From: Escherichia phage kaset
Direction: 5' to 3' (one strand)
Sequence record: PV245935.1
Length of the DNA stretch: 64,000 bases
A program made the translations under genes and the position numbers. The notes beneath the pieces are model-generated. The model did no database searches, had not been told where the DNA came from, and was given only the letters and a program-made list of their open reading frames with translations. Within the stretch, counting starts at the first letter, position 1. Every line of letters starts with the position of its first letter. Below, piece after piece: positions 1 to 64,000 of the stretch.

Positions 1-596
1 AAGGTCTGGAGGGTATTGCGGATTACTACCTGAAAGAAGGTCAGGATGTGGATTTTGACCCTCAAAAAGATTCACGGTCGGTGCAACCGTCTACCCTTCC
101 AAGCGTCAAAGGTAATGTCGTTAACTTACGACACAACGTTGGAAAGATGGACGCAGCATCGTTACCTAAGATGAAGTTGCACGGGCTGATTCTTGGGATT
201 GAGAATCCTCGCAACAGCATCCGTAGAGGGAACAGCCTTGACGGTGAATGGGCAGTCAAGATGCCGCATCACTACGGATTCATCAAGGGCACTAAGGGCG
301 CGGACGGCGATGAAGTCGACTGCTTTGTTGGTCCAAATATGAAGTCGCCGAAGGTCTTTATCGTTAACCAGAACGATAATTACTCTGGCGAGTTTGATGA
401 ACACAAGTGTATGCTTGGATTCGATTCAGCAGAAGAAGCGAAAGAAGCTTATCAAGCATCATTTGGTAACGGTTGGAATGGATTCGACTCAATCCACGAA
501 TTAGATGTGAACTCATTCAAGGAGTGGTTGAAGGGTGATTGCTCTCAAGCATACGGAGCACTCAATAATCCTACTAATTCACCGAAGCAAGGTTGA
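1..596 (+). CDS. Partial CDS (5' end outside window); C-terminal region carries an inorganic-pyrophosphatase-like signature
   Basis: Frame is open from window start into track ORF 48..596; motif YGFIKGT...DGDEVDC fits the family I pyrophosphatase pattern D-[SGDN]-D-[PE]-[LIVMF]-D as I recall it. Confidence 0.5.
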   Translation, partial: GLEGIADYYLKEGQDVDFDPQKDSRSVQPSTLPSVKGNVVNLRHNVGKMDAASLPKMKLHGLILGIENPRNSIRRGNSLDGEWAVKMPHHYGFIKGTKGADGDEVDCFVGPNMKSPKVFIVNQNDNYSGEFDEHKCMLGFDSAEEAKEAYQASFGNGWNGFDSIHELDVNSFKEWLKGDCSQAYGALNNPTNSPKQG

Positions 597-597
597 T

Positions 598-1449
598 ATG
601 GCTTTTAAAGCTTCGAAAAAACGTGAGCGCCGCTCACCCGATAGAATCGGGCGCGGCAGTCCGATAATCCCATCAAACGCTATTGCGATGGCCTACCGTC
701 GTGAGATGAAAGGTCTTTGCTATGCGATGATTGATGACTATCAGGAAGGCATTTCAGAATGGCTTGACAAGAAGCAGGTGCAGAAGTTTTTTGCGCAAGA
801 CTCTGCTGATTCGACATTCCAGACCCTTATGAAACGGCTGCAGCTGAAATGGGCAAAGGCGTTTGCACGTGTTGGGTCGAAGATTGCTGCTGATTTTGTC
901 AAATCGGTCGAAAAGGGTGCCACTTCTGCTACATTCGCCAGCCTTAAGTCCGCAGGCATAGAAGCGCCAAAGGCCACGTACAACAAATTCGTTGAGAACA
1001 CTCTTAGAACAAGCGAGACATTTAACACGACTCTAGTGACCAAGGTCGGCGAGGATATTCACAACAGAGTGTACGAAGCAGTAATGCTTTCACTGACTTC
1101 GCCCGACCCAGCCAAACAAGGCACGTCAGGCATTCAGGCGGCGCTGCGAAACGTCAAACACTTTTCTGCAAAGAGAGTCGATTTAATCGCTAAAGATCAA
1201 ACAAGTAAATTGTATTGCGTTCTAAGCGATGAAAGAATGCGCCAGAATGGAGTTGAAGAATTTGAGTGGGCGCACTCAGGAGCAGGAAAGGAGCCGCGAA
1301 TCTCTCATGAACACGTCGACGGAATGAGATTCAAACTTGATGACAAGCGTCTATGGGAAGTTGGCGGAGAATTGAAGTTCAAAAAGGGCGACATCGGTCC
1401 TCCTGGATGGGCGATACACTGCAAGTGCAGGAAAATACCAATCATTTGA
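598..1449 (+). CDS. Head morphogenesis protein, Mu F / SPP1 gp7-like
   Basis: ATG at 598 overlaps upstream stop (TGATATG); C-terminal R-x-S-H-x-H-x-DG motif (PRISHEHVDGMRF) typical of MuF-like minor head proteins. Confidence 0.7.
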   Translation: MAFKASKKRERRSPDRIGRGSPIIPSNAIAMAYRREMKGLCYAMIDDYQEGISEWLDKKQVQKFFAQDSADSTFQTLMKRLQLKWAKAFARVGSKIAADFVKSVEKGATSATFASLKSAGIEAPKATYNKFVENTLRTSETFNTTLVTKVGEDIHNRVYEAVMLSLTSPDPAKQGTSGIQAALRNVKHFSAKRVDLIAKDQTSKLYCVLSDERMRQNGVEEFEWAHSGAGKEPRISHEHVDGMRFKLDDKRLWEVGGELKFKKGDIGPPGWAIHCKCRKIPII

Positions 1450-1456
1450 GGTCATT

Positions 1457-2377
1457 ATGACGATACCAATCAGCACGTTTCCTCTATCTGGACAAACGCC
1501 AGTATTACCTGCTGTATATGCGAACGGTTTGGCGATTGTTTCAGAATTTACATCCGATAAAAATTTGATTGTTCCATTGAGTCCGCCATTGGCATCTGGA
1601 TACAATTCAGTCGGACAATTCTTTATGATCGGTAATGATGGAGATTCTACCAGCAAACCGAATCTGACCCTTTCAGTCCCCAAAATGAACATAACAGACG
1701 TGCAGACTGGTTTGACTGCATCTACAATCACCATCGCTTTTGGAGAAGCAGTGATTATAGGCATGGAGTCTGGAGGGTCCAAGAATGCTGTCGCCGTTAA
1801 AGTAGTCAAATCCAGCGGCAACCAATACACATTACCAGCAGCAACGGCTTCTGTTCTTGGCGGAGTCAAAATAGGGAGTGGCATAAGCGTTGCAGGTGAC
1901 GGTACAATTAGCGTGACTCAATACTCATTACCGATTGCATCAGCATCAACCTTGGGTGGCATAAAGGTAGGTACGACACTATCAATTGATGGTTCTGGAG
2001 TTCTCAATGCTGCTGCAAGCACTGTGCAGAACGCAAGCAACAGCGTAAGCAATCCTCCGACAACTCTGGTGAATCTGGCAACCTTAAACCTGCCTGCAGG
2101 GAAATGGCTTGTGACAGCAAGTCAGTTGACTGTTGCGACAGAAGGAGTTCAAGCGAATACCGGAATTACAGTCAAACTGTCAACAAGTAATTCAGATATT
2201 ACGGATGATGCATTTACGATGTCAGCTGGCATTCGGGCTGCAGGTCGTTTCGGCGGCAATATTCCAACAAAAATAATTACTCTTGCCGCGCCTGGCAACG
2301 TGTATCTAAACTATCAATGCACAGACGCATTGACATCTACCGTTTACGGACAGATCACCGCAATTAAGTTGAACTAA
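1457..2377 (+). CDS. Structural protein with internal Gly/Ser-rich repeats (decoration or fiber-like)
   Basis: RBS GAGG before ATG; repeated segments LGGVKIGSGISVAGDGTISV / LGGIKVGTTLSIDGSGVL. Confidence 0.6.
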   Translation: MTIPISTFPLSGQTPVLPAVYANGLAIVSEFTSDKNLIVPLSPPLASGYNSVGQFFMIGNDGDSTSKPNLTLSVPKMNITDVQTGLTASTITIAFGEAVIIGMESGGSKNAVAVKVVKSSGNQYTLPAATASVLGGVKIGSGISVAGDGTISVTQYSLPIASASTLGGIKVGTTLSIDGSGVLNAAASTVQNASNSVSNPPTTLVNLATLNLPAGKWLVTASQLTVATEGVQANTGITVKLSTSNSDITDDAFTMSAGIRAAGRFGGNIPTKIITLAAPGNVYLNYQCTDALTSTVYGQITAIKLN

Positions 2378-2387
2378 AGAGGAAGTT

Positions 2388-2525
2388 ATGCAAAAGATTA
2401 TTCAGTCACGTTACGTTAAAGTGCGAAATATTAATTGCAACTCTTTGCTTTCTTGGAAATGGGCTGTTTACGACTCGATGCTGATTGGCGTTTTAGTTGC
2501 TGGAGTGCTTTTTAATATTCACTGA
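2388..2525 (+). CDS. Small hydrophobic protein (45 aa), hypothetical
   Basis: Strong RBS AAGAGGAAG 4-11 nt before ATG; C-terminal hydrophobic stretch MLIGVLVAGVLF; below the ORF-track size cutoff. Confidence 0.4.
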   Translation: MQKIIQSRYVKVRNINCNSLLSWKWAVYDSMLIGVLVAGVLFNIH

Positions 2526-2539
2526 ATCGCCTGGCAGTG

Positions 2540-2835
2540 GATTGCCGCAGGATTTTACGCGTATAATGACGTATCATCCGTATCAAGTAAGTAGTTGTTT
2601 TCAAAAGAATCTTACGGATGATACGGATGATACGCGTTGCCGCGATACTTTATAGGAATTCAAATAAATTAATTTAAAATTATATATCTAATTTAATTTT
2701 ATTTTTTTATAAACTCTTATATATGAAAAGTATCCGTATCATCCGTATCATCCGTAGCACACCAGTGATAGCGCGGCTTATACACCGATACGGATAAAAA
2801 TACGCCTCATTTTATCCGTATCATCCGTATCACAC
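2540..2835. repeat. Iteron-like module A: 9-mer ATCCGTATC arrays in direct and inverted orientation around an AT-rich core
   Basis: Direct copies at 2576-2584, 2732-2756, 2814-2831; inverted TACGGATGA x2 at 2613-2630; AT-rich 2646-2730; homologous to 54601-54890. Confidence 0.7.
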
Positions 2836-2889
2836 TAATTAAGGCGCGGCTATATCGGTTGTTATACATATTCAAACCATAATTATTGT

Positions 2890-2918
2890 TTGCCTAAGTT
2901 TTTTTCATTAGATATAAT
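2890..2918 (+). promoter_or_regulatory. Sigma70-like promoter candidate upstream of the scaffold/capsid genes
   Basis: -35 TTGCCT (2890-2895), 17 bp spacer, -10 TATAAT (2913-2918); ATG at 2942. Confidence 0.4.
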
Positions 2919-2941
2919 ACACAATACTTATTTGAGGGTGG

Positions 2942-4363
2942 ATGCGAATGCAAACGGCACGCGAAATTGACAAAAATGGATTCTTGACGATTGTGGGTTG
3001 TCCCATTTCGTCATTTGGCATTTTTGATTATTCTGCAGGTCAGGTTGGACTTGATGGTGATCCGAATCGCATCGTAAAAGTTTATCGCCCAGAGTCAGCG
3101 GTGAAAGACCCCGAAGCGATAGATTCATTCAAAAATATCCCTTTCATCGACAATCACGAAATGCTTTCTGGATTCGAAGGTGATGAGGATAACACGGCAC
3201 CCGAAGAGTATGGCGTTGATGGAGTTCTAACTGGCAATGTTTATTATGACAAGCCATGGATGCGCGGCGACCTTAAAGTTTTTAGCCGTCGTCTGAAGAA
3301 AGCCATCGATTCTGGAAAGGTTGACTTGTCTTTGGGCTATGACTGTGAATTCATCATACAGTCTGGAGAGTTTGACGGGCAGCCGTATGAAGTGGTACAG
3401 ACAACTCTTCGCGGCAACCACATTGCTCTCGTGGACGTTGGTCGAGTACCAGGTGCACGGGTGCTGGATGGTCGTTGCTTTGACCATCTTTGTTTGACGA
3501 CTGTAACACCATCCAACGAGGATTTAGATATGCCAAAACCGTTAAAAGGTAAAGCGCGTGATAATGCTGTTGAACAGCTGAAATCACTGATCCCTGCGCT
3601 CGAACAATTTCTGAATGAAGAGAGCACCGAAGCTGCTCATCAGGATGAAGTTGAAGTGAAAGCAGAAGAGAAGGATTCAACCGAAGAACGTGAAGAAGTG
3701 ATGGTTGATCCAGAAGTCAAAGCAGAAGCTGAAGAGACTCCAGAAGGTGAAGAGAAGTTTGAAGTTGAAACTGAATCTCACGCTGGTGGCGAGCTTCCGC
3801 AACTGATCAGCCAAATCGAAGCACTTATTGCAAAACTGAAAGGTGGCGCGGTAGGTGATGAAGAAGAAGTTGAAGCCGAAGTCAAAGACGAAGAAGAAGT
3901 TGAAGTCAAGGCTGAAGATGTATCACCTTGCGACAAAGCTGAAGATGTGGTTAGCGGCCTGCAAAACAGCAACGTAAAGGGGGCTTCGGTCGAAAAAGAT
4001 GACAAACCGACAAAAGCGGCGAAAGCGTCGCCAGGTCCAGCAAAAGGGGAACACTCAATGGCATCTGATTCAGCAGTTGCTGCTTTCTACGCTGATTCTG
4101 CTCGTAAGAATAGCCTCTACCAGCGCCTGTCTAAAGTTGTTGGTGCCTTTGATCATGCAACTATGGACTCCAAGTCCGTAGCGAAATATGGCGCTAAAAA
4201 GTTAGGCTTGAAGTGCGTTGATGGCGCTGAGTTTGACGTTGTGGATAACTATCTGCGCGGCGTTGAACACGGTCAAAAACAGCGTGTAGTCGCAAAACAA
4301 AAGGCCGCTGCGGATTCTGCAGCAACTGACGAAGCATTTGAAGCTTGGTTGAAAGGGGAATAA
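2942..4363 (+). CDS. Putative scaffolding / prohead assembly protein with acidic repeat region
   Basis: Lies immediately upstream of the capsid candidate; long E/V/K-rich acidic repeats (EEVEAEVKDEEEVEVKAED); RBS GAGGG. Confidence 0.55.
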   Translation: MRMQTAREIDKNGFLTIVGCPISSFGIFDYSAGQVGLDGDPNRIVKVYRPESAVKDPEAIDSFKNIPFIDNHEMLSGFEGDEDNTAPEEYGVDGVLTGNVYYDKPWMRGDLKVFSRRLKKAIDSGKVDLSLGYDCEFIIQSGEFDGQPYEVVQTTLRGNHIALVDVGRVPGARVLDGRCFDHLCLTTVTPSNEDLDMPKPLKGKARDNAVEQLKSLIPALEQFLNEESTEAAHQDEVEVKAEEKDSTEEREEVMVDPEVKAEAEETPEGEEKFEVETESHAGGELPQLISQIEALIAKLKGGAVGDEEEVEAEVKDEEEVEVKAEDVSPCDKAEDVVSGLQNSNVKGASVEKDDKPTKAAKASPGPAKGEHSMASDSAVAAFYADSARKNSLYQRLSKVVGAFDHATMDSKSVAKYGAKKLGLKCVDGAEFDVVDNYLRGVEHGQKQRVVAKQKAAADSAATDEAFEAWLKGE

Positions 4364-4365
4364 AC

Positions 4366-4983
4366 ATGACTTTCCAAACTAGTGTAGGCCGTCAATATAC
4401 AACTGGCTTTCCTGGCGACATCGTTCGCGACGGCCCACAGCGTGGGAAGCCAGGCCGAATTGCCAACGCTAACGAAGGCGCAAACGTAAACGCCATCAGC
4501 CGTGTGTTCGGTTTTAAGACTGACGTATCCTTAATGGGTACTGGTCAAACCAAAACTTTGGGCGCGCAGGACTTTGAAGTTGAGCTGGGCGGCACTAACT
4601 ACTACGGCATCCTCGGTAATAGCAAGCGTTACGCGCTGTATGGCAACTCTACTGGTCCTTTAGGTGCCAGCATGGTTCTGCCTCAATATAGCGAAGGCGA
4701 GTTTTACGATATGTGCACGGGCCTTGTAGTTGAAGTATTCAACCCAAGCACCAGCCCGCAGACGCTTAACTATGGCGACCTGCTCGCTTATGTACCTAAA
4801 GGCATTTCCGGCGCGAACAACCCGAACAACTTGCCTATTGGCGCAATTATCGCCTATACTGGCTCACTGCCAACTGGCATGGTTGCCATCCCAGGCGGTA
4901 TTGTGATTGACCCGACTGCTATTGCCCTTTCCGGTCCAAGCGTCCAGTCTTCCACTTATACCATTGTACAATTGACTCGTTAA
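4366..4983 (+). CDS. Head-associated structural protein, hypothetical
   Basis: ATG 4366 with RBS GAAAGGGG; sits between scaffold-like and capsid candidate genes. Confidence 0.55.
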   Translation: MTFQTSVGRQYTTGFPGDIVRDGPQRGKPGRIANANEGANVNAISRVFGFKTDVSLMGTGQTKTLGAQDFEVELGGTNYYGILGNSKRYALYGNSTGPLGASMVLPQYSEGEFYDMCTGLVVEVFNPSTSPQTLNYGDLLAYVPKGISGANNPNNLPIGAIIAYTGSLPTGMVAIPGGIVIDPTAIALSGPSVQSSTYTIVQLTR

Positions 4984-4997
4984 TAGGCAGGTGAATA

Positions 4998-6137
4998 ATG
5001 ACTCGCATTAGCCAAACACACTCTCGCCTCCCAGCGAGCAAGGTGCGCCCTTTTGATATGCAATCCGTTACCGACGCGGCTGTTTCCCAGCTTGCTCGTA
5101 TCGGTATTGTGTTTGATTCCGCGATTGTGCGTGATCAGATTGAGCACTTAAACCGTGCAGGCGCTTTCCGCGTAGGTGACGCCGCGTTTACTGCACCGCA
5201 GACCACGCCATCAATCCCGACCCCGCTGCAGTTCCTGCAACAGTGGCTGCCTGGCTTCGTCAAAATCATGACCGCTGCTCGTAAAATTGACGAGCTGGTT
5301 GGTATTGACACCGTTGGCCAGTGGGAAGATGCAGAAATCGTTCAGGGCATTGTTGAACCAGCTGGCACCGCAGTTGAATATGGTGATTTCACCGCCATTC
5401 CTCTGGCAAGCTGGAACGTAAACTTTGAACGCCGTTCCATCGTTCGCGGTGAAATGGGCATGGCAGTCGGCATGCTGGAAGAAGGTCGCGCGTCTGCGAT
5501 GCGTCTGAACTCCGCAGAAACCAAGCGCCAGCAGGCTGCTGTATCTCTGGAAATCATGCGTAACGCAATCGGCTTCTATGGTTGGTACAACGGGAACAAC
5601 CGCACGTTCGGCTTCCTGAATGATCCAAACCTGCCAGCGGCGATGACTTCAAACACCACTTCCGGCTGGGCTACTGCGACCTTCCAACAGGTGACTGCAG
5701 ACATCCGTTTGATGGTTCGTCAAATTCGTGTAAACTCTCAGGACCAGATTGATCCAGAGAAGGTTGACATGACTCTGGCGCTGCCGACCAACTCTATTGA
5801 TTGGCTGTCAAACACCACCGACTTCGGTATTTCTGTACGTGACTGGATCACCCAGACTTATCCGAAGATGAAGATCAAATCTGCACCGGAACTCAACGGC
5901 GCACTTGGCAGTGACCCGACTTTCCTGAACGTGGCATATCTGTACGCTGATCACATCGATTCCTCAATTGATGGCTCAAGCGATGATGGTTCCGTATTCA
6001 GTCAGCTGGTCCAGACTAAGTTTATGACTCTGGGCGTTGAGAAACGTGCTAAGAGCTACGTTGAAGACTACGCAAACGCAACAGCAGGCGTTCTGCTCAA
6101 GCGTCCTTTCGCAGTCGTCCGTATGACTGGTATCTAA
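4998..6137 (+). CDS. Major capsid protein candidate
   Basis: 379 aa ORF following the scaffold-like gene; position and size typical of a major capsid protein; stem-loop follows the stop. Confidence 0.55.
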
Positions 6138-6162
6138 TTGCTGTGATTACACAGTAAAACAC

Positions 6163-6192
6163 ATGGGGCGTGGTCGAAAGGCTTCGCCCCAT
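6163..6192 (+). terminator. GC-rich stem-loop after capsid gene (possible terminator or mRNA stability element)
   Basis: GGGGCG ... CGCCCC inverted repeat; no clear U-tract. Confidence 0.3.
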
Positions 6193-6252
6193 ATCAATAG
6201 ACCTCAAGGGCTGTAGGGGCTTATCTGAGGCTTATATAAATAGGACTACAAA

Positions 6253-6717
6253 ATGCCAAAATATATCGTTTCAACTATGTCTATGTCAGTCAACTACACT
6301 TTCTATACTGAAGTGAAAGAAAACCCGAACGCAAAAGCTGGTTCAGGCGCTCTTCCAAATATTCGCAAACAGATTCTGATTAAGGGCGGCGCTGGCCTTA
6401 CTTCGGCAACCTCCGGCTTTGGTGAAATGGCAAAAGGCGCTGATGGTGCACCTTTGTGGACTCCTGAAGGAATCGTCACCGTTGTAAGCGATGCTGATTT
6501 TGAACATCTAAAAGATCATCACGTATTCAAGCAACACCTTGAAAAAGGTCTGGTTAAAGTCGTAAATCACGACATTGTTGGCAATCACAAAGCTGTCGCT
6601 AAAGAAGTGCGCGGCATGTCAGATGACCCGTTCGCACCTATGACGCGTGAGACGGCTGACAAGCGCATCAAGGTTAAATTGAGCGGCGACCAAGAAGATG
6701 ATTTGTTCCGCGTTTAA
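6253..6717 (+). CDS. Hypothetical structural protein
   Basis: ORF with ATG start in head-tail joining region. Confidence 0.5.
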   Translation: MPKYIVSTMSMSVNYTFYTEVKENPNAKAGSGALPNIRKQILIKGGAGLTSATSGFGEMAKGADGAPLWTPEGIVTVVSDADFEHLKDHHVFKQHLEKGLVKVVNHDIVGNHKAVAKEVRGMSDDPFAPMTRETADKRIKVKLSGDQEDDLFRV

Positions 6718-6731
6718 ATAAGGTGAATGCC

Positions 6732-7187
6732 ATGTCATTAGATTACGAAAAGTTCAGAATAAAATTTCCACAGTTTGCTGATCAGGTCAAATTCCCTGAC
6801 ACAACGCTTCAAGTATTCTATGACATGGCATGTGAATTTATTGAATCACAAGACAGTCCTTGTCGTGTTTTAAATGGCAGTAAATTGGAGCTGGCATTGG
6901 AATATATGACGGCTCATCTTTTATGCATAGCCGCAGACCAACAGGTGTCTGTGTCTTCTGGTGACGGAGTTGAACAAGGCGGTTTCGTGACTGGTGCAAC
7001 AATCGGTGACATCACCGTGAATAAAGTAGCGCCGCCTGCGAGTGATGGTTGGGAATACTGGCTGTCAAGCACTCCTTATGGCATGGCGTTGTGGGCGCTT
7101 CTTCAAGCACTGGCCGTTGGCGGCTTGTCATTCGGTGGGCTTCCAGAGCGCGAAGGATTTCGTAAAATTGGTGGGGTATTCTGGTGA
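6732..7187 (+). CDS. Hypothetical structural protein (head-tail connector region)
   Basis: In-frame ATG at 6732 preceded by AAGGTG RBS. Confidence 0.5.
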   Translation: MSLDYEKFRIKFPQFADQVKFPDTTLQVFYDMACEFIESQDSPCRVLNGSKLELALEYMTAHLLCIAADQQVSVSSGDGVEQGGFVTGATIGDITVNKVAPPASDGWEYWLSSTPYGMALWALLQALAVGGLSFGGLPEREGFRKIGGVFW

Positions 7188-7570
7188 GGATTCCTGGCGT
7201 AAACTTATATCGAGTTGCGACAAAGGTCATCGGTCGCCAACCGATTCAATATTACATGTACAAGGGGCGCACTCTTGATAAAATGCGCAACTACGTTACA
7301 ACTTATGAAGAACCAATCACGCTACTTGCTTCGGTGCAGGCTGTTCTTCGAAATCAATACGTCGAGCTTGGATTAGAGCTTCAAAAGAACTATGTCAAAA
7401 TCTGGGTAGACAAAGACATTGTTGACCTTGACCGCGATGCTTCCGGCGACTATTTTGTGTTTGGTGGGAAAAAGTATAAAATGGAAGATGAAACGACATG
7501 GTTTGACCAAGATGGTTGGACGTCTTGCCTTGCCGTGGAAGTAAAACAAAGCTTTCCAGTGTCTACTTGA
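7184..7570 (+). CDS. Hypothetical structural protein
   Basis: Track ORF with GTG start overlapping upstream stop; start uncertain. Confidence 0.45.
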   Translation: MRIPGVNLYRVATKVIGRQPIQYYMYKGRTLDKMRNYVTTYEEPITLLASVQAVLRNQYVELGLELQKNYVKIWVDKDIVDLDRDASGDYFVFGGKKYKMEDETTWFDQDGWTSCLAVEVKQSFPVST

Positions 7571-7577
7571 GGTGTAT

Positions 7578-8153
7578 ATGACAGATGTCGACCTGATTGA
7601 CATGCTGGCAACGCGAATTGAAGAAGGTCTGGCGGCGTATAGTCGTGCAGACCTTTCTGCTGTTCCGGTCCAGAAAAAGTATCAACCGACTCAACAGGGC
7701 ATTCCGACTGGTGATCAAATTTGGTTTAACCTTTTATTCTCAGTTCCTTTTGGATGGTCCATGAGGAAAAGTGAATTTGCCAATGATGAGTCTCAATTCG
7801 TAAACGGCAAATTTAAAGATATTGAAGATCAGATATACGCAACACGTTTTCAAATCAGCGGCTTATTTCCAGAAGTTCCTGGCAATCCAGAAAAGCCTAC
7901 TGCTAATGACGTGTTGACTTATTTGGCAAGATTCATAACTCATAAAGCTAATCTGAGAGATTGGTTCAAAAAGCATCAGGCATCAGTATATCGAATCGAC
8001 ATGAATAATAATGAAAAGTTTTATGATGACATGTCACAATTCGAATCATTCCCTTCTTTTGATTTAGTAATACTTCACAGAAACGCAATTTCAATTGATA
8101 CTCCTGCAGTGGCAAGAGCTGTTAATAATGATTTGGGTGACGTTCCGGTGTAA
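7578..8153 (+). CDS. Hypothetical structural protein
   Basis: ATG 7578 after GAGGTG RBS. Confidence 0.5.
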   Translation: MTDVDLIDMLATRIEEGLAAYSRADLSAVPVQKKYQPTQQGIPTGDQIWFNLLFSVPFGWSMRKSEFANDESQFVNGKFKDIEDQIYATRFQISGLFPEVPGNPEKPTANDVLTYLARFITHKANLRDWFKKHQASVYRIDMNNNEKFYDDMSQFESFPSFDLVILHRNAISIDTPAVARAVNNDLGDVPV

Positions 8154-8154
8154 T

Positions 8155-8640
8155 ATGACAAAATCAAAAATGATAGAAAAACAGATTAAGGCACTTCAAT
8201 CTATGAAGGGTCTTACTGTTGAGGCAGGATGGTTTGATTCTACCAGATACCCTTCAGAAACTGGTGGAGAAGGCATGCTGGTGTCAGAAGTCGCGCGGCT
8301 TAACGAGTTTGGTCACATAGCCGTTTTGAACTTTGGACAAGGCCCAGTCAGGGTAGAAGTGCCACCCAGACCATTCATGAGATATGCCTATGAATTATTC
8401 GTTAGTGAGCGCAGTGAAATAGAGAATAAAATTGCTAAAAAGATTTTTTCCGGTAAAATAGACGCTAGACAGGCATTGGGTCAAATTGGGCTTGCGATGG
8501 AAGCAAAGATTGTCGAATCAATTAAAAACGGACCGTGGCAACCAAACGCCAGATATACTGTACGTGTGAAGGGATTCGACAAGCCTTTGATTCACACTAG
8601 CCTCATGTGGCAATCTGTCAGCAGCCAAGTCATTAAATAA
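8155..8640 (+). CDS. Hypothetical structural protein
   Basis: ATG at 8155 immediately after upstream stop. Confidence 0.5.
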   Translation: MTKSKMIEKQIKALQSMKGLTVEAGWFDSTRYPSETGGEGMLVSEVARLNEFGHIAVLNFGQGPVRVEVPPRPFMRYAYELFVSERSEIENKIAKKIFSGKIDARQALGQIGLAMEAKIVESIKNGPWQPNARYTVRVKGFDKPLIHTSLMWQSVSSQVIK

Positions 8641-8652
8641 GAGGACACCGAC

Positions 8653-10191
8653 GTGATCAGTCAATCTCGTTATATTAAAATTGTATCAGGGGTCGGAGCA
8701 GGCGCGGCTGTTGCAGTTCGCAAACTGTCGCTTCGCGTCATGACTTCTAATACAGTTCTGCCGCCAGGCATTGTAGCAGAATTTTCAACGGCTGATGCTG
8801 TTGGATCATATTTCGGTTATTCTTCCGAAGAATATAAGCGCGCAGCATTATATTTTGGATTCATCAGCAAGCAAATTAACTCGCCTGATTCAATCAGCTT
8901 CTCGCGTATTGTTTCAACTGCGATCCCAGCAATGGTCATCGGTGATACTGAGCCTAAAGTGCTTGCTACGTTTCAAGCATTCACTGGCGCTATCTTAAGC
9001 ATCACTTATGATGGCACAGACTACCTGACTGACGCAATTAACCTTTCAGCGGCAACAAGCCTGGCAAATGTGGCTGAACTTCTGGAAACGGCAATCAATA
9101 CTAAATTTGCAGCAGAAGGTGGCACGTCGGTGCCTGCACTTGCTGATGCAGAAGTGTATTGGAACGCTAATACTCAGCAGTTCACGCTGGAAGCAGCGCC
9201 GTCGACCGCTGGTGCAGGCAATCTGTCTATCAACGTCACAGGCCAACCGACCGACCCGTCTCAGGCATTGGGTTGGACCACCACTGGCACCGTAACCGTT
9301 GCAGGCCAGGGCGTTTCAAGTCCGGTAGAAGCCATCGCGGCATCTGTGGAAATCTCCAACAACTTTGGCTCATTCCTTTTTGCTGGGGCTGACCGAACTC
9401 TGGAAGAAATTACCGCTGTGGCAGCGTGGACTCATTCGCAGAATAATATGTACATGTATTTATTCTCGACTTCGTTCGCTAATATCGGGTCATACTACAC
9501 CGCTCTGAAAGGGTACTCAGGCGTTGGCATGATGATTCGCGCAACTAACCTTGCCAACGATTACATCGACCAAGCACCTGCTGAAATCCTCGCGGCAACA
9601 AACTATAATACTGTGAATGCGACTCAAAACTACATGTATTATCAGTTTGATACTCGCAACGTGACTGTTTCAACTGACTCTCGCGCAGATACTGCTGATC
9701 AAAACCGTGCGAACTACATCGGTGCTACTCAGCAGGCCGGACAAACCTTGGCATTCTTCCAGCGCGGCGTATTGATGGGCGGGTCAACAGCAGCAGTTGA
9801 TATGAACACTTATGCCAACGAAATGTGGCTCAAGTCTGCTATTACATCTCAGCTGTTCAGCATGTTCTTGAATCTTGGTCGCGTCCCTGCTAACGAAGAA
9901 GGGAAAGCGACTGTGCAAGCCATGATTCAGGTTGCTGTGGATAACGCAAAAGTGAACGGCACCATCTCTGTTGGCAAGGCGCTGACTGAGATTCAGAAAC
10001 AATACATCACGCAAACTTCCGGTGACAACACTGCTTGGCGGCAGGTTGAAACTATCGGTTACTGGCTGACTGTAGATTTTGATACTGAAACCACTTCCGA
10101 TGGGCGCACCGAATACTATGCAACATACACGCTAATCTACTCTAAAGATGATGCTGTGCGTCGCGTTGAAGGTCGTGACGTTCTTATCTAA
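8653..10191 (+). CDS. Tail sheath-like / major tail structural protein candidate
   Basis: 512 aa ORF directly upstream of tube-like genes; GTG start with AAGAGGA RBS; assignment by size and synteny only. Confidence 0.45.
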   Translation: MISQSRYIKIVSGVGAGAAVAVRKLSLRVMTSNTVLPPGIVAEFSTADAVGSYFGYSSEEYKRAALYFGFISKQINSPDSISFSRIVSTAIPAMVIGDTEPKVLATFQAFTGAILSITYDGTDYLTDAINLSAATSLANVAELLETAINTKFAAEGGTSVPALADAEVYWNANTQQFTLEAAPSTAGAGNLSINVTGQPTDPSQALGWTTTGTVTVAGQGVSSPVEAIAASVEISNNFGSFLFAGADRTLEEITAVAAWTHSQNNMYMYLFSTSFANIGSYYTALKGYSGVGMMIRATNLANDYIDQAPAEILAATNYNTVNATQNYMYYQFDTRNVTVSTDSRADTADQNRANYIGATQQAGQTLAFFQRGVLMGGSTAAVDMNTYANEMWLKSAITSQLFSMFLNLGRVPANEEGKATVQAMIQVAVDNAKVNGTISVGKALTEIQKQYITQTSGDNTAWRQVETIGYWLTVDFDTETTSDGRTEYYATYTLIYSKDDAVRRVEGRDVLI

Positions 10192-10196
10192 ATAAT

Positions 10197-10217
10197 TGCC
10201 GCCGTAACTGGCGGCCA
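10197..10217 (+). terminator. Stem-loop after sheath-like gene
   Basis: GCCGCC-GTAACT-GGCGGC hairpin immediately after stop; weak U-tract. Confidence 0.3.
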
Positions 10218-10238
10218 TCTCTCTGAGAGGAATCTGTA

Positions 10239-10706
10239 ATGATTAACGTTTCCGGTTTTGGCGCTTCGATTCGTTTAGTGGCATCAAACACTTTTCCAAA
10301 TGGTGTAACTCTTTCTGATTTCGCAGATGATGCTGATCCGATTGACGCGCCTGATCTTCAAATCTCTGAAGCAGCAATGGGATTGAACGGTGACCTGGTA
10401 GTATGGAACCGTGCCAACCCTCTTGAAGTAGGCGTCAACATCATCCCTACTTCTGAAAGCGATGTGAACTTAGATGTTCTGGCAGCGGCTAACCGTGTAG
10501 GCAAGCGAAAGAACTCTGCGAAAGACGTGATCACCCTTATTCTGACCTACCCTTCTGGCATGGTCATTACACTGAACAAGGGCACTTTGACGACTGGCTC
10601 AGTAATTCCTGGCATCCAGTCTCAGGGTCGTGTAAAAACACGTCAATATCGCTTTAAGTTTGAGAACGTAGTCAAAACTGGCGTGAGCAACCAAGAGATT
10701 TTATAA
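10239..10706 (+). CDS. Tail tube-like protein, paralog 1
   Basis: RBS GAGAGG; N-terminus MINVSGFGASIRLVA matches paralog at 11657. Confidence 0.55.
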   Translation: MINVSGFGASIRLVASNTFPNGVTLSDFADDADPIDAPDLQISEAAMGLNGDLVVWNRANPLEVGVNIIPTSESDVNLDVLAAANRVGKRKNSAKDVITLILTYPSGMVITLNKGTLTTGSVIPGIQSQGRVKTRQYRFKFENVVKTGVSNQEIL

Positions 10707-11035
10707 TGTATCAAATACCACTTGACAGCGTACCTAACCAGAATATCAGCTTTAACGTTGACGGTGCTTATTGGCAGCTGCACATATTCGCCGCAATTGA
10801 GCACATGTGCGCAGATGTTTACCGCAATGGCGAATTGTTGATTCAGGGGGTACGTTGTTTTGGTGGTATACCAATGGTGCCTTATAAATATCTCATGATT
10901 GGGTACGGCAATTTTATTTTTGACAGCACACCCGATTATGAGAATTTTAACTCTGGCGGCTGTAATTTATATTACATGTCAGAATCTGAGTTGGCTGAAT
11001 TCCAGAAAACTGCTGAAGCGGAGTTTGCAATTTGA
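10706..11035 (+). CDS. Hypothetical tail protein
   Basis: ATG overlapping upstream stop (TAATG). Confidence 0.5.
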   Translation: MYQIPLDSVPNQNISFNVDGAYWQLHIFAAIEHMCADVYRNGELLIQGVRCFGGIPMVPYKYLMIGYGNFIFDSTPDYENFNSGGCNLYYMSESELAEFQKTAEAEFAI

Positions 11036-11388
11036 CAACTCTAACGATTGAAGTTAATGATAACAACGACCTGTTTCTGCCTGATGGAAGAAATTTGAAT
11101 ATTCTGTCAGGAGAAAAGGCCATGGTACAAGTTATCAAGGCGGCGCATCAAATGCGACTTGGTGAAGACTTGTACGATGTTGAAAACGGAGTCGATTATT
11201 TAGGCACTGTTTTCAAATCGCCCGTTGATGAAGACGGTGCGAGAAAGTCGATTGCAGATGCTATTCTGAAGAAAGCAGACGTTGCCGGAATCGACTCATT
11301 GACTGTCACCATCCAAAACGGTATTCTTGGATTCACCGCTGAAGTGGTGACTATTTATGGCGAACGTATAAAGGTGAGTAATCAATAA
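11032..11388 (+). CDS. Hypothetical tail protein
   Basis: Track ORF, TTG start overlapping upstream gene. Confidence 0.45.
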   Translation: MTTLTIEVNDNNDLFLPDGRNLNILSGEKAMVQVIKAAHQMRLGEDLYDVENGVDYLGTVFKSPVDEDGARKSIADAILKKADVAGIDSLTVTIQNGILGFTAEVVTIYGERIKVSNQ

Positions 11389-11654
11389 TGGCACAAGTAA
11401 TTCATTTTGCTAATGGCGTCATGAAATTTGGCGAAAAATTTGAAGACGCATCTGAATTATTTAACAAGACTTCAAAGCCTGTTGCGGAGAAGAAAGAACA
11501 GGTCGAAGAGAAGACATTAGAGTCGAAAGTTGATTTTGATTCAATGAGTGTCTCTGAATTGAAGGCTTATGCAAAGGAACATGAGATTGACATCAAAGGT
11601 CTTTCTTATAAGGATGAAATTCTTGCGGCAGTTAAATCTGCATCTGCGGAGTAA
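11388..11654 (+). CDS. Hypothetical acidic protein
   Basis: ATG overlapping upstream stop (TAATG). Confidence 0.5.
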   Translation: MAQVIHFANGVMKFGEKFEDASELFNKTSKPVAEKKEQVEEKTLESKVDFDSMSVSELKAYAKEHEIDIKGLSYKDEILAAVKSASAE

Positions 11655-11656
11655 AC

Positions 11657-12154
11657 ATGGTCAATATTAGTGGATTTGGCACAAGCATTAGAATTGTCGC
11701 TCTCCAATCTTTTCCTGTTGGGCTGAACATCAGTTCTTTGTCTGATGACCAGGATTCGCTAATTATTGAGGAAGTTGAATCAGTAGGCTATCAACTTACT
11801 TATGACGGCGGCATTTGTATTTACGACAAGGCCGCCGTCGTTCGCGTATCCATTTCGGTGATCCCAAACACTGAAGACGACATAAACCTAAAGCTTTTGC
11901 TTTCCGCTCGTAAAGGCGGATTCAAGTGGCTTCCTATACAGGATGTCACGTCAATGCTTATTACATATCCTGATGGCGGCAGAGTGGCATTTTCAAACGG
12001 AACCATCATCAGCGGTCCGCTTGGCGACTCCATTGAGCAATCCGGTCGTCGTAAGACAAACAGATACACATTCGTGTTTGCCAGCTACGGCGGCGCACAG
12101 AGCACATCGCAAATTGCAAAAGGCGTGGTGCAGAGCATATTGGGGTCAATTTAA
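11657..12154 (+). CDS. Tail tube-like protein, paralog 2
   Basis: N-terminus MVNISGFGTSIRIVA and C-terminal GRRKTNRYTFVF match 10239..10706 (SQGRVKTRQYRFKF). Confidence 0.55.
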   Translation: MVNISGFGTSIRIVALQSFPVGLNISSLSDDQDSLIIEEVESVGYQLTYDGGICIYDKAAVVRVSISVIPNTEDDINLKLLLSARKGGFKWLPIQDVTSMLITYPDGGRVAFSNGTIISGPLGDSIEQSGRRKTNRYTFVFASYGGAQSTSQIAKGVVQSILGSI

Positions 12155-12687
12155 TGGCTATCGATTTATTGTCATATAGTCTTTCCAACAGAAGCTTCAC
12201 AATAAGAAGCTTCAACCTTGGGGAAGTGTCAACGCTTGGTTGGGCAATTGTTAACGTTAAAATAAGACTCCAAGCAAAGATATTCAAGAACCAAAGGGAA
12301 GATGGAAGCTATATTGTCGATGGCAGAGTCAAAATGCCTAGAATATTGACTGTGACTGTAATAGCACAGACAAAAAGCGCATCCGACGCAATCGCAAAGA
12401 TGTTGCAGAACAGGTCCACGATATACACAATAAATTCTCGTGGGCTAATATTTGAACGTATGGTGCTGCAAAATAACAATTTCAGCCAAGACGCTGACAA
12501 TATAACTTCACAACCCATACAACTGGTCTTCCATGAGATATTAACACAGCAGGACGTGTCTATTCAAACAGCGCAAGCAGCCGACTCCACTGTCATTGAG
12601 CGCGGCATCGCTTATATAAAAGAGACTACTGCCAGCGTCACTGGCGTTGCAACAAAGGTGATGAATGGCATCAAGGGGATGTTCTGA
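12154..12687 (+). CDS. Hypothetical tail protein
   Basis: ORF overlapping upstream stop. Confidence 0.5.
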   Translation: MAIDLLSYSLSNRSFTIRSFNLGEVSTLGWAIVNVKIRLQAKIFKNQREDGSYIVDGRVKMPRILTVTVIAQTKSASDAIAKMLQNRSTIYTINSRGLIFERMVLQNNNFSQDADNITSQPIQLVFHEILTQQDVSIQTAQAADSTVIERGIAYIKETTASVTGVATKVMNGIKGMF

Positions 12688-13247
12688 TGGACTTTGTTTC
12701 GATTCTGCTTTCTGGTCAATCTCTGACCATAACGAATGAGTCGACAGGGCTTCCTGTCTGGACAAGGCTTTCTCCAGTGTCTGCAGAAATAACATCACCA
12801 GCAGAAACTACTCAATTTCCACTTGCTGGAACGGCGATGCAGGTGGTGGAAGTATCAAGCACATCCTCAGTAAGCAATTTACAGGCGGCAAAAGTAATAA
12901 TGCCAGCGCACATGGCGCTAAACGTAATTTGCAACGACCAATCGACTATTGAAAACATAATTAATACATTCGACAATGATGAAGTCACATTTTCGATAAC
13001 TTCTCGAAGCATAATTGCAAGCAAAATGTCGATGTCTGATGTCGAAATAACTCAGTCAGAAGAAAACCTGAATGGAGTCTCAATTGTAATAACATTTGAA
13101 CAGACGTCATTTAGTATTCAAGGAAGCTTTGACCCTAAACAGTCCGCAGATGAATCGTCAAATGGCGTGGCTATTAAAGAGCCAGTCAGTTTGACTACAA
13201 CTGTGAGTTCGTTATATAATAAAATAAAATCAACAGTAGGAATATAA
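12687..13247 (+). CDS. Hypothetical tail protein (possible tail assembly chaperone)
   Basis: Position just upstream of tape measure gene. Confidence 0.45.
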   Translation: MDFVSILLSGQSLTITNESTGLPVWTRLSPVSAEITSPAETTQFPLAGTAMQVVEVSSTSSVSNLQAAKVIMPAHMALNVICNDQSTIENIINTFDNDEVTFSITSRSIIASKMSMSDVEITQSEENLNGVSIVITFEQTSFSIQGSFDPKQSADESSNGVAIKEPVSLTTTVSSLYNKIKSTVGI

Positions 13248-13248
13248 A

Positions 13249-13665
13249 ATGAAGATCACCAATAAACAAACTGGTCGCAAAGTAGAAATTAAAATCAGCA
13301 AAATGACTGCGATGGAAGGTTGGAACATACAGCGACGATTCATCGAATTTGCGATGTCAAAAGACCCTGCCTTTCGTTCAGAATATACAATGGAAGTATT
13401 AAGCTTTGCGAAGGTTGAACTTGATGTCGGGCAAGAAATTCCTCTGAGCACTGGCGCACTTATTGACAACCATCTTGGCGACTGGGAAAACTTGAAATTG
13501 GTTTTCGAAGCGGTGTTGATGGAAAACGGAATCAACCCAGAGACTCACGCTGAACGTGAAGGATACTGGGAACAAGCTGGCGGCGAAATGGCTGCAGCAT
13601 TTATTGGCGAATCGATGCGATTAATCGCGCCATTCCTCAGCGGCGAGACTCCAAACAAGGGGTAA
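13249..13665 (+). CDS. Hypothetical tail protein (possible tail assembly chaperone)
   Basis: Position just upstream of tape measure gene. Confidence 0.45.
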   Translation: MKITNKQTGRKVEIKISKMTAMEGWNIQRRFIEFAMSKDPAFRSEYTMEVLSFAKVELDVGQEIPLSTGALIDNHLGDWENLKLVFEAVLMENGINPETHAEREGYWEQAGGEMAAAFIGESMRLIAPFLSGETPNKG

Positions 13666-13668
13666 ACT

Positions 13669-15849
13669 GTGTCTGACTCATTAGAAAAATTTGTTCTTCA
13701 ATATACGGTGGACTTGAAAGAGTCCATCAATCGTCTTGAGCAATTGCAAGATAAGGTTGATCAGACAAACAAAAAGGCAAAGTCCGCTGGTAAAGACTTC
13801 ACCGGAGCATTCAAAGATGTATTTGGTGAGTTGAAGCCTCTCACAGCTGAACTGGGGTCTATTGACGGAATCCTTGCGCGGCTTACTTATCGCTTTGCCG
13901 CGCTCGTTCCTGTTGTCGCAGGATTGGCTGTTGTAGTTAAATCAATCGTTGATGTTCGAAAAGAATATGAAGCGCAAAGGAAGCTTGGATTTGAAGCAGG
14001 ACTTTCACCAATCGGAGTGGAGCAACTACAGCGACAATTGAATGAAAGTTCAGGCGGCATCCTTGGTGCGCAGGGATCAAGGGATTTGATCAGCAAGGCT
14101 TCTAATCTCGCATTCAACGCATACACCAACCCCGATGTGATGAACAAGGACAACTTGCTGCTGAACAAGATGGGGACCAGTCCTTTCAACAGTAACGGCG
14201 GCATCAAAGACACAAACCAGCTGCTTGATGAAATTGGCACAAAGCTGAGAAGTGTGAATGAGCAGACCGCTCGTGCTATTGGTGCTCTGGCAGGTTTTAC
14301 CGCCGATGAAGTCCGTGCGCTTCGTGAGCGAAATCAATCAGTCAAAGAAAGTACCCGTATAAGCGACGAAGAAACCGCGAAGCTGCAAAGACAGCAGGCC
14401 GCGCTTGAAACGATACGAAACAGCATGGGCCAAATTCAAGAAGACTGGCGACGCATTGAACTGGTAATCGGTGAAAACGTGATGCCTGCATTCTCGACGC
14501 TTGTCAGCAAAACCGCCGATACAGTCGAAGGATTCCAGATGATGTTCCAAAGAATGTCTGATGGATGGTCCGAATTTGTCGACAATTTCATTGCTGACTT
14601 GAAGCACCCGTTTGATAAACAGGCGGCTGTCAACGAGCGCCACGAGCGTGCCGTTGATAGATGGATCACACAGATGGCAGACGGTGATGTGAAACGTCAG
14701 AGGAACCAGGAGCAAAACGCGGCTGAACAACGTTCTGCGCAAGCACTTTTCACTCGCGATATAAACCTGTTTTCAAGCGCCGTTTCAACCTTTGCTGGTG
14801 TTATTGATGAGCGACAAGCGTGGGCTGCATGGGCTGGTGAGATAGGACGAAGCGCAGGTCAATCCGCAATGCCTGGCACGCCAGCACTAAGCACTGGTGC
14901 GACCGTAGGCAACAACTTGGGGTCAGGCAATCCGACTGCATATGACTCAATCTATGAGGAAGCCTCCAAGCGTTATGGAATCCCTGTTGCGATGATGAAG
15001 GCCGTCACAGAAGTTGAATCCGGATTCAACCCTAATGCTGTGAGCGGAGCAGGCGCAACCGGATTGATGCAAATAATGCCTTCCAACTTCAAAGGTCTTG
15101 GAATCACGGACGGTAACGACCCAAGACAAAACATTATGGGAGGCGCTCAACTTCTCAAGGAATATTTAACTGCTGCCAATGGCGATTGGAATCTTGCTCT
15201 GACGATGTATCACGGCGGATACGACCGCAGCGGATGGGGGAAGAACACACGTGCATATCCTGGCAAGGTCATGGCTGCTCTCGACCGACAGGCGAATGGA
15301 GAATACGCCACAGGAGCGCCGCAAGGTGCACCAGTAACTCCAGTCCTTAGCGGTAGCGGAGCAGAAGCGCCGAAAGGCAGTTACGCACCAGTACAAGGCC
15401 AATCCCGCCAAACGGTGCAATACAGACAGTTGCAAGAAGCCATTGCAGGATACCTAAATGTGCCAGTTGAGCAGTTGATGCAAGGGCAAGTTAACAAAGG
15501 CGATATTGACTTTGCTCAAACTTACCTTAAACTTGGAACGCAAAGGGATTATATTAAAAACATGCAGCTGGCTTCAACTCCAGGCGTAAGACCGAACATT
15601 CAGGCCGAAGCGATGAAGAATGCTCGTCTTGCGGCATTCCAGCTTGAGGCATTCCAGAAATACGGCAGCGACCTTTCCGCTAATAGTCGACCTGGTGGGC
15701 GTGATATTACTATGGGTCAGAAAAACGTTGTCATCAACGTCAACGGCGCTCAAGACCCAAGAAGCACGGCATTCGAAACAAAACGAGTGCTTGAACAAGA
15801 TGATATCAATGACATAAACAACCTTACTGCTACACCTTTGAAGTGGTGA
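13669..15849 (+). CDS. Tail tape measure protein with lytic transglycosylase (SLT) domain
   Basis: 726 aa, N-terminal coiled-coil and TM segment; SLT motif EVESGFNPNAVSGAGATGLMQIMPSNF. Confidence 0.7.
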   Translation: MSDSLEKFVLQYTVDLKESINRLEQLQDKVDQTNKKAKSAGKDFTGAFKDVFGELKPLTAELGSIDGILARLTYRFAALVPVVAGLAVVVKSIVDVRKEYEAQRKLGFEAGLSPIGVEQLQRQLNESSGGILGAQGSRDLISKASNLAFNAYTNPDVMNKDNLLLNKMGTSPFNSNGGIKDTNQLLDEIGTKLRSVNEQTARAIGALAGFTADEVRALRERNQSVKESTRISDEETAKLQRQQAALETIRNSMGQIQEDWRRIELVIGENVMPAFSTLVSKTADTVEGFQMMFQRMSDGWSEFVDNFIADLKHPFDKQAAVNERHERAVDRWITQMADGDVKRQRNQEQNAAEQRSAQALFTRDINLFSSAVSTFAGVIDERQAWAAWAGEIGRSAGQSAMPGTPALSTGATVGNNLGSGNPTAYDSIYEEASKRYGIPVAMMKAVTEVESGFNPNAVSGAGATGLMQIMPSNFKGLGITDGNDPRQNIMGGAQLLKEYLTAANGDWNLALTMYHGGYDRSGWGKNTRAYPGKVMAALDRQANGEYATGAPQGAPVTPVLSGSGAEAPKGSYAPVQGQSRQTVQYRQLQEAIAGYLNVPVEQLMQGQVNKGDIDFAQTYLKLGTQRDYIKNMQLASTPGVRPNIQAEAMKNARLAAFQLEAFQKYGSDLSANSRPGGRDITMGQKNVVINVNGAQDPRSTAFETKRVLEQDDINDINNLTATPLKW

Positions 15850-15853
15850 TAAT

Positions 15854-16726
15854 TTGAAAAAGAGAATCCTTAAAGTCACCTTATCCATGCCGGATGGCAC
15901 AAGCCAAGTGCTTGATGAAGGGTTGATGCTTAGATGCCGAATCAAAAAGGCAGCACTTTCCGTTCAGAATAAGGCCACGATTGAAGTTGCAGGATTGACA
16001 GGGTACTTGAGAGAGTACCTGCTTTCTAACTTCACGGCATTCAACAAACGTCTGCGCGACCAAGGCCAGCTGGCGGCGAACTACGTCAACGTGACTATTG
16101 AAGCTGGATACAGAGAGGGGAGCGTAATCAGCAGCAACTTGGTATACAAGGGACAGGTGACGACGGTGGAGATAACAGCGCCGCCGCCGAATATCGTCAT
16201 CAGAATCACGTGTTATACAAACCAAATAAACAGAACTAAGTTCATAACTCAAGCCGCGCCATCCAACCCGACTTTCAAAGAGTTTGTGGAATGGTCTGCA
16301 AAACAAATGGACATCGACACTGTTATTTGCGACACGTCGATTAATAATCAGCGCCTTGTGAATCCAGGAAGAACGACATATGTTGCTGCTGCGCTGCTGC
16401 TTGAGATCCAGAACTATCAACGCAACTCAATCGCGGCATACATTGATGACGATACGTTAATTGTTAAGGATAAAGACAAAATTCTAAATCCAGACCAGAT
16501 TACAGTCATTGAGGAATTTGTCGGAATACCGATGTGGAACGAGTGGGGTGCAGACTTCACTTGTATGTATAACGCAGATTTGAAGCTTGCACAAGGTGTT
16601 AAATTCAAATCAGTCTTAAACCCAAGCTTGAACGACACCACATTTGTCATCATGCAACTTGAATATGATTTAGCGAGTCGTGATGATATATTTACGGTGA
16701 CGGGCGGCGTTGCACCATCGGCATAA
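15854..16726 (+). CDS. Tail/baseplate protein, hypothetical
   Basis: ORF following tape measure gene; TTG start in track. Confidence 0.5.
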   Translation: MKKRILKVTLSMPDGTSQVLDEGLMLRCRIKKAALSVQNKATIEVAGLTGYLREYLLSNFTAFNKRLRDQGQLAANYVNVTIEAGYREGSVISSNLVYKGQVTTVEITAPPPNIVIRITCYTNQINRTKFITQAAPSNPTFKEFVEWSAKQMDIDTVICDTSINNQRLVNPGRTTYVAAALLLEIQNYQRNSIAAYIDDDTLIVKDKDKILNPDQITVIEEFVGIPMWNEWGADFTCMYNADLKLAQGVKFKSVLNPSLNDTTFVIMQLEYDLASRDDIFTVTGGVAPSA

Positions 16727-16728
16727 AT

Positions 16729-17250
16729 ATGAGAAAGAATAAAATAATCGACTTGTTTGGCGTAACTTATGAAATTCATCAATTCAGCGCAATAGATGCA
16801 TTTGAAATGGTCGATGACATAAGTATATTAACCCCACTTGAATTATTGAGTGAATGTTATGTAATCAAATACGACGGGTCCAAAGTAAGGCTTAATTCTG
16901 AAAAAGTAATTAGCGAGGAAGTGAAAAGTATTCCTAATCACTTGCCGCCTAATCTTGTGTTGAAAGTATTGATGGAAGCCGTTAAAAAGCACAACTTTGG
17001 ATTCCTTAGCGATTGGAAAAGCACCAAAATTCCAAATAGATTCTTGGCTGATGCACCGACAGTAGAGCCTAATTATCTTGAGCCAATGGTTGCAAGTCTA
17101 ATAAATAACGGCCTTGCATCTTTAAAGGAGTTGGAAGAATACTATTCACTGCGTGATGCATTTGCCATGTTTGATGGTTTAATAGCAAAATCACTTAATG
17201 AAGCCTACTCAAACGAAGCTGCCATTAAAGAATCAAAGTCAAATCGCTAA
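16729..17250 (+). CDS. Tail/baseplate protein, hypothetical
   Basis: ATG start; in baseplate block. Confidence 0.5.
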   Translation: MRKNKIIDLFGVTYEIHQFSAIDAFEMVDDISILTPLELLSECYVIKYDGSKVRLNSEKVISEEVKSIPNHLPPNLVLKVLMEAVKKHNFGFLSDWKSTKIPNRFLADAPTVEPNYLEPMVASLINNGLASLKELEEYYSLRDAFAMFDGLIAKSLNEAYSNEAAIKESKSNR

Positions 17251-17307
17251 AATATTGCTTATAGACTCCTTATAGATTATAATTTGTTGATCAGATATAA
17301 GGAGTCT

Positions 17308-18036
17308 ATGATGGCAGAAAAGTTAACCCAACTTACAAGCCCCAACCAAACTGACAAATCAAGTATGTTTGCCGCGCTTCAGGGAATGCTGGACCGTGGC
17401 AAGTATACCACTGACGGCATGATTCCTGCGCAAGTAATATCTTATGACCGCGCTAAAAATTTAGCAGTCATAAAACCTGTAATTCATTTCGTAAGTCTTG
17501 ATGATAAACCAGTGGAGCGTCAACCTTTGGTGTCAATTCCGGTATTGGCAATCGGCGGCGGCGGCTTCGTGATTAACTTCCCTTTGAAGGAAGGGGACTT
17601 GGGCTGGATATTCGCTGGCGACCGCGAGTTGTCGACATTCCTTGAAGAATTGAAGCCGACTGCGCCTACCAATGGCCGTGTAAAAACTTTCGCTGATGGA
17701 CTGTTCATACCGGATGTATTCCGAAAATACACCATAAGCGGAGAGGATGCAGGGTCAATGGTAATTCAATCCCTCAGCGGCGCTGTGAGAATTGCACTAA
17801 GCGATGACTCAATAAACATAACTGCGTCTGCTGGAGTAAACGTCAAGACCCCGATAACCACTATCGATCAACAATTGATAGTAAATGGAAAGGCAACATT
17901 CAATGGTGGGATAGAAGGCAAAGAAGGAACGACGGCAACGCTTCCGACTGGCACAACGGTCGGCGGCATTGATGTATCCACTCACGGGCATATCGGTAAC
18001 GGGCCTGGAAACAGAACTGGGAATATGATAGAATGA
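17308..18036 (+). CDS. Putative baseplate spike/hub protein
   Basis: ATG 17308 preceded by AAGGAG; Gly-rich C-terminal beta-like repeats ending in HGH. Confidence 0.45.
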   Translation: MMAEKLTQLTSPNQTDKSSMFAALQGMLDRGKYTTDGMIPAQVISYDRAKNLAVIKPVIHFVSLDDKPVERQPLVSIPVLAIGGGGFVINFPLKEGDLGWIFAGDRELSTFLEELKPTAPTNGRVKTFADGLFIPDVFRKYTISGEDAGSMVIQSLSGAVRIALSDDSINITASAGVNVKTPITTIDQQLIVNGKATFNGGIEGKEGTTATLPTGTTVGGIDVSTHGHIGNGPGNRTGNMIE

Positions 18037-19304
18037 GTGCACAATATTCTTACATAGTAAGCACTGGTGTGATCACCATTGACACGGCAGATTTATTGGC
18101 TGATGTTCAAGGTGAATGGATTGAGTCTTTAGGGGTCGGGCTTGATGTTGATGCTTCGACGCCGCAAGGCACGCTAATCGCAACAGAGACATTGGCAAGA
18201 ACTTCAGTGATGAAGAACAATGCCGAATTGGGAAGTCTCATCAACCCTAACTACTCATATGGAGTATATCTTGATGCAATCGCGGCGCTTCTTGGTATCG
18301 AGCGAACAAAGAACGTAAGCACGATGTTGAAAGGTGTGACTGCAGAGGGAACGCCGCTGCTGGAAATTCCTGCTGGAAGTCTTCTTACTGATTCAAATGG
18401 TACATACTGGTATGTTCTGGAAGACGTTCAAATCACTTCGACTGGCAAGACAAGCAATATGACTCTTGCGTCAAAAGATTATGGATCATTCACTGTTGCG
18501 CCTGATGAAGAGTTTACAGTGGTGCAAGGTTATGACGTCATCGGATGGTCAAGAACTTATTCAACGTCGGCAACAACGACCGTGCCAGGAACACAATACA
18601 TGAGCGACGGAGCATTAAAGGCCGCTCGTGTTAAGCGTCTTTACCAGCAGGGCATTGCATCGCTTGGTGCCATTCGCGCTCGCGCCATGTCGGTCGACGG
18701 TGTAGAATCTGTGATGGTCGTGGAGAACGACACAGGAGCGCCTGGAACGGTGCGCGGCATCACCTTCTCAACGCCTAACGGTGTTTGGGTGTGCGCAAGC
18801 GGAACATTTGACAAGCAAGTGTTTGCGGAGACGATATTCAAGGCGAAGATGGGCGGTCAACCTTGGGACTTTGGCGCTGCTAATCAAGGTGATCCGGTAA
18901 ACTCGCCTGATGGAATCGAAGTGGTCGATGCAGAATCACAGCTGTCTTATTTCGTCAAATTCAACACTGCAGTGATATATGATTTGTATGTTGATATAAC
19001 CGTTTCAAGAGGAACGGCTACCGCTGATGCTGAGTCTATCATTGCCGCTGTGCTGAATTACGGCAATGGCAATTTTAACGGTGAGCAGGGATATACAGTA
19101 GGCCAATCTCAATCTTCTTTTGAAATTGCTTCAGCAGTATCCTGTGAATATCCAGGACTTTATATCAAAGATTGCAAAATTGCAGCAGTCAAAAGCGGAC
19201 AGGCAGCGCCAACTTATCCTTCCGATTATGGCAGCGAGTGGATTGCCAATCCATGGGATAAGGCCAATACTATGCGCGGCTTCATCAACGTTAAATTTGT
19301 GTGA
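18033..19304 (+). CDS. Baseplate protein (J-like by position)
   Basis: 423 aa; ATGA overlap with upstream gene; position in baseplate block. Confidence 0.45.
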   Translation: MSAQYSYIVSTGVITIDTADLLADVQGEWIESLGVGLDVDASTPQGTLIATETLARTSVMKNNAELGSLINPNYSYGVYLDAIAALLGIERTKNVSTMLKGVTAEGTPLLEIPAGSLLTDSNGTYWYVLEDVQITSTGKTSNMTLASKDYGSFTVAPDEEFTVVQGYDVIGWSRTYSTSATTTVPGTQYMSDGALKAARVKRLYQQGIASLGAIRARAMSVDGVESVMVVENDTGAPGTVRGITFSTPNGVWVCASGTFDKQVFAETIFKAKMGGQPWDFGAANQGDPVNSPDGIEVVDAESQLSYFVKFNTAVIYDLYVDITVSRGTATADAESIIAAVLNYGNGNFNGEQGYTVGQSQSSFEIASAVSCEYPGLYIKDCKIAAVKSGQAAPTYPSDYGSEWIANPWDKANTMRGFINVKFV

Positions 19305-19310
19305 GGAACT

Positions 19311-22049
19311 ATGCAAAAGTTTGACACAAACCTGTTGCAAAACCTTAAGTGGATGCAGAACAACGCGCCAAACATCACATCTTTGGTTCAGAAGAAGAGT
19401 GACTGGTATGAGCGATATCAAGATCAGTTTTGGATTGACTGGTACAAGAACATATTCAACATTGATACTTGTGATGCAATGGGCATCTATATTTGGTGTG
19501 ACATCCTATGCATACCAAGGGATTTTGTTGACTTAAGCAACTATGAGCACAACTGGGCGTTTGGACCCACACGCGACAACTTCGAAGGGCCGGACAATAT
19601 CGGCGGCAACTTCTTTGGTGCTGGCGGAAAGGTTGTGAAAAACATCGAAGAAGCCCGCATCCTTCTGAAGCTTCGTTATCTGACGCTTACAAGTGATGGC
19701 CGCATAGAAAGCATCAACCGTATGCTTAAGTGGATTTTCAACCGTGGAGAAGATTGGGATTACTCTTCATCGCGCTACGCATATGTGACAGATAATACTC
19801 AAGGCGCGGTGTCTTCTTCTGAAGCAACAAACGGCTCATTCCTTCTGTACGACTGGCAGGGGTCAACTGAGATTCAGCACGATTATAAACAAGTCCTTTT
19901 GAGCCACGGCAACAACGCAGGACTTACCATAAGTGGGGTGGCAGGGACCGTTTCGCGAATGGCACACCCAGACTGGTATTCATGGGGTAATGGTTCCGGC
20001 GCTGGTATTGTCGGCGGCGATACACGACAATATGGCGGCCCTGACTATTACGGCCAACTGTGCGGTGACTACCCAGGAGAGGCCATAGAGAATTTCGCCA
20101 ACGCAGTACGGGTCATCAAGACCGCTTCCAGCGGCGAGCCTGTGTATTCTTTGGCCAATAATCCAAGCGCCCAATCTATTGCGCTTCCTTCTCAGGCTGG
20201 TGTCAACGTTTGCTATAGCTTCTACATAAAAGTGCTTTCTGAAAACGTGGCTTCTGTTTCCGTAACAGAGAACAGTGATGCATCGAGTAATGGAAAACTT
20301 TTCGACCCAGTGACTGGTCAGTTCAATCTTGACTCTTCTTTGAGTTATTTCATCACAGGCAAGTTCGATGGTGTGAGAAGGGAATCAAACCGTGGTGGCA
20401 TCAAGGCAATCGGCGGCGATTGGTACAGAATCTGGATTGTAGAGCAAACTGCAAACGCGACGGCTGGGGTGAAAACAAGCTTTTCAATTGAGTTGAAAGC
20501 AACTGCCGCTGGATCAACCCAGACTCGCGAATTGCCTGAAGGGTCTGATGCGCTTCTTTTTGGATACTCCATTTGCGTTTGCGACCCTGTTCAAAATCCT
20601 AATGGGCCTGAGCCTTATTTCTATGGGACTCAAAATCCTCCTGCAGATGGAACGGCAATCCTGTCTGTTACGGCAGGAACGCTCAACAACATATCTTGCG
20701 CAAACGGTCCGTTGACCACAAGGGATGGCGTGGTAGGTGAATCATTCATGCAGCCTGGTTCATCGCTTGCATACTCTGGTTCAATCGGCGGCTACCCGTA
20801 CCCAGGAAACGCAACATTGATTGCAGAGACAGATGGAATCAGACGCTCATGGAACGTTAGCCGACTGGACGGAGTACCGCCGCCGCCGACCGCTGACTAT
20901 TACATGGAATATGTCATCGGACCTTATTTCGCCAACAACTTGTCTGATAACTTTAAGACGCTAGTTGGCGACAGGAATGAAGGATTCTTGCCAGCAAATG
21001 CCGGAATACGTTGGCAGCTTTACCAAGAAGTCGCAGACTTATCTGATATTGATTTGACTGTCAGCAACATAACAGACACGCGAGTAGGATTTGAAACGGA
21101 AGGTGTCGCATGGATTAACACTGACGGCATCATCAGAGTTGGCGGCATAAACGAGTGGCCGTTGAACAACTTCAAAGGTGTTATACGACAGCTTGAATCT
21201 TTGAAAGGTGTGAACCAAGTTATCGACGGCGCACTTGTCAACGACTATTCAATCTCAAAAGCATCAAGAGATGACTTTGGTCGTGAAATCCCACGTGCCG
21301 CGATCACAAACTACTGGCGATACACACAACCCAATGACGGCACATCTTTTGGAAATATCGTCAAGGACGGAGATAACACGGTAACGGCGACGCCAATCAG
21401 CGGTGTTCCCAACCAGTTCCCATCATTCAAGCTTTCCGCTACAATAGGGACTGTGCCAGCGTCCGGCTATGCACGTGCTGTACTTGCTACTAAATACACT
21501 GGCAACCTGACTGGTCCTTTGTCATTTATCGCAATAGTTAAAAACAACACGGCAAACGGTCAAAAACTTTTCGTAACCGTACCGGATGGTATGGGCGGCT
21601 ATATCCCTAAATTCTACAGCATAGGCGCAGGTGATTTGCAACGCATCGAAATTGACCTTGCCGCTGAGATTGTTGCAGGAACGACTTGGGATGGTTCGAC
21701 AGGTGGAATCAGCATTGGTTTGATATCAGGGAAAGACTTGCCGACCGAAGTCGGTACGACTCTTGAACTTGATATTTTAAGCTTGATGCTTGTTTCTGGT
21801 AATACGATGAATGCGCTTGCGATTTCAACAAGCGAAGACTTTGCAAAGAAAACTGCAACTTCCATATACATCAAAAACCCAGGGTCACTGGCGACTGGAG
21901 TTCAATTGATAGCTTCGAATGGGGATGTTGTAGCGACAGTAAACTTTCCAAGAAGTGCTGCTGGCGGTTATGTTTCAAGCATGAATATAACTGACTTAAC
22001 TGGTGATTGGGCATCGACCCTTTTATCAAAAATTAAATACATCGTGTAG
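19311..22049 (+). CDS. Large baseplate wedge / fiber-associated structural protein
   Basis: 912 aa ORF upstream of tail fiber gene. Confidence 0.5.
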   Translation: MQKFDTNLLQNLKWMQNNAPNITSLVQKKSDWYERYQDQFWIDWYKNIFNIDTCDAMGIYIWCDILCIPRDFVDLSNYEHNWAFGPTRDNFEGPDNIGGNFFGAGGKVVKNIEEARILLKLRYLTLTSDGRIESINRMLKWIFNRGEDWDYSSSRYAYVTDNTQGAVSSSEATNGSFLLYDWQGSTEIQHDYKQVLLSHGNNAGLTISGVAGTVSRMAHPDWYSWGNGSGAGIVGGDTRQYGGPDYYGQLCGDYPGEAIENFANAVRVIKTASSGEPVYSLANNPSAQSIALPSQAGVNVCYSFYIKVLSENVASVSVTENSDASSNGKLFDPVTGQFNLDSSLSYFITGKFDGVRRESNRGGIKAIGGDWYRIWIVEQTANATAGVKTSFSIELKATAAGSTQTRELPEGSDALLFGYSICVCDPVQNPNGPEPYFYGTQNPPADGTAILSVTAGTLNNISCANGPLTTRDGVVGESFMQPGSSLAYSGSIGGYPYPGNATLIAETDGIRRSWNVSRLDGVPPPPTADYYMEYVIGPYFANNLSDNFKTLVGDRNEGFLPANAGIRWQLYQEVADLSDIDLTVSNITDTRVGFETEGVAWINTDGIIRVGGINEWPLNNFKGVIRQLESLKGVNQVIDGALVNDYSISKASRDDFGREIPRAAITNYWRYTQPNDGTSFGNIVKDGDNTVTATPISGVPNQFPSFKLSATIGTVPASGYARAVLATKYTGNLTGPLSFIAIVKNNTANGQKLFVTVPDGMGGYIPKFYSIGAGDLQRIEIDLAAEIVAGTTWDGSTGGISIGLISGKDLPTEVGTTLELDILSLMLVSGNTMNALAISTSEDFAKKTATSIYIKNPGSLATGVQLIASNGDVVATVNFPRSAAGGYVSSMNITDLTGDWASTLLSKIKYIV

Positions 22050-22059
22050 AGGAACGGCA

Positions 22060-23847
22060 ATGCCAACACTTATTAACAGACCTTTCGCGCAAAGCGGTGA
22101 TGTATCCGTGGTGCCGGATGCAAGCCCAAGCGGTTATGTGAACTTCCAGCGCGGCTACACTCCTGACTATGCGCTTGCGCTGGAGGCCGGAAACGTCGCC
22201 GCGAAAGCTGTTGAGCGCGAATCGATGAACTGGTTGCTGAATTTGATTACAGACAACCTTATGTTTATTCAAGATCATGGCGCTCAACAATATTTCTCTT
22301 CTGACTTGAAGCCGGATGGATACCCGAAAAACGCCATTGTTGTCAGCAACTCTGGAACGCCTTCAGCACCTGAGTGGCGCATCTTTCAAAGTGTGGTTGA
22401 CGGCAACACAAGCGCAGTACCAGCTAACGGAGAAACGGAATCTTGGCAGGAATTAACACTGCCCAGCGAAGCGCGAAAATACATTCCTATGCCTGCTGGC
22501 GGCGATGCGCAAAACCCGTATTTTGTTCGCGGATTGATTTCAAGCGTTGTCGACTTTGACAATATTACGACTTCCACAACTATTGTCATCCAATCCGATG
22601 CCGTTGCCGCTCTGTGCTCTAATATTCCGAATGCTGTTGGCGCGACGAAGGTTGCAGGTCGCCTTCAGGTTTGCGCTTGGCAGGTCGATGCGCAAACGTT
22701 TGCGCTGCAACAATACACGTCAATGAACGGATATGTTTTTACCCGCTCTTATACGTCTGGTGCTTGGAGTGCTTGGATTCAAAATGCCACCGTTCAAGAT
22801 GTGCAAATTGGAACGCCGAATCTTGCATCAGGTAAAGGCGCGCAAGATATAATCCTCACCGTTCCAGCAGGGTATTCATGGCCTCCGTCAGCAGGTAGTC
22901 GTTTGACAATCGTCAATGATGTAACGACTACCGGACCTGTCACCGTGACCATTGGTGTAAACAAAGTTGCCGTTCTTGGATTCGACGGCGGCGAGCTGCC
23001 AGCTGGCGCTATCGTAGGCTTGTTGCCATTCACCATAATTTATGACGGCACTGTTTGGCGTCTCCTTCAGGCGTTTGGCGCGGCGCAAATCGGCGTTGAT
23101 GCTACTGAGCCGCAACAGTTTGTTACAAAGCGCCAACTCGATGCTTTGGCTGCGAAATTGATCACTATGGGCGACGTATTCGAAGTCGGTGAGACTCGAT
23201 TCCTCACCAACGGAACAGACCCGAATACTAAACTGGGCGCTTACGGCCAGGTATGGACACGACTTCCTGATAACATGGTCATCAGAACATCTGGCACGGC
23301 GCGAAACGGTCTTGCCACTGGCGGCGCGGACTCTGTTACTCTCACCGCTGCAATGCTTCCTCTCCACAATCACAGCGTGAACATTACCACGCGACAAAGT
23401 GGTCCATGGTCTAATACCACTGGAGATGCTGGAAATCACAACCACACAGGTGATACAAGTCAAAACGGTGCTCACGTGCATGGAATGGATACGGCAGGCA
23501 ACCATCACCATGACAGCAGCTGGGGTGAAGCCAATACTAGCGATGCGCGGTACGGCGTTTATGATGGGACACACAACAACTTCGGAAGTCGCAAAGGCGG
23601 CGACTGGGATAACTACAAATACAACACTTCGACTAACGGCAACCACGTCCATAATATTCAATCTTCTGGATCACACACCCATGGATTGAATATAAATTAC
23701 GCTGGCAATCACAGCCACAGTTATACCCTTCCCGCTCACACTCACGATGTGGTCGGTAACACTGGCAACGCAGGGCAGTCGGTGCCAACGGCTGTTGCGA
23801 CTTTGCCGCGATACGTTGTCTTGAATGGCTGGTACAGAAGCGCATAA
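22060..23847 (+). CDS. Tail fiber protein with His-rich C-terminal tip
   Basis: ATG 22060 after GAGGA RBS; C-terminal region has seven HxH motifs (NHNH, HVH, HHH, HVH, HTH, HSH, HTH) as in metal-binding fiber tips. Confidence 0.65.
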   Translation: MPTLINRPFAQSGDVSVVPDASPSGYVNFQRGYTPDYALALEAGNVAAKAVERESMNWLLNLITDNLMFIQDHGAQQYFSSDLKPDGYPKNAIVVSNSGTPSAPEWRIFQSVVDGNTSAVPANGETESWQELTLPSEARKYIPMPAGGDAQNPYFVRGLISSVVDFDNITTSTTIVIQSDAVAALCSNIPNAVGATKVAGRLQVCAWQVDAQTFALQQYTSMNGYVFTRSYTSGAWSAWIQNATVQDVQIGTPNLASGKGAQDIILTVPAGYSWPPSAGSRLTIVNDVTTTGPVTVTIGVNKVAVLGFDGGELPAGAIVGLLPFTIIYDGTVWRLLQAFGAAQIGVDATEPQQFVTKRQLDALAAKLITMGDVFEVGETRFLTNGTDPNTKLGAYGQVWTRLPDNMVIRTSGTARNGLATGGADSVTLTAAMLPLHNHSVNITTRQSGPWSNTTGDAGNHNHTGDTSQNGAHVHGMDTAGNHHHDSSWGEANTSDARYGVYDGTHNNFGSRKGGDWDNYKYNTSTNGNHVHNIQSSGSHTHGLNINYAGNHSHSYTLPAHTHDVVGNTGNAGQSVPTAVATLPRYVVLNGWYRSA

Positions 23848-23855
23848 GGTGATTT

Positions 23856-24500
23856 ATGATTAATGCAAACGTAATATCTAAAGGGACCGGATGCAGCATG
23901 GATGTTGCAGAGAAATGGGTGGACCCTTTCAAGCAGGCTTGTGAGCACTACGGAATCAAAAGCAAGAATGCCATCGCGGCATTCCTTGCAAACGTAGGAG
24001 TAGAGACGGGCAGCTTGAAAACCTTTGTGGAAAATCTCAACTACTCTGCTCAAGGTCTTGCCAATACATGGCCTAGTCGTTACAGCGTCAACGGTCGTTT
24101 CGGCGGCGCACCCAACTCCTTGGCATTGTCGATTGCCCGTAAACCAATGGAAATCGCCAATAATACATACGCAAACCGCATGGGCAACGGTTCAGTATCA
24201 TCTGGCGACGGTTGGAAGTACCGTGGCCGTGGTGCCATTCAGCTAACCGGAAAGGCTAACTATGCTGAATATACGCGTCAATCAGGCTATGATGCATTGA
24301 ACAATCCTGATATTCTGACTGAACCAAAATACATTGCTGACAGCGCGGCGTGGTTCTTCAAGAACAGCGGTTGCATTCCACTTGCTGATGCAGGCGCATT
24401 TGATTCGACTGTGAAGAGGATTAACGGGGCCGCGCCGAATACGGCTAACCATGGGGATTTGCGACGGAAGCGTTACAAGGATGCACTAGCAGTTATGTAA
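23856..24500 (+). CDS. Endolysin, glycoside hydrolase family 19 (chitinase-like) type
   Basis: Motifs AAFLANVGVETGSLKTFVENLNYSA and KYRGRGAIQLTGKANY typical of GH19 endolysins; RBS AAGGTGA. Confidence 0.75.
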   Translation: MINANVISKGTGCSMDVAEKWVDPFKQACEHYGIKSKNAIAAFLANVGVETGSLKTFVENLNYSAQGLANTWPSRYSVNGRFGGAPNSLALSIARKPMEIANNTYANRMGNGSVSSGDGWKYRGRGAIQLTGKANYAEYTRQSGYDALNNPDILTEPKYIADSAAWFFKNSGCIPLADAGAFDSTVKRINGAAPNTANHGDLRRKRYKDALAVM

Positions 24501-24501
24501 G

Positions 24502-24532
24502 AAAAAGGCCCATATGGGCCTTTGTTTATTTT
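24502..24532. terminator. Bidirectional rho-independent terminator between convergent genes
   Basis: Palindrome AAAGGCCCATATGGGCCTTT with T-runs on both strands. Confidence 0.6.
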
Positions 24533-24738
24533 ACGGCTTCAACTTGGACGGGCGGAGCGGAACTTGTATCAATGTCTGGCAAGTCGAAGTAATACCCCGC
24601 CATACCAATCACACCTACAATCGCGGCCCGTGCCACCTTGTTGCTAATTGACTCCCCAATAAGCTTTACCAACAGGGATAAGATTTGAGACGTCAAAGCC
24701 TTTTTCAGCCTTTTGTTTTCTTCCAAATCTTTCTGCAT
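24526..24738 (-). CDS. Small membrane protein (possible holin-like), hypothetical
   Basis: ATG at 24738 with GGTGG RBS; single hydrophobic segment AAIVGVIGMAGYYF; function unverified. Confidence 0.4.
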   Translation of the reverse strand: MQKDLEENKRLKKALTSQILSLLVKLIGESISNKVARAAIVGVIGMAGYYFDLPDIDTSSAPPVQVEAVK

Positions 24739-24752
24739 AACTACCACCCATG

Positions 24753-25295
24753 TCAACGCACTTCCTGTGTCTTAACATTACCTGAAGCATCTCTCAAGGG
24801 CAGTGGATAGTAGGCCATTTGGTAGTCTGATACGCCTTCAATGTGATAAAACACGATTACGTCTTTGCTGTTGATGAGCATGTTAACGACATCTGATTTA
24901 TCTTCTGGAGTGAGTATTAGTGCGCCGCCTGTCCTGCTGTCTACTGCAACAGGGTATGTCTTGTCGACAAGGCCGCTGTCCAATGTATTATACCTGACAA
25001 CGATTTCAGGGGCATCAACTTTTGCCATCGACATTCCGAACACAAACGACACGACCTGCCGACCGCGATCATTCATTACGCACATCTTTTCTTTGTCAAA
25101 TCTTTCTTTTATTACGTCGTATTTATTCCAGCAAAACTCAAATGACTGCCCATTGTTGAAATATCTTGTCAAAACTTTTGCACTTCCATTCGGCGGCGTA
25201 AACATATTTTCAGCCGATGCAGTCTTGGTGAAGAATATAACTGTCAGCATAGCCATGATGATGATCAAAACAATCTTTAATTTGTTCGCTTTCAT
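24753..25295 (-). CDS. Secreted/periplasmic protein with signal peptide, hypothetical
   Basis: N-terminus MKANKLKIVLIIIMAMLTVIFFTKTASA resembles a Sec signal peptide; RBS AAAGGTGA. Confidence 0.55.
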   Translation of the reverse strand: MKANKLKIVLIIIMAMLTVIFFTKTASAENMFTPPNGSAKVLTRYFNNGQSFEFCWNKYDVIKERFDKEKMCVMNDRGRQVVSFVFGMSMAKVDAPEIVVRYNTLDSGLVDKTYPVAVDSRTGGALILTPEDKSDVVNMLINSKDVIVFYHIEGVSDYQMAYYPLPLRDASGNVKTQEVR

Positions 25296-25365
25296 TATAA
25301 TTCACCTTTTGATTATGAATATTAATAGTATAGGCTCAAGGTTTTGAAAGTAAATACGCCGAAAG

Positions 25366-25396
25366 TAAATAAAAGAAAAGCCGGAAATTTCCGGCT
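25366..25396 (-). terminator. Rho-independent terminator on - strand
   Basis: Palindrome GCCGGAAATTTCCGGC followed by T-run on - strand. Confidence 0.55.
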
Positions 25397-25470
25397 TTAT
25401 GTATACACTGTATATTAAATTCTAGAAAACGGCGCGATAGATTATACGCACCAATTATTTATCCAGTGTG

Positions 25471-26445
25471 TTAAAAATACTCCATATCGGTAATATCACG
25501 GAAGCATTTATACAAGGCAGAGCGCGGCACGTCAACGATGCCAAAGTTGAAGAATTTATATGTCAGATACTTGTTGCGATAATTCTCGCGATTCTCCCAA
25601 AGCATTTTTCTCTCTGCCATAGGCATTGAACCAGCGGAGACGCGGAAAGGAATCATTTCACCTTTCTCATCAACATATTTTGGATTGACAACCACAAATG
25701 ATCCAAGGTATCCTTTTGCAACTAAGCCTTCAGCCTCTTTCGAACGCTTAGTGCGACCCAACTCATCAATGAATGCTTCGTTGTTGTTCTCCATCATCTC
25801 AACGAAGTCTATGATCAGTCCTTCTTCATCGGTCCACGGCTTGTCCTTCCACACATCACGTGACTTTGGCGTCGCGCGACCATGCTTGTATTTGCCCGTC
25901 CAAGACTTGCCATACAAGCCTTCATAGCCAAGTTGGTCTGCTTCGATTTGCATTGCCGCGTACTGTTCCATATTTTCGATGTTGCGATATTCGAGAGCGC
26001 GAAGGAATGGACGTCGGCCATGGTCAATGAGATATTGATTGACCTCAGCAACGCGTCGATTATACTGCTCATAACGTGCCGAGAAAGGCAAATCAGGTTC
26101 GCTAAAGTCATCAAACACCCACCATGTGAAGTTTGTTATAGCATCGGTATTCATGCAGGCGGTATAGGCTTGCTGCATTACGTTCTTATCATTCGGATTG
26201 CCGTCAATAAGCTCTCCATCAAGGCCGTGAATCAATTCACCCAAAAAGAGGAACTCTTTTTTAATCTGGACGTTTCGAAGCGCCATGCCGGACGTACCCA
26301 TTGGCAAGTTGTCATACGCCATCGCGCGTATGCCATCGACCTTGAAGGACAACCCGCAAGGCAGCGGCACATCTTCGCCACGCTCGATAATTTGTTTACG
26401 CTGGCAACCTTTCATTGGTTTTAATGCTTTGATTTCCCCTGCCAT
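25471..26445 (-). CDS. ATP-dependent ligase-like nucleotidyltransferase (DNA or RNA ligase)
   Basis: Motif I KVDGIRA (KxDGxR); EGLYGKS resembles motif IV. Confidence 0.55.
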   Translation of the reverse strand: MAGEIKALKPMKGCQRKQIIERGEDVPLPCGLSFKVDGIRAMAYDNLPMGTSGMALRNVQIKKEFLFLGELIHGLDGELIDGNPNDKNVMQQAYTACMNTDAITNFTWWVFDDFSEPDLPFSARYEQYNRRVAEVNQYLIDHGRRPFLRALEYRNIENMEQYAAMQIEADQLGYEGLYGKSWTGKYKHGRATPKSRDVWKDKPWTDEEGLIIDFVEMMENNNEAFIDELGRTKRSKEAEGLVAKGYLGSFVVVNPKYVDEKGEMIPFRVSAGSMPMAERKMLWENRENYRNKYLTYKFFNFGIVDVPRSALYKCFRDITDMEYF

Positions 26446-27038
26446 TACTCGCGACCCTCATTCATTACTTGTTCCATTGCGTAGGCATAAGCCTGATCAG
26501 TCGATTTGATAAACGTGCCGTTGTACATCACCCCTTTACGGTCCTTGATGTCTTCATAGGCGGCTTGAGCGCAATCAGACAGTCGAAGTCCATAATCATG
26601 CGCTACGCCGGAAAGATAATCGACTGCGGCCATGATAGTGACATCAATATCCATGCTTTGATTTTTAGCAATGGCGTCACCAAGCCGTCCGAGAGTCTTC
26701 GCCAAGCGAAGGATAAAGGAATGAGGGTGAGCGCCTTTGTCAGCGCAACCGCCGCCGATGATGTCTTCGATTTTTGCACCATTTTGCGCGGCAAGAATAG
26801 TTAACACAACAAGGCAATCACCGATGTCGTCCTTGATTGCGGCTTGCAAATCACAAATGGCCTGCTCTGTATATCCGATTTCAGGGTCAAAGAACACAAG
26901 GTCATGGAGTTGATCCACGTGGTCGGTCAACTCCCCAAACTCGCTAATAAGCTTCGGGTATTGGTCTTTAAGGTCGCAACCTTTGATGATGTTACGGTCA
27001 GAAGCCCATTGGCGAATGTTTGCATAAATCTGGTTCAT
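26445..27038 (-). CDS. MazG-like nucleotide pyrophosphohydrolase candidate
   Basis: EFGEL and IGDCLVVL segments resemble MazG EExGE / GDxL helices. Confidence 0.45.
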   Translation of the reverse strand: MNQIYANIRQWASDRNIIKGCDLKDQYPKLISEFGELTDHVDQLHDLVFFDPEIGYTEQAICDLQAAIKDDIGDCLVVLTILAAQNGAKIEDIIGGGCADKGAHPHSFILRLAKTLGRLGDAIAKNQSMDIDVTIMAAVDYLSGVAHDYGLRLSDCAQAAYEDIKDRKGVMYNGTFIKSTDQAYAYAMEQVMNEGRE

Positions 27039-27553
27039 TTATTTTCCTTTGATGCGTTGAATTGGTCGATTTTAATTTTAGCCTGATTATAAGTATCAAT
27101 CAAGCTATTAACTTTCTCTTTTAATCGGTTCGTTTCTGCGGCGAACTGAACAAGAAATCGGACATCCTCTTCTGATAGTCCACAGTTTCCTTCTGGGATA
27201 GAGAGGCGTCCAGTGGTCGCAGAGTAGGGCACACTCCTGAGTAATTCACGGGAACAGCTGAGTTGCTCGCGCAGCTTGATATTCCCAGACTTGTAACGAG
27301 CAATAGTGTCATCAGCAACCAGTTGCGCTTCCTGGCGACCCTTCTCATATGCCGATGCCGATTCAACCTGTAAAGATGCAATTTGCTCTTCGAGTGCATT
27401 TATCTTGTCCTTACGCTCATTAAGCGATGTCAGATATTGATTGTCCTTGGCCAGTGATGCGTTGGTTTGCTGAAGGTCTTCAACGTATGATCCAGCGGCG
27501 AACGCGCCAACAAGGGCCAGAATCTTCAGTAGCGGTACAATTCTTTCTATCAT
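27035..27553 (-). CDS. Rz-like inner-membrane spanin (i-spanin)
   Basis: N-terminal TM segment LLKILALVGAFAAG followed by long coiled-coil-type sequence; embedded lipoprotein ORF in +1 frame. Confidence 0.6.
   Translation of the reverse strand: MIERIVPLLKILALVGAFAAGSYVEDLQQTNASLAKDNQYLTSLNERKDKINALEEQIASLQVESASAYEKGRQEAQLVADDTIARYKSGNIKLREQLSCSRELLRSVPYSATTGRLSIPEGNCGLSEEDVRFLVQFAAETNRLKEKVNSLIDTYNQAKIKIDQFNASKENK
27121..27399 (-). CDS. Rz1-like outer-membrane lipoprotein spanin (o-spanin), embedded in Rz-like gene
   Basis: Signal-peptide-like region with lipobox-like ISSC (LLLVTSLGISSC); out of frame within 27035..27553; AAGGA RBS before 27399; alternative internal starts at 27348 or 27312. 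Confidence 0.5.
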   Translation of the reverse strand: MHSKSKLHLYRLNRHRHMRRVARKRNWLLMTLLLVTSLGISSCASNSAVPVNYSGVCPTLRPLDASLSQKETVDYQKRMSDFLFSSPQKRTD

Positions 27554-27610
27554 GATGCACCAGATAAATAAAAGGCCGCCAATCGGCAGCCTTGTTGATT
27601 TGATTGTCGA

Positions 27611-28471
27611 TTAAAACTCTTCTGCGTCGGTCGGAGTTTCATTGACAGGACCAGCGGCACCACTTGCTTCTTCCTGCTTGCTGCGGTCAATGTTAACGTT
27701 GCCGCCAACTACGTCGTTGTGGAACGCTTTGGCGACTTCGTACAGGCCTTTGTCCTGCACCAGACCTTCCAGCTCAAACTTCAGGACGGACCAGGTGTTG
27801 CCGTCTTTGGACTGAGACGCAGTACCCATGCGAACGATGTTCATGAAGGTCGGCGGCATTTTCAGGCCCTGCGGAGTCTGAACTTTCTTCTGCTGCAGCG
27901 CGGTCATCAGCATGCGAGACGGCTTGATCATGGAAGAAGTCAGAGACAGCATTGCGCTACCAAATTCACCAGTTTCTTCGTTCAACAGGATCACAAAGTG
28001 GTTACGTGTATCTGCGTAGTAAGGTGATTTCTTCTCGTGCACCTTGCCGTTTTCGTCTGGAACAAACACCTTACCGTTGATCTCAACAGCGCGGCCTGCC
28101 GCGACTTCTGCATCAACGTGCTCTTTGGTAAATTCACCTTTAAAGCCTTTATCGTCGGACTCGCGACCGCCCCAAAGGATGAAGGTGCGTTTGAATGCAC
28201 AAGGGATGATCTGCACGCCTTTCTTGCCGTCATACAATTCACCAGTAACGGTATTGTACAACATACCAGCTTTTGCGCCAGGAACGTGTTTTGGATCATC
28301 TTCGTCGACCATCGGAGACATCTTTTGCAGTACGACGATAAAAGGAATGGCATAAGCGTCGGCATCGGCACCTTCAAAACCAGCGCCAAAATCGGTCATA
28401 TCGACAAAATCAGCCATAGCGGACATCTGGGTGTTTTTCACTGCAACTTCGGTAGTTTCTTTCTTAGACAT
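27611..28471 (-). CDS. Putative ssDNA-binding protein (T7 gp2.5-like by C-terminal acidic tail)
   Basis: Acidic C-terminus ending ...TDAEEF; location within replication module; similarity judged by eye. Confidence 0.4.
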   Translation of the reverse strand: MSKKETTEVAVKNTQMSAMADFVDMTDFGAGFEGADADAYAIPFIVVLQKMSPMVDEDDPKHVPGAKAGMLYNTVTGELYDGKKGVQIIPCAFKRTFILWGGRESDDKGFKGEFTKEHVDAEVAAGRAVEINGKVFVPDENGKVHEKKSPYYADTRNHFVILLNEETGEFGSAMLSLTSSMIKPSRMLMTALQQKKVQTPQGLKMPPTFMNIVRMGTASQSKDGNTWSVLKFELEGLVQDKGLYEVAKAFHNDVVGGNVNIDRSKQEEASGAAGPVNETPTDAEEF

Positions 28472-28530
28472 TTGATGTTTTCCTATAGTATCAAGTTTCG
28501 TGGCAACCTGATTTCAAGATAAAGGTTAAA

Positions 28531-29088
28531 TTACTTTTTGCTTTTAGGCAAGGTTATTTTAGCTTCTTTATACTCAAAGACGCTAATATCTTCACTGACT
28601 GGATTACCCGCTTCCAGCTGTTCTTTTACGAATGACTTCAGTGTAGCAGAATGAACGCCTTGTTTCAACGTGGCTTCAATACCGTCTTCACGCAGCGCGG
28701 CAACAATCTCTTGCGCTTGCTCGATTTCTTCGCGACCGAACTCAGCCGTGACGCTGGACTTGATCAAGCCGCCGTAACCGTTGTTGACAAGCCAATCGAA
28801 TACTTTCAATTCATTTTCTTTCTTAATTGAAGCATTGACTTTTGACTCGACCTTGATTTTGGTCTTGTCTTCAAGCTTGATTTCGGACACGCCAAGCTCA
28901 TCCATAACGCCAGGAAGCAGAACAGTTTTGATTTCACTGATGCGCTGCTTTTGCATATCAGCTTCATCTTCAAGCTCTGTCAAAGCTTCTTGGCGTTCTG
29001 CCAATTCCGATACTAAGCGCGCAAGGCGCTCTTGGATGCTCTCAGGAGCGACCTGCGGCAAATCATCTTCCCAATTAATATTGCTCAT
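28531..29088 (-). CDS. Hypothetical protein
   Basis: ATG with RBS AAGAAGGT; start codon lies in first copy of a 52-bp tandem repeat. Confidence 0.5.
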   Translation of the reverse strand: MSNINWEDDLPQVAPESIQERLARLVSELAERQEALTELEDEADMQKQRISEIKTVLLPGVMDELGVSEIKLEDKTKIKVESKVNASIKKENELKVFDWLVNNGYGGLIKSSVTAEFGREEIEQAQEIVAALREDGIEATLKQGVHSATLKSFVKEQLEAGNPVSEDISVFEYKEAKITLPKSKK

Positions 29089-29184
29089 ATTTTACCTTCT
29101 TGCATTAGCCCTTCAACACGGGTCATTTGATATTGCTCATATTTTACCTTCTTGCATTAGCCCTTCAACACGGGTCATTTGATA
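29081..29184. repeat. Perfect 52-bp tandem duplication (2 copies) spanning a gene junction
   Basis: TTGCTCATATTTTACCTTCTTGCATTAGCCCTTCAACACGGGTCATTTGATA at 29081-29132 and 29133-29184. Confidence 0.85.
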
Positions 29185-29400
29185 ACGTTCAGGTTTCCAA
29201 GCCGCCAAAGCCTTCTCAGCGCCTTTTAAAGTTTTATATGCCTTGATGCCAGGCATAATGACGGTATTCACCCCAGCACCGTTGCCATAATCAAACTCTT
29301 TTACAACGCGGAACATGCCGTCAATTTCTTTGACCAAAAGACGTTTGAACGCGATTGCGCCAGTAGCTTCATTTTTGTAACGTTCAAGGATGCGTACCAT
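29137..29400 (-). CDS. Hypothetical protein
   Basis: 87 aa ORF; C-terminal codons lie within second copy of the 52-bp repeat. Confidence 0.5.
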   Translation of the reverse strand: MVRILERYKNEATGAIAFKRLLVKEIDGMFRVVKEFDYGNGAGVNTVIMPGIKAYKTLKGAEKALAAWKPERYQMTRVEGLMQEGKI

Positions 29401-29474
29401 TTTGTATTCTTCTATTTCGTTTCGATGAAGTAATTATGACTCATCTTCCGTGACAAGTCAAATTATTTTTGATA

Positions 29475-30998
29475 TTAATTCATCTTTTTGCCGTCGAGGA
29501 TGTGATCAGCAAGCATAGACTTCATACTTAGTGAACGCTGAATTTCTTCATCGATGGTGTCAACACCAATAAAATCAACATACAACACGCTTGATTTGGT
29601 GCCGATGCGGTGATTTCGGTCTTCGGATTGCTTGCGCAACTCGTTGTCGTAGTTGCAAGAATAATAAATTGCCAAGTCAGCGGCTGTAAGCGTGATGCCG
29701 ATGCCTGCCGCAGCAGCGTGGCAGACCAATACTTGTGTTCCACCATTCTCGACTGTGTTTTTCTGGAAGTCATCAATCAAGAACTCACGCTGCTCTTTTG
29801 ACGTTTCACCGTTGTATACACCCGTGACCACGCCTTCAGACTCAAGCCAATCCTTAATCTGGTTCATCTCTTCCTTAAAGATGGCCCAAACAATGAACTT
29901 GCGCTCTGGGTCGTCTTCCAGCACCCCTTCCACATAATCCTTAAAGGCCGTGAATCGTGGGTTGTCTTCCATGTAGACCATCTCATCATACACCTTAACA
30001 AAACCGGATGTCACCTGCTTCATCTTAGTGCGCGACGCGATCATCTCAAACTTGACGTTTTCTTCTTCGCCCTTGTATTCCATCAAATAGTTGTACTCAT
30101 TCTTGAGTTCATCGTAAACATCGCGTTGTTTAGGCGACAACTCGAAGTCAATAAACTTGTACACCTTCTCTGGAAGGTCAGGCAAGTATTCTGCTTTTGT
30201 TGCACGAAAATAGTGCGGTTCCATCAGCCGGATAAGCTTGTCAAGGTTCTTGTACATCGGTCGGCCAAACTGGTCTTTGCGCGGCACTTGCGGAATCCCA
30301 TAGCCATTGCCGCCGATTTTCTTGAGGATGGCTTGCATCTCTGGGTCGTGCGCTTCAAGCAGCACAGTGAATTCAGAGTTGAAGGCGCGGAAAGATTTGG
30401 TGCCGAGCAATCCTGCTTCAAGGAAGTGATATTGCATGTAAATATCAGCAGGCGAGCGCGGCAACGGCGTGCCAGAAAGGATTCGACGGGCCTTTGCCAG
30501 CCGTCCCAATTCCACAACCTTGATGGAGCGTTTGGCTGTGTTATTCTTGATGCGCGTTGATTCGTCGATGATCATCAGGCAGCGGTACTTCTTCAAGACC
30601 GACTCGATGTGTTGATAACCGACTGGTGTGTTGACAGTATCGATGTTGAATGAGAAGATGCGCGCAGGCACTTCGCCTTCGGGGTAGTGATCAGCAAACA
30701 TCTTCTCCCAAAGCGCCTTGCCCTTTTTAGTTTTCATCTTATCATTGCCGCGCCAGTAGTGCCCAATCCACTTGATGGAAAGGTGTTCTGGTGCTTCACG
30801 ACGAATCCAGTTTGAGTGGACGCCGTTTGGAGCGATGACGACCATGGCATCGAACGCGCCAGCGGTGAAGTGCTTTTCAAACTCTGCCAAAGCGGTCCAA
30901 GTTTTACCAAGACCCTGTTCCATAAAATAGGCAAAGTATTTTCTGCGGCCTGCTTTATCAAGCGCCAATAGTTGGTGGCGCATTCCTTGTGTTTTCAT
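29475..30998 (-). CDS. SNF2-family helicase
   Basis: Motif I GLGKT, motif II DESTRIKN (DExx box), LSGTPL motif. Confidence 0.75.
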   Translation of the reverse strand: MKTQGMRHQLLALDKAGRRKYFAYFMEQGLGKTWTALAEFEKHFTAGAFDAMVVIAPNGVHSNWIRREAPEHLSIKWIGHYWRGNDKMKTKKGKALWEKMFADHYPEGEVPARIFSFNIDTVNTPVGYQHIESVLKKYRCLMIIDESTRIKNNTAKRSIKVVELGRLAKARRILSGTPLPRSPADIYMQYHFLEAGLLGTKSFRAFNSEFTVLLEAHDPEMQAILKKIGGNGYGIPQVPRKDQFGRPMYKNLDKLIRLMEPHYFRATKAEYLPDLPEKVYKFIDFELSPKQRDVYDELKNEYNYLMEYKGEEENVKFEMIASRTKMKQVTSGFVKVYDEMVYMEDNPRFTAFKDYVEGVLEDDPERKFIVWAIFKEEMNQIKDWLESEGVVTGVYNGETSKEQREFLIDDFQKNTVENGGTQVLVCHAAAAGIGITLTAADLAIYYSCNYDNELRKQSEDRNHRIGTKSSVLYVDFIGVDTIDEEIQRSLSMKSMLADHILDGKKMN

Positions 30999-31417
30999 GA
31001 CAATTCCTCTAAATACTTAATGATGTGATGAATAGTTCCCTTCACGATTATCTCACGTTGAACGTCTGCAATATTATAACGCTTTAATTCAATCGAAGGG
31101 TGGACTAAATAAAACATCTTCTCAGAATCGACTTTAAGCAAAACAAATGATGGGTATTTCCAATCATTCCACGAAGAAAGAAAGCTGCACTGACCTTTCT
31201 CAAATGCATTTCTGAAAGGTGCAGTGGTAGCCCTTGCAGGCCACGATTCAAAGAACTTCATTTCAAGCCAAAAGCCGCGCCCTTTCCGGTTGGTGCCGAT
31301 TACATCCGGCACACCATCACCCGTCATGGATTCGATTCTTTGAAGCTTCAATACTGATTCCGAATGCTTCTTCAAAGGTACGAATATGTATTTCTGTTCA
31401 CGGTTGTTTGTTGCCAT
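30995..31417 (-). CDS. VRR-NUC / PD-(D/E)xK nuclease
   Basis: GVPDVIG ... FWLEMK motif; AGGTG RBS before ATG 31417; adjacent to SNF2 helicase. Confidence 0.6.
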   Translation of the reverse strand: MATNNREQKYIFVPLKKHSESVLKLQRIESMTGDGVPDVIGTNRKGRGFWLEMKFFESWPARATTAPFRNAFEKGQCSFLSSWNDWKYPSFVLLKVDSEKMFYLVHPSIELKRYNIADVQREIIVKGTIHHIIKYLEELS

Positions 31418-34301
31418 CTGGATACACCTGTTTGATAACGTCGACGATGAACATGTCAATGCCTTCAAGTTTGCGACCTTTCATCAGGAAGAATGCACCG
31501 TTCCCGACGTTCTCTGCAATGTACTTCCCGTACTTCTGGAACTTCTCTGGGCGAATCCTGAAACGCATTGGCGAATCGGTCGAATCGTCTTTGCACATAA
31601 GGTCGATGAACTGAGTTTCAAGCTTGTTTCCATACTGGTCAAACTCTGCGTAGCGGCCATCGGCCTGAAGACCCTTTTTAAGTTTGCCGTGCTTTGTATA
31701 AATGCCGCGCTCAAGACGTTTACGGATTCGTGTTGCTTCGTTCTCGTCTGCCAGCACTTTCTTGGTCAACTTGCCGATTACTATTGCACGCTCATCATCG
31801 CCTACTTCCTTCATCTGGCGTATTGAAGCACCGGAAGTAACGCCAATCAGATAGGGGTCATTATACGCCCAGCCGAACTTGGTGTGCATCTCTGTAAGGT
31901 CGCCGTATTTGACTTCAGCATTGGCCAATGCATCCTTTTGCTTTTGCGTTAAGGTTCCGGCTTCACGTGCTTCGATATACTTCATCGCCTTCACCATTCC
32001 GTACCCTTTAGCGTTCATGATGCCGCCGATTAGCTTTCCGTTAGCGATGGTCCAGTTCATTGAAGAGTGATCAGGGTCGATTGGCACATAATCCACGCCT
32101 TCCTTCGCAAGTTCACGTAATATCGCAATCGTCTGGTCTTCGTCCTTAGCAGCGCGTAAGCAGGCAGCGGCAAATTCCAACGGGTAGTGTCGTTTAAGCC
32201 ACAAGGTCCAGTAGGTCACGACCGCGTATGATACGGAGTGTGACTTGTTAAAGCCCCATGACCCGAACGTCGCCATCGCTTGCCAAAGCTTTCTTGCATC
32301 CGCTTCCGGTACGCCGTTATTTATTGCGCCTGCAACGAAGTCTTCGCCAAGCTTGTTAAAGTATTCCTCACCCTTACGGCCTGACATCGCCTTACGTACA
32401 GCGGATGTCTTCGCCCAGTCAAATGAACCAATCTCTTTCACCACGGCCATGATTTGCTCTTGGTAAAGAAACACGCCGTAAGTCTCTTTTAAGTACGGCT
32501 CAAGCTGCGGCACGTCGTACTCAATCGGCGCACGTCCTGCCGCGCGTTCAATGTATTTCTGGGCCATACCGGATGACAACGGGCCAGGTCGACCAAGTGC
32601 TGTCAGGTTATCGATTTTGTTAAAGTTATCAACGTGCACAAAGTTGGTTACTGAGCGTACAGCATCGCCTTCGAACTGGAAGATGCCTGACATCTTATTT
32701 TCGTTAAGGATGTCAAGGACGCTTTGATCATTGAGCTTGATTCCGTACAGCGTTTCAGCATCTATCACGCCAGTATCGGAAATTATTCCGAGTGTGCGGA
32801 GGCCCAGCGCATCAAGCTTCAAAAGGTTAAGGTATTCGCTGTCAGGCTTATCAATTTGCGCAATCCCTTCCGCCGTTACCGTACAGTAATCAGAGATTGG
32901 ATCATTACACACGATGATTCCCGCTGCGTGAACGCCAGTGTGGGAAGGGTGAATCTCAAGGTCACCCATGCATCGCGCGGCGTCAGGATATTTCGCCACG
33001 AACTCTTGGCCCGTGGTCGTGGTTGCAAAGGTATCCTCCAGGCCGTGACCATAACGGGCGTCACCGGATGAGTATTCAAGCAATGCGTTTTTAATGTTGG
33101 CCGTTTCGTGATAGCCGATGTTGAACTTCTTACCAACCTGAGCCATTACTGAGTTGGCCTTAAGCGTGTTGATGTTGCCAAGTTTTGCAACGTTCATTTC
33201 GCCGTATTTTTCTTTAAGGTAATCAAACACCATATAGCGTTTGGTATCCTCAAAGTCAATATCAATATCAGGAAGGTCGGCGCGGCTTACGTCGATGAAT
33301 CGGGCAAACAACAGCTTATACGGGATTGGGTCAACTTCCGTGATGCCGAGACAATAGCAAACCAGTGAACCAGCCGATGAGCCGCGAGCGGGTCCGACGA
33401 GCATTTTTGTCTTTGCGAATCGTACAAGGTCTGCTACCACCAGAAAGTATGAGTCGAAATCTTTCAGCTGAATCTGGTGAATCTCTTCGTTGAATCGGTC
33501 CTCATATTCCTGAGTCCATTCTTTGATGTGGCCTGCCTTGAGGCGGTACTCCATCCCCTCACGAGCAAGTTTAACCATGTCACCAGCAAGGTGAATAATC
33601 GGTGCCTTGCGCAACTTCAGGCCAAGCCCCACGATTCCGTTTGCGATATCAACAGCATTGGACGTTGCTTGATTCAACTCATCTTCGGTAAGGATTCCTT
33701 CAAGCTGTTTTCGCAAGTCTTCCGCGTCAACGATGCAATGCGGCTTAACTGTGTCGCGAACTTCCCACGCATAAGCAAAGTCGACGTGCTCAGGTGAAGG
33801 CATATGGTTGTATCCGGTTAAAACCAGCGGCCTTCCGTTGCTGCGGTGAGCCAATGCCTGGCGCTTAGCCAAAAGGAACGATGATGGGTTGACGTCTATA
33901 TAATCGTAGTCCTCTGGCAGCAGCAACTCCACGGCACCGCCACAGAATTTAACGACTCCATCGAGCGCCCCGAACTCTGCACGGGTCAGTCCGCCGCGCT
34001 GTGTTGCAAGTGTCGTAGCGTTGTAAAAAGATTTCAGGTCAAGGGCCAATATCCAAGCCTTCGGTTTGAATCCCTTTTTCGGGTCCGCATCAGGGTCAAT
34101 GATTGGAATCTCCATGCCGAACATAGGCTTGATATCATTCTTCTGACATTCCTTTTCCCAGCGAACGTGACCCCATGTATTGTTGTCAACTAATGCCGCG
34201 ACTTCGCAGCCCAACTCTTTGAGCCGTGCTATAATTTCAGGATGCCGTCCATATACTTCTTTGAACGTGTAACCGCTGCGAACTCTCAATTGTGGAAACA
34301 T
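31398..34301 (-). CDS. DNA polymerase III alpha-like (DnaE-type) replicative polymerase
   Basis: 967 aa; motif NKSHSVSYAVVTYWTLWLKRHYPLEFAAA characteristic of DnaE family. Confidence 0.8.
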   Translation of the reverse strand: MFPQLRVRSGYTFKEVYGRHPEIIARLKELGCEVAALVDNNTWGHVRWEKECQKNDIKPMFGMEIPIIDPDADPKKGFKPKAWILALDLKSFYNATTLATQRGGLTRAEFGALDGVVKFCGGAVELLLPEDYDYIDVNPSSFLLAKRQALAHRSNGRPLVLTGYNHMPSPEHVDFAYAWEVRDTVKPHCIVDAEDLRKQLEGILTEDELNQATSNAVDIANGIVGLGLKLRKAPIIHLAGDMVKLAREGMEYRLKAGHIKEWTQEYEDRFNEEIHQIQLKDFDSYFLVVADLVRFAKTKMLVGPARGSSAGSLVCYCLGITEVDPIPYKLLFARFIDVSRADLPDIDIDFEDTKRYMVFDYLKEKYGEMNVAKLGNINTLKANSVMAQVGKKFNIGYHETANIKNALLEYSSGDARYGHGLEDTFATTTTGQEFVAKYPDAARCMGDLEIHPSHTGVHAAGIIVCNDPISDYCTVTAEGIAQIDKPDSEYLNLLKLDALGLRTLGIISDTGVIDAETLYGIKLNDQSVLDILNENKMSGIFQFEGDAVRSVTNFVHVDNFNKIDNLTALGRPGPLSSGMAQKYIERAAGRAPIEYDVPQLEPYLKETYGVFLYQEQIMAVVKEIGSFDWAKTSAVRKAMSGRKGEEYFNKLGEDFVAGAINNGVPEADARKLWQAMATFGSWGFNKSHSVSYAVVTYWTLWLKRHYPLEFAAACLRAAKDEDQTIAILRELAKEGVDYVPIDPDHSSMNWTIANGKLIGGIMNAKGYGMVKAMKYIEAREAGTLTQKQKDALANAEVKYGDLTEMHTKFGWAYNDPYLIGVTSGASIRQMKEVGDDERAIVIGKLTKKVLADENEATRIRKRLERGIYTKHGKLKKGLQADGRYAEFDQYGNKLETQFIDLMCKDDSTDSPMRFRIRPEKFQKYGKYIAENVGNGAFFLMKGRKLEGIDMFIVDVIKQVYPDGNKQP

Positions 34302-34843
34302 TATTTACTCCATATGTCATATACGCCAATTTGTTGGCAGACTTTGTGCAGTAATATTACGTCGTCTAATGCACGGTGCTTCTGTTCATATTTTCCGAAA
34401 TATAATTCATACAACTCTTGAAGCTTAACTCTTCGGCCAAAAATAGGCAAGGTTTGCTCGACTGTACAAATGTTTATTTCTGGAAAATTAACATCACCAA
34501 GTGTAAGACCTTCGCGCTGTAATGCATAGTCAAGAATGTTTTTATCAAACGCATGGTTGTGCGCGATAGTTGCATCCGTCTTCTTGAATATTTCTTTTAG
34601 CTGCGGAACGAAATGAATAAATGGTGGATTGCACTCAAGGTCTTCGTTGGTTAATCCGGTAATCTTCGTGATGATTTCTTCAATCACAATTTCAGGATTA
34701 ATTATGAACTCGAACGTTTCAAGAATCTCTTTGCCGTCCGTCAACAGGCCTGCAAATTCAATAGGGCGCGGCTGCATTCCAAGCGGCGCTTTCGGGTGCA
34801 CGGTTAATCCGGTTGTTTCGAAGTCATAAGGGAGAAATAACAC
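34301..34843 (-). CDS. DnaQ-like 3'-5' exonuclease (proofreading)
   Basis: Exo motifs DFETTGL, HNHAFD, HRALDDV; immediately upstream of polymerase gene. Confidence 0.75.
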   Translation of the reverse strand: MLFLPYDFETTGLTVHPKAPLGMQPRPIEFAGLLTDGKEILETFEFIINPEIVIEEIITKITGLTNEDLECNPPFIHFVPQLKEIFKKTDATIAHNHAFDKNILDYALQREGLTLGDVNFPEINICTVEQTLPIFGRRVKLQELYELYFGKYEQKHRALDDVILLHKVCQQIGVYDIWSK

Positions 34844-34897
34844 ATTGGCCTCCTACAAAAAGGCCGCCCATTAGGACGGCCACAGATTCAAGATTCG

Positions 34898-35449
34898 TTA
34901 TGCAGTGTACGGAGTGCCGTCTTGATTCAACCGCACGATGAATTTAAGGTCTACACCGATGATTTCACGCGTATCAAAGATCACATAGTTGTAACGACGC
35001 TGACCAGCAATATTTGGGTTGGTGTGAGAGTCAGTTACGACTTCCTGCGCAACCTGAATGCCTTCTTCTTTAAAGAACTTACGCCATTCAGCAAGTTCAG
35101 CGACAGTCACGTGCATACCAAGATGGCTGACCTGATTATCGTGCGCATCGAGCATGTCGATGTTTTCGTTGATCCAGTTGCAACCTTTTGTGTAGTCAAG
35201 AATTTCAAGTTCAAGAGGCTTGCCAGCGCCGCCATCGGTGCCGTTGCCAGCCTGATAGTTGAAGCGCAAGTCAGCTTCATTGGTGCAATCGTCGCGACGA
35301 CCTTTAAATTCATCAGCTTCAAATACGCGACCAGTAGCAACAACATGATCATGGAACCATTCTGTCAGGCCGATTTTGGCCAGAAAATCCTGTGCACGCT
35401 GAGCATCTGGAATTGACAGGGCGATTTGTTCAATTTTAAAGTGTGGCAT
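34898..35449 (-). CDS. VOC (glyoxalase/dioxygenase)-like fold protein, hypothetical
   Basis: Two beta-alpha-beta-like modules (IEQIALSIPDAQRAQDFLAKIGL; HLGMHVTVAEL) judged by eye. Confidence 0.45.
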   Translation of the reverse strand: MPHFKIEQIALSIPDAQRAQDFLAKIGLTEWFHDHVVATGRVFEADEFKGRRDDCTNEADLRFNYQAGNGTDGGAGKPLELEILDYTKGCNWINENIDMLDAHDNQVSHLGMHVTVAELAEWRKFFKEEGIQVAQEVVTDSHTNPNIAGQRRYNYVIFDTREIIGVDLKFIVRLNQDGTPYTA

Positions 35450-35469
35450 TTTGTTTCCTTAATTAAATA

Positions 35470-35685
35470 TTATTGATTAATTACTGTGTTGTCTTCGTCC
35501 TGTTTCTTTTCAGGAGCGGGTGTGACAACTTCAAATTTAGGTTTGGGCAATTCACCTTTAGCACCTGGGACTTCAACGACAATCTTTTTGTCAGGCTCAA
35601 CAGGATTTGGAACTTCAAATTTGATCGTGTATCCTAATACAACAAGAAGCACTAAACCGATTACCGCTACCCAGGCTTTGTTCAT
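35470..35685 (-). CDS. Small membrane-anchored protein, hypothetical
   Basis: N-terminal TM segment AWVAVIGLVLLVVLG, Pro/Lys-rich tail. Confidence 0.5.
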   Translation of the reverse strand: MNKAWVAVIGLVLLVVLGYTIKFEVPNPVEPDKKIVVEVPGAKGELPKPKFEVVTPAPEKKQDEDNTVINQ

Positions 35686-35688
35686 GAT

Positions 35689-36372
35689 TTATTTCCCAAA
35701 TGGAATATCAGTACCAGACATAAAGCGCCATGCGCCCGTAATTAAGATATGGCGAATGAAGTCAGCAATTACTTGCGGCTCAGTCTCCAATCCATTCATC
35801 AACGCCTTTTTCTGGTATTCAGCAGCATACTCAGGAGTCCAGCCGCGAGTCGCGCAAACAGCATCTTCAATCTGTTTAGACATACCAGTGCCGCGCAACT
35901 TGTTAGGACTAATAGAGAATACCGTGATCCCGTATTTAGGCGTAAGTTCGTGGGCCATCTGCTTACTGATCATAAGCGCAGCGGCCTTGGAAGCATTATA
36001 ACACAAGCTGGACGTCATAGGAATATGCGCAGCGTTGGAAACGATATTGATCACAAAACCTTTGTTGTCGATAAGACTTTTCAGTGTCGCCTGAGTCGTG
36101 TTAACGAAAGAGAAAGCGTTGGTATGCATAACGCGGTTAAATTCTTCGTAGTTGACATCTTCAAACCAGTTGTTGGAGTTTACGCCAGCACAGTTGATCA
36201 AGCCTTCTACATCATATGGGCTTAAAATTTCTTTCATCTGTTTAGCGTCGCGGACGTCATATCCGTATGCTGAATCGATGCCAAGCACGTTATGACCGTA
36301 AGCGCCAAGGGTGTCAAAAATAGATTTACCAAGACCAGAATTGGAACCTGTTACAACAATTACTTTTTTCAT
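35689..36372 (-). CDS. Short-chain dehydrogenase/reductase (SDR) family oxidoreductase
   Basis: Rossmann motif VTGSNSGLG and catalytic YNASKAA (YxxxK). Confidence 0.7.
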   Translation of the reverse strand: MKKVIVVTGSNSGLGKSIFDTLGAYGHNVLGIDSAYGYDVRDAKQMKEILSPYDVEGLINCAGVNSNNWFEDVNYEEFNRVMHTNAFSFVNTTQATLKSLIDNKGFVINIVSNAAHIPMTSSLCYNASKAAALMISKQMAHELTPKYGITVFSISPNKLRGTGMSKQIEDAVCATRGWTPEYAAEYQKKALMNGLETEPQVIADFIRHILITGAWRFMSGTDIPFGK

Positions 36373-36437
36373 TTATTTATCCTTTTTGGACTTCGTTTCG
36401 ATGAGATAAATATAACTCATCGAAACGCACAAGTAAA

Positions 36438-37310
36438 CTATTTATTGAAATTAATATTGTGGGTGTTGACGAGACGTTCACACATGGCGCTGTAAACACC
36501 ATCATCGTGTATAGAGTCTTCGTGCTTCAGGCCGCTGATTGCGAAGCGTGTAAGCTTGACAATCTTAAGCTCGAACAGATGCCACATGTGGTAGTCTTCC
36601 GGCGTTTTCAACGTTACGCCATTAGGGAAAAGCACCTGCATAACCTGGCCAACCATCACGGCGTTATCGCCATAGACAGCGTTGCGCTCACGGAAGGTTG
36701 CCGCCATTGCATCAAGAATATCGGCGGCAGTGGCCGGAGATTGTTCAATTTCCACAGCCTTAGTCTCTTCTTGCCCTGTTGCGCTTGGATCAATTGCTAA
36801 TTGTTGCACCACTTCACCTGCCTTGCAAAGATTAAATGTAAAAGCGATTTTATTTTGAGCAACGGAATTATAATACAATGCTTCATCTTGCATCCGCGCG
36901 AGCACGTCTTGTCGGTCGTCGAATACATTGATGATTCGATAATCGCCGTGCCGCAATGCGTGCGATAGCCATGCAGATTTCATAATAGTTGATGGACGTT
37001 TGTCGCCATAGTCTCTCATCTTGATTGTAAATTCATCAAAAGGAAAAACATTGTCCAGACGTTCAAAAGTCACTTGTCTGTATTTTTCTGGCCTTGCAGT
37101 CCAATATTCAACCGCCTCACCGCGAAGAGATGCCGACTCTACTGCTGATGCAATGTGAGGATAGAACTGATCATAACCAATACCGCTGTGATAGTCATCA
37201 TAGTCTGACAACGGACCTGCCACCTTGATGCGGTCTAAGCGCCAACGGTCATCAAACAGCGTTCCGTCAAGGTCGAATACGTTTAAGATTTCGCTGTTTT
37301 TAATGCTCAT
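36438..37310 (-). CDS. HAD-superfamily hydrolase domain protein with extra C-terminal domain
   Basis: Motif I VFDLDGTLFD (DxDGT); later VFDDRQD. Confidence 0.6.
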   Translation of the reverse strand: MSIKNSEILNVFDLDGTLFDDRWRLDRIKVAGPLSDYDDYHSGIGYDQFYPHIASAVESASLRGEAVEYWTARPEKYRQVTFERLDNVFPFDEFTIKMRDYGDKRPSTIMKSAWLSHALRHGDYRIINVFDDRQDVLARMQDEALYYNSVAQNKIAFTFNLCKAGEVVQQLAIDPSATGQEETKAVEIEQSPATAADILDAMAATFRERNAVYGDNAVMVGQVMQVLFPNGVTLKTPEDYHMWHLFELKIVKLTRFAISGLKHEDSIHDDGVYSAMCERLVNTHNINFNK

Positions 37311-38152
37311 CCTTTTGATACTCCATCTTTAGCGACTGGATTGTTGGTGATTGGCATCGCACTCCAAAACTGGATGCGCAACTCTTCTTGCTGTGCCGTG
37401 GTATCCATCCAATCACGATACCAAGGGCAATGTGCTTTACCGTGACGGGGAAATGCGCACTTACCCATACCGATGCATTGCGGCTGTAGTAAAGGATTAG
37501 CCCAAGGGTGCACCTTGAGGACTTCCGCAACCATTGCACGAAATACTTCTTGATACTCGCCTTGAGTGCGCGTGCACAAGCGGTTTGACGCCATCTGCTG
37601 CAGCGTGCGCAAGTTGAACTTTGCCATGATATGCGTTTGCATATTAGAAGGCAACACGGCACGTGCATCCTGAATCTCTGCGCCAGCCGCGCGAAGTTCT
37701 TGGTATAGGGCGTCAATGGTTGCCATTGCATCATCCCACTTCTCTGCCAGCACACTTCTTTTTTCAGAGTCCCAGTATCCTTCTTCATCCTGGTCGAAAA
37801 AGTCTTTTTTACCAAGATCATCTAAACTATCAAAATCACCATCCCTTTCAAATGCCTTCGGACGAATTGCATCAAACGCAGACGACTCCTGAGCGCGGCT
37901 AGTGCGTTCTTGATATGCGCCTGTGCGTGTGCGCACCATCTGATGGGTCATGTTCTTTGAAACATCAGTGATGTCAAAGATATAGTCCACAAAGTCAAAG
38001 GGCGACTTGATTGTATCAAGCATGTAGCGCCAGTGCTCTTGCTTCTCTGATTCTGTCATCTCAGAGACAGGCTTGCCAGTCATGCGCGTGTTCTTTGTTT
38101 CCAGCAAAAGGTCAAGTGCATCTTGGGTGTATCGAATTAATTCAACTTTCAT
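37307..38152 (-). CDS. ThyX-like flavin-dependent thymidylate synthase homolog (divergent)
   Basis: ARAVLPSNMQTHIMAKFNLRTLQQM resembles ThyX ARxVLPxN...NxRSL block; RHR-like motif present as RTRTGAYQERTSR. Confidence 0.55.
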   Translation of the reverse strand: MKVELIRYTQDALDLLLETKNTRMTGKPVSEMTESEKQEHWRYMLDTIKSPFDFVDYIFDITDVSKNMTHQMVRTRTGAYQERTSRAQESSAFDAIRPKAFERDGDFDSLDDLGKKDFFDQDEEGYWDSEKRSVLAEKWDDAMATIDALYQELRAAGAEIQDARAVLPSNMQTHIMAKFNLRTLQQMASNRLCTRTQGEYQEVFRAMVAEVLKVHPWANPLLQPQCIGMGKCAFPRHGKAHCPWYRDWMDTTAQQEELRIQFWSAMPITNNPVAKDGVSKG

Positions 38153-38166
38153 TTTAATTATTCCTA

Positions 38167-38613
38167 TTAACGGTAATTCACTAATTGCTGATCACCAGAG
38201 AAGGTGCAATGATAAACGAATTGTGCGTTGTAAAGCAACTGAAAACTTTTCTTTGGTTCACTATTAGCACTCATCGATGTGAATACTTCTGCACCGGAAC
38301 GGTTTTCACCAATCAGATTGATAAAGCCGCCAGTTGAACGAGGTTGAACGAAAGTGAAACGTTGCATCCACGGAGTCCGGTTGGCACCTTTACCCGTGAA
38401 TCCTTGAATCTGAATATTCAGACCTTCTTGCTCATTCACACCGATGTAAGTGGTAATCTTCGCACCAGTCGTTGCTGCGGTCTTGCCGTCCATCGCTTCG
38501 CAATCGTAAACAGCGATTGAATCGGAAGTACGGATGGCAGCTTCAGTCGCTTCCATATACATGGTGCCGAGAATAGCAGTTGCGGCAAGCGCGATTCCAG
38601 TGATTCGTTTCAT
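38167..38613 (-). CDS. Secreted protein with signal peptide, hypothetical
   Basis: N-terminus MKRITGIALAATAILGTMYMEA; two Cys residues. Confidence 0.5.
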   Translation of the reverse strand: MKRITGIALAATAILGTMYMEATEAAIRTSDSIAVYDCEAMDGKTAATTGAKITTYIGVNEQEGLNIQIQGFTGKGANRTPWMQRFTFVQPRSTGGFINLIGENRSGAEVFTSMSANSEPKKSFQLLYNAQFVYHCTFSGDQQLVNYR

Positions 38614-38677
38614 TTCGTTTCCTCTATGAGTTCTGCTTCAATGATTAAAGTATACGCCCATTGAAGCAGAAAGCAAA

Positions 38678-39673
38678 TTATTTATTGGCAATATAAGCAA
38701 ATTTTTGATAGTTATTTGCTTTGATGAGTTTTTCAACTTCAACAAGGTCATGAGCGACGTCATCAAGCAAAATGTTGCGCCAGGTAGCGAATCGACCAAC
38801 ACTAAACACGTTCAAATCCATAGTCAGCTGCAGGAGTAGGGCGTGTCGCAAGTCTTTCGGAATGTCGACAATCTTGCCATATTTCTGGTCGACCTTTTCA
38901 ACTTCTTCAAGAGCAATGTCACTCCATGAAAGGCCAAAGGCCGTCAACACTTCGTCGACTTCTGCGCGAAGCTTTATGTCACGGTAACGAGTGATGCCGC
39001 CAGCGGCTTCAACTGCAGCTTCACTTACGCTGACCAAAGGAATTGTTTCAATGATAAGCGTGTCACCAGTAATTGATGCGCGGTAAGTTCTGACTGAGTA
39101 GTCAGGGAAGTAAATTGTTTGATACAACTCACACTTACGTTTAATCTTAAAGCGGTAAACACGAATGTTTGCTTTATCAAATGAGAAATCAAGCTTTTGA
39201 TCAATCCCAGCAAGCTTCAGCATGACTGGCAGCGGCGATGTGTTGATGATTGGCGTCTCGCTATAGCCGCAAAGAGTATCAACCGGAGTATTAAAGAATA
39301 TGCGGTCACCCAGTTTGTCGACAAGCTGATCATAAAAGTCATCAGGCGCAATATAACGCGTTGCAGTTTTAAGCTTCATGATTGAACGGCTGCCAAACTG
39401 ATTGGTGACCTTCATGGAATACATATTGGCAAGGTTAATTGGGCAATGGTCGTGGTAGTAGTTGCCGCGAAAATACACAGCCTTGTCAACTGTCACGGCC
39501 TTAAAGGGGATTCCGGTAATACGGCTTACTTCTTCGCCACGGAAGCGTAGCAACGCCTTGTGCTGTTGCGCCCGTTCCCCTGCTTCGTACACAATAGAGT
39601 TCGGGAAGTGACACGCTGTGATAAGTCCTGCCAGTCCGCCGCCGATAATCATTACAGGTTGTTTCATGTTCAT
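38678..39673 (-). CDS. FAD/NAD(P)-binding oxidoreductase
   Basis: N-terminal dinucleotide-binding motif VMIIGGGLAGL (GxGxxG). Confidence 0.6.
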   Translation of the reverse strand: MNMKQPVMIIGGGLAGLITACHFPNSIVYEAGERAQQHKALLRFRGEEVSRITGIPFKAVTVDKAVYFRGNYYHDHCPINLANMYSMKVTNQFGSRSIMKLKTATRYIAPDDFYDQLVDKLGDRIFFNTPVDTLCGYSETPIINTSPLPVMLKLAGIDQKLDFSFDKANIRVYRFKIKRKCELYQTIYFPDYSVRTYRASITGDTLIIETIPLVSVSEAAVEAAGGITRYRDIKLRAEVDEVLTAFGLSWSDIALEEVEKVDQKYGKIVDIPKDLRHALLLQLTMDLNVFSVGRFATWRNILLDDVAHDLVEVEKLIKANNYQKFAYIANK

Positions 39674-39805
39674 TTGTCCTTTGTGGGTGATATGAGAAGT
39701 ATAATAGCTAAATTATTTTACAGCAACAAGTCATTTTATTTAGTACAGATGAAAAAAGACCCACAACAAGTGTGGGTCAATTACCGCTGCATAACCGTCC
39801 TAAGG

Positions 39806-40651
39806 TTATTCCGCTTGATCACCGTCTTCGGCATCGTCGTTGGATTCAACATCGACAAACTCGATGTGGCCCATCTCTTCCAGCTTGCTCAGGTAGGAGC
39901 GAACGGAAGCGCCAAACAGTTGATCTTTAACTTTTTCGCCCAGCTCATCGATAGACTGCGCCACGCCAACTTCGCCTTCTTTGATCGCCGCTAGAACGCG
40001 TCCACGGGTGGAATGCTCTTGCGGCTGGCTCAGGCCATTGCCAGTGTAGATGAAGTGGGTTGCTTTTGCACGACGCTGACCGTTTGCCTTTTTAGCAGCC
40101 TTACGTTCTGCGATGGCTTTGCGACGTTCTTCAGCTTCTTGCTTACGCTGTTCTTTCTGCTGTTCTGCAGCTTCTTTTGCCGCAATCTTAGCAGCTTCAC
40201 GCTCTGCCTTGCGTTTCGCTTTAGCTTCTTCTTTGGCCTTCTCTTTTTCGGCCTTCGCTGCAGCACGGGCTTGATCACGCTCTGCTTTCTTAGCAGCAGC
40301 TTGTTCAGCTTTCAGGCGCTTGGCTTCTTCTTTAGCCTTTGCCTTTTCGATTTCTTTCGCTGCTTTAGCGGCTTCACGCTCTGCTTTCTTAGCAGCAGCC
40401 TTTTCTGCGCGCTCTTTGGCCTTCTTAGCTGCTTCTTCAGCACGCTTCTGAGCCTTCTCATCAGCAGCCTGCTTGCGTTTCAGTGCAGCTTCTTCACGCT
40501 TGGCTTGTTTTTCCTGCTCACGCTTCTGGCGTTTTTCTTCGGCTTCTTTCTTTTTAGCCAGGCGTTTTTCTTCAGCCACGCGACGACGTTCTGCTGCAGC
40601 TGCTTGTTTTTCTTCTTTAGATAATACTTTGATTGCTTCGGCCATGTTCAC
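39806..40651 (-). CDS. Highly charged Lys/Ala/Glu-repeat protein with globular C-terminal domain
   Basis: About 200 aa of KAE-rich low-complexity repeats (AEEKR, KAKEEAK) then acidic tail; nucleotide-level repeats gcttctttagc. Confidence 0.5.
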   Translation of the reverse strand: MNMAEAIKVLSKEEKQAAAAERRRVAEEKRLAKKKEAEEKRQKREQEKQAKREEAALKRKQAADEKAQKRAEEAAKKAKERAEKAAAKKAEREAAKAAKEIEKAKAKEEAKRLKAEQAAAKKAERDQARAAAKAEKEKAKEEAKAKRKAEREAAKIAAKEAAEQQKEQRKQEAEERRKAIAERKAAKKANGQRRAKATHFIYTGNGLSQPQEHSTRGRVLAAIKEGEVGVAQSIDELGEKVKDQLFGASVRSYLSKLEEMGHIEFVDVESNDDAEDGDQAE

Positions 40652-40804
40652 AGTCCTTAAATAAATTAGTTTATTTTATATTCCCCGTTTGGGATAACTT
40701 AATTATGCCTTCAGTCGCCGCCAGTAGCAACTAAAAACTCTGGCGGCAATGCCACTTTAATTAAACTGATTTTCAGTTTTATTTTTCGTAAATTTACGTC
40801 AACA

Positions 40805-41989
40805 TTAACGCGCTTTCAAATCACGGTACACGGTCAGATTCTTTTTAGCGCGGGTGATGGCGGTGTACATCATCTTGGAGTACGGAACGCCGCGCAAGAT
40901 TTCTTCCAGCACGCACACATTGTCCCACTCGCTGCCTTGCGATTTGTGCACCGTTATGACATAGCCATAGTCCATGCCTCCAACAGCGCGTTGGGCCTCT
41001 TTGCGCACTTCCTGATCAGTAGAGAAGGAAAGAGGATTTATCTTCACCTTTATATCTTTGCCATCGGTAAGCGAGCGCAAATTGACATACATTATTTCAT
41101 TGGACTCGTCTTCATCCCTTTCAAAGTCCGGTACTGGCTCATAACTAATAACAATCCCTTGCTCGCCATTACAGAATCCTGGACCGTGTTGGTTGAATGT
41201 GCAAATAACTTTCTCGCCGATTCCTGGCATTGGCGTTATACGTCCGCTCACTTGGCGCAATAATGAATTCCATTTATCTTTGGTGCTATTATATGAGCAA
41301 ATAATTTGATCATCTTCGCCCATGAATTTCTTCAACGCAGTAACGCGCGGCGATTCAGCCAAAACCTTGACGTCATCGTATTCACGCGGAGGAAGTCGGT
41401 TGCCCTGTCGCACGAAGAAGGAAGCGCGGATTATGTTTGACTCTTTTCCTTGCCGCATGATTTCGGTTAACAGTACGTCAACGGCATCTTCAGTAAAGTA
41501 GGCGGCGGCTTTTACCGGAGGGACTTGTCCAATGTCGCCTAATGCCAGAACAGGGATGCGGTGATCAAGAAGGCGCTCTGTGTCCCACTCGCCAACCATT
41601 GAAGCTTCATCAAGGACGACAAGATGCGGCCTTTCATCAAGCGTTGACTTCCTTGCAAAGATTGGTTCATTGTCATCGTTAACGCCGCGCACGTTATAGA
41701 TGAACTGATGAAGGGTCTTAGCGCCACGACACCCTTTCTGCTTCAATCGGCTGGCGGCCTTTCCGGTCGGCGCAATATAAATGGCACCGTACTCACCGAC
41801 ACAACGGCGCACAATCTCACGCGCAATAGATGTTTTACCTGTTCCTGCATAGCCAGCGATGAAAAACACGCGCTTCGTTGTTTTACCGTCCTGCAATCGC
41901 TTGTACCATGCAACGGCCTTTTCGATGGCATCAATTTGTTGCGCGTTGAACTGAATCACTGGCTCATTATTAAATTCTGGAATGTTCAT
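40805..41989 (-). CDS. SF1B helicase, Dda/RecD-like
   Basis: Walker A AGYAGTGKT; VLDEASM (motif II); VHKSQGSEWDNV and TAITRAK (motifs V/VI). Confidence 0.7.
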   Translation of the reverse strand: MNIPEFNNEPVIQFNAQQIDAIEKAVAWYKRLQDGKTTKRVFFIAGYAGTGKTSIAREIVRRCVGEYGAIYIAPTGKAASRLKQKGCRGAKTLHQFIYNVRGVNDDNEPIFARKSTLDERPHLVVLDEASMVGEWDTERLLDHRIPVLALGDIGQVPPVKAAAYFTEDAVDVLLTEIMRQGKESNIIRASFFVRQGNRLPPREYDDVKVLAESPRVTALKKFMGEDDQIICSYNSTKDKWNSLLRQVSGRITPMPGIGEKVICTFNQHGPGFCNGEQGIVISYEPVPDFERDEDESNEIMYVNLRSLTDGKDIKVKINPLSFSTDQEVRKEAQRAVGGMDYGYVITVHKSQGSEWDNVCVLEEILRGVPYSKMMYTAITRAKKNLTVYRDLKAR

Positions 41990-42315
41990 TATAACTCCAC
42001 TACGCTTTCAAGGTCCAGATATACTGGAATAAAATGGCAATCTTCTTTTCGTTCAAACATCTCGCCGTCAACGTGACTGAAGAAGACAGTTGTGTTTGGT
42101 ATCTTCCACCCTTTCTCGTCGCGCACCAGGTACGCCATGGATTCAACAGGGATGTAAAGCGATACCGGATTCGCGGCAAAGATGAATTTGATTCTGTCTG
42201 GTTGACCCAGGAATCGCATAATTGTAAGACTTGAATTCAGTCTTGTATTAAGGAAGGACTCAACAATGCCGACGTGTGTTGCACGTTCGCGTTGCTTCGT
42301 ATCTTTTTCGTTCAT
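41989..42315 (-). CDS. Hypothetical protein
   Basis: 108 aa ORF, ATGA overlap with helicase gene. Confidence 0.5.
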   Translation of the reverse strand: MNEKDTKQRERATHVGIVESFLNTRLNSSLTIMRFLGQPDRIKFIFAANPVSLYIPVESMAYLVRDEKGWKIPNTTVFFSHVDGEMFERKEDCHFIPVYLDLESVVEL

Positions 42316-42418
42316 TTCAGGCGACCTTTGTTAGTGCGGAAATATTTTCTGATAGTATAATTGCAGATATAGTATAAAGCAAAGTAAATCGAAATTGTGA
42401 ACTAAATGGTAAATATTG

Positions 42419-42446
42419 TTGACTTTGTATCACTCAATATTATACT
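42419..42446 (+). promoter_or_regulatory. Sigma70-like promoter upstream of PrimPol gene
   Basis: -35 TTGACT (42419-42424), 16 bp spacer, -10 TATACT (42441-42446). Confidence 0.45.
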
Positions 42447-42475
42447 GCAGGTATTGATCACCGAAGGAAAGAAAG

Positions 42476-43558
42476 ATGGCTAGTTTAAGAGAAGAAGCAA
42501 AAATAATCGAAGAGTTTTTGACGGAACTCCAAAGAGGCATTCCAGAAGATGAACGCGTCATGACTGTGTTTGCGCCTGAAGCAACGGTGCAGACCGACGA
42601 GCGCGGCAAAAAGATTAACAGCAGCTTCTGGCCTAAGCCTTGGAAGCTTGGCAAGCCGCTGATGCAACATCAGAACGGTTACGCCTGCATAAGTTCAATG
42701 CGCAAGTCTCCCAACCCAAAGACAGGCGAGATGCGATACTGGCGCACGGAATCGGCTTTCGGTCATGGCATGGCAATGATGGTCGACGACATCGGACACG
42801 GTAAAGGGTCAAAGGGCGATTTAGATTTGGAGTTCTTTTTCGAGCGTCTGAAGCCAACCGTTATCGTTGAGACTTCACCGAACAACCATCAGCTGTGGTA
42901 CTTCTTTAAAGAACCGATTGACCATCTTATTCAGTTCAAAGCATTCCTTGGGTCTTTCGTAAACATGGTACTCAAGAAGGGCGGCGACAACACGATTAAA
43001 GACGTGACGCGCGTGGGCCGTGTTCCTGGGTGCATCAACAATAAGCGTGTGACTCACGACGGCCCCTATAAATATGTCGATGAGAACGGCGACCCGTTCC
43101 GCTGCCGACTTGTTCATGCAGACTATTCTTTGCGCTACACAATCGAAGAGATTTGCCAAGCATTCGGTTTCCACGTCGTTATGCCGCAAAAGCGTGAAAT
43201 TCAAATCGACGTTGACGAATACAAATATGACGCTGTTTGGTATAAGATAGCCCAGCAAATCCTTGCGCGCAATAAGATGGGCGAAGGGTCCGATGGCGAT
43301 GTGGTTGAAAACATGTCAGGTAAATGCCGCATCATCTGTCCTTGGGGTGAAGAGCACACCAACGGCGACCCATACGGCGCTTATTTTCGCGGCCCAATCC
43401 CTGGCGCTGAACATGAATTCGTTTTCGGTTGCGCTCACGACTGTCACCGGAAAGGGGAAGGCAAGAAAGGCTGGACCGCTTTTGTTGAAGCAGTAGTCAT
43501 GCCTTATATTGAGAATCAACTTGATATGATAAATCGTCGCGCAGGTGGCATAAAATAG
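42476..43558 (+). CDS. Primase-polymerase (AEP/PrimPol-like) with C-terminal Cys/His cluster
   Basis: AEP-like motifs MMVDDIGHG, SPNNHQLWYFF, RVGRVPGCINNK; CPWGEEH...CAHDCH. Confidence 0.65.
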   Translation: MASLREEAKIIEEFLTELQRGIPEDERVMTVFAPEATVQTDERGKKINSSFWPKPWKLGKPLMQHQNGYACISSMRKSPNPKTGEMRYWRTESAFGHGMAMMVDDIGHGKGSKGDLDLEFFFERLKPTVIVETSPNNHQLWYFFKEPIDHLIQFKAFLGSFVNMVLKKGGDNTIKDVTRVGRVPGCINNKRVTHDGPYKYVDENGDPFRCRLVHADYSLRYTIEEICQAFGFHVVMPQKREIQIDVDEYKYDAVWYKIAQQILARNKMGEGSDGDVVENMSGKCRIICPWGEEHTNGDPYGAYFRGPIPGAEHEFVFGCAHDCHRKGEGKKGWTAFVEAVVMPYIENQLDMINRRAGGIK

Positions 43559-43616
43559 TTTGCTTTTATTTTTCTAGCAACTATAATCATTTTATGAACT
43601 GAAGCAGAGGTGATTT

Positions 43617-43763
43617 ATGAAAAGCGAAGAATTGAATATCGAGCTTGAAGGTCTGTTAAAGTCGTTAGAACCTAAGCCCGTAGAGCTTCCCACCCTTGAA
43701 GGTGTCATGGCTCACCACCAATCGGCTGCGGCCAAACACTACTATGAATTTGTTAAGGAATAA
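43617..43763 (+). CDS. Small hypothetical protein (48 aa)
   Basis: RBS GAGGTG before ATG; stop adjoins next ATG; below ORF-track cutoff. Confidence 0.4.
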   Translation: MKSEELNIELEGLLKSLEPKPVELPTLEGVMAHHQSAAAKHYYEFVKE

Positions 43764-43765
43764 AA

Positions 43766-44056
43766 ATGAACGAACCAAAAATGATGACTCCTGAAGAAGC
43801 GCAAAAACTTCGCGTGGAGAACGAGCTTAAGCTTGTCAATGAAATCCTTCCTCTGTTTAAAGGCTATGCGGTTGAAGAAGTCGTTGGCGCAATCCTTAAT
43901 GTGTCGACGCACGTGGCGATGAATCTGAATGCAGAGCGTTTCAATACTTTGCTGACGATTAACAACTTTACTGTCAGTGCAACGTTTACCGTTGAGCCAG
44001 TGAATTTTGAAGAAGCTGCAGCCGCGATTCAACAACAGCGAGATCAAGAGGTGTAG
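43766..44056 (+). CDS. Hypothetical protein
   Basis: Track ORF with ATG. Confidence 0.5.
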   Translation: MNEPKMMTPEEAQKLRVENELKLVNEILPLFKGYAVEEVVGAILNVSTHVAMNLNAERFNTLLTINNFTVSATFTVEPVNFEEAAAAIQQQRDQEV

Positions 44057-44057
44057 C

Positions 44058-44321
44058 ATGGGTGCTTTCCGCAACGAGTTCGTTTGGAACGTCACAAGCA
44101 GTCTTTCGACTTGTCCTAACTGTGCAAGTGATGTGATCAAGGTGCGGCAGCATCGCAATGCAGAGGAAGGTGCCTGGGAGGACGGCGACCTTGTAGAGTG
44201 CCAGTGTTGCTCTCACGAAGGCGTGGTGGAGCTTTACGCCGGAGAAGGTTGTCCACCAGCAGAACGTACAGCACGCGTTGAATGGGATGCGACAGACTCC
44301 ATTGGTGATCCTCAACAGTAA
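44058..44321 (+). CDS. Zn-ribbon-like small protein
   Basis: CPNC ... CQCC cysteine pairs; RBS GAGGTG. Confidence 0.5.
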   Translation: MGAFRNEFVWNVTSSLSTCPNCASDVIKVRQHRNAEEGAWEDGDLVECQCCSHEGVVELYAGEGCPPAERTARVEWDATDSIGDPQQ

Positions 44322-44339
44322 ATTTAGGTATAGATACAT

Positions 44340-44444
44340 ATGAAAGCCGTAAAGAAATACACATTAATCATTTCCCTTGTTATCATCCTGGGGCTATTAT
44401 ATGTATTGGATATGGCATATTATTTGGCAGGGGTGAGTAAATGA
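44340..44444 (+). CDS. Small hydrophobic peptide (34 aa), hypothetical
   Basis: ORF MKAVKKYTLIISLVIILGLLYVLDMAYYLAGVSK; stop overlaps next ATG (ATGA); weak RBS. Confidence 0.35.
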   Translation: MKAVKKYTLIISLVIILGLLYVLDMAYYLAGVSK

Positions 44445-44731
44445 ATATTGTAATTCTTTATGGTGAGAATATCAGCGATGACGACATCGAAGTTGCCGTT
44501 GATGTTTACGGTATCGATGAGGTGAAACGTGTTGAAGAAATTAATGGCGCAAATCTTAACGAGATTGTCAAAGAAGCTGGTTGCCCTTCGGAAGAGATTC
44601 TGGTGGTTACTAACGATGACCTGTCTTCTATGGATTGTTTGCGCCGCATCTTCACCGATTGCCAATACCTTCATGCTGTTCAGTCAGTAAACAAATTGAG
44701 AAAGACATACGCTGACCAATTTCCTTGCTGA
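44441..44731 (+). CDS. Hypothetical acidic protein
   Basis: Track ORF with ATG. Confidence 0.5.
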   Translation: MNIVILYGENISDDDIEVAVDVYGIDEVKRVEEINGANLNEIVKEAGCPSEEILVVTNDDLSSMDCLRRIFTDCQYLHAVQSVNKLRKTYADQFPC

Positions 44732-44780
44732 TAGTTCACCAGTTATATTGCTTTAAACTGAGTTTTACTATATTAATATA

Positions 44781-44806
44781 CAACGCCAGATTTCTGGCGT
44801 TTATTT
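44781..44806 (+). terminator. Rho-independent terminator candidate
   Basis: AACGCCAG-ATTT-CTGGCGTT hairpin then TATTTA. Confidence 0.5.
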
Positions 44807-44867
44807 ACCGCACCCTGAAAGGATATATCCATGCAACAATATAACAAAGCCGTATCAGGAGGATTAA

Positions 44868-46538
44868 ATGTCAATTGAACATGACAATCTTCCAGAGGAT
44901 ACAGGTGATGAATTTGGTGCAATCTTTGACGAAATTCAAGATGCTGGTGTTTCAGAAGAAATGCAAGCGGCAGAGCAGCAAGGCACCAGAGCTAAAATAA
45001 GCCTTCAGCACAAGGCTGTTGAGAAAGATGCAGAGCGCATGGAATGCTACGGTGAAGAAGACTTGGTTGAAAGAGCACGTTTGCTCGCCTCACTTCAGGT
45101 AATCAAGTTCCCTCACTACAAACCGACGAAAGATGATTTTGTTCTTCAGGCGGACCGGACGAGTGACATGAACCGTTATGCGGTTTTCGACGCGTTGTTT
45201 GATAAGGGAAGCGGCATCGTCCCATTCCCTCACAAAGATACTTTTCGTGGACGCTTAGTCGACCATCGCGGCGAAACATTCACCGACCGGACATTGGAAG
45301 TCACAGAGATAGTTGCCGCTGTCGACGCAGCAGGTCTGTCCAACCCAAACTCACGTCAGGTCGCTCAATCCTATAAGGAATGGGCCATGCGTTATCAGCG
45401 CGACGACCTGATGGACTTCTTCTACAAGAAGCTGCCTGAATGGGACGGTACTGCGCGCATTGAAAAATACCTTATCGAGCTATTCCGACCGTTCGATACA
45501 GAGTTAAACCGACAAATCGGTGTGTATTTTTGGCTATCGCTCTATAACCGCCTGACCAATCCTGGCTGTCAAGCGCCAATCTCCATTGCGCTCATCGGCG
45601 GCCAGAACGCAGGGAAGAGTTATTTTAGTAAGCTGCTTTGCGAAGCTATTATGAACGACCGCCACGCAACACCGATTCCGTTGAACTTGGCCGCGCAAAA
45701 CTTCAACCCGTTCTTGCGAGCTATTACGGGTCGCTCAATTATCGCGAACGTTGGCGAGATGACAGGCTTTAAAAAGGCTGACATCGAAAACATGAAAGCA
45801 TTCCTGACTAAGACGGAAGATGACCTGGACTTCAAATTTGAAGATACGCAGGTTAAACCACGCCAGTGGATTGCTATCATGGACGGCAACGAATACGCAG
45901 GCATGCAGCGTGACGATACGGGCAACCGTCGTGTGTATCCTATCTTTGTTGGCCAACTCGCCGACAAGGACGGGCAACCGAACTGGTCTAAAGACTTCCA
46001 AGCTGACCTTTCCACTTTGAAAGAAGACGTTTGGCAGCTGATGGCTGAGTGCGCTGCGTGGATGGAGAAGCACGGCGAAGCAGGTTACAACGCCTTTGTT
46101 GGTGAAACATCTCGTATGCTTACTGAGTTCAGTAAGAACGAAATGGAACGTGCGCGCGGCGTTATCCGTGATGAGATGGTCGACAACGACCTTGTTGAAG
46201 TCATCATCACCGCGCCTTATGACCGACATCACAGCGGACGCTGGCACATCACCAGTGGGGCAATCGCTATGGGATTCAGAGCTAAGTGCGGCAAGTCGCC
46301 TTTCTCACGTACCCTTGCGCCGCACATGTCGAAGCTTGGATTTGAGCCTGCAACCTATCGCAACCAGCGTGGCTACTTTACGCCGCTGATTAAGAATGAA
46401 GCAGGGGAATACATTTCTGACTTGATGACCATCTTAGCGTATCTTATTCGCGACGAGTCTGACCCTGAAGATATTGAATTCTTGAAGAAGGTTATTGAAC
46501 GCAAACGTTCTTTAGGAAGAGATAAGGATGAATTCTGA
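44868..46538 (+). CDS. P-loop NTPase, primase-associated (VirE/D5-like helicase candidate)
   Basis: Walker A IGGQNAGKS; 556 aa; downstream of PrimPol gene. Confidence 0.6.
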   Translation: MSIEHDNLPEDTGDEFGAIFDEIQDAGVSEEMQAAEQQGTRAKISLQHKAVEKDAERMECYGEEDLVERARLLASLQVIKFPHYKPTKDDFVLQADRTSDMNRYAVFDALFDKGSGIVPFPHKDTFRGRLVDHRGETFTDRTLEVTEIVAAVDAAGLSNPNSRQVAQSYKEWAMRYQRDDLMDFFYKKLPEWDGTARIEKYLIELFRPFDTELNRQIGVYFWLSLYNRLTNPGCQAPISIALIGGQNAGKSYFSKLLCEAIMNDRHATPIPLNLAAQNFNPFLRAITGRSIIANVGEMTGFKKADIENMKAFLTKTEDDLDFKFEDTQVKPRQWIAIMDGNEYAGMQRDDTGNRRVYPIFVGQLADKDGQPNWSKDFQADLSTLKEDVWQLMAECAAWMEKHGEAGYNAFVGETSRMLTEFSKNEMERARGVIRDEMVDNDLVEVIITAPYDRHHSGRWHITSGAIAMGFRAKCGKSPFSRTLAPHMSKLGFEPATYRNQRGYFTPLIKNEAGEYISDLMTILAYLIRDESDPEDIEFLKKVIERKRSLGRDKDEF

Positions 46539-47185
46539 TGAATAAAGCAATCAACATCGCTAAATTCTTTCAACATCTCGGTGAACTGAACAAAGAGAGT
46601 GACGTTCACGGAGAAGAAATGAACCGGATGATTTCAACCGTGTTGCGTGGTTTTGGGTACGATAAGGACTCCATCACCTGTAAACGCACGAAGCTTGTCG
46701 ATGAGACATACCTTTACTACGTTGAATTGCGCGTAGGCAAGGATTTGATGATCATCGACCCTAAATTGGAAGGGGCGCACTGTTTTGGCGCTCACCCTCG
46801 TGCGAGTGAATTCAAGGGGCGCGGTCGCAACCGACTCCAGAAGCTTGATGATGCAGGCGACCTGAACATCTCGATGTTCCTCAAAGAGTTCCTTGCTCTG
46901 CCGAAGGTTGCATCCTCAACAGGTCGTGATGACCTGTGCAAGATTGGATTCAGAACTAAAGATTTGCGCAATGCGCTACGCAAGAAGGGATTTGTGCCTT
47001 CTTATGATAACGTCGCCGCGCTGATGGCTTCCATGGAGGAAGCTGAAGCAATGGATAAAGTGCGCGGCTATTTCCTGAATACAGGCTACACAATGTATGA
47101 GTGGCACACCAAAGGATTGACTGTCGCCGACTTCATCTATTCATTAGAGCAGAAGTATGTACGCAATATGCAGGCCACAGGATAA
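46538..47185 (+). CDS. Hypothetical protein
   Basis: 215 aa ORF, ATGA overlap with upstream gene. Confidence 0.5.
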   Translation: MNKAINIAKFFQHLGELNKESDVHGEEMNRMISTVLRGFGYDKDSITCKRTKLVDETYLYYVELRVGKDLMIIDPKLEGAHCFGAHPRASEFKGRGRNRLQKLDDAGDLNISMFLKEFLALPKVASSTGRDDLCKIGFRTKDLRNALRKKGFVPSYDNVAALMASMEEAEAMDKVRGYFLNTGYTMYEWHTKGLTVADFIYSLEQKYVRNMQATG

Positions 47186-47224
47186 TTATCATCAAAATAT
47201 TTGCTTTTCTGACGAGGTGATATT

Positions 47225-47449
47225 ATGATTAATTTAGACAGGATTGAGTTAGCACTTAGTACCTTAATCAAATATTACCAGTTTGCTTTTAAGGCTAGTT
47301 TGTTTGGCTTGTTCAATCCTCATCAAGCAGCAAAGGCTCGAAGCAATGCCAACCGCCTGCGCTGCACTGGTATAGTCATCCACGACCGGATATTGACAGA
47401 GGGTAGATTCAGCCATGAATACACAAGGGAGAATAACAAAGCAACGTAG
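47225..47449 (+). CDS. Hypothetical small protein
   Basis: RBS GAGGTG before ATG. Confidence 0.45.
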   Translation: MINLDRIELALSTLIKYYQFAFKASLFGLFNPHQAAKARSNANRLRCTGIVIHDRILTEGRFSHEYTRENNKAT

Positions 47450-47620
47450 GGCTTTACAAGTCCTCATCTACTACCTGACACGCCTTTATCCAACGGCGCA
47501 CGAGCAGAATCCATCAACGGGTCACCTGTTTAAGCGCCGTAACCTTTCGTTGAAAACATTCGCTTTAATCCAATACGACCGCTACCTGGACGGGCGCTAC
47601 TGCGGCCCGAAGGACTCACT

Positions 47621-47899
47621 ATGATTACTACATACAAAGTATTCTTTGTCAAATGCACATCATCGATTGATGACCAGTTTACTGCTGGAAAGAATTATCC
47701 CGTGATTTCTGAGTCAATACTAGATATAATCTTGAACGATCATGAAATCTATGAGCCGATGCCAGCGACTGCGTTTGATGTTATCGGTCACGTTCGGATT
47801 AAGACGAATGTTGAAACGATGCATGACCCGTTGTTCAAGAAGCAAATTAAGAATGCCATGCAAGACTTTTGCGCGGCTATGTTCAAATACTATAAGTGA
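47621..47899 (+). CDS. Hypothetical small protein
   Basis: Track ORF. Confidence 0.45.
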   Translation: MITTYKVFFVKCTSSIDDQFTAGKNYPVISESILDIILNDHEIYEPMPATAFDVIGHVRIKTNVETMHDPLFKKQIKNAMQDFCAAMFKYYK

Positions 47900-47906
47900 G
47901 TTGAAG

Positions 47907-48128
47907 ATGAGCAAGAAAACTCTTAAGGCTGGCGACCGTATCCGTTGGATGTCAGGGCAGAATATGCGCGCAGGCACCATCCTTGAGCTGGACCAATACC
48001 TTACTGATTCACGCGGTCGCAATCATTACCGCGTTCGAATCGATACGGTAAAAGAAGATGACAAGTCACTTGTTGGTGAAGTGGTCATCGTTACTCCACG
48101 TCAAATTAAGGCGGCTTGTGAAGCATGA
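47907..48128 (+). CDS. Hypothetical small protein
   Basis: In-frame ATG 47907 within track ORF 47742..48128. Confidence 0.45.
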   Translation: MSKKTLKAGDRIRWMSGQNMRAGTILELDQYLTDSRGRNHYRVRIDTVKEDDKSLVGEVVIVTPRQIKAACEA

Positions 48129-48280
48129 ATAAATTTCAGTTTAACGATAACAAGGTTAGTAAAGCAGACGCAATCAAGCAGCTTCGCCGCGTGCTTGAAG
48201 CCAGCGGCCACACGAAAGAGCGCGCACGCGTCTTAGCCAAAGAACATTATAAACGTTTCGTGTCACAAATCAGAGGTTGA
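48125..48280 (+). CDS. Hypothetical small basic protein (51 aa)
   Basis: ATGA overlap with upstream stop; below track cutoff. Confidence 0.35.
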   Translation: MNKFQFNDNKVSKADAIKQLRRVLEASGHTKERARVLAKEHYKRFVSQIRG

Positions 48281-48282
48281 CC

Positions 48283-48630
48283 ATGGCTCATGTTAAAGAC
48301 GAAGTGCTGTTTGGCGCAGAGATTAAGAAGCGTGTCAGAGAAATGGCAGGAGAAGAAAGAATGAAGCCACTGCGAAAAGGTTTTGATCACATCAATGGCG
48401 TATCCGGCACGAAGGAGATGGGTGTGTTGGTAAAAGACATTCGCGTTGGCGATGTCATGGTCATCGACCGACAAGCGCGAGTCGTTATCCAGGTGCAACC
48501 GAACGATGATGAAGGATGTGTCCTATTGAAGCTGAAGAAGCTTTCATCCAGCCCAGCAAAGGCCGTCATCAAGAAGGTCTGGCCAGAAGGATTACGCAAA
48601 CTCATTCGTCGACCCGTGGAGAATGTGTGA
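48283..48630 (+). CDS. Hypothetical protein
   Basis: ATG 48283 after AGAGG RBS. Confidence 0.5.
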   Translation: MAHVKDEVLFGAEIKKRVREMAGEERMKPLRKGFDHINGVSGTKEMGVLVKDIRVGDVMVIDRQARVVIQVQPNDDEGCVLLKLKKLSSSPAKAVIKKVWPEGLRKLIRRPVENV

Positions 48631-48866
48631 TGGAAGATTATATCAATTCTATGTACATGGCATTCTATGTCGTACAACTTCCCAATGGCGCGGTATTTTA
48701 TGGCGAGTATACCTTTGACGTTCAATATGACGTCTCAGAGCGTACAGTGTTAACAAGGGAGTTGATTGCGGACCTTAAGGACGACATCAAGCGCGTCGCG
48801 CGGCAGCAGTTCAATTTGGATGACACCGTCATCGTTCGAATTACCGGAATAACAGAGGTGCAGTGA
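48630..48866 (+). CDS. Hypothetical small protein
   Basis: Start overlaps upstream stop. Confidence 0.45.
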   Translation: MEDYINSMYMAFYVVQLPNGAVFYGEYTFDVQYDVSERTVLTRELIADLKDDIKRVARQQFNLDDTVIVRITGITEVQ

Positions 48867-49195
48867 TGACCCGTGATCAGATACTCGCCGCGCATGAGCG
48901 TGAAAAGGCGAAAGAAATCTGGAAAAGACACAACGCCTTTGCCGAGTCCTATTACTTCTTAAAGAGGTGCATAAAAGAGAATGTGAGGATGGGTGATACC
49001 GTTTTGACATTTAACATTTTGTCTTATGGTAATAAGCTTAATGCAATATATGCTTGTCGACTAGCCAACATGAAGTTCGATAGAGGAGGTGACGGAGAGT
49101 TGACCATCTATCGATTCTCTCACCGGACGGGTGATACAAAGATAACAAGGACACGTGAACAGATAGAGATTGACTTACTTCACTATGTAAAATGA
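48863..49195 (+). CDS. Hypothetical protein
   Basis: ATGA overlap; followed by terminator-promoter cassette. Confidence 0.5.
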   Translation: MMTRDQILAAHEREKAKEIWKRHNAFAESYYFLKRCIKENVRMGDTVLTFNILSYGNKLNAIYACRLANMKFDRGGDGELTIYRFSHRTGDTKITRTREQIEIDLLHYVK

Positions 49196-49200
49196 ATATC

Positions 49201-49249
49201 AAAAAGGTGAGCTAAATGCTTGCCTTTTCTTTTATCAATACTTATACTC
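49201..49249 (+). promoter_or_regulatory. Terminator-promoter cassette copy 1
   Basis: Hairpin AAAAAGGTGAGC-TAAAT-GCTTGCCTTTT with U-tract; -35 TTGCCT (49220-49225) overlapping 3' arm; -10 TATACT (49244-49249). Confidence 0.5.
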
Positions 49250-49280
49250 TTTTCATCAAGACTAACAAGCGAGGTGAATT

Positions 49281-49598
49281 ATGATTTACTTAGGCATCGA
49301 CCAGGAACAAGATGAGCAGTTAGGAAGCGTGTTAAACGTAGAATTAAACACAGCTGTACACGTCAAGCCTTGGCCAGAGGCGCACCCCGACGTAGTTGTA
49401 CCCGTTGCACCTTGGACGCGTTACGTTGCCATTGACGATAACGGCCTTGTCCATTGTTACTCAGAAAAGCCGACATACTTCGAAAAGTATCACCAATGGC
49501 TTATGACTGGTTGGGCAAAGGTGCGCTGTTGCGGCGAAGTCGGCCTGGAAGGATGGGGCTTCAAGGCTAGTGAATCATGCGTCGAGGTGCAATTATGA
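49281..49598 (+). CDS. Hypothetical protein
   Basis: RBS GAGGTG before ATG. Confidence 0.5.
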   Translation: MIYLGIDQEQDEQLGSVLNVELNTAVHVKPWPEAHPDVVVPVAPWTRYVAIDDNGLVHCYSEKPTYFEKYHQWLMTGWAKVRCCGEVGLEGWGFKASESCVEVQL

Positions 49599-49813
49599 AT
49601 GCCGCGCTGGGTAAGCTGTCTTTCAACAAACGCAATGAGCTGCGCATGGTATCGCTCTTTCAACAAACGCATTTATCACTAATCAAGATTGCAAACAAGG
49701 CCTACTCTCTAAATTGTCCTGAAGAAGAATGGAAAGAATTGAATGAGCGTCGTAAACAATTACAAAAGGCTGCATTCAAGCTGCAGCAATATGCCATGGA
49801 GTATGCAAAATGA
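49595..49813 (+). CDS. Hypothetical small protein
   Basis: ATG 49595 after GAGGTG; ATGA overlap. Confidence 0.45.
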   Translation: MNAALGKLSFNKRNELRMVSLFQQTHLSLIKIANKAYSLNCPEEEWKELNERRKQLQKAAFKLQQYAMEYAK

Positions 49814-50202
49814 GAATGAAACGTTGCCCGTATTGCCACGATGTGATGCATCTTCCACATGAAGAGTTTGTGCAGCACATGACTCATTGTGATAAGAATC
49901 CTAAAAGCGAGAGTCAACTTGAAGAAAGAATGTTTCTGGTTTCGTTCAAGTATTCAGCTTATGACGCGCAACTGGCTTACGGTGCGAGCGGTGCACCAAA
50001 TGCTATTTACCGACCAACAACATTGAGAAGCGACATAGACTCAATACAGCTTGTGGCCTGGATTAACGTTAAGGAAGGAATCACGGCGCACTTTATCGCG
50101 CGCATCCAATCCGAGATTCTACGAATCAAGCGCGAATACAACCGTGACATTACTGAAGTGAAGGTGCTGACCATCACACCGATGAATAAGGAGTTGCTGT
50201 GA
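49810..50202 (+). CDS. Zn-finger-like protein, hypothetical
   Basis: CPYCHD ... HMTHC motif. Confidence 0.5.
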   Translation: MRMKRCPYCHDVMHLPHEEFVQHMTHCDKNPKSESQLEERMFLVSFKYSAYDAQLAYGASGAPNAIYRPTTLRSDIDSIQLVAWINVKEGITAHFIARIQSEILRIKREYNRDITEVKVLTITPMNKELL

Positions 50203-50459
50203 ACAAGGGTCCGATGACTAAGCTGGCCGTTGCCGCGCGGAAGCTTCGACAAGCTGTTAATGGGTCGCGGCCCGTGGTGTTAACACTCGACGACGCGAAG
50301 GCGCTGGTAGAGCTGCTCGACGAGCACAACCGACGAAAGAATCTGGAGAACACATTACGCTGGCGCGTCACCCCAGCCGGGCGGGAGAGCGAGAAGAAAG
50401 CTTACTTGCGACGCAAACTAAGGTCAGTCGGCCTTCACGAAGAGGCGAAGAATATTTAA
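50199..50459 (+). CDS. Hypothetical basic protein
   Basis: GTG start after AAGGAG RBS. Confidence 0.45.
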   Translation: MNKGPMTKLAVAARKLRQAVNGSRPVVLTLDDAKALVELLDEHNRRKNLENTLRWRVTPAGRESEKKAYLRRKLRSVGLHEEAKNI

Positions 50460-50462
50460 TTC

Positions 50463-50509
50463 AAAAAGGTGAGCTAAATGCTTGCCTTTTTATTTGCCTG
50501 TATTATACT
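50463..50509 (+). promoter_or_regulatory. Terminator-promoter cassette copy 2
   Basis: Same hairpin AAAAAGGTGAGCTAAATGCTTGCCTTTTT; TTGCCT then -10 TATACT (50504-50509). Confidence 0.5.
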
Positions 50510-50537
50510 TAGTTCATCAAGCAAAGGAGAATTGATT

Positions 50538-50834
50538 ATGAGTTACGACGAAAGGTTTGGCAGAAGCGGGCTGTTTCATGATGCTGTATACAAAGACAGC
50601 CAAGATGTCGTCTGCGTATTGAGAAATGATTCTTACGGCGTGCTCAAGCCGTTTAAGGTCGGTGAGACATACGAATTGTTTCACGGATGGATTACGCAAC
50701 CAAACAACCTTCCTGATATGGAAGTCTGGTGGATAGAATACAAGGGCCAGGCGCATCGTTGCAAGGTCGTAGAAATACGCGGCGTGACACACTATCAATC
50801 TATTATCAGCGGATTTGTTTTTAAGGAGATTTGA
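50538..50834 (+). CDS. Hypothetical protein
   Basis: ATG 50538 after AAAGGAG RBS; track N-terminal extension runs through terminator and is rejected. Confidence 0.5.
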   Translation: MSYDERFGRSGLFHDAVYKDSQDVVCVLRNDSYGVLKPFKVGETYELFHGWITQPNNLPDMEVWWIEYKGQAHRCKVVEIRGVTHYQSIISGFVFKEI

Positions 50835-50836
50835 TT

Positions 50837-51139
50837 ATGAGTACCGAAGCGATGAAGAAAAAGGTTTTGAACGCTTTGCAAGAAGCCGTGAACTGTGGTG
50901 CCATTAAAGTATTTCATGAATTGCAATTTGGTGAAGGTGACGCGGTAGAATTTTACAGCAATAAAGACGGTCTTGCGACAATTTTCTTTTCAGAGCAAAG
51001 GGTTGGTGAGTGCATCCTGCAAATTGGTGGATATAGGCTTGTCGTCGACGATGCATTTATCACCTGCGCTGATGGCCTTAATCCGATGTTGACGTTTGAG
51101 CGTCGCGGCATCCGTGTTGCAACATTTGGAGGACAGTGA
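50837..51139 (+). CDS. Hypothetical protein
   Basis: ATG after AAGGAG RBS. Confidence 0.5.
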   Translation: MSTEAMKKKVLNALQEAVNCGAIKVFHELQFGEGDAVEFYSNKDGLATIFFSEQRVGECILQIGGYRLVVDDAFITCADGLNPMLTFERRGIRVATFGGQ

Positions 51140-51324
51140 TGAGCACCGAAGTACACAACGCATCAGCCTTGGTAAGCTTTTACCGTAACAAAGGCGTGTC
51201 GCTCGTTAAAACGCCGCAAGGGATGTTGTTCTTTGGCACGCGATTCCTTAAAGCATCGGAGCGTGAAACGCTGTCCAAGTTCGACCAGAAAACATTACAC
51301 GCAGTTTGGAGAAGACAACAATGA
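51139..51324 (+). CDS. Hypothetical small protein
   Basis: ATG overlapping upstream stop. Confidence 0.45.
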   Translation: MSTEVHNASALVSFYRNKGVSLVKTPQGMLFFGTRFLKASERETLSKFDQKTLHAVWRRQQ

Positions 51325-51614
51325 GACTAAGCCTAGCGCAAATTCAAACATTATACCGAATGGAAGACGGCACGCCATACATGCTGCGCGGCGACCGCAA
51401 GAAGGCTTATGAAAAGCGGCCATCACTATTTCACGACATCAATGCGCCATCAATACCTGTCTTATTCCGGCTTGGTCTTGTTGATTGGGCGGTGCCAGGA
51501 GAGAAAGACCCGACGCGTTATTCATCCGTGGTGATGACAAAAGCAGGTCGCGCGGCATTAAAAGAAATTAAAGAGAATATGGCTGGAGGTAAATATTATG
51601 ACATCAAATCTTAA
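51321..51614 (+). CDS. Hypothetical protein
   Basis: ATGA overlap. Confidence 0.45.
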   Translation: MRLSLAQIQTLYRMEDGTPYMLRGDRKKAYEKRPSLFHDINAPSIPVLFRLGLVDWAVPGEKDPTRYSSVVMTKAGRAALKEIKENMAGGKYYDIKS

Positions 51615-51780
51615 GGCCCGTTTATTATTCATCAATCCGCATGTGCCGTATAAGATTAGCAAGCGCACCTGGCTTAATATTTACAACCGCAGCGGCGACC
51701 GTTGCTTGTACAAGGCGAAGCGACGCAATAAAAGATACTTTCGTGTAGCGCAACCAAGTTTTCTCGGAGTAAAGAAATGA
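51598..51780 (+). CDS. Hypothetical small basic protein
   Basis: Track ORF overlapping neighbours; uncertain. Confidence 0.35.
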   Translation: MTSNLKARLLFINPHVPYKISKRTWLNIYNRSGDRCLYKAKRRNKRYFRVAQPSFLGVKK

Positions 51781-52286
51781 AAATCGAACAACTCGAAGCA
51801 GTACTGGAAATGGCTGTAAAGGCAGGCGCAATCAAAAGCTATCGTCGCGAGAAGTCTGAGGATTCTGCACACTTTTGTCGCAACTTCTATATCGTCGGCA
51901 ACCTTAACGACCACTACACCATCGAGTGGTATATTAACATAATGACCCTTAAGTCGCGCAGCATGGAGCTTTGGTGTGATGACATCTGTCTTTCGAATAC
52001 TCACCCAAGCTATGATGTCGCCCTGGCGTTCTATCACGGAAGCCGTCAACCTGTCGCCCACATCGGTGAGAAGCATGAGCAATTGAAGGAGAAACCAACG
52101 GCAGCTGACGGCTGGGTTGATTGGGACGGCGGCGACTTGAATCCAGTACCAGGAAAGAAGGTGCTTTACATTCTGCGCGACGGTGCTACAGCTACAAAGC
52201 CGATTGCATCAAATGAATTGCGCTGGGAAAAGATTGAGCGCCACCGCGATGGCGATGTCATCAAATACAAAGTCGTGGAGGAATAA
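51777..52286 (+). CDS. Hypothetical protein sharing a C-terminal domain with 53170..53838
   Basis: C-terminus WVDWDGGDLNPVPGKKV...YKVVEE parallels WTAWFGGENPVPGKMV...YRVVKEG. Confidence 0.5.
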   Translation: MKIEQLEAVLEMAVKAGAIKSYRREKSEDSAHFCRNFYIVGNLNDHYTIEWYINIMTLKSRSMELWCDDICLSNTHPSYDVALAFYHGSRQPVAHIGEKHEQLKEKPTAADGWVDWDGGDLNPVPGKKVLYILRDGATATKPIASNELRWEKIERHRDGDVIKYKVVEE

Positions 52287-52627
52287 TGGAAGAGCAAGAA
52301 GGCCGTGAGCTAACGTTCGACGAGCAAATGAAAGAGCTTCAGCGCACATCGCCGCTGCGCGGTAAGGTTGTTGACATTGAGGCGAGCGAATCCAATCTCA
52401 CCAAGTGGCGAATCAAGTGCACCAGCACAAGCAAGGATATGTTAAGCTTCAAAGTCGGTCAGACTTATTTGCTTTATGAGGCAAAAGGACTTATTATTGA
52501 TGGAAGGCAAATTGTCTTCACGGTAGTCAACGGCATGCGTTGGTTCGTGAAGCGTGATGTAGAGGGTCGTGACATGTTTGTCGCAGGCTTCCCAGAAACA
52601 AGATTCAAATTGGAGAAGGTTAAATGA
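52286..52627 (+). CDS. Hypothetical protein
   Basis: ATG overlapping upstream stop. Confidence 0.5.
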   Translation: MEEQEGRELTFDEQMKELQRTSPLRGKVVDIEASESNLTKWRIKCTSTSKDMLSFKVGQTYLLYEAKGLIIDGRQIVFTVVNGMRWFVKRDVEGRDMFVAGFPETRFKLEKVK

Positions 52628-52953
52628 AATTGAAATGGTACGTGGACCCTGAGCCAACAGGCCAATACAGGTCATTCCAACGTCGCGGCTGGCCGACTTG
52701 TTACAGCGGTAATCCCGATAAAGAAGATTGCGAGCTGCTTGCCGCTATCGTAAGCCTCGACCGTCACGGCTATGAAGGCCACTACGCGAGAGCAACCAAC
52801 CTTCGGCTTAAGGTGCGCATCCATTTCAAGGTCGCAGGCGAGGACCGCACCGGACTCTCCAAGGAAGAGTTCAGCAGCATCGCTGAAGCAAAGGCATGGC
52901 TCAAGGCGTTCTATAAGAACAACCCTAAATTCTATCCAACTAAGGATGCATAA
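52624..52953 (+). CDS. Hypothetical protein
   Basis: ATGA overlap. Confidence 0.5.
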   Translation: MKLKWYVDPEPTGQYRSFQRRGWPTCYSGNPDKEDCELLAAIVSLDRHGYEGHYARATNLRLKVRIHFKVAGEDRTGLSKEEFSSIAEAKAWLKAFYKNNPKFYPTKDA

Positions 52954-53186
52954 TGACCGATAAACAATACGCAGTCGGGCAACGTGACATCGAGCAACTC
53001 GACGAGGGCGGCTATTATACGCGCCACATCTATGCCATGACGCATGAAGGACTTTACAGCAAGTCGGACATCGCCGCTGAACTGGCCCATCGTGACTTGC
53101 AAATTGACGTGTTGCGTCTCGCGCTTGAGAAGCAAACGCAAATCGCTATTGAAATTTTGGAGAAGTTAAATGATACAACGTTATGA
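52953..53186 (+). CDS. Hypothetical small protein
   Basis: ATG overlapping upstream stop. Confidence 0.45.
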   Translation: MTDKQYAVGQRDIEQLDEGGYYTRHIYAMTHEGLYSKSDIAAELAHRDLQIDVLRLALEKQTQIAIEILEKLNDTTL

Positions 53187-53838
53187 TGTTGATTATTGCA
53201 CGCAGCACGCTTGTACATGCGAAGTTGTAAAGGATGATGAAGGCGGCTACGTTGAATATGAGGACTATGCCGCGCTGGAAGCGAAATATAGTTCTCTTAC
53301 GTACATTGACAGCGAACCGTTTGCATACATCATTCAGGACAAGTATGAAAGGGAGAAAGGATTAGATGGTCATCTCAGTCGCAGTCATGTATCCAAATAT
53401 GTTAGCCAGGAAGACATCAACGAGCATGAAATAACTTGCATCCCGCTCTATCGCCAAGCACAGTTGGCGATAGCAATAAAACCGTTGGCAAAAACCGATG
53501 ATGAGGACTACGCCGCGCTGGAAGCGAAATATGGTGAAGCGCAACGCGAGTTGGTTGCATTACGCTCACAGGTCCGTGATGCGTCGGCGCTCGTTAAGCA
53601 GTTGCACGACGTTGTTGCTACTATAGGCGTGGATGTTGATGCTTGCGAAAAGCAGGAAGAAGCGTGGACCGCGTGGTTTGGTGGAGAGAATCCGGTGCCT
53701 GGGAAGATGGTTGTGTTTGAGTTGTTAAACGGTTACAAATCAAAAGAGGCTGTGCCTTCGGATAATTTGAACTGGGGTGCAGTGGCAAGCCCTTTTGGCG
53801 AAGACATTGTTGCTTATCGGGTCGTTAAGGAGGGGTGA
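53170..53838 (+). CDS. Hypothetical protein with internal duplicated segment and shared C-terminal domain
   Basis: EDYAALEAKY occurs twice; C-terminal domain paralogous to 51777..52286. Confidence 0.5.
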   Translation: MIQRYDVDYCTQHACTCEVVKDDEGGYVEYEDYAALEAKYSSLTYIDSEPFAYIIQDKYEREKGLDGHLSRSHVSKYVSQEDINEHEITCIPLYRQAQLAIAIKPLAKTDDEDYAALEAKYGEAQRELVALRSQVRDASALVKQLHDVVATIGVDVDACEKQEEAWTAWFGGENPVPGKMVVFELLNGYKSKEAVPSDNLNWGAVASPFGEDIVAYRVVKEG

Positions 53839-54287
53839 TGAGTAAACGGCTTATCGCCGCTGGCTGGGCCATACCGAAGTGGGGCCATCGTGCGCATTAC
53901 TTTGACGAAGGAGAAGTGCAAAGCCTTTGTGGTCGCGCAACGTATTTCGGTGATGAGCGCGTCAGCGGCGATTACATCGACTCGCTTTTAGGTAAAGGTG
54001 ATTGCAAGAAGTGCCAGAATATATTAAGAGATATTCTTACGCAAAAAGGATTGCTTGAGCTTGATGAATCGGAAGAAGTGATTGAGCTTAAGCTGGAAGC
54101 AAATTACCTTATTTATACGTTCAAGAACTATTACGCAACTAATATGCGCTCAAAAATGAGCGAGGAAGTAATAGAAAAGGTGTTCACCTACAATCCGCTA
54201 AGGATGAATAAAACTAAATTGAAGAAGTTTAATATAATGTTAAGGAAAGAATTTAAAAGGCTAGGAGTGAAGAATTTTATATTTTAA
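53835..54287 (+). CDS. Hypothetical protein with Cys cluster
   Basis: CGRATYF...CKKCQ motif; last gene before terminator. Confidence 0.5.
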   Translation: MMSKRLIAAGWAIPKWGHRAHYFDEGEVQSLCGRATYFGDERVSGDYIDSLLGKGDCKKCQNILRDILTQKGLLELDESEEVIELKLEANYLIYTFKNYYATNMRSKMSEEVIEKVFTYNPLRMNKTKLKKFNIMLRKEFKRLGVKNFIF

Positions 54288-54303
54288 TAGTGATTAATGT
54301 TAA

Positions 54304-54328
54304 GAGGGCCAATCGGCCCTTTTTGTTT
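54304..54328 (+). terminator. Rho-independent terminator ending the + strand early gene block
   Basis: AGGGCCAATCGGCCCT hairpin followed by TTTTGTTTG. Confidence 0.6.
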
Positions 54329-54600
54329 GCCTGTTGTTTGTGAGTTTTTATTATCGGATAAAGCGATTGATTTGTGTAAATCTATTAGAGGATGGTGGGC
54401 CGTGAGGATTGTGACGTGAATTTTGTGTCTTGAATATGTGTTCGAATTTGGAAGAATATTGTACTGTGGTGCTGTGGGATTGGAGAGGGAATCACTAGGT
54501 TTTGGGGCGTGTACCGTGGTGTGTGGGCCTGTAGGCTGCGCCGTGTCTGGGATTGCCGCTTGAAATTAAAAAGGAGATATAGTTAGCTGGCTAACCTTAC

Positions 54601-54890
54601 GTATAGAATTTAAGCGTATAATGACGTAAGATTTGGACCTATCCGTAGTTCACTCCACACACTTCTATGGTGCGCCGCGACTGGGTTCAATGGTACATCT
54701 TACGGATGATACGGATGATACGCGTCGCCGCTATACTTTATACAACTTTGAAAAAAACAATTAACTCCATTTTGAATTAATTTAAATTAATTTTTTTCTA
54801 CATCCTCATACTTATACTAAAATTATATTTATACGTATTATCCGTAAGATATAAATAAAAACAAAGACTTGCGGCAATACGGATGATACG
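54601..54890. repeat. Iteron-like module B, homologous to 2540-2835
   Basis: Shared GCGTATAATGACGTA; inverted TACGGATGA x2 at 54689-54706; CGCTATACTTTATA; AT-rich core 54721-54850; further copies at 54826-54834 and 54864-54887. Confidence 0.7.
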
Positions 54891-55047
54891 CCATGATACG
54901 CTTCAGCCAGCCAGCAGCGGCTAAGTCATTGATTTGCATAACAAGCGGCGAAAGGGATGGATTTCTTTTATACGTATCAAACAGTACACCACGCACCACG
55001 GTCCATTATTCATTCAGCACTATGATTTATGTACTTTTACAGCCAAT

Positions 55048-55094
55048 TTGAACATCAATCTGCACTTGAATATAATGTTCATTCATTGTATAAT
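55048..55094 (+). promoter_or_regulatory. Tandem sigma70-like promoter candidates upstream of 55129 gene
   Basis: TTGAAC-17 bp-TATAAT (55071-55076) and TGTATAAT (55086-55093). Confidence 0.4.
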
Positions 55095-55104
55095 TCACAC
55101 TATT

Positions 55105-56584
55105 AATTTGCACTATGGGATTTGCACTATGAGTCAAGATTATGTAGCAATGCCTGAAGACTTTGAAGACCCGCGATTTGCAGAGCATAATCAGGCATTA
55201 TTCGATGAGTTCATTGACCTTGTTATTCAGGGCCATGACATGCGCGCAGCTTTTGCACTAGTATTTGGCATGGAGGTTGCGACCGATAACTACACTGGCC
55301 AGCGAATCCTGTGCACGCAACGCAATCCGTACTACAAGATGCGCTACAAAAAGCGTATGGAAGAGATGCCATTGAAGGAATTGTGGAGCGTAAAGAGTTC
55401 CATCCACAATTTAGTGAAGCTTGTGCGTGATCCAGAAGTCGCGGCATCAGCCAAGCTTAATGCCATTCGTGAACTGAATATCATCTACGGCATCACGATG
55501 ATTGATGAAAACGGCAATAGTAAAATGGGCCGTTCCATGGACGATTTCTACAAGGATTTTGGAGAGGCAGCCAAAGAGGGTGAGCAATTCTCCCGCCACT
55601 AGCCAATTTGCACTATAAAACGGCCCTAGAACACATTTTCTCCACTTCTAGGGCCATCGGTAATACGACGGTGAATGCTGCAACCATAAACGCGTTAGAA
55701 AGTGTATTATTATAAGTCATCTTTTAGTCACTTTACGTAACAATTTACGACCTTCCGCCGTCCAGTCGAACGACTCCACCAGCAGATTTGCACTATAACC
55801 TAAGACGATGCGCCCTTTCTCGTTATCGACCCGCCAACAAGTCTCGAATAGCATTCGATTTGCACTATTAACTATCACCGCAACGCGCGTTGGGTAAGCG
55901 CAATTTGCACTATGGTCGTAAAGGGATAAGGTGCGACCACTTCCGATGGACAACGTAGCGATGAGAATGAGTGTGTTCATAAGCCACCAATTTGCACTAT
56001 GAAAAGCGACCCCGAAGGGCCGCCATTCGATTAGATGATCTGGAAGGTGTAGGATTTGTTGCCGAACTCAAAGTTCAAGCGCCCAGCTTCCTTAAGCTTC
56101 ATACGGAAGCGAATGTGCTTGCTATCCGGTAAGCCCAGCGCGGCGAACGCTACGCGGACCGATTTGAACTCGCCTACACCCTCGACCATAACGCCGTTGC
56201 GCGTAAGACGCTTTTGCGCTACTTCCTTGTTGTCCCAACTTTTTGCAATACCTTCGCTATTCGAACGGCGATGGGAAGGAGTTCCATTTTGCACTACGCA
56301 ATTTGCACTATCGTTTAGGCCGCTCTTAACGAAGGCTTCATACTCTTCGTCGGTCATCGCGTCGAGTTCTTCCTGGGTCGGCTCGGCCTTTTTAACGACC
56401 GCACGCGCCTTATGCGTTTTTACATCGCTGGACACTTCCTCGCGCGGCTTCGCGTCGGGGATGGGCGATTCGTTGGACGGCTCATCGAGCGCGTTTAAGG
56501 ACTCGATTAACGCGATTACGCGAGTCTCGGCGGTACGGCGGTCCGCGAACTTTTTAATCGGCTTCGAACCGGAATTTGCATTAT
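55105..56584 (+). repeat. Dispersed same-strand array of ATTTGCACTAT motifs
   Basis: Copies at 55105, 55120, 55605, 55786, 55858, 55902, 55989, 56300; variants at 56286 and 56573; related AATTTGCAGTACACT at 58462 and 58559. Confidence 0.7.
55129..55602 (+). CDS. Hypothetical protein (candidate regulator; ATTTGCACTAT motifs overlap its start)
   Basis: ATG 55129; track N-terminal extension runs through promoter region and is rejected. Confidence 0.5.
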   Translation: MSQDYVAMPEDFEDPRFAEHNQALFDEFIDLVIQGHDMRAAFALVFGMEVATDNYTGQRILCTQRNPYYKMRYKKRMEEMPLKELWSVKSSIHNLVKLVRDPEVAASAKLNAIRELNIIYGITMIDENGNSKMGRSMDDFYKDFGEAAKEGEQFSRH

Positions 56585-56657
56585 AAAATGCAACGAGGTC
56601 GGCGGTCTTAGTTGCGATAACGTCGCCGCTAGTCGAGAAGCGATTTAAGCTAACCAT
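56031..56657 (-). CDS. Hypothetical protein in CpG-rich block
   Basis: 208 aa ORF; CG-rich codon usage distinct from rest of window. Confidence 0.5.
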   Translation of the reverse strand: MVSLNRFSTSGDVIATKTADLVAFYNANSGSKPIKKFADRRTAETRVIALIESLNALDEPSNESPIPDAKPREEVSSDVKTHKARAVVKKAEPTQEELDAMTDEEYEAFVKSGLNDSANCVVQNGTPSHRRSNSEGIAKSWDNKEVAQKRLTRNGVMVEGVGEFKSVRVAFAALGLPDSKHIRFRMKLKEAGRLNFEFGNKSYTFQII

Positions 56658-56737
56658 AATAAACTCCTATTTGTTAGGGCGCTAGGCGCGAAAGAATTTT
56701 ATTAAAGCGCCGCGCACGACGCTCTAAAAATCCTCTC

Positions 56738-57022
56738 TTACGCTTCGACGAGGGAGAAGGTCTCAAATTCTTCTTCGCCCATAACGAGTAAAATATTACC
56801 GATTTCGACCGCTTCGAAGAAGTATCCGTTAACGTTTACTTCGAAGGCTTCGCGGTCCGATTCCGGTAACGCCGCGTAAAGTTTAAAAGCTTCGGCGACC
56901 GTTACCCCACCCGCTTCGATAGTTTGGTCTACGTTCGCGGCGTAGACTTCGGATAAATTTTGTTTTACGCCGTAGTTCTCGACGATAGCGTTACGGATAG
57001 AAGAAACGTTAAGAATAGCCAT
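56738..57022 (-). CDS. Small protein, member of paralog family (with 57655..57945)
   Basis: Shared pattern SEVYAANVDQTIE / ESVYLSNVDAIIE and VNGYF..EIG / INGFV..EIG. Confidence 0.55.
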   Translation of the reverse strand: MAILNVSSIRNAIVENYGVKQNLSEVYAANVDQTIEAGGVTVAEAFKLYAALPESDREAFEVNVNGYFFEAVEIGNILLVMGEEEFETFSLVEA

Positions 57023-57245
57023 TTTAAACTCCTAGTTGGGAGAGGCGTTAACGACCTATTCGTTAACTCATCCCGTCCCGATATGAGTACATTATAATAT
57101 AGTGTAGAAAAAAGTAAAGCACTTTTTCGATAAAAATGCGATAAATTATTTTATCTTTTTTCTTTACTTCTTCGTACACTCGCGTATACTTGTTTATATC
57201 GAGACGGGCGATGGCCTTTCTTCTACTATCATCGGGAGCTTTATT

Positions 57246-57548
57246 ATGACTACTTTAATCTCTTCCATCCTTACTTACGACGAAGACCGTTTAACCGTTC
57301 GCTCTCTTATCGCCGCCGTTAACGCGGAACTAGAATCTAGCGCCATTAAGGTCCGCGCTTTCGTCTTCGCTAGTCTTTCCTTCGACGAAATTAAATACGC
57401 CGAACGTAGCGCCATCCGCTTCGCGAAGACCGACGACGAAGCCGTTACCCTTATCGAGACGGTTACGCCGCGCGGCGAAGCGTTAATTATCGTCGAGTAT
57501 ATCGACGTAGAAGGCGATAAATCTTATAAATATTTTATCGCAGAATAA
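57246..57548 (+). CDS. Small protein, possible distant paralog; flanked by 16-bp inverted repeats
   Basis: Preceded by promoter-like module; inverted repeats GTAAAGCACTTTTTCG (57114-57129) and CGAAAAAGTGCTTTAC (57549-57564). Confidence 0.5.
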   Translation: MTTLISSILTYDEDRLTVRSLIAAVNAELESSAIKVRAFVFASLSFDEIKYAERSAIRFAKTDDEAVTLIETVTPRGEALIIVEYIDVEGDKSYKYFIAE

Positions 57549-57654
57549 CGAAAAAGTGCTTTACTTCTTCGTACACTAAGACTATACTTATTTATATCGA
57601 GAGGGGAGAGGAAGCGAATAGGTCGCTACCCTCCCGACTAACTAGGAGAATATT

Positions 57655-57945
57655 ATGATCACTTTATCCGCTATCCGTTCCGCTCGCGTCGAAACTTCCG
57701 AAAACTCTAACATATTTGGCGAAACCTTAGAGAGCGTTTATCTCTCTAACGTCGACGCGATTATCGAGTCTATTTATGAGCCGATCAACTTCCTCGACCT
57801 TTACAAGTATCGCGACGAGGACATCGTATCCTGCCGCGTAACGATTAACGGCTTCGTCTATACGATTACCGAAATCGGCGGCGAATATATCGCTGTACCG
57901 CAACTCGGCGGAGAAGTGACTTATTTTAAAATCGTCTCCTTATAA
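57655..57945 (+). CDS. Small protein, member of paralog family (with 56738..57022)
   Basis: RBS AGGAGA; preceded by duplicated promoter-like module. Confidence 0.55.
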   Translation: MITLSAIRSARVETSENSNIFGETLESVYLSNVDAIIESIYEPINFLDLYKYRDEDIVSCRVTINGFVYTITEIGGEYIAVPQLGGEVTYFKIVSL

Positions 57946-57963
57946 TACCCTTCCGTTACTAAT

Positions 57964-57990
57964 AGGCCGCGCTTAGTCGCGGCTTTTCTT
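57964..57990 (+). terminator. Rho-independent terminator candidate
   Basis: GGCCGCG-CTTAGT-CGCGGC hairpin followed by TTTTCTTCG. Confidence 0.5.
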
Positions 57991-58642
57991 CGTCCCTATC
58001 TCGATGCGCTTCTCCGCGAAAACTCCTTTATTCTTCCCTTCGTCGTCTCATAATCTTCTTCGAGATGCTCCTTAGTTCGCATAACGGGTATTACGTTAAA
58101 TGGAGAACATCGCGTAAGTCCTTGTTTTATATAGACACCTATATCGGACCGTTAAGGCGGGTCGCGTAAGTCGTTGTTTTATAAAGGCGCAAAACTTTCC
58201 CTTCGTTCCGAACTAAAACGAGAAATATGCGGACCCTTCGCCCGAAAATAGTACGCATACGAAATTACCGACATCTAAAATAATCCCCGCCTATATTATC
58301 CTACACGCAATCATTAGCCTTCGAATCATTATGCTTCATATTATTATGCATCGAATCATTCGCTTTCGAATTGTAACGCTGGAAACTGTAACGGCGATTG
58401 ATTATTGCGTTCGTGTGGTTTTTAGGGCATGGGTCTTTTGGTGCGTTTTGGTACTTGATGAAATTTGCAGTACACTAATCAAAATATGACACATTTGGTC
58501 CACTAACTTTTCAAAGAAAAAGTCCTAGACAGTACCGTACTATTTTGTGCCCACAGTAAATTTGCAGTACACTCCTGCGCGGCAGGCAAAATAAAGGGCC
58601 GCCACAGCGACCCACGATTCACGGTTAAATCAGCAACACCCA

Positions 58643-59023
58643 CTATTCACTCTTATGGGCATCACCAAAGCCATCCGCAATCTGGCTGATCAATGATTCA
58701 ATGGACACAGTTTTACCAATTGATCGAGCGGTAATAGCAAGCATATTATCAATCAAACCATGATTGGCTGCATATGGTCCAGGTTGTGAATCATCTTCAG
58801 AACAACCAAAAAGCTGATCGCGAAGACTTTCAAGAGAACGCTCAATATTTTCCAGCTTCTCTTCTAAATCGGATTGGCGACGTAAAACCCATGTTAAGTC
58901 TCGGTTGCCGACTTCCAACCCATCAGAATCGCAAGCTGGAACGTCAATTTTGATACTGCCACCAAAGGCCATTCCGCTGCCTTTAGTATACGCGTGGTGA
59001 ATAGAATCATTTTTATTCGACAT
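58643..59023 (-). CDS. Hypothetical protein
   Basis: ATG 59023 preceded by AAAGGT; upstream in-frame ATG at 59038 lacks RBS. Confidence 0.45.
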   Translation of the reverse strand: MSNKNDSIHHAYTKGSGMAFGGSIKIDVPACDSDGLEVGNRDLTWVLRRQSDLEEKLENIERSLESLRDQLFGCSEDDSQPGPYAANHGLIDNMLAITARSIGKTVSIESLISQIADGFGDAHKSE

Positions 59024-59096
59024 ATCATTACCTTTCATGAGGGTGATTAACTTAATTTATAATAAAGCCGCATTGCGCGGCATTCAAATCGGTTTA

Positions 59097-59345
59097 TTAA
59101 TTGTAACGATTGGATTCATCAATCGATACCAACTGTACTGGGTCGCCGGATACGGTCGCACCAATGATGCCCATCTGCTGAAAGAACTCTGAATAAACTT
59201 CCTTCCAGTACTTACGCGCTGCTTTCTGGGCTTGTCCTTTGCGCTTGAAGCTTTTACCTTGAAAGATGAAACGGTCGCTTGCCGCGCGATACTCCACCAC
59301 ACCTTCCAGCCATTGTAAGAATGCTACTGATTCATTTTGATTCAT
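59097..59345 (-). CDS. Hypothetical small protein
   Basis: Track ORF. Confidence 0.45.
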   Translation of the reverse strand: MNQNESVAFLQWLEGVVEYRAASDRFIFQGKSFKRKGQAQKAARKYWKEVYSEFFQQMGIIGATVSGDPVQLVSIDESNRYN

Positions 59346-59352
59346 GTTAACC

Positions 59353-59748
59353 TCAATATTTTAATAAGAAAGCACCCAACCAACTTTCCTCAACCTCGCG
59401 CCCAGTAGCCACACGGTCGGTCTTTGCTATGGGTCTGGATTCGCCGCAGGGCAATCCGTCTTGCAATTGTGTACTATTGCCAATTCTCACCATAACCTTT
59501 CCATCAGGGTCGATATAAGCACGGCAACCCATGATTTCGAGTCGTTGTAGACACTGGCGAATCGTTTTCAGCCTTTCACCGGACCGGATAGAGCGCAGTC
59601 GCGACCTCTGACCGTTCTTGTTCACTGTACGCTTAACAACCGGAATCTCATTGGTGCGTTGCGCTTTCGGTCGGTAGTATGCTTCTTCGCCAGGAGTCGC
59701 ACCTGGCGTCAATTCGCGCTTGAGCGCCTTTTCAATATCGATGATCAT
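59353..59748 (-). CDS. Hypothetical basic protein
   Basis: Track ORF, Arg/Lys-rich. Confidence 0.45.
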   Translation of the reverse strand: MIIDIEKALKRELTPGATPGEEAYYRPKAQRTNEIPVVKRTVNKNGQRSRLRSIRSGERLKTIRQCLQRLEIMGCRAYIDPDGKVMVRIGNSTQLQDGLPCGESRPIAKTDRVATGREVEESWLGAFLLKY

Positions 59749-59842
59749 GATTCATGCCGCTGCAGCGTGGATGATTACGTAAACGATGCCAAATAGTGCG
59801 GCAATACACACCGTGCCCCAAAATGCAAAGCGTCGTGACTCT

Positions 59843-60139
59843 TTATCCATTAGAACTTTCTCCGCATGACATGTAATTCACGATTAATGTCGCGATGTCA
59901 TCTTGTGAAACGACACTGTAGTGCTTAGGCAAATTTCCTTCTGACAATGCTTTCTGGGCTTTTTCTGCTGTCTCAAACAAAGGGATGCACCAATTAACTG
60001 CGTCGCCAGAATCATTGCTATCAACTTGTTTCAAGAAAACCAAGCGGTTGTCTTCAGGATCAATTCCGCAAATCAAGTATTTAGGCAACGCTTTTGCTTT
60101 TTGGGCCTTATCGATGTCTTCGAATTTCATTTCACTCAC
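59843..60139 (-). CDS. Hypothetical small protein
   Basis: Track ORF immediately downstream of fiber gene. Confidence 0.45.
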   Translation of the reverse strand: MSEMKFEDIDKAQKAKALPKYLICGIDPEDNRLVFLKQVDSNDSGDAVNWCIPLFETAEKAQKALSEGNLPKHYSVVSQDDIATLIVNYMSCGESSNG

Positions 60140-60213
60140 CTCACTTGTTAACGTATAATGAGTATAACTTAATAGCGCATAAAGTAAAGGCGCTTTTCAG
60201 CGCCTTGAGTGAA

Positions 60214-62586
60214 TTATTTTGCTGCTTTCAGCGCGGCTATCTCTGTCTCTAAAGATTCGACCTTCTTCATCAACTCCTGTACAACGTGCATCGTATCCAA
60301 AAGCATAGGTGTTGTGTCAAGTTGTTTTTGCTCAACTTCGACACCTTCACTCGGATAGAATTTAATCGTTTTAACATACAACGGGTCAATAGTCTCTGCC
60401 TGTTGAGCGATAATTCCCCTTCTCACCCTTTCCTTTTCATCATTGTTGTAGATGAACGTTACATACTCCAGAGATGAAAGGTTGCTCCATGCTTTTTCTA
60501 CCGTTCCTGGTTGTATGTCATGCTTCAAATTCTCATCAGAGATAGCATTCTTTTGAAGAGTGAAGAAGCTGTCAGAGCCTGGAACGGATACTGAAAAGAA
60601 TACGTCCTCTACGTTAGGCTGGATTTGCATCTTTGTTTGATACTTTGCATCATCATCACCAGAAGCAATCCACGTAGCTTGCGCAAAACTTCCATTGTTG
60701 TTGTGAATCATGCCATGGTGAACAGTAGTTGCGTATCCTGTATTAACAGATTGACTACCGCTGATAAGGCTGTTGAAACCATAGTTCTGACCAAGACCCT
60801 GACGAACCATCGAGAAGGTGCCTGACTTTGATCCTGTCTCAGCCCATGACATCAATGTTCCGTAACGTGCTGCAAATCGGTCAGACCATAATAGACCGTC
60901 ATCCGTCAAGCTGATGTCTTTTTCTTTACCTGCAGTGACATTTTTTACTGATAATTGAGTTGAATATGTACCGCCAATCGTTGCTGATGTGTAAACCGTT
61001 CCTTGCGCTTCGATGGAAGTTCCAATCTTGTATTCTGCGCTTACTTTTCCTGATTCAACTCTCGTACCGTCTATCGGTCTGGTGGCGTCACCGTTGATAA
61101 CACTCCAAGACGTTTTCGCGGCAACAAATCCACCCGATGCACGAATCACCCAAACGCCTGAGAAGTTGCGAGGCAGCACTTCATCCGTTGCAAGGTTATT
61201 ACGACCGTAAGCTGGACTTGAGTTTGAAGCTCTTAGTGTGATGCTGCCCAAAGAGTTTGCACCGGAACTTAAAAGTGATACCCCACGAACATATCGCGGA
61301 ATGGTGAATCCTTCTCCATTGACGAATGCACCGCCAGCACCTGCGACAACCGTTCCTGATGCTGGCTCACTGGCAGGGCCGGACCCGTGGAAGTTGATGT
61401 TGCCAGTAATGTTTGGTAGGAAGGATTCCATTATCATTCCGTCATTTGACGAGTTTCCGCCATCGCCACGGGCAAAAAGTGCACGAACACTTCCCGTTTG
61501 AACGCCGTTCCTGTCCGGTACGCGGAATGTTGTTGTGCCGTTGCCCAATGAATACTTGCCGCGCTTCAATGGGTCTGCAAGCCAGTCAGCGTCAGCAATA
61601 GGTGAAAGCATTTGCGCATACGCCCAAAGCTCAGGCCAGTCCGCACGGTTTAACAGTTGTCCATCGGCAACGACTTCATAAGGTTGAATATAAGCACGAC
61701 TATCACGTAAGTGGAAATCACCTACACCATAGTTCATGACTCCATTCATGCTTGGGCCAACGGTGCCTGTGTTTATCAAGTTCTCGACCCAACGCTTGGT
61801 AGTTGCATCATAATCGTTAACGGGGTCGCCTGCAAGTGGCGTTGATCCTTGAGGGCGTATGTTCAGCCATGCTTGCGCATTATCCCCTGAGCCTGTTCCG
61901 CCCATGGAAGTTGGAACAATGTTTTGATCAGCAACTTGACCAAATCCAAAAGCAGTCTTCATGCCTTGAATGGTGGTTTGACCCGTTCCACCGTTTGACA
62001 CTGGCACTATTCCGCCTGAGTTGAATTCACTGTACCAAGGTGACCATTCAACTCCATTATATGTCCTTCTGTATTCAGTTTTTGAACTGTATGGGTGATA
62101 CTTCTGAATACAATCACTTGCTGAATTGGCTGGAACTTGGAACACTTCAAGAACACCAGCTTGCTGAATGGGATAATTAAGCACTGGAGATGCTTGAGAA
62201 TCACTTCTTTGATAGTACTGACCGAACCAAGGACCAGTAAGCGCATCAAGATTAATTCCTGAAGGGATTGGACCGAAATTCCTGATTGTTCCTGCCAAAA
62301 GCGCGGCAGTGGTTCGAATGGAAAGAAGGTCACCAGCCGCCCATGCACGTGCCGCAGTCCCTTCCTGTGCACGCTGCACGGTTAGTACGTTGCCAACAAC
62401 GGCTGTTACTGTGACGATTTCGAATTGGAGGCCTGTTGCAGCGTCGACGATTGTCGCCACTACTTGCTCGTTTGCAGCCAAGGTCGGAAAGCCCGACCCT
62501 GAGCGGATTGTAATTGTGGTGTCTGAAGTCGTCGTTGGTTGAGCCAGCGCGACCTCAAAGTTGTTTTTGAATATTAGCCTTGGCAT
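60214..62586 (-). CDS. Tail fiber/tailspike protein with C-terminal intramolecular chaperone-like (S74-type) domain
   Basis: 790 aa; GAGGA RBS; SDENLK motif (Ser-Lys spacing as in self-cleaving fiber chaperone domains) about 108 aa from C-terminus, then coiled-coil tail. Confidence 0.6.
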   Translation of the reverse strand: MPRLIFKNNFEVALAQPTTTSDTTITIRSGSGFPTLAANEQVVATIVDAATGLQFEIVTVTAVVGNVLTVQRAQEGTAARAWAAGDLLSIRTTAALLAGTIRNFGPIPSGINLDALTGPWFGQYYQRSDSQASPVLNYPIQQAGVLEVFQVPANSASDCIQKYHPYSSKTEYRRTYNGVEWSPWYSEFNSGGIVPVSNGGTGQTTIQGMKTAFGFGQVADQNIVPTSMGGTGSGDNAQAWLNIRPQGSTPLAGDPVNDYDATTKRWVENLINTGTVGPSMNGVMNYGVGDFHLRDSRAYIQPYEVVADGQLLNRADWPELWAYAQMLSPIADADWLADPLKRGKYSLGNGTTTFRVPDRNGVQTGSVRALFARGDGGNSSNDGMIMESFLPNITGNINFHGSGPASEPASGTVVAGAGGAFVNGEGFTIPRYVRGVSLLSSGANSLGSITLRASNSSPAYGRNNLATDEVLPRNFSGVWVIRASGGFVAAKTSWSVINGDATRPIDGTRVESGKVSAEYKIGTSIEAQGTVYTSATIGGTYSTQLSVKNVTAGKEKDISLTDDGLLWSDRFAARYGTLMSWAETGSKSGTFSMVRQGLGQNYGFNSLISGSQSVNTGYATTVHHGMIHNNNGSFAQATWIASGDDDAKYQTKMQIQPNVEDVFFSVSVPGSDSFFTLQKNAISDENLKHDIQPGTVEKAWSNLSSLEYVTFIYNNDEKERVRRGIIAQQAETIDPLYVKTIKFYPSEGVEVEQKQLDTTPMLLDTMHVVQELMKKVESLETEIAALKAAK

Positions 62587-62624
62587 TTTACGGTCCTCGT
62601 TTTGTCGACAACCGTATTATAACC

Positions 62625-62966
62625 TTAATTTCTTTTGAGAGGAATATGACGGTTACTGTCATTATTTGGTTTAATAATGAGCATAAAAACGATTAGAAAG
62701 ATGATGGCTGATATACTTAATTCAATCAGCGCGGCCTGAGATATGGATTGATCTTCATGATATTGCTTTTGCATTTCCGCTTTCTTCTGAGCGCAAACTT
62801 CAGGTGATATATAATCGCCTTTTGAGTTGCCATAATAAATCTCGCCATTCTCAGAAATAAGTCTGCCGCAAATATCCGTATCGGCCTTTGCGCTTGACAT
62901 CATAATAACGGTGCCGATGATAGCAGCGATTGTCCAGATTAGCAGTTGTGATAAAGTGTTGTTCAT
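62625..62966 (-). CDS. Membrane protein, hypothetical
   Basis: N-terminal and C-terminal hydrophobic segments (LLIWTIAAIIGTVIMM; AIIFLIVFMLII). Confidence 0.5.
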   Translation of the reverse strand: MNNTLSQLLIWTIAAIIGTVIMMSSAKADTDICGRLISENGEIYYGNSKGDYISPEVCAQKKAEMQKQYHEDQSISQAALIELSISAIIFLIVFMLIIKPNNDSNRHIPLKRN

Positions 62967-63161
62967 GATAACCTCTTTAATTCCCTTCCCGATATGGGAA
63001 GGGTGAATATTATTTTACGCGAAAGAATAAGCGCGTGCCACACAGCGAGTCCCAACGGCCCTCACCGTCCCATATCGACCCAACACCAGCGGTGATTGGG
63101 CCAGCAGAATTGGCGGCATTGGCCCAGGCGAGTCGTTTCAGCTTCCAACTGCACCAACGAT

Positions 63162-63425
63162 TCACAGTTCACCTCCAGATTGCAAAACAAGTCCCGCATA
63201 GAGGATTGCTAGAGCTAAAGGCGTTCCGCTTCCATAATTTCTGTTTTCTTTGATCTGAATTGTGTCTTTTAAGAATTGCAACTGGACGTTGAATTCATTT
63301 TCAATTCCAAGAACTCCAGCCAATTCCTTCACAGAATCTGCATATGCCTTGTCTAGAACTGCTTTTGGTAATGTCAAAGTCAATTCACTTGCCATTTTCT
63401 TTCCACTCCACAAATGTGCTGCCAC
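63162..63425 (-). CDS. Hypothetical small protein
   Basis: Track ORF. Confidence 0.4.
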   Translation of the reverse strand: MAAHLWSGKKMASELTLTLPKAVLDKAYADSVKELAGVLGIENEFNVQLQFLKDTIQIKENRNYGSGTPLALAILYAGLVLQSGGEL

Positions 63426-63606
63426 TTGTTTCTCTGTTTAGCAGATACCTGCCGCGCATTCCGTGAAGGCTGAACTCAGCCGTCGATGGATTAGATTTTG
63501 AAAGCCACATCGCTTGACCGTCAAAAGGTCCGCCGATGCATATGTATTTGGCCTTTGGCTCACTCCTTTTGGGTCGCTTTGCCCGCTCTTTGATTGATAG
63601 TCTCAT
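63385..63606 (-). CDS. Hypothetical small protein
   Basis: Track ORF. Confidence 0.4.
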   Translation of the reverse strand: MRLSIKERAKRPKRSEPKAKYICIGGPFDGQAMWLSKSNPSTAEFSLHGMRGRYLLNRETSGSTFVEWKENGK

Positions 63607-63821
63607 CAGTCTTCACCTTGAGATTCCAGACAAGTAAGAACAAGCCATGTCATCGGAAGAATCAAAACCAGAGAAATAAGTGACCAAATGGACCAACATA
63701 AGATGACAGACTTGAATGTGTGAACGTTGCCAAACACAGCAGTGAAACAAAATCCCATCACGAAAGCAAGCGCGGTGGAGTGGTTATCAATGGCTTTGAT
63801 GGCGCGGTCGATAAGTTTCAT
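63606..63821 (-). CDS. Small membrane protein, hypothetical
   Basis: Two hydrophobic segments; ATGA overlap with downstream gene. Confidence 0.45.
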   Translation of the reverse strand: MKLIDRAIKAIDNHSTALAFVMGFCFTAVFGNVHTFKSVILCWSIWSLISLVLILPMTWLVLTCLESQGED

Positions 63822-63893
63822 ATTACCTCCGGTTTTGAGTTAATATGATTATAACGCAGAGTTTAAGAAAGGCAAACTTTTTGTGAATTTAAA

Positions 63894-63923
63894 TTAAAAA
63901 AAATGGCCAGAAAGAATCTGGCC
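63894..63923 (-). terminator. Rho-independent terminator on - strand
   Basis: GGCCAG-AAAGAAT-CTGGCC hairpin followed on - strand by T8. Confidence 0.5.
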
Positions 63924-64000
63924 GAAAAGATCACCCTTTATCCACTACTAAGCTGGAATCATAATTTTACTTGATATAGCTGTCGCAAGCAAACTATAAT

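Follow-up and report, generated by a model that had tools for sequence, protein, structure and literature searches.

An inorganic pyrophosphatase-type InPase domain at the C-terminal end of the Wifcevirus portal protein

The window, by which we mean the whole 64,000-nt stretch of Escherichia phage kaset DNA analyzed here (PV245935.1), opens with the 3′ end of a portal gene, and the portal protein almost certainly carries a C-terminal InPase domain of the inorganic pyrophosphatase (PPase) type. Judging largely from sequence comparisons, the account that best covers the data as a whole is that of a capsid-carried, portal-tethered and likely active phosphoanhydride hydrolase acting at the start of infection, which we consider probable. 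Neither the domain nor its fusion to a portal is new as far as sequence analysis goes, both having been described by Iyer et al. (2017, J Bacteriol 199:e00245-17; PMC5512222). What is added here is support from structure prediction and fold searches, the contrast between a conserved catalytic center and an altered leaving-group site, estimates of selection, a link to the unmodelled residues 529-765 of two virion structures, and the recognition of peptides from the domain in published mass spectrometry (MS) data. A search of the literature found no assay or structure of the portal InPase, and no enzyme assay of any PF18823 member.

The partial ORF is read in frame 3 of the plus strand (nt 3-596), its translation running from the first full codon at nt 3 to the TGA stop at 594-596, and it supplies the last 197 residues of the 791-aa portal protein of a Wifcevirus, an E. 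coli myophage. These residues are 100% identical to the C-terminus of QEG09849.1 of phage Mansfield, a 791-aa protein annotated as portal and encoded between the large terminase and MuF genes; in WFH the same gene is named "minor head protein". The first 6.2 kb of the window is approximately 97-98% identical to Wifcevirus phages (FEC19, WFH, ECML-117 and Mansfield). Wifcevirus includes E. coli and Shigella myophages with genomes of approximately 68 kb. The portal gene starts approximately 1.78 kb upstream of the window, and the ORF is unbroken and exactly 791 codons long in 8 complete Wifcevirus relatives. In the full-length Mansfield protein, Pfam detects Phage_portal_3 (PF06381) at residues 122-468 (E 4e-88) and InPase (PF18823) at residues 649-771 (E 2e-46, 157.4 bits). 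The protein aligns end to end with the Pa193 portal gp19 (9B41; E 2e-250), and its residues 107-538 align with the modelled part of E217 gp19 (8FVH). A preliminary description of this DNA had remarked that a pyrophosphatase-like ORF sat where a portal or head gene would be expected; it occupies that position because it is the portal gene itself. That description had also left it open whether an enzyme domain was fused to, or inserted among, the structural genes. It is the fused version that holds, since Phage_portal_3 and InPase lie in one ORF, and the opposite outcome, a structural protein without a PPase fold, does not apply, both the portal and the PPase-type domain being present. The window holds only the C-terminal appendage of the portal, and its features are as follows.

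1..596, plus strand: 3′ end of the portal gene (codons 595-791 of the 791-codon ORF, and the stop codon)
3..164, plus strand: distal part of the flexible linker that joins the enzyme domain to the portal barrel (window residues 1-54, full-length residues 595-648)
165..533, plus strand: InPase domain (window residues 55-177, full-length residues 649-771), predicted to be a trimmed β-barrel of the family I PPase type with two helices
201..224, plus strand: strand-1 motif IENPRNSIR, with E67 (nt 201-203) and R74 (nt 222-224) as the equivalents of E. coli E20 and K29
273..323, plus strand: motif YGFIKGTKGADGDEVDC, which holds Y91, D101, D103 and D106
396..407, plus strand: DEHK motif, with D132, E133 and K135
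534..593, plus strand: C-terminal tail LKGDCSQAYGALNNPTNSPKQG after the InPase domain, where the pLDDT of the predicted structure drops to 55-82
598..1449, plus strand: MuF-like head morphogenesis gene, its ATG at 598 lying 1 nt past the portal stop; relatives have such a gene annotated in this place

The ORF does lie directly upstream of a MuF-like gene, as had been claimed: the product of the gene starting at ATG 598 passes the Pfam Phage_Mu_F model (31.0 bits against a cutoff of 29.6) and has been detected in virions. Candidate internal starts for a free InPase exist in the linker (for example the ATG at window nt 147), but no convincing ribosome-binding site was found for them, and the MS peptides GNVVNLR and EGLEGIADYYLK span the linker region in which they lie. 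Scans of the window or of nt 1-3100 for tRNAs, Rfam families, promoters and terminators gave nothing above chance that bears on the portal gene.

The motif that first drew attention, YGFIKGTKGADGDEVDC, is present at nt 273-323, and its heptad DGDEVDC (nt 303-323) fits D-[SGDN]-D-[PE]-[LIVMF]-D-[LIVMGAC], the signature pattern of family I PPases. No other match to this pattern occurs in a six-frame translation of the 64 kb, where 0.0065 matches per window are expected by chance from residue composition. Window residues 55-177 match the Pfam family InPase (PF18823), which presumably derives from the 2017 work of Iyer and colleagues, with E 2.3e-47 and 160.7 bits against a cutoff of 26.8, and the match takes in model positions 12-135 of 135. 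The preliminary description had proposed PF00719 as the test of membership. This classical model was not passed (20.7 bits against a gathering score of 23.5, with only 26 residues aligned), whereas its sister family PF18823 was. When the profile of an alignment of 49 homologs was run against all PDB sequences, 33 matches were obtained at E ≤ 10, namely the Pa193 portal and 32 others, 31 of which are family I PPases (best PPase E 0.0065). Comparison by hhalign with a small alignment of four PDB PPases gave a probability of 91% and an E of 1e-6 over 50 columns, the confident stretch running from strand 1 through the signature.

The AlphaFold2 model of the window protein has a pLDDT above 90 across residues 50-180, with strands and helix in the strand-strand-helix order of PPases, and a pLDDT of 39-60 in the linker. 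The top structural neighbors were all PPases in two independent methods, with modest Foldseek TM-scores of 0.37-0.46, and the domain is thus predicted to adopt the PPase barrel fold. Between the equivalents of E. coli E20 and F44, the hhalign comparison introduces three gaps (2, 1 and 6 residues) into the InPase profile, so that E. coli residues 38-43 are deleted, and the model has a short 6+6 hairpin in this region, which fits the loss of β-hairpin material in PF18823. The low PF00719 score and the modest TM-scores might be taken to mean that the signature is a chance match in an ordinary portal C-terminus unrelated to PPases, a reading of negligible probability that is effectively refuted by the rarity of the heptad, the strength of the PF18823 match (E 2e-47), the PPases found throughout the top structural neighbors by both methods and a profile alignment that reaches past the motif to the E20 and K29 equivalents in strand 1. 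The domain is therefore no chance motif and is a divergent, trimmed homolog of family I PPases. It shares with them (E. coli Ppa, T. thermophilus 2PRD; PF00719) the topology of a barrel plus two helices and the DxDxxD signature, but it spans approximately 130 residues instead of approximately 175, lacks nine positions between strands 1 and 4, including the equivalents of E31 and R43, and is fused to a dodecameric portal, whereas family I PPases form free hexamers.

The active site of family I PPases consists of approximately 14 polar residues (E20, K29, E31, R43, Y51, Y55, D65, D67, D70, D97, D102, K104, Y141 and K142 in E. coli). In the yeast and E. coli enzymes, K29, Y55 and K104 hold the attacked phosphate together with the metals, while R43, Y141 and K142 hold the leaving phosphate. 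We counted the conservation of the corresponding positions in the 49 homologs, using window numbering for residues E67 to K173. In the hhalign alignment (probability 91%), E67 (46/46) and R74 (47/47) pair with E20 and K29. Y91 (49/49) pairs in the same comparison with Y55, and D101 (48/49), D103 (42 D and 5 E) and D106 (49/49) pair with D65, D67 and D70; G92 is conserved in 49/49. In the DEHK motif, D132, E133 and K135, each found in 49/49, are the probable counterparts of the second metal-binding acidic pair and of K104 in E. coli PPase, the pairing with D102 and K104 being drawn from a low-confidence stretch of the profile alignment together with the strand position. The global alignment of the C-terminal half has low confidence and is one residue out of register with the comparison of DEHK with EDAK. 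Position K173 is also largely conserved (36 K and 5 R).

The full PPase set is thus not present in the window protein. The equivalents of E20, K29 (as R), Y55, D65, D67 and D70 are well supported and those of D102, K104 and K142 weakly, whereas E31 and R43 have been lost by deletion, a Phe stands in for Y141, and no fixed residue is seen at the positions of Y51 and D97. The acidic residues for two metals (D101, D103, D106, D132 and E133) are all there. We infer from this pattern that the catalytic center is intact and that the leaving-group pocket has been remodelled. Because the residues that hold the leaving phosphate are lost or changed, the substrate may be PPi or a pyrophosphate-containing nucleotide, and with two phosphate-binding residues of classical PPases missing, hydrolysis of PPi is not assured. 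The conservation of the metal-binding acids, the candidate general base and the residues around the attacked phosphate would suit a divalent-metal-dependent phosphoanhydride hydrolase, and we regard it as on balance likely, from the residues retained, that the domain is catalytic.

The portals of the Pbunavirus phages E217 and Pa193 (gp19; 8FVH and 9B41) are full-length orthologs of the Wifcevirus protein, InPase domain included, and both have been studied by cryo-EM. In E217, residues 97-528 of 765 were built, and the portal ends in an α-helical barrel, ordered only in the presence of DNA, that points into the head. In Pa193, residues 94-528 were built, and the first 93 residues were undetected by LC-MS. 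In both phages, residues 529-765, which include the InPase domain, were without discernable density. Neither structure paper mentions a pyrophosphatase or enzyme domain. The barrel is followed by a poorly conserved, probably disordered linker of approximately 150 residues that carries the InPase domain. Going by these structures, the approximately 260 residues past the barrel (linker and InPase) are expected within the capsid, as twelve flexibly tethered copies above the portal. Since flexible parts average out, two high-resolution virion atlases would have missed these twelve copies of a probable enzyme inside the head.

The preliminary description had suggested looking for the protein in virion proteomics, and published MS of purified Wifcevirus virions does contain portal InPase peptides. 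Necel et al. (2020, PMC7048862) analyzed CsCl-purified vB_Eco4M-7 and ECML-117, both Wifcevirus phages, and we placed the peptides listed there for vB_Eco4M-7_36 (791 aa, 559 PSMs) on the portal sequence. The peptides span residues 12 to 789, with 40 PSMs in the N-terminus (residues 12-53), 21 in the portal core, 59 in the linker (499-637), 427 of the 559 in the InPase domain (653-741) and 12 in the C-terminal tail; as the data are bottom-up on whole virions, a tethered domain is indistinguishable in these counts from one that was cleaved but retained. The InPase peptides include LHGMILGIENPR, MPHHYGFIK, GADGDEVDcFVGPNMK, VFIINQNDNYSGEFDEHK and cMLGFDSAEEAK, the third of which is the tryptic peptide that bears the signature. 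The linker is represented by EGLEGIADYYLK and GNVVNLR and the tail by GDcSQAYGALNNPTNSPK, and the same InPase peptides were found in ECML-117 virions. The vB_Eco4M-7 sample also yielded peptides from an N-terminal stretch of the capsid protein that the mature protein of the related phage KPP12 lacks, and it may have included some immature particles; the KPP12 paper gives N-terminal sequences for the capsid protein, the decoration protein and one other protein only. A proteomics dataset for phage K8 was dropped, as this phage belongs to a different genus (Pakpunavirus-type) and is without such a portal. It is very likely that the InPase domain is present in mature virions.

Searching by tblastn, we found the domain in 470 phage records, with matches over most of the 197 residues in approximately 350. 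Pseudomonas Pbunavirus phages make up the bulk of these, joined by Serratia, Xanthomonas, Burkholderia (BcepF1 among them), Pantoea and Luteibacter phages. The portal-InPase fusion is carried by more than 300 sequenced phages of the collection searched. Among them are Pbunavirus and Wifcevirus, groups with uses in phage therapy and in the biocontrol of E. coli O157; the Wifcevirus phages Bas98-101 of the BASEL collection have the fusion as well. In Luteibacter phage Pluto, the portal-InPase gene is likewise followed by MuF, and the whole gene is annotated "inorganic pyrophosphatase". For genes now called by that name, "minor head protein" or "hypothetical protein", the annotation "portal protein with C-terminal InPase domain" would be appropriate here. 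The domain also occurs in other settings: within a 2180-aa DarB-like protein of Sinorhizobium phage PBC5, as a separate 169-aa gene in Bordetella phage PHB04, where the cluster order is portal, RelA/SpoT, protein phosphatase, InPase and DarB-like methylase, and as a separate 202-aa gene in 157-kb Vibrio phages. In PHROGs, the window protein falls into phrog_4660 ("minor head protein"), and the InPase domain is also found inside giant families, including "DarB-like antirestriction".

A word-indexed homology search returned 51 matches, all to short proteins, whereas an exhaustive search revealed wider architectures. Among 1.84 billion cluster representatives, 11,285 clusters (50% identity) matched at E ≤ 0.001, making the InPase family very large, and protein lengths ranged from 161 to 6421 aa among the best 150 of the 11,285. 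Nine proteins from this search were scanned with Pfam. Portal plus InPase was found in three of the nine; among the metagenomic proteins, P0054 has an ADP-ribosyltransferase exoenzyme domain, and P0059 topoisomerase IB, in addition to portal and InPase; P0052 has two InPase domains; and InPase was the sole domain detected in P0068, P0069 and P0097. One stand-alone metagenomic copy follows baseplate genes, and another lies in a cluster with QueC, amidotransferase, radical-SAM and sugar-nucleotide genes. The presence of some stand-alone homologs in nucleotide- or sugar-modification clusters means that the InPase family is not exclusively virion cargo.

In the work that defined the InPase clade (PMC5512222), it was restricted to phage-type polyvalent proteins and lacks the extra β-hairpin that classical PPases have after the first strand. 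The same paper cited a portal fusion, BcepF1.124 of Burkholderia phage BcepF1, itself related to the phage studied here, and treated such fusions as related simple architectures. The kaset domain shares with that clade the shortened hairpin region, the conserved acids and the phage-virion context. Typical polyvalent proteins have 2-15 effector domains, whereas only portal and InPase are found here, without a metallopeptidase domain able to release the InPase. If a polyvalent protein is taken to need at least two effector-type domains, the kaset chain has one such domain on a portal, to which relatives add an ADP-ribosyltransferase or topoisomerase IB.

From its context, the domain would travel in the virion as cargo and act in the first moments of infection; it recurs in giant DarB-like polyvalent proteins and in portal chains with an ADP-ribosyltransferase or topoisomerase IB. 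It could either be severed from the portal and exit together with the DNA, or do its work while still at the portal. Iyer et al. proposed that InPase is injected and either degrades an infection-induced nucleotide or clears PPi (PMC5512222), and the portal domain might likewise clear PPi or destroy a nucleotide-type host signal. Because the linker has 150 residues and the tail is longer than 1000 Å, a tethered domain cannot reach the host, so that delivery needs cleavage; release into the host seems doubtful. If the domain is injected or acts at entry, a simple and genetically tractable structural protein would double as an effector carrier. We regard it as unlikely that the portal InPase is specifically an anti-defense enzyme, active and released or exposed at ejection, that destroys a pyrophosphate-containing host molecule at entry. 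Its targets could then be, for example, an ADP-ribose-derived or alarmone-type immune signal, or a precursor of one. InPase, ADP-ribosyltransferase and topoisomerase IB would be examples of injected cargo for which the C-terminal tail of the portal acts as a general rail, and the loss of the R43 and E31 equivalents would be an adaptation from PPi to a bulkier nucleotide substrate.

An enzyme stored inside the head near the portal has precedents. Capsid-packaged, injected effectors include the T4 ADP-ribosyltransferase Alt and the T4 internal proteins, P1 DarB and the N4 virion RNA polymerase. The portal InPase resembles these effectors in its placement, and relatives of this portal carry an Alt-like ADP-ribosyltransferase after the InPase domain. 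The effectors named are free cargo with targeting sequences, whereas the enzyme here is covalently part of the portal.

It appears distinctly unlikely that the domain instead has a structural role inside the head, binding phosphate or DNA without catalysis. Twelve Mg-phosphate-binding domains would then grip or organize the first- or last-packaged end of the DNA, or aid incorporation of the portal into the procapsid. The InPase is permanently encoded on the portal, in a chain with no peptidase domain, and the peptides found in virions come from the whole chain, linker included, as would be expected if the protein is not cleaved. Part of the leaving-group pocket of classical PPases is gone, and the folding of the E217 barrel only with DNA present shows that this end of the portal senses DNA. 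One portal-fused relative, P0059, has Q at the position of the candidate general base, D103. Set against these points, the metal-binding residues and the Lys, Arg and Tyr around the attacked phosphate are invariant across very different architectures, and this invariance extends to stand-alone and giant polyvalent proteins that have no role at a portal or a DNA end. Such invariance has the look of selection for catalysis. Nor did either of the two cryo-EM studies show ordered density for the domain on DNA.

A catalytic domain could also act in the producing cell, where, as part of free portal made late in infection, it would hydrolyze PPi and thereby drive DNA replication, transcription or nucleotide modification; the domain would then reach the capsid only as a by-product of the fusion. 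Clearance of PPi is among the options considered by Iyer et al. (PMC5512222), a stand-alone homolog lies among QueC, amidotransferase, radical-SAM and sugar-nucleotide enzymes, whose reactions release PPi, and there is no tRNA or other metabolic clue in the window that speaks against such a function. We nevertheless judge action in the producing cell to be highly unlikely. The portal is a low-copy late protein and would make a poor bulk enzyme, and the domain recurs in predicted or annotated packaged cargo (DarB-like proteins, and portal with ADP-ribosyltransferase), which points to a need at entry. E. coli itself already has an abundant and essential PPase.

Apart from the domain itself, the Pbunavirus and Wifcevirus portals share a genetic setting and differ in what is seen of their N-termini. 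In both groups, the gene order is TerL, portal, MuF, scaffold/protease and decoration genes, and then capsid. The first 93 residues missed in Pa193 contrast with the Wifcevirus virion peptides from residues 12-53.

To estimate the selection acting on the domain, we pooled Nei-Gojobori counts from every pairwise comparison among eight Wifcevirus portal genes. The dN/dS ratio was 0.019 for the InPase domain (dS 0.45, dN 0.0086), compared with 0.018 for the N-terminal 106 residues, 0.008 for the portal core and 0.029 for the linker (residues 541-645). When distant lineages are compared with Wifcevirus, identity in the InPase domain (49-65%) comes close to that in the portal core (57-67%), whereas between lineages or genera the linker is 24-28% and the N-terminus 17-33% identical. 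Seven portal-fused proteins from different lineages retain all the key active-site residues, apart from the Q of P0059 at D103. Synonymous divergence falls to 0.07 in the last 16 portal codons, which adjoin the start of the next gene.

Two metagenomic relatives recovered in the InPase homology search carry a third domain on the portal-InPase chain: an ADP-ribosyltransferase exoenzyme domain in P0054 (1191 aa) and a bacterial-type topoisomerase IB in P0059 (1106 aa). Because the domains added to the same chain differ between these two proteins, the portal C-terminus may serve as a carrier of varied enzymes. Alignment showed that P0054 and P0059, the two triple fusions, have a short motif in common immediately C-terminal of the InPase domain, DFKEGDHPRAKNGQFGSG and DFKESEHPRAPNGKFGQGSG. 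The window protein lacks this motif, which could mark a junction or serve in docking or processing. The string 'HPR' does not occur in Iyer et al. 2017. In the same alignment, P0059 has Q at the position of the candidate general-base Asp (DGQDVD), equivalent to D103 of the window protein (nt 309-311), and the InPase domain may be inactive in the P0059 lineage.

InPase was also found as a separate gene. In Bordetella phage PHB04 (L006, 1-10282), the portal gene is followed by separate genes for a RelA/SpoT-like protein, a Ser/Thr phosphatase, an InPase of 169 aa and a very large N6-methylase; this run of genes is the domain repertoire of polyvalent proteins in unfused form. A stand-alone InPase gene also occurs in the metagenomic locus L013 (7001-7669), where its neighbors encode QueC, a glutamine amidotransferase/Asn-synthase-like protein, a radical SAM protein, a methyltransferase and a sugar epimerase/dehydratase. 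This gene neighborhood suggests that the L013 InPase takes part in nucleotide or DNA-modification chemistry and is not virion cargo.

Mass spectrometry of CsCl-purified virions of the Wifcevirus vB_Eco4M-7 bears on both the portal and the capsid protein. Five InPase-domain peptides accounted for 427 of the 559 spectral matches (76%) to its portal protein, vB_Eco4M-7_36, whereas the 390-residue portal core yielded only 21 (PMC7048862 supplement 3). This excess of InPase peptides over the portal core may reflect peptide detectability; greater accessibility or abundance of the InPase domain relative to the core might also account for it. The second protein concerned is encoded in the window at:

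4998-6137, major capsid protein

Two capsid-protein peptides from the first ~55 residues, ISQTHSR and DQIEHLNR, were present in the vB_Eco4M-7 virion data (PMC7048862 supplement 3). The N-terminal start of the mature capsid protein has been reported for the PB1-like phage KPP12, and it aligns with about residue 64 of the window capsid protein. Either the Wifcevirus capsid protein is processed differently, or unprocessed particles or retained propeptide were present in the preparation.

The next gene after MuF in the window (1457-2377) matched PF11133, the phi29-type head fibre family, weakly (29.3 bits; cutoff, 24.6). Related phages carry it under varying labels (head fibre, tail fibre, tail connector, hypothetical), and its product is abundant in the virion mass spectrometry data. 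Further downstream, 416 nt without an annotated gene (2526-2941) separate a 45-codon ORF from the DUF2213 protease/scaffold gene. Two candidate signals lie at or within this gap:

2487-2509, terminator-like hairpin, at the upstream edge of the gap
2890-2918, sigma-70-like site (10/12), within the gap

The counts of sigma-70-like and terminator-like sequences showed no excess over shuffled controls.

In GenBank, the gene orthologous to the window portal-InPase gene is labeled portal protein, minor head protein, minor capsid protein, virion protein, hypothetical protein or inorganic pyrophosphatase, and none of these labels covers both domains. Among the eight Wifcevirus genomes (L001, L002 and L007-L012), dS rises along this gene from 0.20 at the N-terminus to 0.32 in the core and 0.45-0.46 in the linker and InPase domain, before dropping to 0.07 over the final 16 codons, which adjoin the MuF start. 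Over its first 600 nt, the window shares 90.7-98% identity with relatives, and identity averaged over 6.2 kb is ~97-98% (15 best records). The dS gradient, together with the spread of identities in the first 600 nt, suggests mosaic ancestry or a constraint on the nucleotide sequence where the two genes meet.

Follow-up and report, generated by a model that had tools for sequence, protein, structure and literature searches.

A pair of related repeat modules in Wifcevirus, one spanning the genome end and one lying among the head genes

Packaging sites, paired sites and the phages of this group

The pac site of phage P1 carries clusters of a hexanucleotide at both ends of a 162-bp site, is cleaved in its middle and includes an IHF site; P1 packages by headful and is not known to have an internal paralogue of pac. 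Replication origins are present in two copies in SPP1 (oriL and oriR) and in P4 (ori and crr), and T7 has phiOR besides its primary origin, with phiOR and phiOL located beside the terminal repeat. In herpesviruses, the 'a' sequence (pac1/pac2) is a packaging and cleavage signal that is found at the terminus and, as an inverted copy, inside the genome.

The pac sites of SPP1 and SF6 (pacL-pacC-pacR, with direct repeats in boxes A, B, and C) lie upstream of terS, and their repeats flank the initial cut (PMC4737164, PMC9611059). In the twin ring model of pac synapsis in T4, TerS double rings appose two homologous pac sequences (PMC10893049). The structure of the E217 TerS has been solved, a pac-less, T4-like strategy has been suggested, and it has been proposed that the C-terminal helix of this TerS enters another ring of TerS (PMC9611059). 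Our search of the literature on two pac sites returned T4 and SPP1 background only.

The locus described herein belongs to Wifcevirus, a genus of E. coli and Shigella myoviruses with genomes of 66–72 kb, of which Pbunavirus is a distant relative (PMC11990801). Terminal repeats have already been published for Wifcevirus, and so has an AT-rich pac region for Pbunavirus: repeats of ~3.7 kb were described for WFH and WFC by Korf et al. (PMC6563267), the Mansfield record was opened at the PhageTerm repeat boundary (PMC6753283), and the PhageTerm pac site of a Pbunavirus was assigned to AT-rich sequence (PMC6521218). For this group, which includes Pseudomonas therapy phages, the packaging signal is still undefined, and Wifceviruses are being built synthetically (PMC11074155). 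The anatomy of the region, its cross-genus conservation and its internal paralogue were not found described in the papers and records that we searched.

Two related modules in the Wifcevirus genome

We analyzed a window of 64,000 nucleotides, the whole of the stretch taken from Escherichia phage kaset (PV245935.1), to which the coordinates below refer unless another genome is named. The window is Wifcevirus DNA, 99.8% identical to phage WFH. A megablast search with 2300–3100 returned 28 phage records, Wifcevirus without exception, with identities of 99.8–99.9% (WFH, FEC19, Ro157lw) or 94–97% (WFC clade). The element within this segment, module A, is kept at one position in all 28 records. In the annotated relatives, a portal gene, a Mu-F-like gene and a head-fibre-like gene lie 5' of it; on its 3' side, the DUF2213 protease gene is followed by the cement and major capsid genes. 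The noncoding gap that it fills is 416 bp long (2526–2941) if the 45-aa ORF at 2388–2525 is real, and several records annotate this ORF; the gap of ~560 bp given in an initial annotation of this DNA holds only if the ORF is ignored. The features of module A are as follows.

2526–2941, no strand: module A, the whole noncoding gap from the 45-aa ORF (2388–2525) to the DUF2213 prohead protease gene (2942–4363)
2544–2548, plus strand: outer left GCCGC pentamer, within GGATTGCCGC, which recurs in module B at 54550
2560–2587, plus strand: three direct units, CGTATAATGA CGTATCATC CGTATCAAG
2613–2634, minus strand: left inverted array TACGGATGATACGGATGATACG, 2.5 units, the left arm of a perfect 22-nt inverted repeat
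2639–2643, plus strand: inner left GCCGC pentamer, abutting the left inverted array
2654–2731, no strand: AT-rich core of 78 bp, 90% A+T, holding AATTAATTTAAA, which is common to the module B core
2732–2758, plus strand: right direct array ATCCGTATC ATCCGTATC ATCCGTAGC, the right arm of the inverted repeat
2773–2777, plus strand: inner right GCGGC pentamer
2786–2806, minus strand: inverted units CGATACGGATAAAAATACGCC
2814–2834, plus strand: direct array ATCCGTATC ATCCGTATC ACA
2846–2850, plus strand: outer right GCGGC pentamer
2890–2918, plus strand: sigma-70-like promoter TTGCCT-17-TATAAT, 10/12, before the protease, cement and major capsid genes and outside the arrays

The array of 9-mers that the initial annotation had noticed is borne out. 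Nine exact copies of ATCCGTATC are present in the window, while 0.37 are expected, and none of 100 shuffles reached nine. They start at 2576, 2732, 2741, 2814, 2823, and 62874 on the plus strand and at 2620, 2787, and 54708 on the minus strand. Seven of them thus fall within 2576–2831; the copy at 54708 is part of a second module, module B, and that at 62874 is isolated. For the looser unit CGTAT[CAT]AT, clusters were found in the two modules only, in the window as well as in the complete genome of the relative Bas101. The best form of the unit is CGTATCATC, with CGTATAATGA, CGTATCAAG, and CGTAGCACA as variants. The direct array at 2814–2834 is taken in by a 38-nt duplication (84%; 2741–2778 with 2814–2851), and in Bas101 exactly one 9-nt unit is missing from the left inverted array (2613–2634).

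A perfect 22-nt inverted repeat (2613–2634/2735–2756) surrounds the core, and module A as a single strand is predicted to form a long hairpin (fold z = -7.0). We rejected a plain palindrome or cruciform as the full explanation of the module: the left side runs array-pentamer-core and the right side core-array-pentamer, with no mirror symmetry; the 22-nt arms fold nonetheless. Two further candidates were rejected. A promoter in GCGTATAATGACGTA has no -35 at usable spacing, and its TATAAT is a variant repeat unit (CGTATAATGA/CGTATCATC). A small ORF at 2723–2797 (MKSIRIIRIIRSTPVIARLIHRYG) has no ribosome-binding site, is unannotated in all records and results from the 9-nt period, with which it is in frame. 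Inside module A, the only promoter match is a single weak one (9/12). Rfam gave no matches for the whole window at gathering thresholds, no copy of the array was found in 5,426 E. coli genomes, and multi-copy matches to a 16-mer of the array were found in Wifcevirus contigs and nowhere else. Single 16-mer matches in unrelated viral contigs were at the level expected by chance.

Module B lies ~52 kb from module A in the window and, as the initial annotation had it, has the same architecture, an AT-rich core surrounded by short repeats in direct and inverted orientation. The features of module B and its surroundings are as follows.

44868–46538: VapE-type SF3 primase-helicase gene
54550–54960, no strand: module B, the paralogue of module A
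54555, 54674, and 54727: GCCGC pentamers
54701–54722: inverted array
54728–54832: AT core
54768/54769, no strand: left physical genome end, AACTCC/ATTTTG, inside the AT core
54769–58438, no strand: direct terminal repeat unit, 3,670 bp in this genome
54775–54792, no strand: perfect 18-bp palindrome AATTAATTTAAATTAATT, 6 bp inside the genome end
54833–54850: direct units
54871, 54917, and 54945: GCGGC pentamers
54872–54900: inverted units
55048–55094: near-consensus promoters, TTGAAC or TTGAAT-17-TATAAT, before terS
55129–55602, plus strand: terS, small terminase, 157 aa, the first sizeable gene after the cut, 360 bp downstream

The order of elements is alike in the two modules, and the AT cores are 78–105 bp long with 80–90% A+T. 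Calling the two copies near-identical, as had been done, overstates their likeness: they have in common a block of 66 nt at 85% identity (2609–2674 with 54697–54762), a few short words (the 15-mer GCGTATAATGACGTA, the 10-mers GGATTGCCGC and ATACTTTATA and the core 12-mer AATTAATTTAAA) and the same layout. Three features are found in module B only: a match to the IHF consensus (54922–54934), the sequence AACTCCATTTT at the cut, which is absent from module A, and a left tract that is G-rich and C-poor with a right tract that is C-rich and G-poor. These two tracts recur in module B of all three genera described below.

In the WFH, WFC, and Mansfield records, the direct terminal repeat of 3.7 kb has its left boundary at the genome end in module B. 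Position 1 of WFH (ATTTTGAATTAATTT...) corresponds to 54769, the first base of the WFC record is homologous to it, and the Mansfield record starts at 54769 and ends at 54768. The repeat in WFH comes to 3,701 bp, as calculated from gene 1 (at 202) and gene 99 (at 67784) of its record, which are equal. WFH and Mansfield also coincide to the nucleotide at the right repeat boundary (...GGGCATGGGTCTTT/T, at 58438). Since these two records agree on the boundary nucleotides, both genome ends are precise. A third module at the right boundary was considered and rejected, as there are no 9-mer arrays there, and no genome end in module A was found in any record or paper searched. It had been feared that module A might be an artefact of assembling the terminal repeat. 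Its presence at the same internal place in 28/28 records removes this concern, and module B is unique sequence that spans the repeat boundary and is not produced by the repeat.

The gene that follows the cut was identified as terS by a phmmer match of the window ORF 55129–55599 to PDB 7UXE, 'Small terminase' (E = 9e-33), and the same gene is called terS with HHpred in the Mansfield record. The 7UXE entry is the E217 TerS decamer (PMC9611059).

Module B is ~98% conserved right of the cut in six Wifcevirus lineages, while left of the cut it is a mosaic between lineages and mostly unalignable. Despite this mosaic flank, TACGGATGATACGGAT is kept in 6/6 lineages, and the divergent left flanks bear fresh motif copies (CGTATCATGACGTATCAT-type); AATTAACTCCATTTT at the cut is invariant in the six. 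Module A mirrors this step at the left edge of its core, with 10–27 variable columns per 100 upstream and 0–4 from the core onward. Across five lineages, its core and right half show no variation or almost none. Modules A and B are paralogues, and module A is a real, strongly non-random and conserved noncoding element.

The same pair in other genera

The pair recurs in two further genera. In Serratia phage MTx (Myosmarvirus), whose protease is 54% identical to that of Wifcevirus, an A-type module lies upstream of the protease gene (16700–17000 in MTx), and a B-type module spans the PhageTerm-annotated repeat boundary (68480–68621/1–130), directly upstream of the terS homologue. The two MTx modules share blocks that include ACTTTTCGAAAAATGCAAACGTAAA and TTTCAAATCTCGGTAGCTATAAGGAA, and their repeats are unrelated to those of Wifcevirus. 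In Pseudomonas phage 14-1 (Pbunavirus), the modules are at 12771–13321 and ~59130–59530 and have one 17-mer in common; their motif is AAATTACCG, and all five copies of AAATTACC in the genome are inside them. The module sequences of the three genera cannot be aligned with each other, while the pair is at the same two places in each. Thus, the layout and the pair are conserved across three genera while the sequence differs, which points to shared sequence-specific binding factors that co-evolve with their sites. Module B adjoins terS in MTx, in 14-1 and in five further lineages.

This distribution bears on the possibility that module A has no function of its own and is a pac relic kept by gene conversion, a recombination hot spot at a cruciform, a MITE-type element or an assembly artefact. 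The hairpin of single-stranded module A (z = -7.0) would suit such a reading, as would the sharp divergence step at the left core edge of both modules, which is as at recombinogenic sites. A relic is hard to square with a pair that is fixed at two positions in three genera with unalignable modules, and the (near-)invariance of the module A core and right half in five lineages tells against it as well. For a mobile element, the array would be expected elsewhere; it is missing from the E. coli genomes, is multi-copy in Wifcevirus contigs alone and has a fixed position in 28 genomes, and an artefact is at odds with its presence in 28/28 records. We consider a functionless module A very improbable.

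Cutting at module B has a parallel in Pbunavirus. In JG024, a start at 59,376 ± 5 was found for 36 of 161 long reads, and a pac fragment maps there (Ipoutcha et al., PMC10913387). This position falls in module B of JG024, flanked by the last GCCGC of the left side and the first GCGGC of the right side, where its placement in the GenBank record assumes that the numbering of the paper equals that of GenBank within 2 bp.

What the modules of the three genera have in common is the orientation of a pentamer. In the six modules of Wifcevirus, MTx, and 14-1, all 15 GCCGC copies are left of the core and all 17 GCGGC copies are right of it; the genome density of each pentamer is ~2–3 per kb. The same partition is found upstream of terS in the five further lineages (L038, L040, L042, L043, and L044), with occasional exceptions in GC-rich Pbunavirus sequence. 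The bases that flank the pentamers covary at times, as in 14-1 module A (CTACTGCCGCG...CGCGGCAGTAG) and 14-1 module B (CTTAGTGCCGC...GCGGCACTAAG). The distance from the cut to the first right-hand GCGGC downstream is 102 bp in Wifcevirus, 104 bp in MTx and ~112 bp in JG024. The spacings between GCGGC copies (20–73 bp) show no constant helical phase.

An array of transcription factor binding sites had been one of the initial proposals, and it survives as a minor rival, with the promoters located outside the arrays. Under such transcriptional control, the part shared by the modules would consist of operators that co-control the terS operon (module B) and the protease, cement and capsid operon (module A), and the cut site would be specific to module B. 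Each module follows a terminator-like hairpin and precedes a near-consensus sigma-70-type promoter that reads rightward into morphogenesis genes, and the modules of MTx and 14-1 are arranged likewise. Co-control would account for A and B evolving together, and the extra features of module B could then be the true pac determinants. The arrays, however, are 44–100 bp or more upstream of the promoters and do not overlap them, the search for promoters gave none within the arrays and none that reads leftward, and a one-directional promoter does not need two-sided symmetry around an AT core of 78–105 bp. No candidate regulator was identified, and the steady spacing of ~102–112 bp from the cut to GCGGC ties the shared pentamers to the cut. 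We hold transcriptional control to be improbable.

Origin or packaging site, and comparison with known systems

A different role is raised by the neighbor of module B on its 5' side. A VapE helicase gene lies directly before it in Pbunavirus, Myosmarvirus, L040, and L043, and the authors of PMC6521218 had raised a replication origin for the AT-rich pac region. Both modules could be replication origins, in which a VapE-type helicase would bind the pentamers and iterons and melt the core and a RepB-type primase would prime both strands; the packaging cut would then lie coincidentally in one origin or be recruited to it. The phage does encode a RepB-type primase. In architecture, the iteron arrays in both orientations around a core of 80–90% A+T are those of an origin, the pentamers form a dyad around the core, and GCGGC is oriented on each template strand in a way that might favor priming toward the core.

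The adjacency to an initiator gene does not extend to the whole group. Module A adjoins no such gene, and in Wifcevirus and L038 module B stays beside terS although the VapE gene is no longer adjacent, that is, the module is kept with terS and not with the helicase gene. The more distant protease-gene relatives L018 and L019/L020 have no module A. At module A, GC skew does not turn from negative to positive in Bas101, MTx or 14-1, and at module B the switch is positive-to-negative and terminus-like, with the cumulative maximum there in Bas101. Skew is weak evidence, because in phages it follows transcription. Neither module has a DnaA box (TTATCCACA with at most one mismatch), which origins with a phage initiator do not require. 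The sole direct functional evidence at module B concerns DNA ends, not initiation. Of the functions first proposed for the arrays, protein binding is of the right class, and an origin finds no positive support. The origin remains a serious alternative to the terminase reading, even though we regard it as unlikely; if true, these would be the first mapped origins of this phage group.

Module B holds the left genome end, adjoins terS and corresponds to the read-start site of Pbunavirus, which points to packaging recognition. We tentatively favor, at somewhat short of an even chance, a reading of both modules as assembly sites of one recognition complex, most simply terminase, with module B as the cleaved pac and left-end site and module A as its uncut internal paralogue. 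Each module spans ~300–400 bp and comprises a core of at least 80% A+T, outward-facing GCGGC on both sides and lineage-specific repeats in both orientations, which here are the 9-mer CGTATCATC/ATCCGTATC. The same sequence-specific complex, built on TerS, would form on both modules. Module B would be the working packaging-initiation site, where terminase would cut at 54768/54769 in the AT core and produce the left genome end. Module A is probably not a major cutting site, because the invariant AACTCCATTTT is missing there. It may instead be a second docking site for the factors of module B, and might pair with module B, in the manner of the synapsis of two TerS rings put forward for T4, or alternatively couple terminase occupancy to the neighboring head-gene operon. 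We infer, then, that the binding protein is the terminase recognition complex and that module A is an uncut docking site for synapsis or head-operon coupling.

The two modules share the features of a pac site unequally. Repeats flank the cleavage region, or its counterpart, in both, as 9-mer arrays and oriented pentamers. Adjacency to terS is seen for module B, while module A and terS are ~52 kb apart in the window. Coincidence with a cut or genome end is seen for module B in Wifcevirus, MTx, and JG024. A packaging role of module A is something that we purely infer.

In favor of packaging are the arrays, which exceed chance by a wide margin and lie in the two modules only; the genome end in module B, with terS 360 bp on, and its parallels in MTx and Pbunavirus; and the partition of the pentamers, the steady distance from cut to GCGGC and the staying of the module with terS. 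To these are added the arrays retained or re-created in the mosaic left flank of module B, and the precedents of the SPP1 pac layout (PMC4737164) and the apposed pac sites of T4 (PMC10893049). Against it stand the distance of 52 kb between module A and terS and the behavior of recombinant E217 TerS, the closest solved homologue, which showed no appreciable binding in vitro to the DNA used in that assay (review, PMC9611059). Furthermore, a dyad of oriented pentamers with an AT core looks equally like a bidirectional origin of an SF3 helicase; both modules have a terminator-like site before them and a strong sigma-70-like promoter after them, and regulation would explain the paralogy too; and the flanks, the IHF site and the cut sequence found in module B only could be the true terminase determinants, with the shared part serving another role. 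To explanations other than the four considered, we leave a small share.

A bolder version of the packaging reading, which we put forward as a doubtful proposition, is a two-site packaging signal in Pbunavirus-like myoviruses (Pbunavirus, Wifcevirus, Myosmarvirus): a never-cut twin located before the prohead protease gene and bound by TerS decamers would have to pair with the true pac and left-end module ~16–20 kb away. By pairing, the two sites would permit the initiating cut or link it to the expression of head genes. TerS would make its conserved contact with the oriented GCGGC, and specificity would come from the lineage-specific 8–9-mers. If so, the pair would provide a natural example, defined by sequence, of the twin-ring pac synapsis, for which T4 alone has been argued so far.

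The analysis offers a testable, conserved DNA target for this group, consisting of oriented GCGGC, lineage repeats and an AT core, with the cut ~100–110 bp from the first right pentamer, and a full second copy of the target inside the head-gene cluster in three genera. It bears on the design of rebootable or engineered genomes, in which one must decide where it is safe to open or edit, on predictions of transduction and on how TerS rings recognize DNA.

Each of the known systems is matched in part. As with the herpesvirus 'a' sequence, a packaging and cleavage signal would be present at the terminus and inside the genome; neither the proteins nor the sequences are related, the internal copy is direct in the present case, and there is no sign of segment inversion. 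The two-copy origins are matched by two copies per genome with repeats in both orientations at an AT-rich stretch, one of them adjoining the terminal repeat and, in most relatives, near a primase-helicase gene. Unlike such origins, the modules have no support from skew or DnaA boxes, module B follows terS and not the helicase, and the direct evidence is of DNA ends.

With P1, the modules share clusters of a short motif on both sides of a central cleavage region, and module B has a match to the IHF consensus; the motif here is another one, and no methylation control is evident. Module B agrees with the pac site of SPP1 and SF6 in its position, its cut, its repeats and its noncoding region of a few hundred bp. 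The differences are the inverted as well as direct arrays, the oriented GCGGC and the core of 80–90% A+T. In addition, Wifcevirus makes exact 3.7-kb terminal repeats, in contrast to the headful permuted ends of SPP1, and has a full second copy 16 kb inside its genome; we know of no counterpart to such an internal second pac copy in SPP1. T4 lacks both a unique pac site and defined ends, and the homologous sequences of T4 are intragenic, whereas here the modules are noncoding and only one of them is cut. The likeness to T4 lies in two homologous candidate terminase-binding sequences per genome, and we speculate that TerS might bring modules A and B together in a synapsis.

Repeats within the terminal repeat and at its right boundary

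The terminal repeat (54769-58438) carries a family of repeats of about 18-23 nt, comprising CCAATTTGCACTATAAAA and its variants, which spans 55110-56588 and lies on and around the small terminase gene terS and the neighbouring small genes. These repeats, which may be early promoters or operators, occur at the following positions inside the terminal repeat:

55110
55596
55776
55987
56291
56571

Farther to the right, two longer repeats are associated with adjacent ORFs. A 33-nt inverted repeat (88% identity; 57100-57132 and 57546-57578) encloses a 100-aa ORF at 57246-57548, while the copies of a 27-nt direct repeat (89% identity; 57185-57211 and 57583-57609) lie ahead of this ORF and of the next one, 57655-57945, respectively. 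Together, the repeats of 57100-57609 look like a duplicated gene-start cassette within the terminal repeat.

A non-coding stretch of about 700 bp (57946-58642) extends across the right-hand limit of the terminal repeat, at 58438, and may hold the signal for cutting the right end. No 9-mer arrays were found within this non-coding region. Two other sequences occur twice in it: TCGCGTAAGTCCTTGTTTTATATAG, at 58110 and 58162, and AAATTTGCAGTACAC, at about 58461 and 58558 and reported as one copy per side of the boundary.

Repeats elsewhere in the window

Three further repeats were recorded:

29072-29175, 52-bp tandem duplication (96% identical) at the start of a 185-aa minus-strand ORF, located between 28531-29088 and 29137-29400
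49199-49233 and 50461-50495, 35-nt direct repeat TCAAAAAGGTGAGCTAAATGCTTGCCTTTTCTTTT (94%) among small early-region ORFs
3644-3916, imperfect repeats of 30 nt, acidic in character (GAAGAAGTTGAAG...), located within the C-terminal half of the gene for the DUF2213 protease

The two copies of TCAAAAAGGTGAGCTAAATGCTTGCCTTTTCTTTT may represent a terminator or a regulatory element that has been repeated. The protease segment is of low complexity and rich in Glu, Val and Lys.

Surroundings of module B

Module B is the 9-mer repeat module whose AT-rich core holds the left genome end (the cut, 54768|54769). The stretch between the last right-arm gene and this module (54288-54673) is highly mosaic, as it is in the relatives L004-L007, and the mosaicism is seen even between the window and OZ035737, which are 99.9% identical elsewhere. 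The annotations of Bas98-101 place several tiny CDSs across module B, and these are probably spurious.

Across module B and its paralogue, module A, a single IHF-consensus match was found (AATCAATGACTTA, 54922-54934, minus strand). It adjoins the GCGGC at 54917, and the surrounding stretch is invariant in six lineages. The whole window has 10 such matches, compared with 4.4 expected.

A strand-biased outer shell surrounds module B only, and none is present at module A. The shell is kept in three genera, represented by Wifcevirus, Serratia phage MTx and Pseudomonas phage 14-1:

Strand-biased tracts, left and right of module B
Window: 54340-54580; about 54970-55060
MTx: 68280-68400; 110-300
14-1: 58900-59080; 59590-59740

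The left tract, at a distance of roughly 250-430 bp from the cut, is G-rich and C-poor (17-26 G versus 3-12 C per 60 nt). The right tract is C-rich and G-poor, weakly so in Wifcevirus and extremely so in MTx and 14-1, where counts reach 32 C versus 2 G per 60 nt. The shell could be a packaging determinant specific to module B, or a sequence resembling a Rho-utilisation site.

Follow-up and report, generated by a model that had tools for sequence, protein, structure and literature searches.

Spanins are the proteins with which a phage disrupts the outer membrane of its bacterial host at the close of infection. In Escherichia phage kaset (PV245935.1), two overlapping genes on the minus strand (27035..27553 and 27121..27399) have the appearance of such a pair while being located among DNA-metabolism genes, which raises the question of whether they belong to the lysis functions of the phage. 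The stretch of 64,000 nucleotides analyzed here (the window) is from Wifcevirus, a group of PB1-like E. coli myophages, and has ~96–97% identity to WFH, ECML-117 and Mansfield. The two genes do constitute a genuine spanin pair of the Rz/Rz1 type. The best explanation is that they form a functional embedded two-component spanin of Wifcevirus, a computational prediction that we consider very probable, and all the features by which such a spanin is recognized computationally are present.

The longer gene (27035..27553, minus strand) encodes the Rz-like i-spanin of 172 amino acids, in which a membrane segment is followed by a long helix (CC1) and, after a linker, by a second helix (CC2). Both the ORF and the N-terminal transmembrane segment that the earlier note had proposed for it were recovered, with a Kyte-Doolittle maximum of 2.33 at residues 5–19 (IVPLLKILALVGAFA). 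Hydropathy and a TM scan place the predicted segment at about residues 5–22 (IVPLLKILALVGAFAAGS; 27488..27541). It is the single N-terminal membrane segment and is followed by a mostly helical periplasmic domain, for which the AlphaFold2 model shows a helix (5–106), a coil (107–127) and a second helix (128–170). Two periplasmic cysteines, C100 and C124, are invariant in five divergent sequences. The ECML-117 i-spanin, which differs in one residue only (D110 instead of Y110), has been divided into a 24-residue N-terminal part and a 148-residue periplasmic domain (Kongari et al. 2018, Table S1). The GGTG ribosome-binding site (27558..27561, minus strand) is marked in the same table and is conserved in L010–L012.

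The i-spanin belongs to PHROG 1327 ("Rz-like spanin", E=1e-26), residues 6–160 being aligned to positions 9–156 of the 158 in the profile. No homology to lambda Rz was detectable (hhalign probability 0.5%, E 0.12). The protein has no match to the lambda Rz family of Pfam (PF03245, Phage_lysis) at E≤1, and one of five relatives scores E 0.002, under the family cut-off. A transitive link to PF03245 passes through gp32 of Burkholderia phage Mica, assigned to that family by its depositors. Homology to lambda Rz was thus dropped as an argument, the profile-profile comparison being not significant and the matches to Phage_lysis and O_Spanin_T7 sub-threshold. No related solved structure was found.

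The shorter ORF (27121..27399, minus strand) is present inside the longer one as the earlier note had described, and encodes the Rz1-like o-spanin of 92 amino acids when read from its first ATG, the start used for Mansfield and Bas100. It begins 154 nt into the i-spanin ORF and is therefore in the +1 frame and fully embedded; in fractions of the i-spanin length, it starts at 0.30 (M1) or 0.39 (M18) and ends at 0.83. The proposed lipoprotein-type N-terminus was borne out: a basic N-region and a hydrophobic core (LLMTLLLVTSLG) precede a single lipobox, ISSC, with its cysteine at residue 43. By pattern rules, the signal is that of an outer-membrane lipoprotein, as MRRVARKRNWLLMTLLLVTSLGISS is followed by CAS..., and the alanine at position +2 of the mature protein, where aspartate is absent, implies sorting to the outer membrane. 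A lipoprotein signal has also been given for the ECML-117 o-spanin, whose sequence is identical over that stretch (Kongari et al. 2018). The mature o-spanin (27124..27273) would have 50 residues, starting with the predicted lipidated cysteine (codon 27271..27273), and differs from that of ECML-117 by one residue (A to V). It contains a second cysteine, in the motif GVCPTL, which is invariant across five divergent sequences. Together with C100 and C124 of the i-spanin, this cysteine is available in the periplasm for homotypic intermolecular disulfides, which are predicted. A C-terminal hydrophobic segment is missing from the embedded lipoprotein, which is thus not a unimolecular spanin of the T1 gp11 or PB1 type. 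It matches PHROG 4306 ("Rz-like spanin") with E=5.8e-4, and in Pfam it stays below the threshold of PF17531 (O_Spanin_T7), scoring 13.1 bits where 25 are required (E 0.094).

The lysis genes are dispersed, as had been claimed, and this is true of the whole PB1-like group. The endolysin (23856..24500, plus strand) is of the GH19 type (Pfam Glyco_hydro_19, E=1.4e-7; PHROG 181 endolysin, E=2.6e-69), carries no signal or SAR segment, was unflagged in the TM scan and closes the rightward structural operon. The pair lies on the opposite strand at a distance of 2,535 nt, close to the ~2.5 kb originally estimated. One of its neighbors is indeed a MazG-like gene (26445..27038, minus strand), which overlaps the Rz stop codon; the other, taken for SSB-like, is in fact a Pam3_Gp34-family protein. 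The i-spanin stop and the MazG start share an ATGA overlap (27035..27038, minus strand) that is conserved in all five divergent relatives and suggests translational coupling. The gp34-like gene is separated from the i-spanin start by an intrinsic terminator (27572..27593, minus strand), which is formed by a 9-bp hairpin followed by UUUUAUUUAU, with a folding energy of −15.9 kcal/mol (z=−2.6). It is annotated in Mansfield, and the hairpin is retained in L010–L013 through compensatory changes. The pair is part of a leftward unit comprising the conserved terminator, Rz/Rz1, MazG, a ligase and a terminator, outside the operon of the endolysin. The position behind a strong terminator, among DNA-metabolism genes, was counted against a functional spanin.

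With this organization, the genes could be genuine and still have an envelope function other than lysis, for example in superinfection exclusion or receptor masking, like Llp of T5. The orientation shared with replication and nucleotide-metabolism genes, the distance and strand of the endolysin and the lack of detectable homology to lambda Rz would all fit such a role. However, other members of the i-spanin's PHROG family occur in holin-endolysin-spanin cassettes, and the conserved cysteine pattern fits the disulfide-linked spanin model. The site flanked by the gp34-like gene and MazG is conserved as well, and in other PB1-like phages it is occupied by unrelated spanin pairs of other families (PHROG 312, E=1.6e-38; PHROG 11951, E=7e-21) or by a membrane protein of PHROG 1544. 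Finally, in a six-frame scan of the window the only other lipoprotein-like pattern was the GxGxxG N-terminus of a 331-aa flavoprotein-like ORF. As no other lipoprotein or u-spanin candidate was found in the 64 kb, the phage would be left without a spanin unless this pair serves as one. Taken together, a role other than lysis is very improbable.

The coding capacity of the embedded frame was evaluated by comparing relatives, whose o-spanin frames were obtained by translating their DNA. The +1 frame is open and contains a lipobox in 11 sequences, including four relatives with only 52–65% Rz identity, in which the synteny, the lipobox (ISGC, ISSC or TSSC), the second o-spanin cysteine and both i-spanin cysteines are retained. 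Third-codon positions of Rz are invariant in 25 of the 51 codons under mature Rz1, compared with 8 of the 72 outside the overlap (Fisher p=3.9e-6), and their pairwise identity rises from 0.40 ahead of the overlap to 0.75 under mature Rz1, then falls to 0.52 beyond it. This pattern shows purifying selection on the embedded frame. When the codons of Rz were shuffled 20,000 times, ORFs of 92 or more amino acids in an alternative frame with a lipoprotein-type signal arose at a frequency of 5e-5; the embedded arrangement is not due to chance. A database search with the embedded ORF returned the Mansfield entry as the only match, which is explained by the fact that embedded genes are seldom called. 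That the 172-aa protein alone is made, the embedded ORF being an untranslated by-product of Rz codon composition, might be read from this single match, the insignificant O_Spanin_T7 score and a weak Shine-Dalgarno sequence ahead of M18, but it is the least probable explanation of all in view of the open frame with intact lipobox and conserved mature sequence at 52–65% Rz identity, the synonymous constraint lying exactly under the mature o-spanin, the retained upstream ATG and the shuffling result.

For the embedded spanin gene itself, the start codon is uncertain. Translation could begin at 27399, giving the 92 residues of the Mansfield and Bas100 annotations, or at 27348 (M18), giving a 75-aa precursor with an alternative signal peptide of canonical length (27274..27348). 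The latter start was taken for ECML-117, with a 25-aa signal (Kongari et al. 2018, Table S1). Both ATGs are conserved, the methionine of M18 being kept in all relatives and the ATG at 27399 being retained while the overlapping Rz residue varies (N/Y/H/D). An AAGGA Shine-Dalgarno sequence is located 8 nt 5' of the ATG at 27399, and the one ahead of M18 is weak.

The pairs of ECML-117, Mansfield and Bas100 share genus, position, architecture and frame with the one described here, and the sources differ only on the o-spanin start. Lambda Rz/Rz1 has the same embedded +1 arrangement, N-terminal membrane segment, two linked helical domains and outer-membrane lipoprotein partner, also with two periplasmic cysteines in the i-spanin and one in the mature o-spanin. 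In contrast, lambda Rz1 is far richer in proline (a quoted 10 in 40 residues, compared with 4 in 50 here), and the lambda pair ends the S-R-Rz cassette, whereas the present one is surrounded by DNA-metabolism genes, on the other strand from the endolysin. Yersinia phage PY54 (ORF63, E=1e-13) and Mica (gp32/gp31; gp32 E=1e-6) encode distant homologues of the i-spanin, with 29–33% identity. These pairs are embedded too, but come immediately after holin and endolysin in canonical cassettes. With pseT.3/pseT.2, T4 offers a precedent for spanins encoded apart from endolysin and holin, although the T4 spanins are unrelated in sequence and have a separated rather than embedded architecture; in T4-like genomes the lysis genes are unclustered (Kongari et al. 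2018). The sister group Pbunavirus (PB1) fulfils the same function with a u-spanin (AWAC lipobox), likewise encoded far from the endolysin, as in KPP12 (ORF6, 2562..2960; endolysin, 33925..34587). It is a single polypeptide with a lipobox and a C-terminal membrane segment, encoded at another genome position than the Wifcevirus pair, and no homologue of the KPP12 protein was found in the window.

The view that the holin is not securely identified was upheld, as neither the examined Mansfield stretch nor the first 50 kb of Bas100 has an annotated one. The strongest holin-like candidate available adjoins the endolysin. This gene (24526..24738, minus strand) is convergent with the endolysin gene and encodes a 70-aa protein of PHROG 5165, homologous to PA1-LRP of Pantoea phage PA1 (phmmer E=4.5e-17), which was reported from experiments to be toxic and to assist the endolysin in cell lysis (PMC11538084). 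PHROG searches with three other small membrane proteins (35470..35685, 62625..62966 and 63606..63821) gave no matches, and no homologue of the Pbunavirus holin candidate, u-spanin or slot protein was found in the window.

By analogy with the lambda model, the 172-aa i-spanin would be held in the inner membrane by its N-terminal segment, with its two helical domains extending into the periplasm. The o-spanin, made from the +1 frame of the same mRNA, would be exported, lipidated at the lipobox cysteine and, given alanine rather than aspartate at +2, sorted to the outer membrane. The C-terminal parts of both proteins may then bind each other, yielding disulfide-linked complexes that pass through the peptidoglycan mesh and bridge the periplasm. 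Once the cytoplasmic GH19 endolysin has been let out by a putative holin and the wall has been broken down, the freed complexes would collapse and cause the inner membrane to fuse with the outer one, the final step of lysis. Co-expression with DNA-metabolism genes would be tolerated because the spanins are presumed to be inert until the wall is degraded.

The spanin pair is already known and is an ordinary case. It was catalogued for ECML-117 as an embedded two-component spanin in the census of the Young lab (Kongari et al. 2018, BMC Bioinformatics 19:326, Tables 3–4 and S1), where the genes are called the "best possible candidates". Both genes are also annotated in the GenBank records of Mansfield (CPT_Mansfield_057/058) and Bas98–101 (Bas100_0037/0038 in Bas100). 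Lysis genes are not addressed in the genome announcement of Mansfield, and a literature search found no lysis-gene experiment for any Wifcevirus.

The slot between the gp34-like gene and MazG might have a wider significance. In other lineages, the slot pairs are embedded, overlapped or separated, and in one case a small holin-like gene adjoins them. In Pseudomonas Pbunavirus, Serratia Myosmarvirus, Pantoea Kylevirus and Burkholderia BcepF1, the slot is taken by the 200-aa membrane protein of PHROG 1544. Sharing of the Wifcevirus spanin by the Pseudomonas PB1-like phages was considered and rejected, as tblastn gave no Pbunavirus match and the syntenic gene encodes an unrelated membrane protein. 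The "u-spanin" label that JJ01-type annotations put on the gp33-like (DUF7307) gene is wrong as well: the protein lacks a lipobox and a membrane segment, and the true AWAC u-spanin is located elsewhere. It is conceivable, though rather doubtful, that the slot is a conserved landing site for envelope-disruption genes across PB1-like phages. If so, PHROG 1544 would, judged by position alone, be an unrecognized lysis protein of Pbunavirus, a group of therapeutic importance, acting as a holin or as some other membrane disruptor, and the conserved upstream terminator would set its dose via read-through.

For the locus at 27035..27553, the main gain is a correct annotation, since the embedded o-spanin is overlooked by automatic gene callers and one or both genes are still "hypothetical" in many Wifcevirus records. 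The additions made here are modest: an independent evolutionary proof of coding in the embedded frame, the doubt flagged on the o-spanin start, the conservation of the spanin position (not identity) across PB1-like phages, and a holin candidate adjoining the endolysin. As both Wifceviruses and Pbunaviruses find use in biocontrol and phage therapy, a complete lysis gene set is of some practical value.

Over positions 26000..29000, the window shares 96-97% DNA identity with ECO71P1, vB_EcoM_WFH, ECML-117 and Mansfield, Escherichia phages of the genus Wifcevirus (PB1-like E. coli myophages). Alignment to Bas100 indicates that the 64 kb represent nearly the entire genome of about 68 kb. Two ORFs, of 172 aa (27035..27553(-)) and 92 aa (27121..27399(-)), are present as an earlier note had described. 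The short ORF starts 154 nt inside the long one, in the +1 frame, and is wholly embedded. A MazG-like gene (26445..27038(-)) is located immediately downstream. The GH19 endolysin gene (PHROG 181, 23856..24500(+)), at the end of the rightward structural operon, lies on the opposite strand at a distance of 2,535 nt, so the claimed separation also holds. The SSB-like identity given to the other neighbour was not borne out: ORF 27611..28471(-) corresponds to PF23977 (Pam3_Gp34) and PHROG 2402, families without an assigned function. Its AlphaFold2 model is good (pLDDT 80, pTM 0.73), and a Foldseek search against the PDB returned no significant match.

The N-terminal transmembrane segment attributed to the long ORF, the i-spanin (Rz), is found at residues 5-19 (Kyte-Doolittle 2.33). 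The AlphaFold2 model, built from five divergent sequences (mean pLDDT 78), predicts a helix (5-106), an unstructured linker (107-127) and a second helix (128-170). This modelled anchor-helix-linker-helix layout is that described for lambda Rz (PMC6139136). The full-length protein matches PHROG 1327 “Rz-like spanin” (E=1e-26); Pfam Phage_lysis gave no match, and the profile comparison with lambda Rz itself was not significant (probability 0.5%). tblastn picked up two remote homologues, one from Yersinia phage PY54 (E=1e-13) and another from Burkholderia phage Mica (E=1e-6). Both sit directly behind the holin and endolysin genes in a cassette of the classical type, and the Mica gene has an embedded o-spanin annotated within it. 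[quoted passage not shown] Residue 110 of the i-spanin (27224..27226(-)) is Tyr in the window and WFH, and Asp in ECML-117 and all four divergent relatives. In the o-spanin frame, this substitution hits the third position of Pro58 and leaves that residue unchanged.

The embedded ORF, the o-spanin (Rz1), reads MHSKSKLHLYRLNRHRHMRRVARKRNWLLMTLLLVTSLGISS/CASNS... and indeed carries a lipoprotein-type signal, with a basic n-region, a hydrophobic core, a lipobox and Cys43. The residue following the lipid-bearing cysteine directs lipoprotein sorting (the “+2 rule”); here it is Ala, and the protein should thus be sorted to the outer membrane. The ORF matches PHROG 4306 “Rz-like spanin” weakly (E=5.8e-4) and is unrecognised in Pfam (O_Spanin_T7 at E 0.094). 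Two ATGs are conserved as possible starts, M1 (27399), from which Cys43 is numbered, and M18 (27348). M1 has an AAGGA Shine-Dalgarno sequence 8 nt upstream, and its ATG is kept while the overlapping Rz residue varies between N, Y, H and D, all encoded by xAT codons and followed by a codon beginning with G. M18 yields a canonical signal peptide of 25 residues and is the start used by Kongari et al. (precursor of 75 aa, mature protein of 50 aa). The mature lipoprotein is identical from both, and neither start is preferred.

When the codons of Rz were shuffled (n=20,000), ORFs in an alternative frame that reached 92 aa or more and carried a lipoprotein-type signal appeared at a frequency of 5e-5; a chance origin of the embedded arrangement is very unlikely. 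Elsewhere in the six frames of the window, the lipoprotein-type pattern occurs only at the GxGxxG N-terminus of a 331-aa flavoprotein-like ORF. A search with the Rz protein retrieved four metagenomic relatives (52-65% identity, MAFFT alignment), whose contigs share the gene order gp33-like (DUF7307), gp34-like, Rz, MazG and ligase, followed by a ~180-aa protein, a 73-90-aa protein and a convergent endolysin; contig L013 ends after the ligase start and its gene order covers the upstream genes. The +1 frame is open with a lipobox (ISGC, ISSC or TSSC) in 4/4 relatives, and the mature o-spanin has the consensus ...S-x-x-P-x-x-[YW]-x-GVCPTL-x-P-L-[DE]-[AS]-SLS-x-x-ET-x-DYQ-x-x-MS-x-[FI]LF.... The frame is also open in six further Wifcevirus sequences, the lipobox being MSSC in WFC. 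Third codon positions of Rz coincide with the second positions of Rz1 codons. Their pairwise identity is 0.40 before the overlap (3/49 invariant), 0.75 under mature Rz1 (25/51) and 0.52 after the overlap (5/23), and the excess of invariant positions in the mature-Rz1 region (25/51 versus 8/72 outside the overlap) has a Fisher p of 3.9e-6. Such constraint, as read from the alignment, is the signature expected where selection acts on both of two overlapping genes.

The pair was already known. Kongari et al. (2018) listed ECML-117 with embedded two-component spanins (45375..45894 and 45461..45689, minus strand), printed both sequences, placed each in a singleton family and labelled the pair “best possible candidates”. 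Both proteins are one residue apart from those of the window. The GenBank records of Mansfield (Center for Phage Technology) and Bas98-101 show an i-spanin and an o-spanin at homologous positions, and the long gene is named “Rz-like spanin” in RefSeq. The pair has thus been catalogued since 2018 and is GenBank-annotated. The embedded i-spanin/o-spanin reading is supported by architecture, conservation, dual-coding constraint and the ECML-117 assignment, and by every computable criterion the feature appears to be a bona fide embedded two-component spanin. The dispersal of lysis genes proposed in the earlier note is the norm in PB1-like phages, with a precedent in T4.

A strong intrinsic terminator separates the gp34-like gene from the Rz start (stem 27593..27572, -15.9 kcal/mol, then UUUUAUUUAU). 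It is annotated in Mansfield (27572..27593(-) in the window) and kept in the four divergent relatives (52-65% Rz identity) with compensatory stem changes. The gap between its U-tract and the i-spanin ATG is ~10 nt long and contains only a GGTG ribosome-binding site, so transcription of Rz/Rz1, MazG and ligase probably needs either read-through or a promoter located within the upstream gene. The Rz stop and MazG start overlap (ATGA) in all five lineages, and a second terminator (25398..25377) follows the ligase gene. From this layout, the spanin pair is predicted to be expressed with DNA-metabolism genes, apart from the endolysin. In the lambda model, spanin complexes build up harmlessly until the wall is degraded (PMC6139136), and such expression would be compatible with it.

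The holin had been considered not securely identified, and the annotations of Bas100 (first 50 kb) and of the Mansfield stretch examined list none. A holin is expected, since the endolysin lacks both a signal and a SAR-like segment. The best holin-like candidate, conserved across PB1-like phages, is a 70-aa PHROG 5165 ORF (24526..24738(-)) that converges on the endolysin gene. It is a homologue of PA1-LRP of Pantoea phage PA1 (phmmer E=4.5e-17 in a two-sequence target set), which is reported to inhibit growth on its own and to promote lysis by the endolysin (PMC11538084). Because it has just one moderately hydrophobic stretch, its role as a holin is tentative. No PHROG match was obtained for a predicted secreted protein of 180 aa with a signal peptide (24753..25295(-)), two 71-aa proteins, one with two membrane segments (63606..63821(-)) and one with a Pro-rich tail behind a single N-terminal membrane segment (35470..35685(-)), or a 113-aa protein with a signal peptide and a C-terminal anchor (62625..62966(-)).

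The Wifcevirus-type spanin was not found in Pseudomonas Pbunavirus by tblastn. There, the slot between the gp34-like and MazG genes holds a 201-aa PHROG 1544 protein (gp45 of phage datas, L007:5488-6093(-); KPP12, L016:36661-37266(-)), unrelated to Rz/Rz1, with a Gly-rich N-terminus, a coiled coil, C-terminal membrane segments and a sub-threshold match to Pfam GTA_holin_3TM (E 0.018). It also occupies the slot of Serratia MyoSmar and Hera, Pantoea Kyle and PA1, and Burkholderia BcepF1 (genera including Myosmarvirus and Kylevirus), and is named hypothetical in most records and holin in two. The Pbunavirus u-spanin of Kongari et al., with an AWAC lipobox, is KPP12 ORF6 (L016:2562-2960). It and ORF8, a holin candidate with multiple membrane segments, are flanked by the terminase and portal genes, roughly 30 kb from the endolysin. 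No homologues of the PHROG 1544 slot protein, ORF6 or ORF8 were found in the window. Some Pbunavirus annotations (JJ01, citing E215) give a “u-spanin” label to the gp33-like protein (DUF7307; 28531..29088(-) in the window, L007:7135-7755(-)); it has neither lipobox nor membrane segment, and the label, rejected here, looks like a propagated mis-annotation.

A non-exhaustive survey of 80 IMG/VR loci, retrieved by gp34-like alignment, revealed further occupants in uncultivated PB1-like genomes. The slot contains the Wifcevirus-type pair in L019-L022, the PHROG 1544 protein in L023, L026, L033, L034, L046, L051 and L068, an embedded spanin pair with a PHROG 312 i-spanin (E=1.6e-38) in L024 (L024:4415-4948), and a separated pair whose lipoprotein matches PHROG 11951 “Rz-like spanin” (E=7e-21) in L028 (L028:4442-5369). 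L037 has an 85-aa holin-like protein (two hydrophobic segments by scan) next to an embedded pair (L037:4784-5627), and overlapped spanin-like pairs in L029 (4425-4947) and L038 (4415-4958) are assigned provisionally, from architecture and weak profile matches. In several other surveyed loci, the slot is without a membrane protein. At the convergent position where the window has GH19, L010 (L010:9065-9520(-)) and L011 encode a PHROG 90 endolysin, so the endolysin has been exchanged in place; both share the Wifcevirus-type spanin. Judged from these predicted functions, the slot is a recurrent site of putative envelope-disruption genes in this phage supergroup, filled by non-homologous occupants. 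Four points are mildly new: evolutionary proof that both frames are coding, the two candidate o-spanin starts, the conserved terminator-led operon, and the recurrent “lysis slot”, by which PHROG 1544 becomes a candidate lysis protein for Pbunavirus.

Follow-up and report, generated by a model that had tools for sequence, protein, structure and literature searches.

The stretch of DNA that we analyzed, hereafter the window, comprises 64,000 nucleotides of the Escherichia phage kaset genome (PV245935.1). As a Wifcevirus, the phage is a virulent myophage of E. coli, and the window is approximately 96-98% identical to phages WFH, ECML-117, and Mansfield. All genes of the region considered here are on the minus strand. 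A SNF2-type helicase gene (29475-30998) is followed directly, after a gap of 74 bp, by a gene for an 87-residue protein of family phrog_27467 (29137..29400, gene A), a gene for a 185-residue DUF7307 / Pam3 gp33-like protein (28531..29088, gene B; PF23984, E=2e-37), and a gene for a 286-residue Pam3_Gp34-like protein (27611..28471; PF23977, E=4e-86). The protein encoded by gene A has no Pfam match, even at E<=10. For all three proteins, matches are solely to DUF or PHROG families of unknown function, there are no relatives in the PDB, and the Pam3 literature provides no functional lead.

A promoter-like site, TTGACT-17-CATAAT (29433..29461, minus strand), lies in the gap between the helicase gene and gene A and probably drives transcription of gene A, gene B, and the gp34-like gene. 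A terminator-like hairpin with a T-run (27572..27593, minus strand) lies 3' of the gp34-like gene, and a terminator is annotated at the equivalent place in Mansfield. Given the promoter-like site before A and the hairpin after the gp34-like gene, the three genes look like one operon. In the window as a whole, 23 of the 95 same-strand gene junctions are overlaps of 4 nt or 1 nt.

The signature feature of this locus is a perfect tandem array at the junction between genes A and B. Tandem Repeats Finder places it at 29078..29184, with adjacent head-to-tail copies, a period of 52, 2.1 copies, 100% matches, and a score of 214, and it is the sole perfect long-period array found in the window. By direct comparison, each base is identical to the one 52 positions further on (w[i]=w[i+52]) over a run of exactly 55 bases that starts at 29078 and cannot be extended leftward. 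An exact self-match of 55 bases cannot arise by chance in 64 kb. Copy 1 (29078-29129) adjoins gene B, copy 2 (29130-29181) contains the end of gene A, and the array closes at 29182-29184 with the 3-bp microhomology ATA, which occurs here for the third time. The plus-strand layout is ATA + 49 + ATA + 49 + ATA, the triplet reads TAT on the coding strand, and the copy-copy junction is GTCATTTGATATTGCTC. The initial annotation had described two identical adjacent 52-bp units at 29081..29184; both methods confirm the units, and the coordinates are a valid alternative register for the same pair. Neither the rest of the window nor 278 kb of related DNA contains a further perfect repeat with a period >=25.

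The gene junction lies within the duplicated segment, and each copy carries a different part of it. Translation of 29137-29184 on the minus strand gives YQMTRVEGLMQEGKI followed by a stop, so the upstream copy indeed encodes the final 15 codons of gene A together with its TGA, as originally proposed. The copy next to gene B was said to supply its ribosome-binding site and start codon, and this also agrees with the sequence and its translation. It contains the Shine-Dalgarno sequence GAAGG (29095..29099, minus strand), which lies 6 nt upstream of the ATG within an upstream reading frame and coincides with the site annotated in Mansfield, as well as the ATG and the first three codons plus two bases of gene B. 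Translation of 29059-29088 on the minus strand gives MSNINWEDDL, the start of the gene B protein. Both proteins are unchanged by the duplication, and so are the 52 nt upstream of gene B.

What has changed is the space between the two genes. In the window, the gene A stop (which ends at 29137) and the gene B ATG (which starts at 29088) are separated by 48 nt, and the stop-start overlap (4 nt) that is seen in relatives is absent. The spacer contains two short open reading frames, both on the minus strand. The first, MSNIK (29123..29140), begins at the duplicated ATG (29140), which overlaps the TGA of gene A as ATGA, and is served by the duplicate GAAGG at 29147-29151, again 6 nt upstream. This mini-ORF had been recognized in the initial annotation and is verified by translation, but a second one had been missed. 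The latter encodes MTRVEGLMQEGKI (29085..29126), which is identical to the C-terminal 13 residues of the gene A protein. Its ATG at 29126 overlaps the TGA of the first mini-ORF (29125-29123) as ATGA, and its own TGA (29087-29085) overlaps the gene B ATG at 29088 in the same way. The second link exists because 52 mod 3 = 1, such that the frame of B reads the 'CAA ATG ACC' of A as 'C AAA TGA CC'. The result is an unbroken chain from A through both mini-ORFs to B, made of three ATGA overlaps, in which the ATG of the second mini-ORF is not preceded by a Shine-Dalgarno sequence comparable to GAAGG, as judged by reading the sequence. The earlier view that the duplication decouples A from B thus holds in the physical sense, with the genes 48 nt apart; given the ATGA chain from A to B, functional decoupling is putative.

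Comparison with related phages, which had been suggested as a check, provides the ancestral state. A 25-kb query is approximately 96-97% identical to WFH, ECML-117, and others, and its distant matches are Pseudomonas phages of the genus Pbunavirus. Twenty-eight GenBank phage records match the junction region at 95-98% identity; all belong to the genus Wifcevirus, with E. coli or Shigella as hosts. Every one of these aligns to the junction region in two pieces, and 27 of the 28 are ~52 bp shorter than the query. Wherever the junction is uninterrupted in a GenBank relative (27 of 27), it is single-copy, and so it is in 21 of 21 contigs from Logan, ENA, NCBI, and IMG/VR. Exact-protein look-ups that started from gene B or from the helicase gave 20 contigs from Logan, ENA, and NCBI. 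All of these phages are single-copy and <=~98% identical, and in 20 of 20 the gene preceding B ends 4 nt after the B start; a look-up of the same kind for the 286-residue gp34-like protein gave no hit. In one contig, scaffold_120 of ENA ERZ28619966, the gene that ends at this position is the second piece of a split gene A. There, a 1-bp frameshift divides gene A into ORFs of 55 and 50 aa (5599-5863), so in this metagenome-derived Wifcevirus either the assembly contains an error or gene A is dispensable.

Between fixed anchors, the junction measures 92 bp in the 25 related loci that we read directly and 144 bp in the window, with the sequence otherwise identical or nearly so. The Mansfield annotation likewise gives the A and B coding sequences a 4-nt overlap. 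These data bear out the proposal that the junction was originally a single, ATGA-coupled one, and they show its sequence to be ...CGT TAT CAAATGACC...GAGCAA TAT TAATTGG.... In all single-copy relatives, the 49-bp core is flanked on each side by TAT (coding strand), with a spacing of 52 bp between the two triplets, which means that the microhomology existed before the duplication. The novel copy-copy junction is absent from viral contigs (searched with a 33-mer) and from metagenome and GTDB genome contigs (each searched with a 25-mer), and searches of complete E. coli genomes and plasmids with the junction region gave no match. The kaset genome itself is absent from the collections searched, which therefore offer no second assembly of it. 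Among the relatives examined, then, the 52-bp duplication is, by sequence comparison, private to the kaset genome.

Two minor observations also come from these comparisons. Near-complete Wifcevirus genomes are present as contigs in two NCBI assemblies, GCA_018093385.1 (a 68,615-bp contig) and GCA_010773595.1 (a 66,358-bp contig), which could reflect contamination or a carrier state, even though these phages are regarded as virulent. Moreover, the counterparts of window positions 35537-35678 and 37751-37859 are absent or shorter in WFH (OZ035737), which makes these segments small variable cassettes in an otherwise co-linear block of 96-97% identity.

We consider it probable that the array is a recent, strain-private duplication that arose in a Wifcevirus by microhomology-mediated slippage and is neutral or almost neutral. 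Replication with strand slippage or template switching between the two TAT triplets, 52 bp apart and flanking the A/B junction, would have copied the intervening segment. Since this segment spans the junction, gene A would have retained its C-terminal 15 codons and stop, and gene B its Shine-Dalgarno sequence and ATG. The sole change would be conversion of the ancestral 4-nt ATGA overlap to a 48-nt spacer. Its rise to the consensus is more likely due to a bottleneck, at plaque purification or transmission, than to selection. The array, its absence from every relative examined, the microhomology, the intact reading frames, and the mini-ORF chain are direct observations, whereas slippage as the mechanism, the effects on translation, and neutrality are inferred.

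Duplications by slipped-strand mispairing or template switching are classical among mutations in phage T4 rII and E. coli lacI, and microhomology is a hallmark of slippage. The kaset array shares with microhomology-mediated short tandem duplications its perfect head-to-tail copies, end-points at a pre-existing direct repeat, and restriction to one lineage. There is no difference in kind; the particular feature here is that the segment spans an overlapping stop and start and leaves both frames unbroken. The array thus fits an ordinary class of event, as a new instance of something known rather than as a new biological principle.

The main alternative is that the DNA itself is single-copy and that the second copy was introduced during assembly or finishing, as an untrimmed 52-bp terminal self-overlap of a circular contig or of adjoining contigs. 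We regard this as unlikely. Such an overlap, of length k-1 for k=53 or of any length if the assembler was long-read or overlap-based, would have become internal when the ends were joined or the genome was rotated. Untrimmed terminal overlaps that remain after rotation are a common finishing artefact in phage genome records, and they too give a perfect tandem duplicate, some tens of bases in length, that no other record shares. The 100% identity of the two copies does not discriminate between a recent event and an artefact, and the absence of the copy-copy junction from every relative examined and every public contig searched is also what an artefact would produce. In addition, the window is co-linear with the WFH record OZ035737 from 4056 to 68315 of 68319, so that it ends within 4 bp of the end of that record. 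This co-linearity suggests that the kaset record was re-oriented to a reference, a step in which terminal overlaps become internal.

However, several features of the array differ from those of an untrimmed overlap. Neither k nor k-1 is usually 52, and SPAdes and MEGAHIT do not usually give overlaps of this length. The 55-base self-match might suggest a SPAdes overlap at k=55, but concatenation would then have given a period of 55 instead of 52. The array also has three extra matching bases and a harmless position. To judge how often a random position would be harmless, we used a simple gene model with 96 ORFs and 90% coding density. Of random 52-bp segments in the genome, 16.8% are not wholly inside one coding sequence. 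Because a 52-bp duplication wholly inside a coding sequence shifts the frame, a real mutation that survived is expected within this minority, whereas a random contig end is not, and a random break point would be harmless only ~17% of the time. Flanking microhomology of >=3 bp accompanies 1.6% of the distinct possible 52-bp duplications and ~5.3% of random break positions, so a random break would show such an extra match only ~5% of the time. Under the random-break artefact, a harmless position and microhomology would occur jointly by chance in ~1% of cases. This combination is expected of a surviving slippage product and unexpected of a randomly placed artefact. Nor does the remaining window show signs of poor assembly: its differences from OZ035737 are substitutions and small, mostly compensated indels, with no systematic signature of sequencing error.

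In its ancestral form, the A/B junction is a classic -4 overlap, with the Shine-Dalgarno sequence inside the upstream gene, of the kind known to support ATGA termination-reinitiation (Huber et al., 2019, PMC6728339; Huber et al., 2023, PMC10666635). In kaset, by contrast, A and B are 48 nt apart, and the spacer holds two mini-ORFs in a three-step relay. When the spacing in E. coli was 38 nt, termination-reinitiation fell by 80-90% in two gene pairs and was abolished in a third (PMC10666635). Based on this 80-100% loss at 38 nt, direct coupling from A to B is probably lost at 48 nt. Removal of the Shine-Dalgarno sequence caused a substantial drop in reinitiation in four of five gene pairs (PMC6728339). 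The first and last links of the relay have a good Shine-Dalgarno sequence, but since reinitiation usually needs such a sequence and none precedes the ATG of the second mini-ORF, the relay is likely weak and leaky at best.

The start region of gene B itself is predicted to be unaffected. The mean unpaired probability of its Shine-Dalgarno sequence plus ATG is 0.57 with the duplication and 0.57 without it, and the predicted accessibility of the Shine-Dalgarno sequence is 0.72 versus 0.70; no change in RNA structure is predicted around the gene B start. Gene B would thus be translated mainly by fresh initiation at its own unchanged Shine-Dalgarno sequence, with a possible weaker contribution from ribosomes handed along from A to MSNIK to MTRVEGLMQEGKI to B. 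We know of no description of a three-step relay of ATGA-overlapped mini-ORFs.

Comparison with other phages shows that gene B tolerates different upstream contexts. In Escherichia virus TH32 (MT446405.1, an UNVERIFIED record), an extra 82-residue P-loop ORF lies exactly at the A/B junction, at 1175-1423 (minus strand) of the MT446405.1 locus, which is equivalent to ~29088/29137 in the window. This ORF has a Walker-A-like motif, GPRNSGKT, and is 41-42% identical to a 'nucleoside/nucleotide kinase' of Klebsiella phage KP8. It overlaps the stop of A as TAATG and extends 14 nt into B, which has a different ribosome-binding site. In Pseudomonas phage SN (Pbunavirus; locus 1783-1878), there is no gene between the helicase gene and the gene B homologue. 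In Xanthomonas phage XcP1 (locus 1669-2004), a Pam3_gp32-like gene (PF23992) precedes the gene B homologue with an ATGA overlap; no homology between this gene and gene A is detectable. Adjoining the SNF2 helicase, proteins like Pam3 gp32, gp33, and gp34 apparently make up a conserved module of unknown function.

Taken together, these contexts show that the slot upstream of B is variable and that uncoupling is survivable. The TH32 insert marks the A/B junction as a site of gene gain, and TH32 and SN show that gene B does not need gene A directly upstream. For these reasons we judge the slippage duplication to be neutral or nearly neutral. A caveat is that the A-B overlap is kept in every Wifcevirus examined except TH32; together with the ATGA overlap in XcP1, this conservation may indicate a role for coupling and a cost of the duplication.

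A further possibility is that the duplication is real and was selected because it alters how gene B and the gp34-like gene downstream of it are expressed, which we consider improbable. B could have been freed from stoichiometric coupling to A, or an upstream promoter-like copy could now give an mRNA with a 46-nt leader that carries the Shine-Dalgarno sequence of B. The candidate for the latter is a weak and speculative sigma-70-like site inside the repeated unit, TTGAAG-16-TAAAAT (29141..29168, minus strand; second copy 29089-29116). With a single copy, the -10 element ends 1 nt before the ATG of B, so that no B mRNA made from it could be translated; in the duplicated state, a translatable one could begin near 29134, from the upstream copy alone. 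The site matches at just 9 of 12 positions, however, and sites of this quality are common, with 10 found in 3.8 kb of AT-rich sequence versus 4.5 +/- 1.8 in shuffles. A better promoter is also already present ahead of gene A. Recombination would be expected to collapse a direct repeat of 52 bp, and its persistence as the consensus could indicate selection, although a purification bottleneck accounts for fixation unaided and the duplication has not recurred in the other Wifcevirus genomes and contigs examined.

Adaptive rewiring, in which B and the gp34-like gene are uncoupled from A through the cryptic promoter or through an ATGA relay that sets a new A:B ratio, is in our view also improbable. 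If true, it would represent a natural counterpart of engineered gene decompression, caught just after it occurred. In decompressed phiX174, as in kaset, shared sequence was duplicated so that each gene has complete signals (Wright et al., bioRxiv 10.1101/2020.06.10.143693). The kaset case differs in being natural and in affecting one junction with a 4-nt overlap, instead of being designed genome-wide. Removal of all overlaps from phiX174 disturbed protein levels and fitness, and fitness was lost (bioRxiv 10.1101/2020.06.10.143693).

Three other explanations can be rejected. The mini-ORFs are not a regulatory leader peptide or upstream ORF, as they occur in the kaset genome only and are by-products of the duplication; the repeat creates no attenuator or terminator that we could find, and 28400-29600 has no Rfam match at E<=1. 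A programmed frameshift that fuses A to B lacks a slippery heptamer, and a +1 slip on AAA-A would reach a stop after four codons. Finally, a mobile-element target-site duplication or footprint is ruled out by the length of 52 bp, which is far too long, and by the lack of an insert between the copies; the TH32 insertion at the same site, which has no flanking duplication, also counts against it.

A real slippage duplication at this junction would show that overlapping phage genes can be separated by a single slippage event with both genes undamaged. The intergenic spacer it creates would be the kind of slot that later holds extra genes, as TH32 does at the same junction. Kaset and its single-copy relatives would also constitute a natural pair for gauging the contribution of ATGA coupling in a fast-replicating E. 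coli phage. If the second copy is instead an artefact, the practical value of the finding is correction of the genome record.

Elsewhere in the window, a 9-bp motif, TACGGATGA / ATCATCCGT, recurs in both orientations at 2570-2850 and 54640-54760, around very AT-rich intergenic stretches. The two regions share a 66-nt segment (2609-2674 versus 54697-54762) that is 85% identical. The pattern looks like operator or iteron arrays, as in a regulatory or origin-like region.
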